Source: a bacterium
Lineage (GTDB): Bacteria > Babelota > Babeliae > Babelales > JAUWHS01
Reading direction: 5' to 3'
NCBI GenBank assembly: GCA_043818275.1
Contig: JBDRFY010000006.1
Span: forward strand, 1-32,409
DNA: 32,409 nt
Positions 1 to 32,409 of this stretch are shown one piece after another (within the stretch, counting starts at the first letter, position 1; each line of letters begins with the position of its first letter). A program made the position numbers and the translations under genes. Below the pieces are notes generated by a model. The model searched no databases and had not been told where the DNA came from. It saw nothing but the letters and a program-made list of their open reading frames with translations.

Positions 1-33
1 ATGTTTTGTATGTGCCCCTGTCCAATACATCAT
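1..33 (-). CDS. tnpA: N-terminus of a probable IS200/IS605-family Y1 transposase, running off the window start
   Basis: The reverse complement of 1-33 reads ATG ATG TAT TGG ACA GGG GCA CAT ACA AAA CAT = MMYWTGAHTKH, which resembles the 'xxHTKxxLxYH' start of IS200 TnpA. An IS200/IS605-type end hairpin lies upstream at 84-130. Only 11 codons are visible. Confidence 0.65.
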   Translation of the reverse strand, partial: MMYWTGAHTKH

Positions 34-83
34 AGCTGCAATATACTAAAATATCTCGAAGCTAACAAATTGGGTTTATTCAG

Positions 84-130
84 ATGAGCTTTCATCCCCA
101 GGCTTTAAAGCCATGGGGTTTTCAGCTCAT
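84..130. mobile_element. IS200/IS605-type subterminal end hairpin
   Basis: ATGAGCT-TTCAT-CCCCA-GGC-TTTAAA-GCC-A-TGGGG-TTTTC-AGCTCAT is an imperfect, bulged hairpin. The 'TTCATCCCC...GGGGTTTTC' form is typical of IS200/IS605 ends. Confidence 0.7.
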
Positions 131-238
131 GTTAAATAAAATATGACACAAAAACTTCTTTATTGCACCTGGAAATTTTCTTTGATATTGTCGATTTAAC
201 CAATCAGAGCAAATTTAATAAAAAAGGAGAAACTATAA

Positions 239-1438
239 ATGGATAATCATTATGAAGAAATCAGCACAAAAAGCTGGGGCAAAAGTCTAAAAGAATCACT
301 TCAAGGCTTAATGATCGCTCCACTACTAATAATCTTTTCAATTATACTTTTATATCACAACGAAGGAAGAATTAACTTATCGAAAGTAGCTCAAAAAGCA
401 ATTCAAATTAGCAATAAAGAAATAAATAAAAATCCTGAAATTGAAGGAAAATTAGTAAGTACCACAGGATTAGTACAAATAAACGAAAAAATAGGTGGCT
501 ATAAATTCTTAAAACAAGGTGAATATCTAGCCATAAAAAGAACTGTAATGATGTACAGTTGGAAAGAAATTCAAAACTCTAAAACAACAACTACTTTAAA
601 GGGAGAAAAAATAACGAAACAAATTTATGACTATAAAAAACAATGGGTTGAAAACCCACAAAATTCTTCTAGTTTTAAAATTACAAACGGTCATATAAAT
701 TCTGAAAAAACTATTCCTGATTTTACAAAAACAACTGAAAAAGCTTTATTGGGAATATATAATATTGATTTATCATCAATAATTCTCCCAACATTCAATC
801 CTTTAAAGCTAAATGAACAGAACATTGACTTGCCAGAAAATTCATCTGCATCCCAAACACCTAATCAAATAAAAACAATTATTTATTCTACAACGCCAAT
901 TAAAAATACAGACTACATTTTTATAAGCAATGACGGACAAAGCTCAATTGATAATCCTAAAATCGGAGATTTTCGCATTTATTATTCAGTATTACCAGTT
1001 AACACTGAATATACATTAATGGGAAAACTCACAACAGAAAAAATTGTGCCTTATTACTGCCAAGATAATTCTACATTATATCGTTTATTCAAGGGAACAA
1101 AAGACAATGCAATTCAGGTATTAAAACAGGAACATAAACAAATTTCATGGATACTTCGCCTTATATCTTTTATTATGCTCTGGATAGGATTTTTATTGTT
1201 TTTGGCGCCTATCCTTAACCTATTAACAATAATTCCCATTTTCGGTACCATTACAAAAACCGTAACCGCTTTAGCAACATTTCTTATTTCAATATTATTG
1301 TGGATAAGTTTTATTTTAATTTTTATGATTTTTCATAATATTATAACGTTAATTATTGCAATATCATTGTTAATAACTATAGTTGTTTATACATTCGTTT
1401 ATTATAAAAAAAAGAAAAAAGTTCAATTGGAGCAATAA
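239..1438 (+). CDS. TMEM43/DUF1625-family membrane protein
   Basis: N-terminal TM followed by 'NEGR', then 'EGKLVSTTG', 'RTVMMYSWKE', 'PKIGDFRIYY', 'WILRLISFIMLWIG' and several C-terminal TMs. An AAGGAG RBS lies upstream. Confidence 0.8.
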   Translation: MDNHYEEISTKSWGKSLKESLQGLMIAPLLIIFSIILLYHNEGRINLSKVAQKAIQISNKEINKNPEIEGKLVSTTGLVQINEKIGGYKFLKQGEYLAIKRTVMMYSWKEIQNSKTTTTLKGEKITKQIYDYKKQWVENPQNSSSFKITNGHINSEKTIPDFTKTTEKALLGIYNIDLSSIILPTFNPLKLNEQNIDLPENSSASQTPNQIKTIIYSTTPIKNTDYIFISNDGQSSIDNPKIGDFRIYYSVLPVNTEYTLMGKLTTEKIVPYYCQDNSTLYRLFKGTKDNAIQVLKQEHKQISWILRLISFIMLWIGFLLFLAPILNLLTIIPIFGTITKTVTALATFLISILLWISFILIFMIFHNIITLIIAISLLITIVVYTFVYYKKKKKVQLEQ

Positions 1439-3145
1439 ATGTTAAGAAAAAATATTGGTGAAATTCTTGTTGAGCTTAATGTCATAAATCAAAATCAATT
1501 AGATGAATACGGTGAAGAACAAAAAACAACAGGCAAAGAAATAGATCAAATTTTGCTGGAAAAAAAATTAATAAATAAAACAGATCTCGCAAAAGCTTTG
1601 GCTATGCAAGCCGGCTTGCCATTCATTGAAAAAATTTCAGACCAGATGGCTGACACTGAAACGCTAGGTAAAGTGCCATTAAAATTTTTACGTCAACACA
1701 TAATTATTCCAATAATGTTTGAAGGCAAAAAAATCGTAGTCACGGCAAATCCAAAAGATCTTCAACCATTAGACGATTTAACTTTATTACTTGGACGAGA
1801 TATTGGTTATGCGGTTTCCACTCCAGAAATAATTACAGACGCCATTAATAAATATTATCCCCTTGAGGGGGGCAGAGAAGCGATGGAAAAACTTCCCGAA
1901 GAAGGGGAAGAAGCCGAATTTGATTTAGGAGCGATTGAAGAAAAAGACATAATGGAAATGGCTTATGAAGCTCCAATTGTAAAACTCGTAAATCATATCA
2001 TTTATCAGGCCGCAAAAGAAAATGCTTCAGATATTCACATAGAACCATTTGAAAAAGAATTGAGAGTCAGATACCGGATTGACGGACAAATGTACGAAAA
2101 AATGATTCCTCCCAAAAGATATCAGGGAGCAATAATTTCCCGTATAAAAATTATGGCAAATTTAAATATCGCTGAAAAACGTTTACCTCAAGATGGCCGA
2201 ATTCAGATTAAAGTCGCCGATCGGCCAATTGATCTTCGTGTGTCTATTTTACCATGCAGTTTTGGTGAACGTGTAGCTATACGTTTACTCGATAAAACAA
2301 AGGGTATAATTAATCTTGATCAATTAAATTTAAGCAAAAGAAATCACGAAGTTTTATTGAAATCAATAGAACATCCAAACGGAATCATTTTAATAAGCGG
2401 TCCAACCGGATCCGGTAAAACAACAACTTTGTATGCTATTTTGAATCGATTAAATCAGGAAGATGTAAATATTATAACAGTCGAAGGCCCTGTAGAATAT
2501 ACATTAAAAGGAGTTAATCAGGTTCAGGTTAATGAAAAAATTGGGTTAACTTTTGCCGCAGCTCTGCGATCTATTTTGCGTCAGGATCCAGACATTGTAC
2601 TTATCGGAGAAATTCGCGACGTTGAAACAGCGCAAATCGCAACTCAGGCAGCGCTTACCGGTCACCTGGTTTTAAGTACAATTCACACAAATAATGCCCC
2701 TGCAACTTTAACCCGTTTGATTGATATGGGAGTTGAACCATTTTTAATCGCTTCTTCACTCATTTCTGTAATTTCACAAAGATTAGTCAGAAGATTATGT
2801 GATCTATGCAAACAACCATACAAACCAAATGAAGAATTGCTAAAAAAAATTGGTCTTACATTACAACAAGCAGAACAAATTACATTTTATAAAAATGTTG
2901 GGTGTGATGAATGTCTGAATACTGGATTTAAAGGTCGTTTGGCTATTTTTGAACTTATGGAAATAACTCATGCAATCGCTCACTTAATTATGGAAAAAGC
3001 TGATGCGTCAATTATAAAACAAGCAGCATTAAAAGAAGGAATGATAACACTTGGTACGGATGGACTTCGTTTAGTTAAAGAAGGACTGACAACGATTGAT
3101 GAAGTTCTTTCTGTGGCATTTGTGGATGTAGAAAGTGAATTATAA
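1439..3145 (+). CDS. gspE: Type II secretion / type IV pilus assembly ATPase (GspE/PilB)
   Basis: MshEN-like N-terminus (IGEILV), ASDIHIEP, RLPQDGR, Walker A GPTGSGKTT, LRQDPDIVLIGEIRD, His box TGHLVLSTIH and a tetracysteine motif. The Asp box is atypical (TVEGPVE). Confidence 0.92.
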   Translation: MLRKNIGEILVELNVINQNQLDEYGEEQKTTGKEIDQILLEKKLINKTDLAKALAMQAGLPFIEKISDQMADTETLGKVPLKFLRQHIIIPIMFEGKKIVVTANPKDLQPLDDLTLLLGRDIGYAVSTPEIITDAINKYYPLEGGREAMEKLPEEGEEAEFDLGAIEEKDIMEMAYEAPIVKLVNHIIYQAAKENASDIHIEPFEKELRVRYRIDGQMYEKMIPPKRYQGAIISRIKIMANLNIAEKRLPQDGRIQIKVADRPIDLRVSILPCSFGERVAIRLLDKTKGIINLDQLNLSKRNHEVLLKSIEHPNGIILISGPTGSGKTTTLYAILNRLNQEDVNIITVEGPVEYTLKGVNQVQVNEKIGLTFAAALRSILRQDPDIVLIGEIRDVETAQIATQAALTGHLVLSTIHTNNAPATLTRLIDMGVEPFLIASSLISVISQRLVRRLCDLCKQPYKPNEELLKKIGLTLQQAEQITFYKNVGCDECLNTGFKGRLAIFELMEITHAIAHLIMEKADASIIKQAALKEGMITLGTDGLRLVKEGLTTIDEVLSVAFVDVESEL

Positions 3146-3658
3146 AGCTTTTTCCTTAATTGAAATACTTTTTGTAATTTCAATAATTTTTATTATAACC
3201 ACAACTTCTTTTTATCGTTTTTCTTTTTTCAATAAATTTATCGTAAAAAATGAAGTAGAAAATTTATTCAGCACAATGTCTTTTTTACAACAAAAAGCAA
3301 TAGCCAGCAATGTGGAACAAAAAATATTTTTTGTTCTAAAAACAAATTCATATTTTTATTTTTCAAATGACAAGAAAAACAATCACAATCTGGCAAACAA
3401 GGTTAAATTTGATTTTATAAAAGGCGCTTTGGGTCCACCATCATCCCCGGTAAAGCCTATAAAAAAATAACAACTTTTAAAACAGATAAAAATGGTTTTA
3501 ATTTTGCAACTTTTTATCCGAATGGCCAAATTGATACAGGAACAATTTATCTTGTAGATAAAAATTATAAATCAATGTTTGCTCTAACTTCGCCAATTTC
3601 TCAAGTCTCTTATTTAAGAAAATATCAATATTTAAAAAACAAGTGGTTAATTGTTTAG
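3135..3658 (+). pseudogene. Prepilin/pseudopilin (GspH/FimT-like), split by a 1-nt frameshift in an A7 run at 3461-3467
   Basis: Class III signal KA|FSLIE plus a hydrophobic helix. Frame 0 stops at TAA 3468-3470. The -1 frame from 3467 reads ITTFKTDKNGFNFATFYPNGQIDTGTIYLVDKNYKSMFALTSPISQVSYLRKYQYLKNKWLIV* to TAG 3656-3658, which abuts the next gene. Confidence 0.8.
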
Positions 3659-3662
3659 TATT

Positions 3663-6302
3663 ATGTTTGCAAAATTTTTAAAAGTTTTATTTGCCCTGTC
3701 GTTAGGTATAATTCCGGCAATCTGGGTCATGCAAAATGATGAACGGGTAAAACAATATGTTATACAAAAATTAATTCCGAATTTAGAAAAATCCTGGAAC
3801 ACAAAAATAGAATTTCGGGATTTGGATATTAATTTTTTTACCTCATCAATTTATTTAAAAAAAGGACAATTCTCTTTTTTATGTGACTCAAAATGCATAT
3901 GGAAATTTGACTATGGTAAAATTCGAATATCAAAAATATTATCTTTAATTAAAAGAAAAATTTATTTAGATTTCATTTTTGATAATTTTACAATAAAAAC
4001 ATTAAATAATATTCAGGATGCGCATTCCCAAATTTTAAAACATCTTAAAGATATTTTTGAAAGCGCGGATGAAGCAGGAATTGATATAAATTTAAAAACG
4101 CTCTTGCTTAATAATTTAAATCTGCAAATTGTAGATCCTCAAAATAATTCTTTTGAACTAAATTTTCCGGGAAGATTTTTTGGAAGAAAATTAAACATTT
4201 TTAATTCTGATAAATGGATAATATCAGCAAATATAAATAACGGTAATTTAAACATAAATGATCAAATCATATCACAAAAAATAAATGGCTTTTTTACTTT
4301 CTCTGAGCAAAAAAATGCCCCTTTTACGGCAAAATTTAAAAGTAATTTTAAATTATCACCTGATACAAATTCCATTTTTTTTGCCCAAGGGGACTTTCAA
4401 AACAATAATTTAATCACAAAAATAAATGTTAAGAATAGTTTATTAAGATGCGATTTAGATTCTTATTTAAATTTTGATACAAAAAATGAATCTTGGGTTA
4501 ATGGAAAAATACAAATAACAGATCTGTTTTTTAAAAATTTTTTTCTGGGACAAACTGACCTAAATCTATGTTTTGATGGTAAAAAAATGATATCTAAAAT
4601 CACAGTTCAATCGCATAAAAAAACAATTTTAAAAGGAAAAGCTGAAACTGTTTTTGATAAATTTAAATCCGGAATTTTTATTAAAAATGCAAATCCTGTT
4701 TTTTTAGATGAAAATATTAAACTATTTATACCTAAAAAATGTCTTCAATTAAAAGCAACTATCGATGAAAATTTTAACATTGATGCAAAATATTTTTTAA
4801 AAATATGTAAAGAAACAGAAAAAACTAATTTCTCAACTGTTGGAAAATTAAATTTAAATAAAAATTCACTAAATATTAGTGGTAATTCACCTTTTACTGA
4901 CTACACAATTAAAACAAAACTGTTTCCAGCTTTTTATATCACTGATTTTAATTTTTTCAAAAAACAAGATTATTTGGTTCAACTTAAAAATAATTTTGAT
5001 AATACGCTTTTAACTGGCAATATTAAAACAAAATTTCTCAGATTATTTTTGCCCCAGGAGGCGCATAAAATATTTTTAACTGATAAAAAAATATTTAAAT
5101 TAAATTTATTTCAGGATTCATTTAATCCAATCAAAGGGCAACTTCTTTTTGAGGATGGGCCATTATTCTTACCAGATACTTTCAATTTAATAAAAAACTT
5201 TAAAACTGATTTTTCGTTACATTTAAATTCAAAAAAATTAATGTTTCAAAATACAGAACTTCAATTTTACAAGGGTAAAATTTATTCTCCCCAAATTAGT
5301 TTTCAATTAAATGATAACTGGGAATTAAATTCTATACATTCTCCACTGGAAATAAATGATGTTTTTATCAACTTTAATAAATTTTTTTATGGTATTTTTT
5401 ATGGAAATATTTTGGCTGAAAAAAAATCAAATAAACATTTAAAGATAACTGGAGATATAATTGCTAAAAAATCACTTTTAAAAGATAATCCGTTAGCTCA
5501 AAACAATAACTATAATTTGCAAGATATAAACAGAACAAGACAAACAGACATGGATTTTGAGTTAGATATTAATTTATCAAATCAAACCCCTATAACAGTC
5601 AAAACTAATTTTTTAAATGCTCAATCCAATTTTGATTTAAAAATAAAAACATCAAAATTCAAGGATAAAAGTTCTTTTTCAAAAATACTGGGTGCAATAG
5701 AAATAGAAAATGGTGAATTAGATTTTTTAAGGAATAAACTTAACATTCATCATGGCAAAATTCAATTTTTACCCAATCAGATAAATGATCCAATAATTAA
5801 TATTTCTGCAAAAAATAAAATAAAAAAATATTTTATAAATATGCAAATTTCAGGCACTTTGCAAAATCCACAAATAACTCTTGAATCAACTCCAACACTT
5901 ACCGAAGAACAAATTCTTGCTCTTTTGATGACAGGATCTGAAAACGCAAGTTTTCAGACTGATCTTCCAGCAATTTTAATGCAAAATTTAAACAATTGGG
6001 TTTTAGAACGAAATAATTTATTACCAAAAACAAAAAACTTTTTTGAAAAAATTACCTTGCCATTTAAATATATACAAATTACGCCAAATTTTACTGATCA
6101 AACAGGTAGGGGTGGAATTCGTGGAACAGTTTCCATTGATGTTAATAAACAATTACACGCGCAAATTCAAAAGAATTTTAATTTGCAGGAAGATTTTGCT
6201 TTTCAGGTTGAATATTTATTAAGCGATGACATTAATCTAAAAGCGATTAAAGATCAACGTGGAGAACTTGGCTCTGAGATGGAAGTTAAATTTAAGTTTT
6301 GA
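3663..6302 (+). CDS. tamB: TamB/AsmA-like translocation and assembly module protein (DUF490-like C-terminus)
   Basis: N-terminal anchor, long beta-rich body, and a C-terminal 'DPIINISA...ISGTLQNPQITLESTPTLTEEQILALLMTG' segment typical of TamB, ending in F. ATG 3663 is preferred over TTG 3651. Confidence 0.75.
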   Translation: MFAKFLKVLFALSLGIIPAIWVMQNDERVKQYVIQKLIPNLEKSWNTKIEFRDLDINFFTSSIYLKKGQFSFLCDSKCIWKFDYGKIRISKILSLIKRKIYLDFIFDNFTIKTLNNIQDAHSQILKHLKDIFESADEAGIDINLKTLLLNNLNLQIVDPQNNSFELNFPGRFFGRKLNIFNSDKWIISANINNGNLNINDQIISQKINGFFTFSEQKNAPFTAKFKSNFKLSPDTNSIFFAQGDFQNNNLITKINVKNSLLRCDLDSYLNFDTKNESWVNGKIQITDLFFKNFFLGQTDLNLCFDGKKMISKITVQSHKKTILKGKAETVFDKFKSGIFIKNANPVFLDENIKLFIPKKCLQLKATIDENFNIDAKYFLKICKETEKTNFSTVGKLNLNKNSLNISGNSPFTDYTIKTKLFPAFYITDFNFFKKQDYLVQLKNNFDNTLLTGNIKTKFLRLFLPQEAHKIFLTDKKIFKLNLFQDSFNPIKGQLLFEDGPLFLPDTFNLIKNFKTDFSLHLNSKKLMFQNTELQFYKGKIYSPQISFQLNDNWELNSIHSPLEINDVFINFNKFFYGIFYGNILAEKKSNKHLKITGDIIAKKSLLKDNPLAQNNNYNLQDINRTRQTDMDFELDINLSNQTPITVKTNFLNAQSNFDLKIKTSKFKDKSSFSKILGAIEIENGELDFLRNKLNIHHGKIQFLPNQINDPIINISAKNKIKKYFINMQISGTLQNPQITLESTPTLTEEQILALLMTGSENASFQTDLPAILMQNLNNWVLERNNLLPKTKNFFEKITLPFKYIQITPNFTDQTGRGGIRGTVSIDVNKQLHAQIQKNFNLQEDFAFQVEYLLSDDINLKAIKDQRGELGSEMEVKFKF

Positions 6303-6841
6303 TCCTCCGGCATCTGAGAATCATGCTCCATTTGTTCTTCTATATTATTTTTATTTATATCGATTTTTTCTAATTGCTGTAATTGCTGATTTTCTAACTG
6401 ATTAATTCTTTTACCTAATTCTTCTCTTTCTCTAACCAAAAAAGCCAACTGAACCTGACTTGTTTTTAGTTTATTATTTAATTCTTCAAACTCTTTTTGC
6501 TTATCTAAACTTAATTTTTGCGTGTCATTTACACTCTGTTTCAATTCATTATTTTCCAGAGAGATCGTTTCTAAAACTTTATTTTGATCTAAAAATTTTT
6601 GTTTCATGTCTTTTTTCTTCTGAATCATATTTCTGGAAATTTTATACATCTGGCCGACTTCGTCCAAAATTGGATAAATCGTTGATTGCGCCGTTGGATA
6701 TTCCTTACGCAAAGAAATTAGATCGTTGCTTATTTTTTGATGTAATTGCTGAACCGCCTGATAAGAATTTTTAGATGTTAAAGAAAAAAAATAAAAAAAC
6801 AACAACGTTACAAAAAATCTATACGAAAAATGTAATTTCAT
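6254..6841 (-). CDS. Hypothetical coiled-coil protein with an N-terminal signal/anchor
   Basis: Hydrophobic N-terminus and Q/E/K/L-rich heptads, with a GGAAGG RBS upstream. Its 3' end overlaps tamB by 49 nt. Confidence 0.75.
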   Translation of the reverse strand: MKLHFSYRFFVTLLFFYFFSLTSKNSYQAVQQLHQKISNDLISLRKEYPTAQSTIYPILDEVGQMYKISRNMIQKKKDMKQKFLDQNKVLETISLENNELKQSVNDTQKLSLDKQKEFEELNNKLKTSQVQLAFLVREREELGKRINQLENQQLQQLEKIDINKNNIEEQMEHDSQMPEDQNLNLTSISEPSSPR

Positions 6842-6950
6842 CTCAACCTTCCTTTTCTCTTTTTGTTTCTATTTTAATTTAATCTTTTTTTTCGTAATAT
6901 TGAATTTTAAATTGAAAAATATTCAAATTTCAATAAAAAGGAAAAGGATA

Positions 6951-7634
6951 TTGAAAAAACGTTTCACTTTATTTTTTATTTTTTTTATTTTTTTAACCGG
7001 ACAAATAATAGGATTAACAAACGTTTATTTTTCTCCTGACGATAAACCGGCAGAAAAGTTAATAGAAAAAATAAATAATGTTAAAGAAAAAATTCAGGCA
7101 GCTATTTTTGTTATAACAAATAAAAAAATAGAAAACGCTTTAATTGAAGCGAAAAAAAGAAATGTTGATATAAAAATAATCACAGACCCCGGAAGTTTGC
7201 CGACACAACAAAAACAAATCAAAAATATGCTTGAAAATAATATTCCTGTTTTTATTTACAACCCGAAAATCCCAACTATTCAAAAAACTTTTAGCGACAG
7301 AATGCACAATAAATTTTGTATTCTTGATAAATCTGTCTGGACTGGTTCTTTTAATTGGACATATTATGCAGACAATAAAAATCAGGAAAATGTAATTTTC
7401 ACAACAAAAAACAAAGTTGTTTCAAACTATGAAAATCAATTTGAAAAAATAAAAAAAGAACGCTGTGAACCGTTAACGATTAAAAAGCTGGAAGAATTAA
7501 TTTCCGTTCAACAAAAACCAACAAACAACGAAACAAATAAAATTGAAAATTTAAAAATTTATTCAGATTTAAAATCGAAAATTAAAAAATTGCTTGAAAT
7601 CATTCAAAAACATGGAAAAGAAATAACAATTTAA
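6951..7634 (+). CDS. Phospholipase D superfamily protein (single HKD, Nuc-like)
   Basis: VYFSP, MHNKFCILD (HxKxxxxD), WTGSFNWT and NQENV motifs, with a signal peptide. TTG 6951 has AAGGA upstream and is preferred over the ORF-track start at 6900. Confidence 0.85.
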   Translation: MKKRFTLFFIFFIFLTGQIIGLTNVYFSPDDKPAEKLIEKINNVKEKIQAAIFVITNKKIENALIEAKKRNVDIKIITDPGSLPTQQKQIKNMLENNIPVFIYNPKIPTIQKTFSDRMHNKFCILDKSVWTGSFNWTYYADNKNQENVIFTTKNKVVSNYENQFEKIKKERCEPLTIKKLEELISVQQKPTNNETNKIENLKIYSDLKSKIKKLLEIIQKHGKEITI

Positions 7635-7684
7635 ATAATCTAAAAAGATCATGTAATAATTTTCATTTTTTCTTAGAATTTAAA

Positions 7685-7854
7685 CCCACCCGCTCGCCCT
7701 GAGCGTAGTCGAAGGGTTGCGAGCAATAATAAATACAAAAAAATTTATTGTTTATGTAAAAAAACATTCGTTAAAAAAATTACAATTCAATAAATAGATT
7801 TAATTAATTTACCGCTCGTAACCCTTCGACTTTGCTCAGGGCGATCGGTGTGGG
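7685..7854. repeat. REP-like inverted doublet (CCCTGAG...TCGAAGGG family)
   Basis: Arm 7685-7724 (CCCACCCGCTCGCCCTGAGCGTAGTCGAAGGGTTGCGAGC) and arm 7814-7854 (GCTCGTAACCCTTCGACTTTGCTCAGGGCGATCGGTGTGGG) are near reverse complements around an AT-rich spacer, between convergent genes. Confidence 0.9.
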
Positions 7855-7898
7855 AATAATTGAAAGTTATTTTTGTAATTTTACAACTTATATATTTT

Positions 7899-8825
7899 TT
7901 AAACTGAAACTGATTTTAACAAATCCTGAAAATCTTTTGGTACCGGTTTTGTATATTCAAAAATTTTTTCATTCAATTCAAATGATAATTTCCAGGAATG
8001 CAATGCTTGTCTATCTATAAACTTAGATGTTTTACCATAAATAGAATCGCCAATTATTTCATGCCCAATTGCTGCAAAATGAACCCTTATTTGATGTGTG
8101 CGACCAGTAACGATTCTAACTTTGACCAGAGAGCAATCTTTATAATGTTGCAAAACTTCATAGTAACTTATTGCCTGTTTTGAATCAATTCCATGATGAG
8201 ACATCATGTGACCTTTAAAAGGATGTCGGCCAATTGCATAATCAATTTTCCCTTTTTTGGGTGGATGGCCATAAACCAAGGCCAAATAAGTTTTTTTTAC
8301 TTTGCGATCTTTAAACATCGCGGACAATCTAATTTGCGTTTTTATATTTTTGGCAATCAATAAAAGACCTGAAGTATCTTTGTCTAAACGATGCACAATT
8401 CCAGGACGTTGCAAATCTGTAAAACCAGCCTCTCTCATTTCTTTAAATTTATAAAGTAACCCATTAACCAAAGAAATTTTATCTGGATCATTTTGAGCAA
8501 AATGAGTTAGAAGGCCAGCCGGTTTATTTACAACAATAAAATCTGGCTGAATATCTACAAGTTCAAAATCCACTTTTTGAGGTTCAAGATTTGGCTGAAT
8601 TTCTTGAGGAATTGAAATTTCAATTTCATCGTTATTTTTCAATTTATAGCTATTTTTAGCCGCAACAAACCCATTAACCTTGATTAACTTCTGAGCTAAT
8701 AAATCCTGAAAATATGATCTTGAATAATCCGGATTTTGTTCAAATAAAAATTTATCAAGTCTTATTTGTTTATTTTCAAAATCACGAAAAATGAATTTTT
8801 TTGTTTCTTTTATTAAATTTGTCAT
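7899..8825 (-). CDS. rluD: RluA/RluD-family 23S rRNA pseudouridine synthase
   Basis: S4 domain (RLDKFL...SRS), VNKPAGL, catalytic GIVHRLDKDTSG, TGRTHQIRVH and RQALH. Confidence 0.93.
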   Translation of the reverse strand: MTNLIKETKKFIFRDFENKQIRLDKFLFEQNPDYSRSYFQDLLAQKLIKVNGFVAAKNSYKLKNNDEIEISIPQEIQPNLEPQKVDFELVDIQPDFIVVNKPAGLLTHFAQNDPDKISLVNGLLYKFKEMREAGFTDLQRPGIVHRLDKDTSGLLLIAKNIKTQIRLSAMFKDRKVKKTYLALVYGHPPKKGKIDYAIGRHPFKGHMMSHHGIDSKQAISYYEVLQHYKDCSLVKVRIVTGRTHQIRVHFAAIGHEIIGDSIYGKTSKFIDRQALHSWKLSFELNEKIFEYTKPVPKDFQDLLKSVSV

Positions 8826-8998
8826 TTAGTTATTTTTCATTGCTTATTTTTAAAAGGTTACTTATGTTGGGAAAACGTTAAATATTTTCGAAAAAACTGT
8901 TTTTAAGCTAAATATTATTTATAATTTAGAATATTTTGTATTAGAATATTGTCAAAAGGGGTTAAATAAGCTCGTTTTTAACGTTTTTAAGGATTCAA

Positions 8999-10366
8999 AT
9001 GTTTCATCCAAAAGACCTATTACTAAAAATTGAAGAAAATATTGATTTTGTTTTAAAACAACATTCCGAAACAGGCAAAGAACTTTGGGAAGCGTTGCTT
9101 CATCAACATCCAGCCGATATTGCAACCTTAATAACCAGAATAAAACCCAAAAAGCAAGAGATTTTATTCAAAAAACTTTCTCAAAATTTAATGATTAATG
9201 TTTTTGCTGAACTTCCACTCAATATACAACTCTTTTTATTAAATAAGCTTGATACAGAACAAATCACATCAATTTTACAAAACATCCACACGGACAAATT
9301 AACGGAAATACTTGATGAATTACCAGACCAGGATTTTAAAAAATATTTAAGTCTGCTGCAAAAAAAACAACGTCACCAAATTATTTCTTTATTACACCTG
9401 AGCCCACATGCTGCCGGCCGCTTAATGAACAGTGAAGTTTTAACTTTAAATAAAGACTTAACAGTTAAGAGAAGTATCACCCTGCTGCAACGGTTATCTG
9501 CTCAAAAAGAGCTTTTAAGAAGAATTTATGTAACAACAAAAGATAATAAATTAGTAGGTTACATCAATCTGGATGATCTGGTTTTAAACAAACCTGATGA
9601 AACTTTAAATAAAATTTTACACCCAAACGAACTTTGTATTGATGTTCATGAAGATCAGGAATGGGTAGCCAAACAAATGCAACATTATGGATTAATATCG
9701 GTTCCTGTCATTGACAAACAACATCATTTTTTAGGTGTAATTACAGCAGATGATGTTTTTGATGTTATTACTGAAGAAAGCAGTGAAGATGTCTATAAAA
9801 TGTCTGCTGTTCCAACTATGGAATATACTTATTTTGAGACTCCCGTTTGGACTTTATTCTGGCAAAGAGGTATCTGGCTTGTAAGCTTGCTTTTATTGCA
9901 AACAATATCCAGTTTTATTATGTCTAATTTCAGTCAATTATTAGATGATAATGTTATTTTGACCTTTTTCTTAACCGCTTTAATTGGAACAGGCGGAAAC
10001 GCCGGAAATCAATCTTCTGCAATATTAATTCGTGGATTAGCCACAGGAGAAATTAATAAAAAAAATGGCTTATGGGCACTGCTAAGAGAAATGAGTGTTT
10101 CTTTTATTCTCTCAATATTATTAGTAATTGTGATGTTTTTTAGAGTTTATTTTTATCACCCAAATGTCTTTATAGCTATCGCTGTTAGCGCCACTCTATT
10201 TTTCATAGTCAACCTGGCAATTCTATTAGGATCTGCCCTACCTTTAATTTTTGAAAAATTAAATATCGATCCAGCTCATACCGCTGCGCCATTTTTAGCC
10301 ACATTGATGGACATTTTAGGCGTTTTAATATATTGTTTCATCGCAAGTAAAATTTTAGGCGCATAG
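8999..10366 (+). CDS. mgtE: Magnesium transporter MgtE
   Basis: HPADIA N-domain, CBS pair (AGRLM, LGVITADD), GGNAGNQ, and DPAHTAAPFLATLMD. Confidence 0.95.
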   Translation: MFHPKDLLLKIEENIDFVLKQHSETGKELWEALLHQHPADIATLITRIKPKKQEILFKKLSQNLMINVFAELPLNIQLFLLNKLDTEQITSILQNIHTDKLTEILDELPDQDFKKYLSLLQKKQRHQIISLLHLSPHAAGRLMNSEVLTLNKDLTVKRSITLLQRLSAQKELLRRIYVTTKDNKLVGYINLDDLVLNKPDETLNKILHPNELCIDVHEDQEWVAKQMQHYGLISVPVIDKQHHFLGVITADDVFDVITEESSEDVYKMSAVPTMEYTYFETPVWTLFWQRGIWLVSLLLLQTISSFIMSNFSQLLDDNVILTFFLTALIGTGGNAGNQSSAILIRGLATGEINKKNGLWALLREMSVSFILSILLVIVMFFRVYFYHPNVFIAIAVSATLFFIVNLAILLGSALPLIFEKLNIDPAHTAAPFLATLMDILGVLIYCFIASKILGA

Positions 10367-10400
10367 CAATATTTTACGGGAATCATGAAAGGGGGAAATC

Positions 10401-11096
10401 ATGAAAAAAATAATTCAAAAATTTTTTCTTTTTATTTCTTTGTTTTTTCTTTGCGATCAAGTTAATGGGATGAAAAGCATAGAGGAAGTTTTAGAATTAT
10501 TAAACGAGCTTGCCGGTAAAACAAAAATAGAAAATGAAGAAGAAAAATTTAAAAAAAATACTGATCCCATAAGAATAAGCAGAAAAAGAGTTAGTTTTAG
10601 CGGTGGAGATGAAAATCTGGAAACGCTTGTTAAACAAATTGTTCTTTTTAATAATTTAAATTTAGAAACGATTGAAAAATTTGAAAATAAATTTATGGAA
10701 ACTTTTTCTGATATAAATACAGCTAAAAATGCATTTGCTTATATGAAACTAGTTGTTGATAGCCATAATACTTTACTTTTAATGGATAAATTAGATTTAA
10801 ATATAAATGACCTGTCGAATGGTTTTTTCAAACTTGTATGGAGAATTAAGTGGGCAGAAGATAATAAAAAGCAAAAACTTGCAGATCACAGAAAAAGAAT
10901 TTTTAATACACTCATTACTTTTCTAACAGGAGTCACAGGTAAATTTAACGCCCCAGGATGGAAAATTATTCAATTACAGCAAGATGAACTTATAGAAATT
11001 GCAGAAATTATAGCAAAAATTCAAACATTTAATCCTGATTTGAAATGGCCAGAAGGCAGATTTGTAAACGGATTTCCTGTTTTCATGATAGAATAA
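10401..11096 (+). CDS. Hypothetical secreted protein
   Basis: Signal-peptide-like MKKIIQKFFLFISLFFLCDQVNG with an AAGGGGG RBS. No domain recognised. Confidence 0.75.
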   Translation: MKKIIQKFFLFISLFFLCDQVNGMKSIEEVLELLNELAGKTKIENEEEKFKKNTDPIRISRKRVSFSGGDENLETLVKQIVLFNNLNLETIEKFENKFMETFSDINTAKNAFAYMKLVVDSHNTLLLMDKLDLNINDLSNGFFKLVWRIKWAEDNKKQKLADHRKRIFNTLITFLTGVTGKFNAPGWKIIQLQQDELIEIAEIIAKIQTFNPDLKWPEGRFVNGFPVFMIE

Positions 11097-11156
11097 AATC
11101 TTTTATTAAAAAAAATTAAAAACTTTCATTTTTAAAGCTTTTTCACCGTTTTAAGC

Positions 11157-11185
11157 TTGACAACGAACGCTGCTTTCTGTAGATT
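11157..11185 (+). promoter_or_regulatory. Sigma70-type promoter for the tRNA operon
   Basis: TTGACA (11157-11162), a 17-nt spacer, then TAGATT (11180-11185), about 46 nt upstream of tRNA-Lys. Confidence 0.7.
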
Positions 11186-11231
11186 TTTATCTTATCATCA
11201 CATCAAAAAGTGTTTATATTGACTTTTTTGT

Positions 11232-11307
11232 GAGCCGCTAGCTCAGTCGGTAGAGCAACAGCCTTTTAAGCTGTGGGTCGCAGGTTCGATCCCTGCGCGG
11301 CTCACCA
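11232..11307 (+). tRNA. tRNA-Lys (anticodon TTT)
   Basis: Acceptor stem GAGCCGC/GCGGCTC, D-arm GCTCAGTCGGTAGAGC, anticodon stem ACAGC/GCTGT with loop CTTTTAA, T-arm GGTTCGATCC and encoded CCA. Confidence 0.97.
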
Positions 11308-11347
11308 TCCTGCGCACCGCGAATAGCGGCGCTTCGGATGGCAGGCC
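11305..11347. repeat. Palindromic element fused to the tRNA-Lys CCA end
   Basis: CCATCC-TGCGC-ACCGC-GAATA-GCGGC-GCTTC-GGATGG-CAGGCC. It aligns with the copy at 19305-19342. Confidence 0.8.
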
Positions 11348-11348
11348 A

Positions 11349-11411
11349 GTCATCTTCGCATGCTAAAACTTCAAAGAATATTCTGCGAAGTTTTAACGAG
11401 GTCGAAGGTGA
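11349..11411. repeat. Second GTCAT-initiated long hairpin in the tRNA spacer
   Basis: Outer stem TCATCTTCG/CGAAGGTGA, middle stem TAAAACTTC/GAAGTTTTA, inner AGAAT/ATTCT. Confidence 0.7.
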
Positions 11412-11430
11412 AAACAGATTGATATTTCGC

Positions 11431-11507
11431 GTCCCCATCGTCTAGCCCGGTCAGGACCCAGGATTTTCATTCCTGTAACAGGGGTTCGAATCCCCTTGGG
11501 GACGCCA
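11431..11507 (+). tRNA. tRNA-Glu (anticodon TTC)
   Basis: Acceptor stem GTCCCCA/TGGGGAC, anticodon stem CAGGA/TCCTG with loop TTTTCAT, T-arm GGTTCGAATCC and encoded CCA. Confidence 0.97.
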
Positions 11508-11601
11508 GTCATTTCTCAAAGCCAACCAGAAAACAATCTTTTCGGGTGTGATTTACTTAAATTAAAAAATTTAGTTTTTTGTATGAAATGACTGGCAGGC
11601 C
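11504..11601. repeat. Palindromic element fused to the tRNA-Glu CCA end
   Basis: GCCAGTCATTTC ... GAAATGACTGGC is a 12-bp perfect inverted repeat, followed by AGGCC. It has the same TGGCAGGCC tail as the tRNA-Lys element. Confidence 0.8.
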
Positions 11602-11652
11602 TCTCTTCTAAAATCATAATATTTATTGTCTAATTATACTTGCAGGAAAATC

Positions 11653-11898
11653 ATGTTTTATGTTTATTATCTAAGATCAGTAAGTTATCCAGAAAAAACA
11701 TATATTGGTTATACAAGTAATCTTAAACAAAGGTTTGCATATCATAATGCAGGAAAGTCTGTTTATACCGCTCAGTTTAAGCCGTGGAAAATTATTGGAT
11801 TTCTTGGATTTGATCAAGAAGTAAAAGCGATTAATTTTGAACGTCATTTAAAATCAAATGCCGGCCGAATATTTTTACGACGTTATTTTTGTGATTAA
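11653..11898 (+). CDS. Small standalone GIY-YIG nuclease (UPF0213/YhbQ-like)
   Basis: FYVYYL...TYIGYTSNLKQRFAYHNAG...YT...KPW...A..FE..LKS, with the catalytic Tyr, Arg, His and Glu present. ATG 11653 follows AGGA. Confidence 0.92.
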   Translation: MFYVYYLRSVSYPEKTYIGYTSNLKQRFAYHNAGKSVYTAQFKPWKIIGFLGFDQEVKAINFERHLKSNAGRIFLRRYFCD

Positions 11899-11915
11899 TG
11901 GAGTGTTAACTGTAA

Positions 11916-12020
11916 TTAATAGTGTTTTTGGGTTTTTCAGATAAACTTAAAGCAACCAGTTTTGAAAAATATTTAAAATCTGGTGCAGGAAGAGCCTTTG
12001 CATCAAAACATTTTTTGTGA
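11916..12020 (+). pseudogene. 3' remnant of a second GIY-YIG gene
   Basis: Translates LIVFLGFSDKLKATSFEKYLKSGAGRAFASKHFL*, which aligns ungapped with IIGFLGFDQEVKAINFERHLKSNAGRIFLRRYFC of the intact copy. The 5' half is absent. Confidence 0.85.
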
Positions 12021-12076
12021 TAATTTAATTTAAATTATTTATATTGCCTTAAATTTAATTAAATAAGGAAAAATGC

Positions 12077-12835
12077 ATGAAGATTATAAAAAATATTTTA
12101 CTGGTTGTAGGACTATTTTTAGGAGCTAGTATCAGTTTTGCATTTAGCGCCACGGCCAAAAAGACCGAAAACCCTAATGCTTGGGTGCCTACAGGTCCCA
12201 CTCGCGAAGATATCGAGGCAGGCAATTTCCGTTCTCACGATATGTTTGAAAAGAGGGATAGATGGAAGGAACTTAAAGTGGCCATTGAAAAAAACGATCT
12301 TACAAAAGTTAAAGATCTGATTGTCAAAGGCGTTGATCTTGAAGTTACAGATTATTTTGGTAACACTGCTCTAATGATGGCTGCAAAAAACGGTTATGCT
12401 GATATCGTCAGCGAACTCATAAACGCAGGGGCTGAAATTGGTACTGCTATGTATACGATGTATGCTAATGGTGAGACAGCGCTTTTTTATGCTTGCAACG
12501 GTGGCCATACTGAAACCGCAATAATTCTTATAAATAAAGGTGCTGCTAAAAAAGAGCAGAATTTAGAACACCTTTTTACATCTGCCATGGCTGAAGGCCA
12601 TCGTGAAACTGTAATAACTCTTATAAATAAAGGTGCTGCTAAAGACGAAAAGAATTTAGGAAGCCTTTTTACGTCTGCCGTATTTGAAGGCGATAATGAA
12701 ATGGTTAAAGCTCTTATTGACGGGGGTGCTATCTTTGATCGTTTTACCATACAAATTGCCTCGATGAGCCAAAAGTGCTCTGTTGAGATTATGGCTAAAA
12801 TCAATAACCTCCCTCCTGAATCTGTTTCCAATTAA
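12077..12835 (+). CDS. Secreted ankyrin-repeat protein
   Basis: Signal peptide (ASISFA) and ankyrin repeats GNTALMMAAKNGYADIVSELINAGA and GETALFYACNGGHTETAIILINKGA. It is visibly more GC-rich than the flanking genes. Confidence 0.9.
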   Translation: MKIIKNILLVVGLFLGASISFAFSATAKKTENPNAWVPTGPTREDIEAGNFRSHDMFEKRDRWKELKVAIEKNDLTKVKDLIVKGVDLEVTDYFGNTALMMAAKNGYADIVSELINAGAEIGTAMYTMYANGETALFYACNGGHTETAIILINKGAAKKEQNLEHLFTSAMAEGHRETVITLINKGAAKDEKNLGSLFTSAVFEGDNEMVKALIDGGAIFDRFTIQIASMSQKCSVEIMAKINNLPPESVSN

Positions 12836-12859
12836 AGGTTCACATACCTATTAGTTTGG

Positions 12860-12909
12860 GCCGTCATCCTATGCTCTTCGCTAAAGCTTGTAGCTACGGA
12901 TGACAAGCC
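12860..12909. repeat. GTCAT-type palindromic element
   Basis: GCC-GTCATCC-TATGCTCTTCGCTAAAGCTTGTAGCTAC-GGATGAC-AAGCC, with the same architecture and a similar tail as the tRNA-associated hairpins. Confidence 0.75.
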
Positions 12910-12920
12910 ATTATTCTCCA

Positions 12921-12980
12921 AGTTTTCAACTACTTAAATCAGAGTTTTTGCTAAAAACTTTTTTTGGTGATAATTTAACT
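12921..12980 (+). pseudogene. Highly decayed third GIY-YIG 3' end and leader module
   Basis: AGTTTTCAACTACTTAAATC-AGAGTTTTTGCTAAAAACTTTTTTTGGTGATAATTTAA aligns with 11958-12028 (AGTTTTGAAAAATATTTAAAATC...AGAGCCTTTGCATCAAAACATTTTTTGTGATAATTTAA), with a deletion of about 10 nt. Confidence 0.65.
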
Positions 12981-13026
12981 TTAATCGGTTTAATCATGTT
13001 AAATCCAAAAAATTTAGAGTAAAACC

Positions 13027-13230
13027 ATGACAAACAAATTTTTAGGAATCTTTCTGCTTCTCCTCGGTTTATCTTTTTTTATCCCGGCAGTATTCAGAAT
13101 CTTCATGAAATTAGCTGTTATTTTTTTAGGTCTGTTTTTAATTTACAAGGGATTGCAATTAGTAGGTGCTCATTCAGTTTTATTTCATGTTGACAGATTC
13201 ATTGATCGAATAATGACTTTATTTCAATAA
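13027..13230 (+). CDS. Small two-TM membrane protein
   Basis: 67 aa with two hydrophobic helices, and an apparent paralogue of 13357-13596. Confidence 0.75.
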   Translation: MTNKFLGIFLLLLGLSFFIPAVFRIFMKLAVIFLGLFLIYKGLQLVGAHSVLFHVDRFIDRIMTLFQ

Positions 13231-13356
13231 ATCTAATTTATTCTTCTATTTTTAACGTGTCTAAATATTATGTTGTATTTGTTCTGTCAGTTTTGCTACC
13301 TTATCTCTAGTTTTATGAAAATGTAATTATTTACTAAATCAAAAAAAGGAGTAACC

Positions 13357-13596
13357 ATGGCTGACATGGAAAAATTTAAAAACTGGGGAACAAACAATCT
13401 TACAGGAATTCTTGCAATAATAGCTGGACTAATTTTATTCATGATTACATACAAAATGATTTTAAGCATTTTGATTTTCTTTTTAGGAATAAGTCTAATT
13501 TATTTTGGATTACTAAAATTAAGAATCACCGTTATTACAAATTTTATTGATAAAGTGATTGCGAGTATCAAAAATTTTTATTCTTCTAATAGATAA
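13357..13596 (+). CDS. Small two-TM membrane protein
   Basis: 79 aa with an AAGGAG RBS. It shares the GI....GL..F...FLG..LIY.GL pattern with the upstream gene. Confidence 0.8.
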   Translation: MADMEKFKNWGTNNLTGILAIIAGLILFMITYKMILSILIFFLGISLIYFGLLKLRITVITNFIDKVIASIKNFYSSNR

Positions 13597-13601
13597 CAAA
13601 A

Positions 13602-13679
13602 AGATCCTGAATCAAGTACAGGATGACAAAGAAAAGTTGATTTTTCCTATTTTGTCATCCTGTACTTGATTCAGGATCT
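13602..13679. repeat. Perfect REP doublet (GTCATCCTG family), likely a bidirectional terminator
   Basis: 29-bp perfect inverted repeat AGATCCTGAATCAAGTACAGGATGACAAA (13602-13630) / 13651-13679 with a 20-nt spacer. Each arm is itself an imperfect hairpin, and the pair lies between convergent genes. Confidence 0.92.
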
Positions 13680-13714
13680 CTTTATTTAATCAAAATAAAA
13701 TTTCCAATATCTTC

Positions 13715-16700
13715 TTATTCTGATTCATCCATCTTTTTTATTTCTCTAGACAAACCTTTCTTGGAAGGATCACTATCAATTTCATCATCAAATTTAATAT
13801 CAATTGCTTTAGCAAAATGTGTGTTGCCTGTTTTAGAAAAACTAACAACTGTATGTGGAAATGGAATAACAATATTATTTTCTTTAAACACAGAAATGAT
13901 TGTAAATCTTAAATCACTTGCAATATCCCATTGATCTCTAACTTTTCTCGAACTGACAAATGCTCGCACAAAAAATTGAACCCCATTTTCCAAAAAATCT
14001 TCAAGGCGTACAGTAATTGCCGGAACTTTTAAAACCATTGGATGTTTTTGAATTGTTTCAAGTAAAAGTTCTTTTACTTTTACCGGATCAGCACCATAAC
14101 TAACCGTTACATTCATTTCAAATCCAACAGCAAATCTTCCCTGCCCCCAGTTAATTATCGGTTTATTTACCAGTTCCTTGTTCGGAATTATAATAGCAAA
14201 ATTTCTGGCGGTTCTGATAGTAGTTGCCCGGGCAGAAATCCTGTGTACCGTTCCCCTTATTTCATCAATTTCAATAAAATGACCAATTTCAACCGGACGC
14301 TCAATTAAAACAAAAAAGCCCGCTATAAAATCTGAAATCATATCTTTCAGTCCAAAACCGGCACCAAGCATCAGTAAACCACCGGAATACATAATAAAAC
14401 CTTCCAAATGAATTGCCGCAAAACCTAAAATTGTAACAAAAATTATTATGAAATAATGAGTGATTCTTGAAAGGGTATTTTGCGTTCCTGGCTCAGTTCT
14501 GAAAACATCAAATAATTTATTAAGAATAAATTTGTTGATCAGGGATGAAATCATAAAACCAAAAATTACATACGTGATAATAGTTATGAATTGAACCAGC
14601 CCTAACTTATTGCCACCTTCTCCAATTTTTATAACCCAGGTCTCAGAAAGCAGTCTCCACAAATCTTGCGGGGTATATCCTAAATTCCAGATTCTGGATA
14701 AAAAGAAAAAGGCTAAAAAAACCAAAAACAAAAAACTGGCAATTATGAAAAATCCATAATATGTTTTAGCGTATTCAAATTTATCATGTAATTCATCATC
14801 TTCTTCAGACAAGAAAAAATATAAAGAATATTTACGAATGTATGTATGAACAAAAAAGATTCCATATATAACAGCAATGGAAAGAGGTACAACGAAAGCT
14901 AGATACCATGCTAAATTTGAATATCCAATATAAGGATTTGAAATAATCAGCAAACCCATAAAAAAAATAAAAACGGGATAATAATGCGTATCTATTTGTT
15001 TTTTAATCCACATAAAAAACTTATTATCCGGAATCAGCCTTAGTACATCCTCTTTATTTACTGCAAATAATAAAACCAAAACTATAATTAAAATATAAGC
15101 CGCCATTAAAACATCCGGAAATTCCATTGATTCTGCGGAATAATTTAAAAAAGCTTTTCTTAACGGCAAAATAACAGCCGAAGAATAAAGAATTATGGCA
15201 GATAAAAATATAAATTGATTTTGAAACTTTTCTGCAAAAATTTCTAATCGTTCATTTAAATCTTTTAATTTTATCAATAAGTGTTTAGTTAAATAAATTA
15301 AAATCGGAATAGAAATAAGATGAAATGCTGCAAGAAAATAAGAATTAACAACAGGAACAATTGATGAAAAGATATATTTAAAATCAAAAGCTATATGCAG
15401 TAATATAAATAAGTAACCCCAAATAAGTTTTAAATGTTCAAGGCATATCTCAATTAACGTTTGAAGTAAATATAGAAAAGAAATATGTTTGATTTTTAAT
15501 AATTTATCTATTTTATTATGAGACCAAACCAACAATAATTTTAACAAGAGTAATGTAATAAAAAATAAAACAACAAATATTAGCAACCAAAAATAATTAA
15601 TCAATTTAAAAGTTTTTAAATTAGATATCAAAATAGTTGGGCTTAAATATTTATTTGTATCCCAAAAAATATTTTGAAAAAATGTTTCTGCGTCAAGAAG
15701 AGCTTTTTGCAAGTCTCTTAAAGAAATAGCTTTAGGTGACCTTTCCCAAATATTGGAAATAGTTAATTTTTCTTCAATATCTTTAATTAAAAAATTATAC
15801 TGATTTAAAATTTCATTTTGTTGTTTAGTTATCAACTCTTCATTAATTGTTAAATATTCCTGAATCATTTTTAATTGATTATTTAAATTACCTGTTGTCT
15901 TGGATAGATTTAATAAAATAGCGTGATAAGATTTAACAACCCCTTTAAAAATATCATCTTTCTTACTTCTTACATCTTCTTCCCTGGCTTTTACACTCTC
16001 TAAAAGTTTGTTAGTTTCCATTAAAGAATTAATGGCTGAAGCTTTCTTTTGTGTAAGATTTTTTTTATAATTTAATGCTATTTCTCTTTGATTTTTAAAT
16101 TCTCTTATTTTATCTTGTAAATCTATTTCTTTTTTTCCAAATTTGTATCTGACATCTAAAATCTCATACTGAATTTTTTTAAGGTTTTCAATTAAATCCA
16201 ACTGATCTTTTTTAACATCTATTAAATGCAAATTAGAATCCAACAACGATATTGAAGATTTAATACTTTGAATATTAGATTCTAAAAGATATATTTGCTC
16301 CTTATCTTGTTGATCCTGATCAACTTCTTTTAGTTTTCTTAATTCTGTTTTTAAAGTATCTAATTCTGAATATAATGTATCTCTTTCTAATTTTTGTTTA
16401 TCTCTTTGCTTATTTAAACCTTCTTTTATTTGAAGATTTTTTTGCACCTCATTTTGCCACTCTGACCTGGCACTCTCAATATCATACGGTTCTAATTTTA
16501 AAAGTTCTTTTATATCTTTAAATTCATTTTTTAAAATATTTAAATATGATTGTTTATATTCTACTTCATCATCTTTATATTGAATTTCAAAATCAAATTT
16601 TTCTAATAATAAATTTGAAGATTCTATTTTTTCTTTTAAAAGATTTATTTCCTCTGAAATTATTTCTAATTTAAGCTTTAAAATTCTTAATGATTCTTCT

Positions 16701-17374
16701 GATTCTTTTTCTGAATGTATTTTTATTTTATTTGCAATTTCATCACTCTGGGTTACTTTTGAATCTTTTTGTTTTTGCAAAGAATAAAGATTTTCCTTTT
16801 CTGCAATTTTCTGTTTTTTCAGTTCTTCCTGTTGACTTTTTTCTGTATCAATTTTTGCAATTAATTCATATATTTCAGTTTGGGATTTTTGCAATTCTTT
16901 CCAGGTAAAAACAGGCTTCTTTCCTTCTTCTCTCTCTTTTTTCTTCTCTTCGAATAAAATTATCGTTTCTATTTGTTTTAAGTCTTTTTTTATTATTTCT
17001 TCTGTTGATTTCCATAATTCCTGATAATTAATTAAATTTTGTTTTCTGTCACTCAATACTGAAATTTTTTTATTTAACAATTCCTTTTCATCAGAATCAG
17101 CAGTTTCTCTTAATTCTTTTTTTGTTTCATTAATTAAAAAATCTATTTTTTTAATTAGCTGAGAAGAATCTTTATTTGTATCATCCTTTTTCTTTTGAAA
17201 CTTAACTAATTTTTTATCTAGATCTTCAAATTGTTTCTTTTTTGCTTCAATGGTACCAACAAATGGAATTGGAACTGTTGCACCACCTGTAAAAGTTTCT
17301 AACGAGATATCTGAATTCGCAACAGGTACAACAAAAAAGAAAAAAAGCATTATTTGTAAAAATTTATTTCTCAT
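13715..17374 (-). CDS. Large MscS-family mechanosensitive channel (MscK/KefA-like)
   Basis: Signal peptide, about 550-aa coiled-coil region, many TMs, and a C-terminal MscS core (GAGFGLKDMISDFIAG, ERPVEIGHFIEI, IIIPNKEL, V.VSYGAD, IPFPH). Confidence 0.9.
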   Translation of the reverse strand: MRNKFLQIMLFFFFVVPVANSDISLETFTGGATVPIPFVGTIEAKKKQFEDLDKKLVKFQKKKDDTNKDSSQLIKKIDFLINETKKELRETADSDEKELLNKKISVLSDRKQNLINYQELWKSTEEIIKKDLKQIETIILFEEKKKEREEGKKPVFTWKELQKSQTEIYELIAKIDTEKSQQEELKKQKIAEKENLYSLQKQKDSKVTQSDEIANKIKIHSEKESEESLRILKLKLEIISEEINLLKEKIESSNLLLEKFDFEIQYKDDEVEYKQSYLNILKNEFKDIKELLKLEPYDIESARSEWQNEVQKNLQIKEGLNKQRDKQKLERDTLYSELDTLKTELRKLKEVDQDQQDKEQIYLLESNIQSIKSSISLLDSNLHLIDVKKDQLDLIENLKKIQYEILDVRYKFGKKEIDLQDKIREFKNQREIALNYKKNLTQKKASAINSLMETNKLLESVKAREEDVRSKKDDIFKGVVKSYHAILLNLSKTTGNLNNQLKMIQEYLTINEELITKQQNEILNQYNFLIKDIEEKLTISNIWERSPKAISLRDLQKALLDAETFFQNIFWDTNKYLSPTILISNLKTFKLINYFWLLIFVVLFFITLLLLKLLLVWSHNKIDKLLKIKHISFLYLLQTLIEICLEHLKLIWGYLFILLHIAFDFKYIFSSIVPVVNSYFLAAFHLISIPILIYLTKHLLIKLKDLNERLEIFAEKFQNQFIFLSAIILYSSAVILPLRKAFLNYSAESMEFPDVLMAAYILIIVLVLLFAVNKEDVLRLIPDNKFFMWIKKQIDTHYYPVFIFFMGLLIISNPYIGYSNLAWYLAFVVPLSIAVIYGIFFVHTYIRKYSLYFFLSEEDDELHDKFEYAKTYYGFFIIASFLFLVFLAFFFLSRIWNLGYTPQDLWRLLSETWVIKIGEGGNKLGLVQFITIITYVIFGFMISSLINKFILNKLFDVFRTEPGTQNTLSRITHYFIIIFVTILGFAAIHLEGFIMYSGGLLMLGAGFGLKDMISDFIAGFFVLIERPVEIGHFIEIDEIRGTVHRISARATTIRTARNFAIIIPNKELVNKPIINWGQGRFAVGFEMNVTVSYGADPVKVKELLLETIQKHPMVLKVPAITVRLEDFLENGVQFFVRAFVSSRKVRDQWDIASDLRFTIISVFKENNIVIPFPHTVVSFSKTGNTHFAKAIDIKFDDEIDSDPSKKGLSREIKKMDESE

Positions 17375-17394
17375 TTCTATCCTATTCTTTTTAA

Positions 17395-18042
17395 TTAACT
17401 ACCAGATTCTATTAAATAATTAACTTTAAAATTTTTATAATAAGGATGATTTTTTATAATATTTCCAATGTATAAGTCAATTTTTTTTTGCATTATTTTA
17501 TTAACCCCATCTGCCATAATACTTACAGATTCTACTTTCTGTTTATTTGAAAAGTCAATAAACACCTGAGAGAGCACAGACAAAACCTCTGGACAAAAAA
17601 AAGGTAATTCGCAAGAAGACAAACCTAAAAGCTCTATCAATTTAAGTACGTAAATTTTTTTTAAAACAACAAATTTAGATTCTAAAGGATCTTGTTTTTC
17701 GAGAAGCAAATACGAGTTACATAAAAAATCAAAAATCTCATTTGCCGGTAAATGTAAAGGTAATGAATAATAACACAATTCGAGTAAAGCATGAAACCAT
17801 AAAATTGACTGCTTGGTAACATTTTGCTGGCAAGCAATTATATTTATTTTATTTGCAATAATATTTTTAGAATCATTAGATAAACAATTATATTTTATAA
17901 CCATTCCAGGCCATAATTTATAAATTAAATCAGCCGGAACCGATATTAAATTTATTTTTCCTATATTTTGATCTAAAATAGAAACTTTTTTCTTATAAGG
18001 AAGAAATCTCTTAAAAACAAAACCTAATCGACTATAATCCAT
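17395..18042 (-). CDS. Divergent RecO-like DNA repair protein
   Basis: The N-terminus 'GFVFKR...KKVSILDQNIGKI' resembles the RecO OB fold, and 'LELCYYSLP...EIFDFL' and 'LKLIELLG' resemble the RecO helical region. The size also fits. Confidence 0.55.
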   Translation of the reverse strand: MDYSRLGFVFKRFLPYKKKVSILDQNIGKINLISVPADLIYKLWPGMVIKYNCLSNDSKNIIANKINIIACQQNVTKQSILWFHALLELCYYSLPLHLPANEIFDFLCNSYLLLEKQDPLESKFVVLKKIYVLKLIELLGLSSCELPFFCPEVLSVLSQVFIDFSNKQKVESVSIMADGVNKIMQKKIDLYIGNIIKNHPYYKNFKVNYLIESGS

Positions 18043-18051
18043 GAAAAACCA

Positions 18052-19275
18052 TTATGTTCTAATTAATTTTACAGGAATAATTTTTGGATCTGGGTAATAA
18101 ATCAAACAACTTCTTGCTTGTGTATAAAAATTAATAAGATCTTTTTCACAATCCTTTTTTAAATTAGCAAAAGATATTTTTCCATCCAAAAAATCTTTTG
18201 TATAAGGAATTAAATTTAAACTATCAATTTTATCTTCCTGATAATTTAAATTTACATTATTTCTGTTATTCAAAAATCGAATCACCGTTAAAAATGTATT
18301 ATATATAGAAAAATTACTTTGCTCTTTTCGTAATTTAAATTTTATACCATTTAATCTTTTACTGCGGGTAACAATAGAATAATCACTTGGATATAAACCA
18401 GCTTTCAAGCATAAATTTTTAAAATATTCTTGTTCCCACACCGATAAACTTTGATCATATGGAAGTAAAATTGCATATTTTTTTTGCACACTCTTATGAA
18501 ATTTATTTATCGGATTAACCTGAGAAATAATTTTCAAAAATGCCTTTTCCAGAGAAACATCACTATCTGTTTGTTTTTTTGCATATTTAATATGATTTCT
18601 TTCCCAGTTTTTTAATGGAATAACAGTCAAGTTCGCTTTTTGTGGTAAATAAAATTTATTAAGATATTCGGCTAGCTCCCCATTTGACAAACCATGCCTA
18701 ATTGGGATTAAACCAGCACCCTCAATATAAGGACCAATAGGATTTGGTTTATCCAAAATAATTAAATTTTTATTATATTGAGCTGCCAAATTAGCTATTT
18801 TTACCAAAGTTGTAAAAGACTTACTTTGTTTTATCCCTGTATTTTTCATATCAAAAACAAAAGCATCGATATCATCAATATATTCCTTGGGGATTCTTAT
18901 ATATTTTTTATTCCAGTGATACGTTTGCGCATTTGTTTTTGTATCATTTTGAATCAAAACAATATTTTGGTCACCAGGCAATTTTTTTGGAATAAAAATT
19001 TTTTTAATTTTGAAATGTTTCTTTAATAAAGCTGGCACATTATTACTTATATCCTGATTTGTAGGATGAGAATCAGAAACTATAGCTAATTTTAAATTTT
19101 TAACCCAATCAAAATTTTTATCACTTAATAAAACCTGAAAACTGTTTTTTACCTGATTAGATAAATCTGTTTTTACAACTACAGAATTACTGTGTTTTGA
19201 AATTAAATGCGGCAAAAAATAAATTAAATAAAGAATACAAACTAATTTTATAGCTGTTACAAGCCTTTCATCCAT
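18052..19275 (-). CDS. Degenerate DUF1343/NamZ (exo-beta-N-acetylmuramidase)-like membrane-anchored protein
   Basis: IDAFVFDMKNTG (~DIQDVG), ILDKPNPIG (~VLDRPNP) and IPIRHGLSNGELA (~PxRHGMTxGELA). The start is moved to ATG 19275, because ATG 19323 lies inside a palindromic repeat. Confidence 0.75.
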   Translation of the reverse strand: MDERLVTAIKLVCILYLIYFLPHLISKHSNSVVVKTDLSNQVKNSFQVLLSDKNFDWVKNLKLAIVSDSHPTNQDISNNVPALLKKHFKIKKIFIPKKLPGDQNIVLIQNDTKTNAQTYHWNKKYIRIPKEYIDDIDAFVFDMKNTGIKQSKSFTTLVKIANLAAQYNKNLIILDKPNPIGPYIEGAGLIPIRHGLSNGELAEYLNKFYLPQKANLTVIPLKNWERNHIKYAKKQTDSDVSLEKAFLKIISQVNPINKFHKSVQKKYAILLPYDQSLSVWEQEYFKNLCLKAGLYPSDYSIVTRSKRLNGIKFKLRKEQSNFSIYNTFLTVIRFLNNRNNVNLNYQEDKIDSLNLIPYTKDFLDGKISFANLKKDCEKDLINFYTQARSCLIYYPDPKIIPVKLIRT

Positions 19276-19304
19276 TTTTAGCCTTTTTAACCTCTCAAAT
19301 TCAA

Positions 19305-19342
19305 CCCTACTTCGTACCGCCATATGGCGGTGCTTCGAAGGG
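19305..19342. repeat. Palindromic element related to the tRNA-Lys-fused hairpin
   Basis: CCCTACTTC-GTACCGCCAT/ATGGCGGTGC-TTCGAAGGG. Confidence 0.8.
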
Positions 19343-19504
19343 CGTTAACAATAAATTTTTACAATTTTGTTCGAATAATTAGATACTAAGTTAATATGAA
19401 ACAGTTTTCAAGCTTTTAAAAAATGAAATACCATTGCTTTTTACCCATTACATGTGCTTTATTAATAATGTAAAGAAAATTTTAGGGTTTAGGGGGCAAA
19501 TATC

Positions 19505-20620
19505 ATGAAAAACTTTCACTTAAAAAATTTATTACTTTATTTAATAATATTTCATTTCAAAAATTTAACACCTTACTCTCCAGAAAAATCTGAATTGGCA
19601 AATAATTCAAAATTAAATCTTCAACAAATATTTATTCCCACCAACTTTAATTTAAACTATGAAAGAATTACATCTGAACCCACCGCCTTGCTAAAAGCAG
19701 CAAGGGATGCGCTTAATTATTTTAACAGTAAAACAGATAAAAATATCACCTTAACCAAACCTGATAAATTTGAAATTCAGGTTTTAAAATCTAAGGACGT
19801 AAAAAAAACTTTAGAATTTATAATTGAGACAATTCAGCAGGATCAAAAAACAAAAAAATTTAGAATTCTGGATCCAAATTTTATAAATAAAAACTTTAAA
19901 TTTATTCACTGGACAGGAAACAAAAATTTTTTGGGACATGCAAATAAATACATTCGATTAACACAATACGCAGTATTTAAAGCGAGGGGGAGTTATGAAA
20001 AACAAAAAGATTATGCGTATCCTTTATATGCTATTCAAAATGCTTTTTTTTCCAAAAATTTAAAGGATAAATTTTCAAAACAGGAAATATTAAAAGGAAT
20101 TTTAGAAAAAACAGAATTTAAAGACATGGTTAAACCTTTAGTTTGGCTTACAAGAAATGATATGGAAGAAGCATTAATGCAAGGATCAATTATCGTTCAA
20201 ATGTCAGATGGAAAAACAAAAACATTTAACGTAGATGTAAGTAATAATATGAAATACAATGAAACTTTTTTAGGCAGACTTGGAAGATTTAACCAAAAAA
20301 GATTCTGGTATTTTAAAGAAGTAGGAAATATAAATGGCGGAGAAGAACATCTAAAAATAATTAAACGTGGTGACGCTGTTTTTGCGGGCAACCTACACAG
20401 TATCGGTTTGGGAAAAATTATCGCCATTAAATACAAAAATACAGAAACAAAAAACATTGAAATGCGTTTTGGTGTTTTAGCAGATAAAGGCGCAGCTTTT
20501 GCTAACAATTACAATCAATTAGATTATTTTGTAGGTGTTTTTGATGATATGAATCAATTTAAAAAACACATAAAAAAATTACCAAATTATGTTCAGGCAT
20601 TTATTATGGTAAAAAAATAA
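19505..20620 (+). CDS. mltA: MltA-like lytic murein transglycosylase (3D domain)
   Basis: YPLY, PLVWL, ALMQGS (~FLQIQGS) and C-terminal LADKGAAF...QLDYFVG (~AQDTGGAI...DxFxG). Confidence 0.75.
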   Translation: MKNFHLKNLLLYLIIFHFKNLTPYSPEKSELANNSKLNLQQIFIPTNFNLNYERITSEPTALLKAARDALNYFNSKTDKNITLTKPDKFEIQVLKSKDVKKTLEFIIETIQQDQKTKKFRILDPNFINKNFKFIHWTGNKNFLGHANKYIRLTQYAVFKARGSYEKQKDYAYPLYAIQNAFFSKNLKDKFSKQEILKGILEKTEFKDMVKPLVWLTRNDMEEALMQGSIIVQMSDGKTKTFNVDVSNNMKYNETFLGRLGRFNQKRFWYFKEVGNINGGEEHLKIIKRGDAVFAGNLHSIGLGKIIAIKYKNTETKNIEMRFGVLADKGAAFANNYNQLDYFVGVFDDMNQFKKHIKKLPNYVQAFIMVKK

Positions 20621-20641
20621 TTTTTATTTATTCACTTATAC

Positions 20642-20672
20642 AAAAAAAGGCCGGCAAAAATTGCCGGCCCTT
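20642..20672 (-). terminator. Rho-independent terminator for hppA, possibly bidirectional
   Basis: GGCCGGCAA/TTGCCGGCC stem (20649-20669), followed by a T7 run on the minus strand. Confidence 0.85.
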
Positions 20673-20694
20673 AATTTTCTTTTAAAAAACTAAA

Positions 20695-22671
20695 TTAAAC
20701 GGTTGCAAGTAATAATGAAATTACAGCCATCAATTTAATTAAAATATTCAATGATGGACCAGATGTATCTTTAAATGGATCTCCAACCGTATCTCCAACA
20801 ACTGCCGATTTGTGCGCGTCGGAACCTTTTCCACCAAAATTACCTGCTTCGATAAATTTTTTAGCGTTATCCCATGCACCACCAGCATTTGCCATTGTTA
20901 AAGCCAAAACAATTCCGGTTAATGTTGCACCTGCCAAAAATCCACCTAACGCAACGTTTCCAAAAATAAATCTGATAGCTATTGGACTTGCAACAGTTAA
21001 AAAACCTGGAAGCAACATTTCAAGCAACGCAGCATTCGTACTAATTTCAATACACCTTTCCGAATCTGGCTCAGCGGTTCCTTCCATCAAACCTTTAATT
21101 TCTTTGAATTGACGTCTGACTTCCATTACCATTTTCCATGCAGCTTTACTTACAGATCTCATGGTAAGAGCTGAAACTAAAAATGGCATTGTTCCACCAA
21201 TAAACAATCCTGAAATTACTAAAGGATTTAAAAGATCAATACCTGTAACACCAGCCCTTTCACAAAAAGCAACAAAAACAGCCAAAGCTGTTAGCGCTGC
21301 AGAACCAATTGCAAAACCTTTTCCAAGAGCGGCAGTCATATTGCCAAGCGAATCTAATTTATCTGTAATTTTTCTAACATTAGGACCAAACCCGGACATT
21401 TCTGAAATTCCACCAGCGTTATCAGCAATTGGCCCGTAAGCATCAACAGACATTGTAATACCAACAGTTGCGAGCATTGAAACAGCCGCAATCGCAACGC
21501 CAAAAAGTCCCCCAAAAAATTGATATGACAAGAAAATTACAACAGCTATTGAAATGACTGGAGCAACAACTGATTCAAACCCGATAGATAAACCGTAAAT
21601 CAAGTTTGTACCTGCGCCAGATTCAGACGCTTCTGCTAATTTTTCAACAGGCCTTCCGTTTGTGTAATAGTCCGTAATTAAACCAATTACAACTCCCGAT
21701 AAAGCTCCCAAGATAATTGAACCAAAAATTACAAAATCAACGTCAAAAGCTTTAAGATAAAAATATGAACCAAGCAAGAAAAATATAATAGCAACATAAG
21801 TTGAATTATGAAGCATACTGCTAATTTTACCCTTAAATAAATATGTTGAAGCCAAACCAATAATTGAAGAAAGAAGACCAATTGAAATAAGAATTAAAGG
21901 CAATGAGATATAAAGCAAATTTGCAGGATAGGCAGTATAAGCTAAAGCCATTGCAGCCAAAGTTGCTCCTACATAAGATTCAAAAATATCTGCCCCCATA
22001 CCAGCAGTATCCCCTACGCAATCCCCAACATTATCTGCAATAACAGCCGGATTTCTTGGATCATCTTCAGGTATTCCCATCTCAACTTTTCCAACAAGAT
22101 CAGCACCAACGTCAGCAGCTTTTGTAAAAATTCCTCCACCAACACGGGCAAACAACGCAATCGAACTTGCACCTAAACCAAAAGAAGTAATAATTTGAAC
22201 AAAATCAACGTTCGGATTAACAACAAAGAAATAAAAAAGAGTTCCGAGGCCAAAAAGTCCTAAACTTGCAACAATAAATCCCATAACAGAACCACCAAAA
22301 AGTGCTGTTAAAAAAGCAGCTCTTTCACCCTCTTCTTTTGCAGCCATTGTGGTTGAAACATTGGCATTTGTTGCCGCACGCATTCCAACAAAACCTGCAA
22401 TCATGGAAAATAAAGCTCCGCCAACGTAAGCAAACCCTGAAATCATGGTAGAAAAATAAGAAAGGGTTGCAAATGCAATCAAAATAACCACAGCTAAAAT
22501 CGAATATTCTTTTTTTAAGAACGTCATTGCGCCATTTCTAATCAAAAGAGCAATTCTTTCTGCTTTTTTATTCTCAATTTTTCTTTTTTTTGTCTGGATA
22601 AACAAAATAGCAGTAAGAATTAAGCCTAAAAATGAAACAATTGAAAACAACATAAAATATTGCATCAACAT
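20695..22671 (-). CDS. hppA: Membrane-bound cation-translocating pyrophosphatase (K+-dependent, probably Na+-pumping)
   Basis: [50 protein letters not shown] and [14 protein letters not shown]. Confidence 0.97.
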
Positions 22672-22869
22672 AAAACAACTCCCATAAATGTTATTTATTG
22701 ATTTGTATTTGAAAATACGACAAATTACAAGATTAAAAGGTCTTTAGTCTTTTGTAAAGCTCTTTTTGCTCAAATTATAGAAAAAAAATTTCTATCTGAA
22801 TCATATTTTTATCAAAAAACACAAAATCAAAATTTAACTTATTTTTTTAATCCCATTATCCTTTATTCC

Positions 22870-24771
22870 ATGAATATCTTTTTTAAAACATTTTTAATTA
22901 CAATTATTTTCATTTCTTCTTTTTTAACTGGGGCATTTCTTTATTTATATGAAAACCAGACAACAGATTTTTCTTCTTTGCAAAATTATGACCCAGGAAA
23001 ACCATCAATTGTTCTGGATGATGAAGGAAAAGAGCTTTTCAGATTTGATCTGGATAAACGCGCGCCGGTTACCTTTGATAAATTACCCCCAGTTTTGGTC
23101 AAGGCTTTTGTTGCAACAGAAGATCATAATTTCTTTAATCATTGCGGAATATCTTTTAAGGGAATTTTACGCTCAATTTTGGTTAATTTATACAAACGGC
23201 AAAAAGTTCAGGGAGCCAGCACAATAACACAACAACTAGCCCGAATGATGTTTCTGTATTATGACAAAACTTTTCTGCGTAAATTTCAGGAAATGTTTTT
23301 GGCTTTGCAAATTGAAAAACAGTTTTCCAAAGAAAAAATTTTAGAACTATATGTCAATAATGTCTTTTTTGGCCAAGGCATCTACGGAGTGCAAGCAGCA
23401 TGTAAAAGATTTTGGAATAAATCAGTAACTGAAATTGATTTAGAACAAGCAGCAGTATTGGCATCTGTAACACGTTCAGCAAAAATTTATTCCCCGCTCA
23501 ATTCAACTTTCATGTCTCAAAAAAGAAGAGATTTAGTGTTGCACAGCATGCTTAAATTAAACTTCATAACTCATGAAGAATATCAGCAAGCTATAAAAAA
23601 AGAATTATCAATAAATGATTTTTTATCCGGCAATCCAATTCGACTTTACTTAAAAGAATGGATCCGAAATTGGGCTGAAAATAATTGGGGCAAAGATATT
23701 TTATACAAAAAGGGTTTAAAAATTAAAACCACAATTAATTCAAAAATGCAGGAAGTAGCAGAAAATGTAATGTCACAAAGTATAAAAAAATTACGCGAAA
23801 ATCTTGAACCAGAATTAAATGGTGGTTTAATTTCAATTGAAAGCAACACTGGAAAAATTAAAGCTTCAATTGGAGGACTTGATTTTAAAGAATCACAATT
23901 TAACAGATCTTTTCAGGCAGTAAGACAAATTGGTTCAGCATTCAAACCAATTATTTACACGACAGCATTACAAAATGGAATGAAAATGAATGATATAGAA
24001 ATTGATGAACCATTCGAATTACCAATTGACCAGGAAAATGTTTGGCGTCCTAAAAATTGGACCAATCGCTTTGAAGGTCCCATGACATTGTTAAAAGCAT
24101 TAAGTTTTTCAAATAACATAATCACAATTAAAGTTTTTTTAAAAACTGGAGCGAAAAAAATAATAGAGCTTGCTAAAAAGTTTGGAATAAAAAGAGGTTT
24201 ACAACCATATCCATCGCTTGCTCTTGGAGTTGCAGAAAGTACAGTTGAAGAATGCGCGGCAGCTTTTAATGTTTTTGCAAATAGTGGTGAATATGTAAAA
24301 CCATATTTATTTGAATGGGTTAAAAATCAGTGGGATAAAAAAATTTGGCAAAACGAAGAAGCCAGACACAATATTTTAGATTTAAAAACAAATTCAAAAA
24401 TGATAAACGCTTTATCTTACCGCATGAAACGCGCGCGCAATTATTTTGGCGCGCAAAATTGGATTAATTGCGAATCAATTGGAAAATCAGGATCAACAAA
24501 CGGAGCTTCTTCTGTCTGGTTTGTAGGTTCAACCCCTCAATTTACAACAGCTGTTTATCTTGGACGAGATGATAATAAACCAATGGGAAAATCAGTCTTT
24601 GCAAGTTCAACATCGTTACCCGTCTGGTATTCATTTAATAAACAAATAGACACAACAAAAAAGCATTTTTACATCGATCCAAATTTAAAAGAAATAATTG
24701 TTGATTGGAATACAGGTCTTCCATTAAAAGATAAAATGGAAAATTCCGCTGTTACAATTCTTGAAGGATAG
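22870..24771 (+). CDS. Class A penicillin-binding protein (PBP1A family)
   Basis: Transglycosylase motifs EDHNF, GASTITQQL and RKFQE, and transpeptidase motifs SAFK, SNN and KSG. Confidence 0.93.
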   Translation: MNIFFKTFLITIIFISSFLTGAFLYLYENQTTDFSSLQNYDPGKPSIVLDDEGKELFRFDLDKRAPVTFDKLPPVLVKAFVATEDHNFFNHCGISFKGILRSILVNLYKRQKVQGASTITQQLARMMFLYYDKTFLRKFQEMFLALQIEKQFSKEKILELYVNNVFFGQGIYGVQAACKRFWNKSVTEIDLEQAAVLASVTRSAKIYSPLNSTFMSQKRRDLVLHSMLKLNFITHEEYQQAIKKELSINDFLSGNPIRLYLKEWIRNWAENNWGKDILYKKGLKIKTTINSKMQEVAENVMSQSIKKLRENLEPELNGGLISIESNTGKIKASIGGLDFKESQFNRSFQAVRQIGSAFKPIIYTTALQNGMKMNDIEIDEPFELPIDQENVWRPKNWTNRFEGPMTLLKALSFSNNIITIKVFLKTGAKKIIELAKKFGIKRGLQPYPSLALGVAESTVEECAAAFNVFANSGEYVKPYLFEWVKNQWDKKIWQNEEARHNILDLKTNSKMINALSYRMKRARNYFGAQNWINCESIGKSGSTNGASSVWFVGSTPQFTTAVYLGRDDNKPMGKSVFASSTSLPVWYSFNKQIDTTKKHFYIDPNLKEIIVDWNTGLPLKDKMENSAVTILEG

Positions 24772-24788
24772 CTTTATTTGCCTTAAAT

Positions 24789-25307
24789 TTAAATAGTTAT
24801 TTTTTCAATTTCACTTTTGAATTGTTTATAAAGATCATTAAAATCTGAACATATAACTTTTGTTTCTCCAATTGTAGCTAAAAAATTTGTATCCCCACTC
24901 CATCGTGGAATTATGTGAATATGAAAATGTGATGGAATTCCTCCACCTCCAGCAATTCCTGTATTAAAACCAACATTGAAACCTTGTGGTTTTAAAACAT
25001 TTTGGACAATTTTAATTCCGGAATTTACAACATCCATCATTTCATTTCGAACTTTTGAAGAAAAATCTTGAAAATCTGGCTTATGCTCAAATGGAATAAC
25101 CATTAAATGACCGGCATTATATGGATAAAGATTCATAACTAATGCGCAATTATCAAATCTTTTAATTATGAAATATTTTTCATCATTATTTTCTGCAAAC
25201 TGGCTACAAAAAACACAATCTTTTTTATTTTTTTTCTTTTTTTCATTTTCAATATGCACTGTACCAGAAACATATTTATGCCGCCATGGTGCATATATTT
25301 TTTTCAT
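24789..25307 (-). CDS. HIT-family hydrolase (Ap4A hydrolase/phosphorylase-like)
   Basis: YAPWR, CVFC, NLYPYNAGHLMVIP, GFNVGFN and HFHIHIIPRW. Confidence 0.93.
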   Translation of the reverse strand: MKKIYAPWRHKYVSGTVHIENEKKKKNKKDCVFCSQFAENNDEKYFIIKRFDNCALVMNLYPYNAGHLMVIPFEHKPDFQDFSSKVRNEMMDVVNSGIKIVQNVLKPQGFNVGFNTGIAGGGGIPSHFHIHIIPRWSGDTNFLATIGETKVICSDFNDLYKQFKSEIEKITI

Positions 25308-25385
25308 GTTTTATTCCCAATAATTTTAATTATATTTATCTTTAAAAAATTAATTTTAGCCTTTTTTGTCATCCTGAATTTATTT

Positions 25386-25631
25386 TTCACAACTGTCCGA
25401 AGTGATGAAAGCGACTTTAAACAAAACAAATTTTCATCACATCCGTTCGTCCTGAGGAGCTCGAAATGCCTTTAGCAATTGAGAGCGTCTCGAAGGATAT
25501 TCCTTATAAAATTAATTTTTTATTTGGATTACCCTTCGAGACGCTCCATTAACATTACGCTCCTCAGGGCGAACGGGAGGTGTGATTTTTGCTTATTCTA
25601 AAACATTTCAAACACTTCGGACAGTTGTGAA
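25386..25631. mobile_element. 246-bp MITE with 19-bp perfect TIRs and a 7-bp target-site duplication
   Basis: TTCACAACTGTCCGAAGTG (25386-25404) / CACTTCGGACAGTTGTGAA (25613-25631), flanked by direct TTTATTT (25379-25385 and 25632-25638). Confidence 0.85.
25443..25576. repeat. REP doublet (CCTGAG...TCGAAGG family) nested inside the MITE
   Basis: CCGTTCGTCCTGAGGAGC...GAGCGTCTCGAAGG and CCTTCGAGACGCTC...GCTCCTCAGGGCGAACGG in inverted orientation. The termini match the doublet at 7685-7854. Confidence 0.85.
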
Positions 25632-25820
25632 TTTATTTCAGGATCCACTCTCAATTAAACTAACAAAAATTATAAATATCTCTAATTGCATACTTCTATT
25701 TACAAAAATAAAACAATTCAAAAAGCCAAACATCGATCCTGAAACAAGTTCAGGATGACAAAAGAAAAATTACATTTCTTTTTATCATCCTGATTATCTC
25801 AATAAATCTAAAATTCGTAA

Positions 25821-26318
25821 TTACGCAACTTCAATTAATTCAACATCAAAAATCAAAGTTGAATCTTCTGGAATAATATTTCCAACCTTATTTTTTCCGT
25901 ACGCGAGATATGAAGGAATTGTTAAACGACGCTTCTCTCCAACCTTCATCTCTTTAACACCCTCATCAAAACCAACAATTACCTGTTTTTTACCCAGAGT
26001 AAATCCAAATGGTTGTCCACGATCGACAGAGCTGTCTATCTTTTGACCGGGTTTTCCTTTGTCACTAAGGTAACCGGTATAATGAACCATAACCTTATTT
26101 CCTTCTTGCGCAACTTTTGCTGCATCATCAGCTTCTTTTACAATTTCATACTTAAGACCAATCGGTGTCATTCTTGCAATCTTTTTACCTTTTTTATTTT
26201 TTTTATCTCTTTCGGTTTTTACATCTTTAGTTTTGTCACATTTTTTACAAAAAAAATCACATGAACTAAACAAAGTAAGAAGCAAAACACTGCTAACACC
26301 CAATAAAATTTTCCTCAT
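25821..26318 (-). CDS. FKBP-type peptidyl-prolyl isomerase, predicted lipoprotein
   Basis: Lipobox-like LFSSC, VHYTGYL, DSSVDRGQPF, VIVGFDEG, IPSYLAYG and LIFDVEL. Confidence 0.93.
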   Translation of the reverse strand: MRKILLGVSSVLLLTLFSSCDFFCKKCDKTKDVKTERDKKNKKGKKIARMTPIGLKYEIVKEADDAAKVAQEGNKVMVHYTGYLSDKGKPGQKIDSSVDRGQPFGFTLGKKQVIVGFDEGVKEMKVGEKRRLTIPSYLAYGKNKVGNIIPEDSTLIFDVELIEVA

Positions 26319-26410
26319 ATCTTCTCCCTCTTATTAAAAAAACATTAATTTACAAACAACGGAGATATCCAATAAGGTAAAAAAAAGAAATTTAAAAATC
26401 AATTTTCTTT

Positions 26411-28567
26411 TCAAACTGGTAACAAAATTTGAAATGCTGCGCCATGATTTGTTTGTATTAATTTAATTTTTCCATTTAATTGAATAATAATATCATGAAC
26501 AATGGCCAAACCTAGCCCCATATTTTTTTTACTACCAGAAACATACGGTAAAAACAATTTATCTCTTACATCCCTGGGAATGCCCGGCCCATTATCTGAA
26601 ACTAAAAGTTCTATATAATTCAATCCCTTTTTAAAACTGGTTTTTAGCTGAATAGCCGGTTTATATTTTTGAATATTAGTTTGATCTTTAACAATTAACT
26701 CATTTGCAGCCCGAACACTATTATCAATTAAATTTACCAAAACCCTTTTTATTTTTTTTCTGTCTAATTTAATAAGAGGTAAATATTCTTCTAAGTTATA
26801 TGTAATTTCAAAATTTGGATAACTCATTTCATAAAGAACTGTTGTTTCTTTTATCAATTTATTTATATCAACAGACTCCAGATTGCTTGCCGGCATGCTT
26901 GATAAATTAGAAAAATGAGAAACAAGATCCTTTATAATTTTTACATGATTTAAAATTGTATCGGTACATTCAATTGAGGTTAAATCCTCTTTTTGTTCTT
27001 TTTTTAATTTCCTTTGCAGTCTTTGTGTTGCAAGTTGAATTGGTGTTAATGGATTTTTAATTTCATGAGCAATTTGTTTGGCCGCTTCCTGCCAGGTCTT
27101 AATTTTATTGGCTTTTACAATATCTGTTAAATCCTCTAAAACAACAAGTAAGCCCCGTTGAGAAAACTGATAATAATTTTCTATAAATGTTAAATAAACC
27201 ATAAACGTTTTCGGTTCTGTCTGAAAGACAAAAGATATCTCTTTAGACAACTGATTCTTTCCAGATTTAATAAGCTCTCTTGATAATTCCCAAAAAACTT
27301 TTTGTATTTGTGGACCAAAAAAATTTATTTTCTTATTTTTAAACCTGTTTAATTCAAGATATTTTTGGACCAAATCCTTTGAAGCATTATTATATGTTAA
27401 AATTCTTCCAAATTTATTAACAAAAAAAACAGCCGCCTTTATATTTTCCAAAATTGCAGACATTTCCTTATTTTTTGATTCAAGTTTTCCATGAACATCT
27501 TTCAAGGCTGTTGTCATCTCGTTAAAGCCATAAAATAAACTCTTAAGATCATTTCCCGGATCACAAGAAACTTTTACATCCAACTCTCCTTTACGAATTT
27601 TTTCTATCGCAGCCAAAAGATCCTGAATTGGTTTACTTATCCCCTTTGCCAAATAAAAAGCGGACCACAAAGATAAAAATAGAATTAAAAGAGTTATTAA
27701 AATAAATGTTATTAAATAACTCCAAATAATTGGATTATGCAAAACTTTTAATTCCTGATAATCATAATAAGAATTCTGAATCTCTATTAATGAATCACGA
27801 ATAACGGGTGGATATCTATGTACAAGAATCAAATAATCATCTTTAAAACTCTTAACCCAATAAAGAGAACCAAAAAAATCAAAAACTTTTTCCTGACCAT
27901 CTTTTAAATTAGTTATTTTTTTAAAAAAATATTTACGCAATGACTTTGTCGACCGGTCAGTAGTTTTTCTATAACTTCTCCAGACATTAACTTCAGCCGA
28001 CAATGAACCATAATTTTTTTGACCAACCTTTTTCCATTCATAAATTTGAAAATTTTTAAACATTGGTATTTTTTCAACAGAATCTAAGGATGTATTATCA
28101 ACAAAATAATTAAATAAACCATTTCCACAATTTTTTATATTATCTCTTTGTTCTTTCGTCTGAATTTCATGTAAATGCAAACTGTTTCTGATGCCAAAAC
28201 CAATTCGCGCGTCAAACCAGCTATCAATATTTTTTGTAATCAATCTGCTTGCAATAAAAAATACAAAAACTGTAGGAATAACAGAAAAAATAATAAACGA
28301 ATATAAAAGATTTTTTTTAAAAAGAGATCCCGGAACTTTTTTCTTACGCTCAACAATCAGTTTTACACTTTGTCTAATTATCAGATAAAGCAAAATAGTC
28401 AGAAAAATTATATTTAGATTGATAAAAAAGAAAATTAAAACTTTGTTAATTCCAAAACCAACAAATTGTTGTTTTTTTTGCAACAGCAAGCCAAACCAGC
28501 TAAATAAAAAAATCGATATAGTTGATAGTAAAATTACAAAAAAACGTTTATACCTGCTGCTTATCAT
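26411..28567 (-). CDS. NtrY-like sensor histidine kinase (TM-HAMP-PAS-HisKA-HATPase)
   Basis: N-terminal TMs with 'IDSWF', HAMP, WQEAAKQIAHEIKNPLTPIQL, NLIDNS, DNGPGI and GLGLAIV. Confidence 0.9.
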   Translation of the reverse strand: MISSRYKRFFVILLSTISIFLFSWFGLLLQKKQQFVGFGINKVLIFFFINLNIIFLTILLYLIIRQSVKLIVERKKKVPGSLFKKNLLYSFIIFSVIPTVFVFFIASRLITKNIDSWFDARIGFGIRNSLHLHEIQTKEQRDNIKNCGNGLFNYFVDNTSLDSVEKIPMFKNFQIYEWKKVGQKNYGSLSAEVNVWRSYRKTTDRSTKSLRKYFFKKITNLKDGQEKVFDFFGSLYWVKSFKDDYLILVHRYPPVIRDSLIEIQNSYYDYQELKVLHNPIIWSYLITFILITLLILFLSLWSAFYLAKGISKPIQDLLAAIEKIRKGELDVKVSCDPGNDLKSLFYGFNEMTTALKDVHGKLESKNKEMSAILENIKAAVFFVNKFGRILTYNNASKDLVQKYLELNRFKNKKINFFGPQIQKVFWELSRELIKSGKNQLSKEISFVFQTEPKTFMVYLTFIENYYQFSQRGLLVVLEDLTDIVKANKIKTWQEAAKQIAHEIKNPLTPIQLATQRLQRKLKKEQKEDLTSIECTDTILNHVKIIKDLVSHFSNLSSMPASNLESVDINKLIKETTVLYEMSYPNFEITYNLEEYLPLIKLDRKKIKRVLVNLIDNSVRAANELIVKDQTNIQKYKPAIQLKTSFKKGLNYIELLVSDNGPGIPRDVRDKLFLPYVSGSKKNMGLGLAIVHDIIIQLNGKIKLIQTNHGAAFQILLPV

Positions 28568-28596
28568 GTATATAATTCCAATAATTTTATAATTCT

Positions 28597-28829
28597 ATCA
28601 CCCCATCAAATGGGGTGATGTTAATTTGCATAACCTTACCACGGGTTAAAACCCGAGGCTATTATCTATAACCCCTAATTGGGTTAATCAGAATGTTTCA
28701 AAGTTCACAATTAGGGTAAATTTTTAAAATATTGCTTTAGCAGTCCTGTTAAGGACTAAAGAAAGTAGCCTCGGGTTTTAACCCGTGGTAAAAAATTCAA
28801 CACAAATAACTCGTGCCATTTTATGGTAC
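28597..28829. repeat. Composite REPIN-like palindrome cluster
   Basis: 26-bp perfect inverted repeat TTACCACGGGTTAAAACCCGAGGCTA (28636-28661) / 28766-28791, where the right arm is GTAG-tagged. Inner hairpins are AACCC-CTAATT-GGGTT and AGTCCT-GTTA-AGGACT. Outer hairpins are ATCACCCCAT-CAA-ATGGGGTGAT (28597-28619) and GTGCCAT-TTT-ATGGTAC (28813-28829). Confidence 0.9.
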
Positions 28830-28836
28830 AAAAGAT

Positions 28837-30591
28837 TCATTTCACAATTTTAATATGTAAATCCTTTAATTGTTTTTCATCAACGATAGCCGGTGAATCA
28901 GTCATCAAGTCTTTACCTTTTGTTGTTTTTGGAAAAGTAATAACATCAGAAATTGAATTGGTTTTTCCTAAAATCATAATTAAACGATCAATTCCAAAAG
29001 CAAGTCCCCCATGAGGAGGAAAGCCATATTCCTGAGCTTCAAGTAAAAATCCAAATTGTTCTTTTGCTATTTTTTCATCGATACCTAAAAGATTGAAAAC
29101 TTTAAGCTGTGTTTTGGCATCATGAATACGAATTGAACCTCCACCCAACTCTTCACCATTGCAAACAAGATCATAAGCTCGAGCTTTAATCTCTTCCGGT
29201 TTTAAATTTTGCCAATCTTTTTGAGGACTTGTAAATGGGTGATGTGTTGCATAAAAACGCTTGTCTTGCTCGTTCCATTCAAGAAGTGGAAAATCTGTAA
29301 TCCATGCAAAATTAAATTCATCCTGATTAATTAAATTTAATTCTTTTGCCAACTCAAGTCTTAATCTACCCAAAACATCCCATGCTTTTTTAAACTGATC
29401 CGCAACAATAAAAATTGTATCTTTATTTGTTAAATTTTTAAAAACTGTTTTTAACTGACTAAAAAAATCTTTTGGTAAAAATTTTGCAATACTTGAATCA
29501 ACAGAATTATCATCTTTAAATTTTAAAACAACCAACCCACCACAACCAAAATCTTTTGTTTTTTGAGTCCATTTATCAATTTCAGACCGACTAAAATTCT
29601 TATTATCAATTTTTATCGCGCCAATTTTTCCATCATTATCAATAACTGTTTTTAAAAATTTAAGATCTATTTTTTCAAAAATTTTAGTTAAATCTTTAAT
29701 TGACATATCAAAACGTAAATCAGGTTTATCGCAACCATATTCATTAAAAGCCTGTTCATAAGTCATTCGTTTAAATGGCGCGCTTATTTTTTTGCCTAAA
29801 ATTTTCTGCCAAACATGACAAATTAAACCTTCACAAATATTTTGAATATCTTGCTCAGAAATAAAAGACATCTCCATATCAAGCTGTGTAAATTCAGGTT
29901 GCCTGTTGGACCTAAAGTCTTCGTCTCTAAAACATCGGGCAATCTGAAAATATTTGTCCATTTCAGCGCACATTAAAAGTTGTTTAAAAACTTGCGGTGA
30001 TTGGGGTAAGGCATAAAAGGTTCCTGTATGCAAACGAGATGGAACTAAAAAATCCCGCGCGCCCTCAGGTGTACTTTTAGCTAAAATTGGAGTTTCTATT
30101 TCATAGAATTCCAGATTTTGTAAATATTCACGAACTGCAAAAATTGTATTATTTCTTAATTTTGTAAGTTCTTGCATCCTTGATCTACGTAAATCAAGAT
30201 AACGATATTTTAATCTTAACTCTTCATCAACATTTGAATCATCATCTATTGGAAAGGGTGGTGTTTTAGATTCACTTAAAATTTTCAGTTCTTTAACTTT
30301 TAACTCAAATAATCCGGTACTTATTTTTTCATTGGGCTGACTTCGTTTTACAACTTCCCCCGCAACAGCAACTACAAATTCCGATCTCAATTTATGCGCT
30401 AATTCTGTTGCCTGATCAGAATCTTTTGGATCAAAAACAATCTGCATAATTCCGGTTCTATCTCTTAGGTCAACAAAAATCAACTGACCTAAATCTCTTC
30501 TTCTATTAACCCAACCACACAAATTAATCTGTTTATTTAAATATTTTTCATCGACCTGTCCACAATAAACAGTCCGAACATTTTTTAACAT
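28837..30591 (-). CDS. aspS: Aspartate--tRNA ligase
   Basis: GWVNRRRDLG, RLKYRYLDLR, STPEGARDFLVP, QIARCFRDED, RQPEFTQLD, GGSIRIH and PPHGGLAFGIDR. Confidence 0.98.
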   Translation of the reverse strand: MLKNVRTVYCGQVDEKYLNKQINLCGWVNRRRDLGQLIFVDLRDRTGIMQIVFDPKDSDQATELAHKLRSEFVVAVAGEVVKRSQPNEKISTGLFELKVKELKILSESKTPPFPIDDDSNVDEELRLKYRYLDLRRSRMQELTKLRNNTIFAVREYLQNLEFYEIETPILAKSTPEGARDFLVPSRLHTGTFYALPQSPQVFKQLLMCAEMDKYFQIARCFRDEDFRSNRQPEFTQLDMEMSFISEQDIQNICEGLICHVWQKILGKKISAPFKRMTYEQAFNEYGCDKPDLRFDMSIKDLTKIFEKIDLKFLKTVIDNDGKIGAIKIDNKNFSRSEIDKWTQKTKDFGCGGLVVLKFKDDNSVDSSIAKFLPKDFFSQLKTVFKNLTNKDTIFIVADQFKKAWDVLGRLRLELAKELNLINQDEFNFAWITDFPLLEWNEQDKRFYATHHPFTSPQKDWQNLKPEEIKARAYDLVCNGEELGGGSIRIHDAKTQLKVFNLLGIDEKIAKEQFGFLLEAQEYGFPPHGGLAFGIDRLIMILGKTNSISDVITFPKTTKGKDLMTDSPAIVDEKQLKDLHIKIVK

Positions 30592-30672
30592 TTTTAAACT
30601 CCGTTTAATTTAGTTTTTTATTTTATAAATAATGTTTTATAAAGATATATTGTAACATTTTTATTGCAAAAC

Positions 30673-30705
30673 AAAAAAAAGGCCTGAGAATAATTTCTCT
30701 GGCCT
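30673..30705 (-). terminator. Rho-independent terminator of the outer-membrane protein gene
   Basis: AGGCC-T-GAGAA / TTCTC-T-GGCCT stem, followed by a T run on the minus strand. Confidence 0.75.
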
Positions 30706-30726
30706 AAATTCTTAAATATAAATTAT

Positions 30727-32409
30727 TTAAAATTCATATTTTATACCAATATCCATAAAATATGCAGTATCATCGCCTAATCTATAATCAGCAAGATTTA
30801 CTTGCCCTCTTGTCTGCGCATCCAAGCTACTAAATACATTAGGATATCCATAAAGAGGAACACCCTTTATATCTTTATAAAATCCACCAGGAATAAATGC
30901 GGCCAAAGTGGCATAAAACATTAAATCCGGCAAAGGCTTTGTTTCCATAATTATATTTAATTCTGTTCCAAGATATTTACTTGCCTCTGAGTTTGGAACA
31001 ACACCTTTGGAAAAATTTTCCCTATATTCAGGCGCCCCATCCTTAGCTTTGGTAACATCATATTTTAATGAACCTGATGTTCTCCAAAAAAACAATGCGT
31101 TCGGATTTATTCTTACTTTTTTCGAACTTGTTATTTTTGGTTTCCAGTTAAGACCAAAACCAATACTTTGCAAATTACTAAAATGATCATCAACATAAAC
31201 TTTTTTCGTATCCGAAGTTAAAGATAATGGTTGTGGAATAATTTTTTCACTCAACAGGAATACGCTTGGAACTCTTTTCCCTGCGTACCATTCATTTATA
31301 CCAATAAAATCATTGTAACGAGTATTTTTTTCTGTCTCATGCGGATTACTGTCTCCAGAAGCATACGCATAAGCAAGAGCAATTCTTAAATTCCATGGTT
31401 TAATTAAATATGAAGTGTCAGCCAAAGCAAAAAAACCACAAAGATCATGTTCTATTAATGGACGAAATCTATCTGTTGCGTCAGTATATGTTCCATCATT
31501 TCTTTTTGTTCCATCATATCTGCTTTCCATTACATAATTTTCACTTCCAGCATTTAAAGGGGCTGAAATATTATTCGCATTAACTGTAACTTTATTATAA
31601 GTCTCCCTTAATAATCCCTGATTATGAATATTTGCATTAGCAGAATCGAATGCGGAATCTTTATTGGAACCCCAAATATCTGGATTAGATGATCCATTAT
31701 GATCCCAGCGCTTTAATTCAACAATATTTCTGTCAATTGGATATAAACGTTCATAACCTGTATTAATTGCCGCTTCAGCTCCAAATTCAAATCCATTTTT
31801 TTTATATTCAAGATTTAAACCAAAAGTACAAAGCAGCACTGTCGCGTCATCCTTAAACTCTACTTTCTGATCAGACGCATCAAGATATAAACCATAAGGT
31901 TGCAAATTTAGTTTTCCAATTTTTTCATTATTAAAAGGAGTCCATACAAATTGGGCCGCAAGCAAATCCACATCCTTTGCAACACCACTCCATGGATTTG
32001 TTCTGCGGTCAGTCTGATTTATTTTATTTGTATTGTATGTATCCCAAATACTTGAACCACTTTCTTCTATTTTTGAATAGTAAAGATTATACAATAATTT
32101 ATCTTTTATTAATTCACCATCTAAAAGAATGCCGGCCGCGTATTTATCTTCCGCCCTGCTGTAAACGCCAAGATAGTCTTTTGATGAACCATAACTGCTA
32201 CCATATGATATTCCGCGTCCAAGCTTGAAAGGAAACCAGCCTATTTTAAAAAAATGAAGCTTATCTGAATCAAAACCAAAAACAGAATTTAAACTAAATT
32301 GAATCCAGGCTGTTCTAAACCAAATCATTGGCCTTGAAGTTGGATGTTTGTGGGAACCTAAAGAAGCCTGATCAGCTTTTACATCTTCCGCTACAGATTC
32401 AGCATATGT
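30727..32409 (-). CDS. Large outer-membrane beta-barrel protein (alginate-export-like), 5' end outside the window
   Basis: The frame stays open upstream of the listed Met to the window end (TYAESVAEDVKADQASLGSHKHPTSRP-MIW). It has amphipathic aromatic strands, YAYASGD and YLGTELN motifs, and a C-terminal beta-signal IGIKYEF. Confidence 0.75.
   Translation of the reverse strand, partial: TYAESVAEDVKADQASLGSHKHPTSRPMIWFRTAWIQFSLNSVFGFDSDKLHFFKIGWFPFKLGRGISYGSSYGSSKDYLGVYSRAEDKYAAGILLDGELIKDKLLYNLYYSKIEESGSSIWDTYNTNKINQTDRRTNPWSGVAKDVDLLAAQFVWTPFNNEKIGKLNLQPYGLYLDASDQKVEFKDDATVLLCTFGLNLEYKKNGFEFGAEAAINTGYERLYPIDRNIVELKRWDHNGSSNPDIWGSNKDSAFDSANANIHNQGLLRETYNKVTVNANNISAPLNAGSENYVMESRYDGTKRNDGTYTDATDRFRPLIEHDLCGFFALADTSYLIKPWNLRIALAYAYASGDSNPHETEKNTRYNDFIGINEWYAGKRVPSVFLLSEKIIPQPLSLTSDTKKVYVDDHFSNLQSIGFGLNWKPKITSSKKVRINPNALFFWRTSGSLKYDVTKAKDGAPEYRENFSKGVVPNSEASKYLGTELNIIMETKPLPDLMFYATLAAFIPGGFYKDIKGVPLYGYPNVFSSLDAQTRGQVNLADYRLGDDTAYFMDIGIKYEF

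Follow-up and report, generated by a model that had tools for sequence, protein, structure and literature searches.

What assembled the row of hairpins, nuclease genes and accessory genes that lies behind tRNA-Glu in this member of the Babelota? A first-pass annotation of the window (the whole stretch of DNA analysed here, 32,409 nucleotides) had proposed that a small GIY-YIG nuclease and a hairpin form a mobile unit that repeatedly lands behind the tRNA, pushes older copies downstream to decay, and brings or activates cargo genes in the manner of an integron that has no integrase. Our analysis indicates that the array is real but that gene capture was probably not the work of the nuclease. 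The explanation we favour, with moderate confidence, is that two elements sharing the CCA end of tRNA-Glu as their target are stacked there. One is a serine-integrase island, now integrase-less, that accounts for an ankyrin gene, and the other consists of cassettes of a hairpin and a GIY-YIG gene that insert themselves.

The locus, whose features lie on the + strand unless noted, begins with a tRNA-Lys(TTT) gene that encodes its CCA (11232-11307). A gene-less copy of a type-A hairpin is joined to this end through CCA:TGG pairing (11305-11348 with its tail, 11305-11341 without), followed by a small second hairpin (11364-11395; strand not assigned), a module that also occurs inside the loops of repeats elsewhere in this genome. 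A site at 11157-11185 is the candidate promoter of the tRNAs. Next comes tRNA-Glu(TTC) at 11431-11507, which is the target gene and bounds the inserted DNA on its left, then a type-B hairpin (11504-11601 as annotated, with the hairpin call itself covering 11504-11596) whose perfect 12-bp stem includes the GCCA of the tRNA and encloses a 69-nt loop, the intact 81-residue GIY-YIG gene (11653-11898) and, further downstream, a GC-richer ankyrin-repeat gene (12077-12835). All of these were described by the first-pass annotation, and our coordinates, profile scores and base composition bear them out. Its statement that the locus holds no integrase or transposase also stands, as a Pfam scan of the 25 ORFs of the window identified neither; an IntI tyrosine recombinase is likewise absent from these ORFs, and the three PF00589 matches of the host genome (G000, 94% complete) are on other contigs. 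At the locus the two tRNAs alone pass Rfam cut-offs, and no other family does. The window also encodes a T2SS/pilus ATPase and a prepilin-like protein.

The 81-residue protein matches PF01541 with 48.4 bits (cut-off 22.6) and has no match in NCBIfam. Its catalytic residues are intact, Y17, R27, H31 and E63 being invariant in an alignment of 37 proteins, and its predicted structure (pLDDT 95.7; a single domain of <150 residues), for which the closest solved structures are Slx1-like, is that of a bare catalytic domain with no DNA-binding extension. It belongs to a clade, B, that has an SH-aLRT support of 98 in a quick tree and is found in 16 of 251 genomes from 7 families and 16 genera (the genomes are related by kinship, so that counts across them, here and below, are not independent). 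Clade-B proteins are 77-81% identical across host families, compared with 50-56% for AspRS and 59-64% for the H+-PPase in the same comparison, and their genes are found mostly at tRNA-Glu and tRNA-Arg. The first-pass annotation had suggested asking whether such genes keep company with hairpins and tRNA ends, and they do: in the wider nuclease family a tRNA or tmRNA gene ends no more than 400 bp ahead of 68 of 96 genes (0 of 17 for another small GIY-YIG subfamily), and a hairpin is present in 34 of 35 relatives that have the gene versus 6 of 25 that do not.

The hairpins of the locus are of two kinds, A and B, both of which pair with the tRNA CCA. Of the 25 type-A hairpins in this genome, which has 46 tRNA/tmRNA genes, 22 start at a CCA, compared with 0-2 in shuffled controls. 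The B hairpin accompanies 17 of 18 clade-B genes and recurs in 10 of 11 clade-B loci collected later from metagenomes; hairpin type thus tracks nuclease clade. Copies of the tRNA end occur 3′ of the gene in 9 of 100 cassettes, and none occurs on the other strand. In six relatives, at tRNAs of five species (Arg, Leu, Phe, Ser and Met), the copies are exact, 18-19 nt long, and begin at T-loop base A58 of the host tRNA; around these cassettes no recombinase is seen and the right end differs. The remaining 91 cassettes, including the B cassette of the window, have no tRNA-end copy within 900 bp. Taken together, these patterns uphold the notion that nuclease and hairpin behave as one mobile unit with tRNA CCA ends as its landing sites, and from sequence comparison it is likely that the cassette inserts itself exactly at these ends.

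Older copies do appear to have been displaced and to decay to their 3′ ends, as the first-pass annotation had surmised from two GIY-YIG remnants; the evidence comes from remnant profiles, a displaced hairpin and other loci, and partial copies of the nuclease gene are nearly all 3′ ends. The second GIY-YIG of the window (11914-12021), the 3′ end of an older A-type gene covering residues 47-79 or so, is solid, scoring 66.8 bits with a DNA profile from which the window's own gene had been left out, and falls outside clade B in a quick tree. The displaced hairpin (12864-12910, the hairpin call itself covering 12864-12903) is of type A, with CCA/TGG changed on both sides to TCA/TGA. The third GIY-YIG (12941-12984), probably the final codons of another displaced A-type gene with its leader, is weak: it does not reach significance against the family profile (-0.6 bits), and its case is a match of 37 of 45 nt to the second remnant and leader. 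Among 1087 leader regions 2 score as high, and the second remnant itself is one of these two. Activation of cargo by a promoter in the remnants fared less well. A sigma-70-like site does lie in the second remnant (11997-12024; 97th percentile), but promoters in retained 3′ ends are not significantly enriched (p = 0.07 for 14 remnants and p = 0.22 for 81 A-type ends), and we therefore do not claim a cargo-activating promoter.

The comparison of relatives that had been proposed for revealing empty sites did reveal one. In a genome of the same genus (G001), tRNA-Glu is followed by a hairpin and then by two membrane genes, and the extra 1.5 kb of the window is missing. As both small membrane genes of the window (67 residues, 13027-13230, which in G001 immediately follows the hairpin, and 79 residues, 13357-13596) are present at this empty site, with 64% and 77% identity respectively, they are resident genes and not the cargo for which they had been taken; homologues of the first occur in L032, L033 and L035 and of the second in six further loci. 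The one non-resident gene is the ankyrin gene, which is missing from the site in G001 and has a GC content of 39.1% (24.6-36.9% for eight other genes of the window). It touches Dot/Icm effector models of NCBIfam far below their cut-offs, and so we do not call it an effector. Since the membrane genes are resident and the hairpins are of two kinds, the unit of hairpin, nuclease gene, leader and cargo occurs with real cargo once in the window, and not three times as had been thought.

The far boundary of the ankyrin gene suggests how it arrived. Its stop codon (12835) directly precedes a decayed att-like site (12838-12866) ending in a copy of the tRNA-Glu end, which the first-pass annotation had overlooked. 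In this copy 9 of the last 12 nt match, and none of the 7 nt that open the tRNA 19-mer does; the site ranks 56 among 151,658 CA-ending positions and is not among profile-HMM hits. tRNA-Glu itself is intact, and the left arm of an island is not seen. This far site is clear in homologous units of G112 and G227, where ankyrin homologues stand behind tRNA-Glu, lack a GIY-YIG gene and have the att site at their stop codon; a CCA hairpin is present at the tRNA in both, so hairpins may help to move the ankyrin unit. In this ankyrin family a GIY-YIG gene adjoins 2 of 9 copies. The att family occurs in 51 of 251 genomes (8 for a backward control), closes large serine-integrase islands at tRNA-Glu, tRNA-Arg and tRNA-Asn, and also builds tandem arrays. 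Each of the four long islands traced to its other end opens at the matching tRNA with a large serine recombinase; the gene for this enzyme overlaps the tRNA end, and in 29 of the 30 best recombinase loci it adjoins the CCA of a tRNA. A tyrosine integrase was considered as the mover of cargo, being near the att site in two islands, but the four traced islands had the serine recombinase at the tRNA junction. No match to the cognate recombinase was identified in G000 or at the locus, a loss of integration genes as expected of a CIME, the remnant of an island without its integrase. The site behind the ankyrin gene may be an attR, and it is likely, judging from the shared boundary, that the gene was delivered by a serine-integrase island since stripped of its integrase.

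These observations can be ordered as follows. The starting arrangement would have been tRNA-Glu, hairpin A, a type-A nuclease gene and a membrane gene. Integration of the island at the tRNA end would then have shifted the hairpin and nuclease gene downstream, behind attR, after which an A-type cassette and later a B-type cassette would have arrived at the restored CCA, while deletions from beside hairpins would have erased the side of the island with the integrase and, in the old nuclease genes, the 5′ parts. If SsnA and Slx1 are a guide to the chemistry, the enzyme may nick folded single-stranded DNA at two places, the tRNA T-loop (between G57 and A58) and the vicinity of the CCA hairpin; repair by the host would then copy the cassette in and duplicate bases 58-76.

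Could the nuclease and hairpin alone have captured and stacked the cargo? This is unlikely, even though it would account for units of hairpin, GIY-YIG gene, cargo and tRNA-end copy in the window, G000 C50, G162, G110 and G155, for a gene enclosed by an intact GIY-YIG gene on one side and, on the other, a second copy or a 3′ remnant (seen in the window and in G035, L057, L162, L075 and G052), for the lack of an integrase gene at the array in 8 of 10 genomes checked for the tyrosine family alone, and for another cargo gene family that in 7 of 9 genomes follows a hairpin, a GIY-YIG gene or what remains of one, a linkage that suggests more than independent hitch-hiking. The att family that closes the cargo, however, terminates serine-integrase islands; 29 of its 56 sites adjoin neither hairpin nor GIY-YIG gene by the patterns used here; variable genes free of both lie behind tRNA-Glu in L034, L035, L036 and L045; and the three closest ankyrin homologues (45-50%) have no GIY-YIG gene within 1.5 kb. 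It is distinctly unlikely, conversely, that islands simply accreted and decayed, carrying a hairpin and nuclease that cannot move themselves, the hairpin being an RNA trailer of the pre-tRNA. Such riding would fit the preference of clade B for tRNA-Glu and tRNA-Arg, which the recombinase also uses, the identical hairpins behind both tRNA and att site in G112 and G155, and the covariation of stems, which includes G-T pairs and leaves 36 of 50 fully paired at two variable bases. Yet it is hard to reconcile with the exact host-specific duplications at five tRNA species, with hairpins on many tRNA species outside the four used by recombinase loci, with a hairpin search that found none in 20 of 61 genomes, and with recombinase-tRNA junctions, at 0 of 29 of which a hairpin lies between the CCA and the gene.

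Two further possibilities deserve mention. Homology to the conserved tRNA gene might anchor incoming DNA, whose far end would be joined illegitimately, so replacing the resident hairpin and the 5′ half of the cassette, with the nuclease only biasing the process. The predominance of 3′ ends among partial copies, the continuous DNA shared with L065 through gene B and the remnant (69.6% across 382 bp) and the T2SS/pilus ATPase and prepilin-like protein of the window all agree with such uptake, which we nevertheless regard as very unlikely because it leaves unexplained both the exact 19-nt duplications from A58 and the identical TT(T/C)G|A register at which right-end hairpins are fused in L012, L115 and C73. 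Finally, the remnants might stem from one ancient tandem duplication of a single GIY-YIG gene, an outcome the first-pass annotation had named as counting against its proposal. The third remnant is indeed closer to the second (score 49) than to any of 86 intact gene ends (at most 37), but with the second remnant outside clade B, gene B common to distant hosts, and none of the inserted DNA in the same-genus genome, this is scarcely credible.

The stack of island and cassettes thus remains our preferred reading. What is new here is the empty site, the co-variation of hairpin and nuclease, and the integrase origin of the cargo boundary; the cargo layer by itself is ordinary island accretion, and our literature search found no account of a GIY-YIG/hairpin cassette at tRNA ends. 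Bacteria have abundant stand-alone Slx1-like GIY-YIG proteins, which the Ssn study (Chenal et al. 2025, PMC11893778; supplement file 5) treats as a sister clade of Ssn and describes as sparsely characterised. The locus offers a testable substrate, in which each nuclease clade has a defined hairpin, the tRNA T-loop is predicted to be nicked at G57|A58, and 19 nt would be duplicated. If the reading is correct, the cassette would be a mobile element of very small size, and new single-strand nucleases specific for hairpins might be obtained from this source. The locus is also a sign that large serine recombinases acting at tRNA CCA ends form a common family in these small-genome bacteria, which explains the accumulation there of accessory genes such as ankyrins. 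More tentatively, it is possible that the 81-residue Slx1-like nuclease is the sole enzyme of a transposase-free element (with recognition of the universal T-loop and CCA of tRNA genes, duplication of bases 58-76 and hairpin co-evolution) that has teamed with tRNA-targeting serine-integrase sites into integrase-less units of hairpin, nuclease, cargo and att site, which would move single genes between distant intracellular bacteria and build an integron-like array.

How does the locus compare with known systems? Free-standing GIY-YIG homing endonucleases of the SegB type lie in phage tRNA regions and have been proposed to spread by cutting and repair. Here too a GIY-YIG gene lies near tRNA genes, and occupied and empty alleles of a conserved tRNA target occur together with horizontal spread of the nuclease gene, as expected of homing; the differences are a bare catalytic domain, a cognate hairpin, many tRNA species and a target duplication. 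Integrons combine IntI and an attI/attC hairpin pair with tandem units of one or two genes closed near the stop codon. The arrays described here likewise consist of units of one or two genes in tandem, and a sequence resembling a recombination site closes each unit near a stop (13 of 56 sites lie within 30 bp of a same-strand stop codon), but there is no IntI and no attI/attC pair, units are closed by a degenerate tRNA end that serine-integrase islands have as well, and in place of several cassettes, each with an attC hairpin, the window holds one non-resident gene. With REP/REPIN-RAYT systems and CGTC-tagged REPs (Di Nocera et al. 2013, PMC3733652, a paper that does not mention GIY) the hairpins share short imperfect palindromes and gene-less copies that far outnumber genes. 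As described there, REPs are dispersed, whereas the type-A hairpins here start mainly at tRNA CCA ends, and the adjoining partner is a GIY-YIG protein rather than an HUH/Y1 tyrosine transposase. CIMEs and the tandem accretion of integrative elements at tRNA 3′ ends (PMC5704250) offer a parallel for the cargo; the islands here encode, in overlap with the tRNA end, a large serine recombinase, units often comprise one or two genes, and a second, selfish cassette uses the same CCA. For the cassette a parallel is Ssn, by which, in 2025, small GIY-YIG nucleases were assigned to CGTC-type hairpins, palindromes that the first-pass annotation had believed to lack a mobiliser. Neither kind of hairpin in the window fits the published degenerate CGTC/SRM pattern, for which both the window and the whole of G000 gave 0 matches. 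SsnA (PMC11893778) cuts single-stranded DNA just 5′ of the NTS/SRM hairpin, homologues each have their own repeat, and the authors raise a mobile-element origin; the main text nowhere mentions tRNA. Both systems set a single-domain GIY-YIG protein of <100 residues beside a hairpin repeat, but here the hairpin is tied to, and pairs with, the CCA of a tRNA, and the nearest solved relatives of the nuclease are Slx1-like.

The genome that contributes the window (as contig C6) measures 1.33 Mb, is 30.8% GC and is 94% complete, and the order of parts that the first-pass annotation gave for the locus proved real on re-examination. The 81-aa GIY-YIG gene (11653-11898) is intact; Y17, R27, H31 and E63 are invariant among 37 aligned proteins, the predicted structure has a pLDDT of 95.7, and the gene's nearest relatives are mostly from Babeliales or Dependentiae. 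The same annotation had proposed testing whether such genes gather beside hairpins and tRNA ends, and they do. Specifically, the genome's four intact members of this subfamily are all situated 137-312 bp downstream of a tRNA end, and 22 of the 25 matches to the type-A hairpin (one of two kinds found at tRNA CCA ends) begin exactly at the CCA of one of the 46 tRNA/tmRNA genes, compared with 0-2 in a shuffled control. The other three matches are the copy at window 12864, a copy that follows an att-like site on contig C73, and one apparently due to chance. Subfamily genes were gathered from the best matches in 61 genomes and from 21 further loci, less duplicates, plus this genome's paralogues; a same-strand tRNA or tmRNA ends no more than 400 bp upstream of 68 of these 96, as against 0 of 17 genes of a second small GIY-YIG subfamily, a count that misses cut-off tRNAs and includes one member that probably belongs to the other subfamily. 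Of 50 distinct copies of the type-A hairpin, 36 have its two variable bases paired on both sides, and by a strict pattern this hairpin occurs in 34 of 35 relatives whose gene is full-length and in 6 of 25 lacking one, these relatives being kin rather than independent.

Hairpin type follows nuclease clade. The window's gene falls in clade B (SH-aLRT 98 in a quick tree of 108 rows by 79 columns), and the type-B hairpin, with a GTCATT stem, accompanies 17 of 18 B genes (one as a variant) and no A-clade gene; a TTCATT stem belongs to a small separate nuclease clade. Among metagenome loci, a CATT-type stem is present in 10 of 11 additional B-like loci, one of them decayed, and the type-A hairpin in all five A-like loci that have upstream DNA. 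Clade B is patchy, occurring in 16 of 251 genomes (7 families, 16 genera). Because four distant hosts carry a clade-B gene 77-81% identical to the window's, with AspRS only 50-56% and H+-PPase 59-64% identical, and because the same-genus genome G001 lacks one despite 75% (AspRS) and 87% (H+-PPase) identity, the sequences point to horizontal spread. In two relatives' loci, L058 and L071, the outer pairs of the type-B hairpin upstream of the gene follow the sequence that adjoins them on the left, which is a T-loop motif in L058 and CTC/GAG in L071; TCA/TGA does likewise in the window's displaced type-A hairpin, and the right arm seems to have been copied from, or corrected against, the left.

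G001, the only same-genus genome, has an empty site, in which tRNA-Lys, tRNA-Glu and a type-A hairpin are followed after about 30 bp by homologues of the 67-aa and 79-aa membrane genes (window 13027..13230 and 13357..13596; 64% and 77% identical) and then mscK. Since homologues of these genes also lie behind tRNA-Glu in seven further loci (L032, L033, L035, L043, L045, L049 and L050), the two, which had been taken for cargo, are resident. The window's extra DNA thus amounts to about 1.5 kb with a single cargo gene inside, an ankyrin-repeat gene (12077-12835). Variable content across relatives had also been anticipated, and gene content behind tRNA-Glu does vary widely among the 20 loci fetched; in four (L034, L035, L036 and L045) it varies without a hairpin or GIY-YIG gene. 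In L033 (genome G007) two tRNA-Glu genes (TTC and CTC anticodons) with near-identical hairpins stand 1.5 kb apart, and between them are a GIY-YIG gene, a 67-aa homologue and a small gene pair.

Two decayed GIY-YIG 3' ends had been claimed downstream of the intact gene, and the first is well supported: remnant 2 (11914-12021) reaches 66.8 bits with a DNA profile made from 86 genes, the window's own excluded. It groups among A-type genes in the quick tree, which makes gene B the newcomer at the locus. Remnant 3 (12941-12984) scores -0.6 bits with the same profile and is identified by a match of 37 of 45 nt to remnant 2 plus leader, a level that 2 of 1087 leader regions attain, remnant 2 itself being one; it is a probable but weak case of a decayed GIY-YIG 3' end. 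Almost all partial GIY-YIG genes are 3' ends. At L030:1471-1514 a 3' end runs straight into an inverted copy of itself; such a fold-back hints at self-primed synthesis.

A possible insertion signature is found in 9 of 100 cassettes, in which a tRNA-end copy lies 53-90 bp past the GIY-YIG gene (none on the opposite strand); the other 91, the window's B copy included, yielded no such copy. Six of the nine reproduce 18-19 nt of the tRNA (Arg, Leu, Phe, Ser or Met) without a mismatch, beginning at T-loop A58, and an inverted hairpin and GTTCG stand upstream of each copy. The hairpin that comes after the copy in L022 is unlike the first. The copy was likely made from the insertion target, because related genes carry copies of different tRNAs. 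This right end also occurs in L012, L115 and C73, where it is joined to the 3' remnant of a GIY-YIG gene, the join falling between TT(T/C)G and A in approximately the same register.

The cargo gene is followed by a degenerate, att-like tRNA-end site (12838-12866). Nine of the 12 nt preceding the displaced hairpin match the tRNA-Glu end, the best of 46 tRNA ends; beyond the trinucleotide the match is 7 of 9, a level attained by 30 of 81,201 sites. By a matrix derived from 61 sites in other genomes, the site ranks 56 of 151,658 positions, and three clearer sites are found in the genome, on contigs C50 and C73; a profile HMM search for att sites did not return 12838-12866 among its matches. The site family occurs in 51 of 251 genomes, versus 8 for a backward control, often in tandem. 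In L226 (G069) and L227 (G158), three att-like sites stand in tandem at spacings of 0.7-2.2 kb, each closing 1-3 genes, and in L226 the 30-40 bases downstream of the tRNA recur after every site. C73:13338-31556 is likely an integrase-less accreted island: besides tRNA-Asn and hairpin A it holds the 3' remnant of a GIY-YIG gene, some 18 kb of genes and att-like sites at 24998 and 31556, with hairpin A again after the latter. C50:67622-69388 is a clean twin of the window's unit: tRNA-Arg, hairpin A, an intact GIY-YIG gene, a single gene of 398 aa and a perfect att-like site. Within the window's ankyrin gene, a 93-bp stretch is duplicated at 12503-12688 (82% identical); the homologue in G035 does not have this duplication.

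Did the nuclease capture this cargo, as had been proposed? The recurring units are real: hairpin, GIY-YIG gene, cargo and att site recur in the window, C50, G162, G110 and G155; in G035, a genome of a different family, hairpin B and gene B stand at tRNA-Glu together with a member of the same ankyrin family and a 3' remnant; and in seven of nine genomes a second cargo family sits behind a GIY-YIG gene, remnant or hairpin. Cassette and cargo therefore do travel together at times. The nuclease as mover fared less well, a large serine recombinase being the better candidate because the att site is shared. All four long att-ended islands traced back start with such a recombinase (PF00239, PF07508, PF13408), which overlaps the matching tRNA at its end. 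The family matches 83 of 251 genomes, and 29 of its 30 best-matching loci lie directly against a CCA (Arg 17, Glu 6, Asn 4, Ala 2); it was sought in the window's 94%-complete genome and not found. An ankyrin search of 251 genomes (at most 17 candidates scored in each) gave matches in 11, and of nine members inspected four lie behind tRNA-Glu, one behind tRNA-Asn and four have no tRNA in view; a GIY-YIG gene adjoins two. In G112 and G227 the ankyrin gene is closed by a clear copy of the site, reading GTTCTAAAATAGTC-N12-CCA or closely similar, and a CCA hairpin stands at the tRNA with the nuclease gene absent. An A or B hairpin comes after 19 of 56 att sites and a GIY-YIG gene or fragment after 11; at 7 such a gene or fragment lies no more than 2.5 kb upstream, and at 29 there is neither hairpin nor GIY-YIG, in a count that misses degenerate hairpins and in which many flanks reach only 1.5 kb.

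We therefore favor the serine recombinase as mover of the units, and lean towards reading the locus as two nested elements. The anatomy, the empty site, the co-variation of hairpin and nuclease, the patchy spread and the tie between att site and recombinase are all observed. As to the order of events and the chemistry, all of which we infer, the nuclease would nick single-stranded DNA at the T-loop and the CCA hairpin, by analogy with SsnA, which cleaves just 5' of its own hairpin (PMC11893778), and island decay would follow the pattern described for CIMEs, integrase-less island remnants (PMC5704250). Recombinase genes overlapping the 3' ends of tRNA-Arg, Glu, Asn or Ala (L246-L249, L252-L281) are common across the order and are possibly useful tRNA-targeting integrases.

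Other repeats are present in this genome. A repeat of the CGTC/GTCAT type, matched 27 times in the genome, forms a 36-bp inverted pair at window 13595-13686 and occurs also near 25759. The pair is absent from the corresponding place in G001, and a search for the repeat's partner gene saw it flank none of the genome's seven PF01541 matches; the accessible text of a 2013 survey of CGTC repeats does not mention GIY (PMC3733652). The second small GIY-YIG subfamily lies between inverted copies of a third repeat family (C18:20566-20781 and C75:30799-31071), which has 50 matches in the genome, two of them in the window near 7689 and 25442. This gene-between-hairpins layout is common to Ssn; the repeat differs.

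The best solved matches of the window's nuclease, by sequence and fold, are Slx1-like proteins, a sparsely characterised sister clade according to the supplement of PMC11893778. The literature searched, covering few subscription journals, held no description of a tRNA-end GIY-YIG/hairpin cassette. The cargo layer is of a kind already known. The window's cassette appears to work like the Ssn/SRM nuclease-hairpin pair, but it does not match the SRM pattern and is tied to tRNA ends, "tRNA" being a word absent from the main text of PMC11893778.
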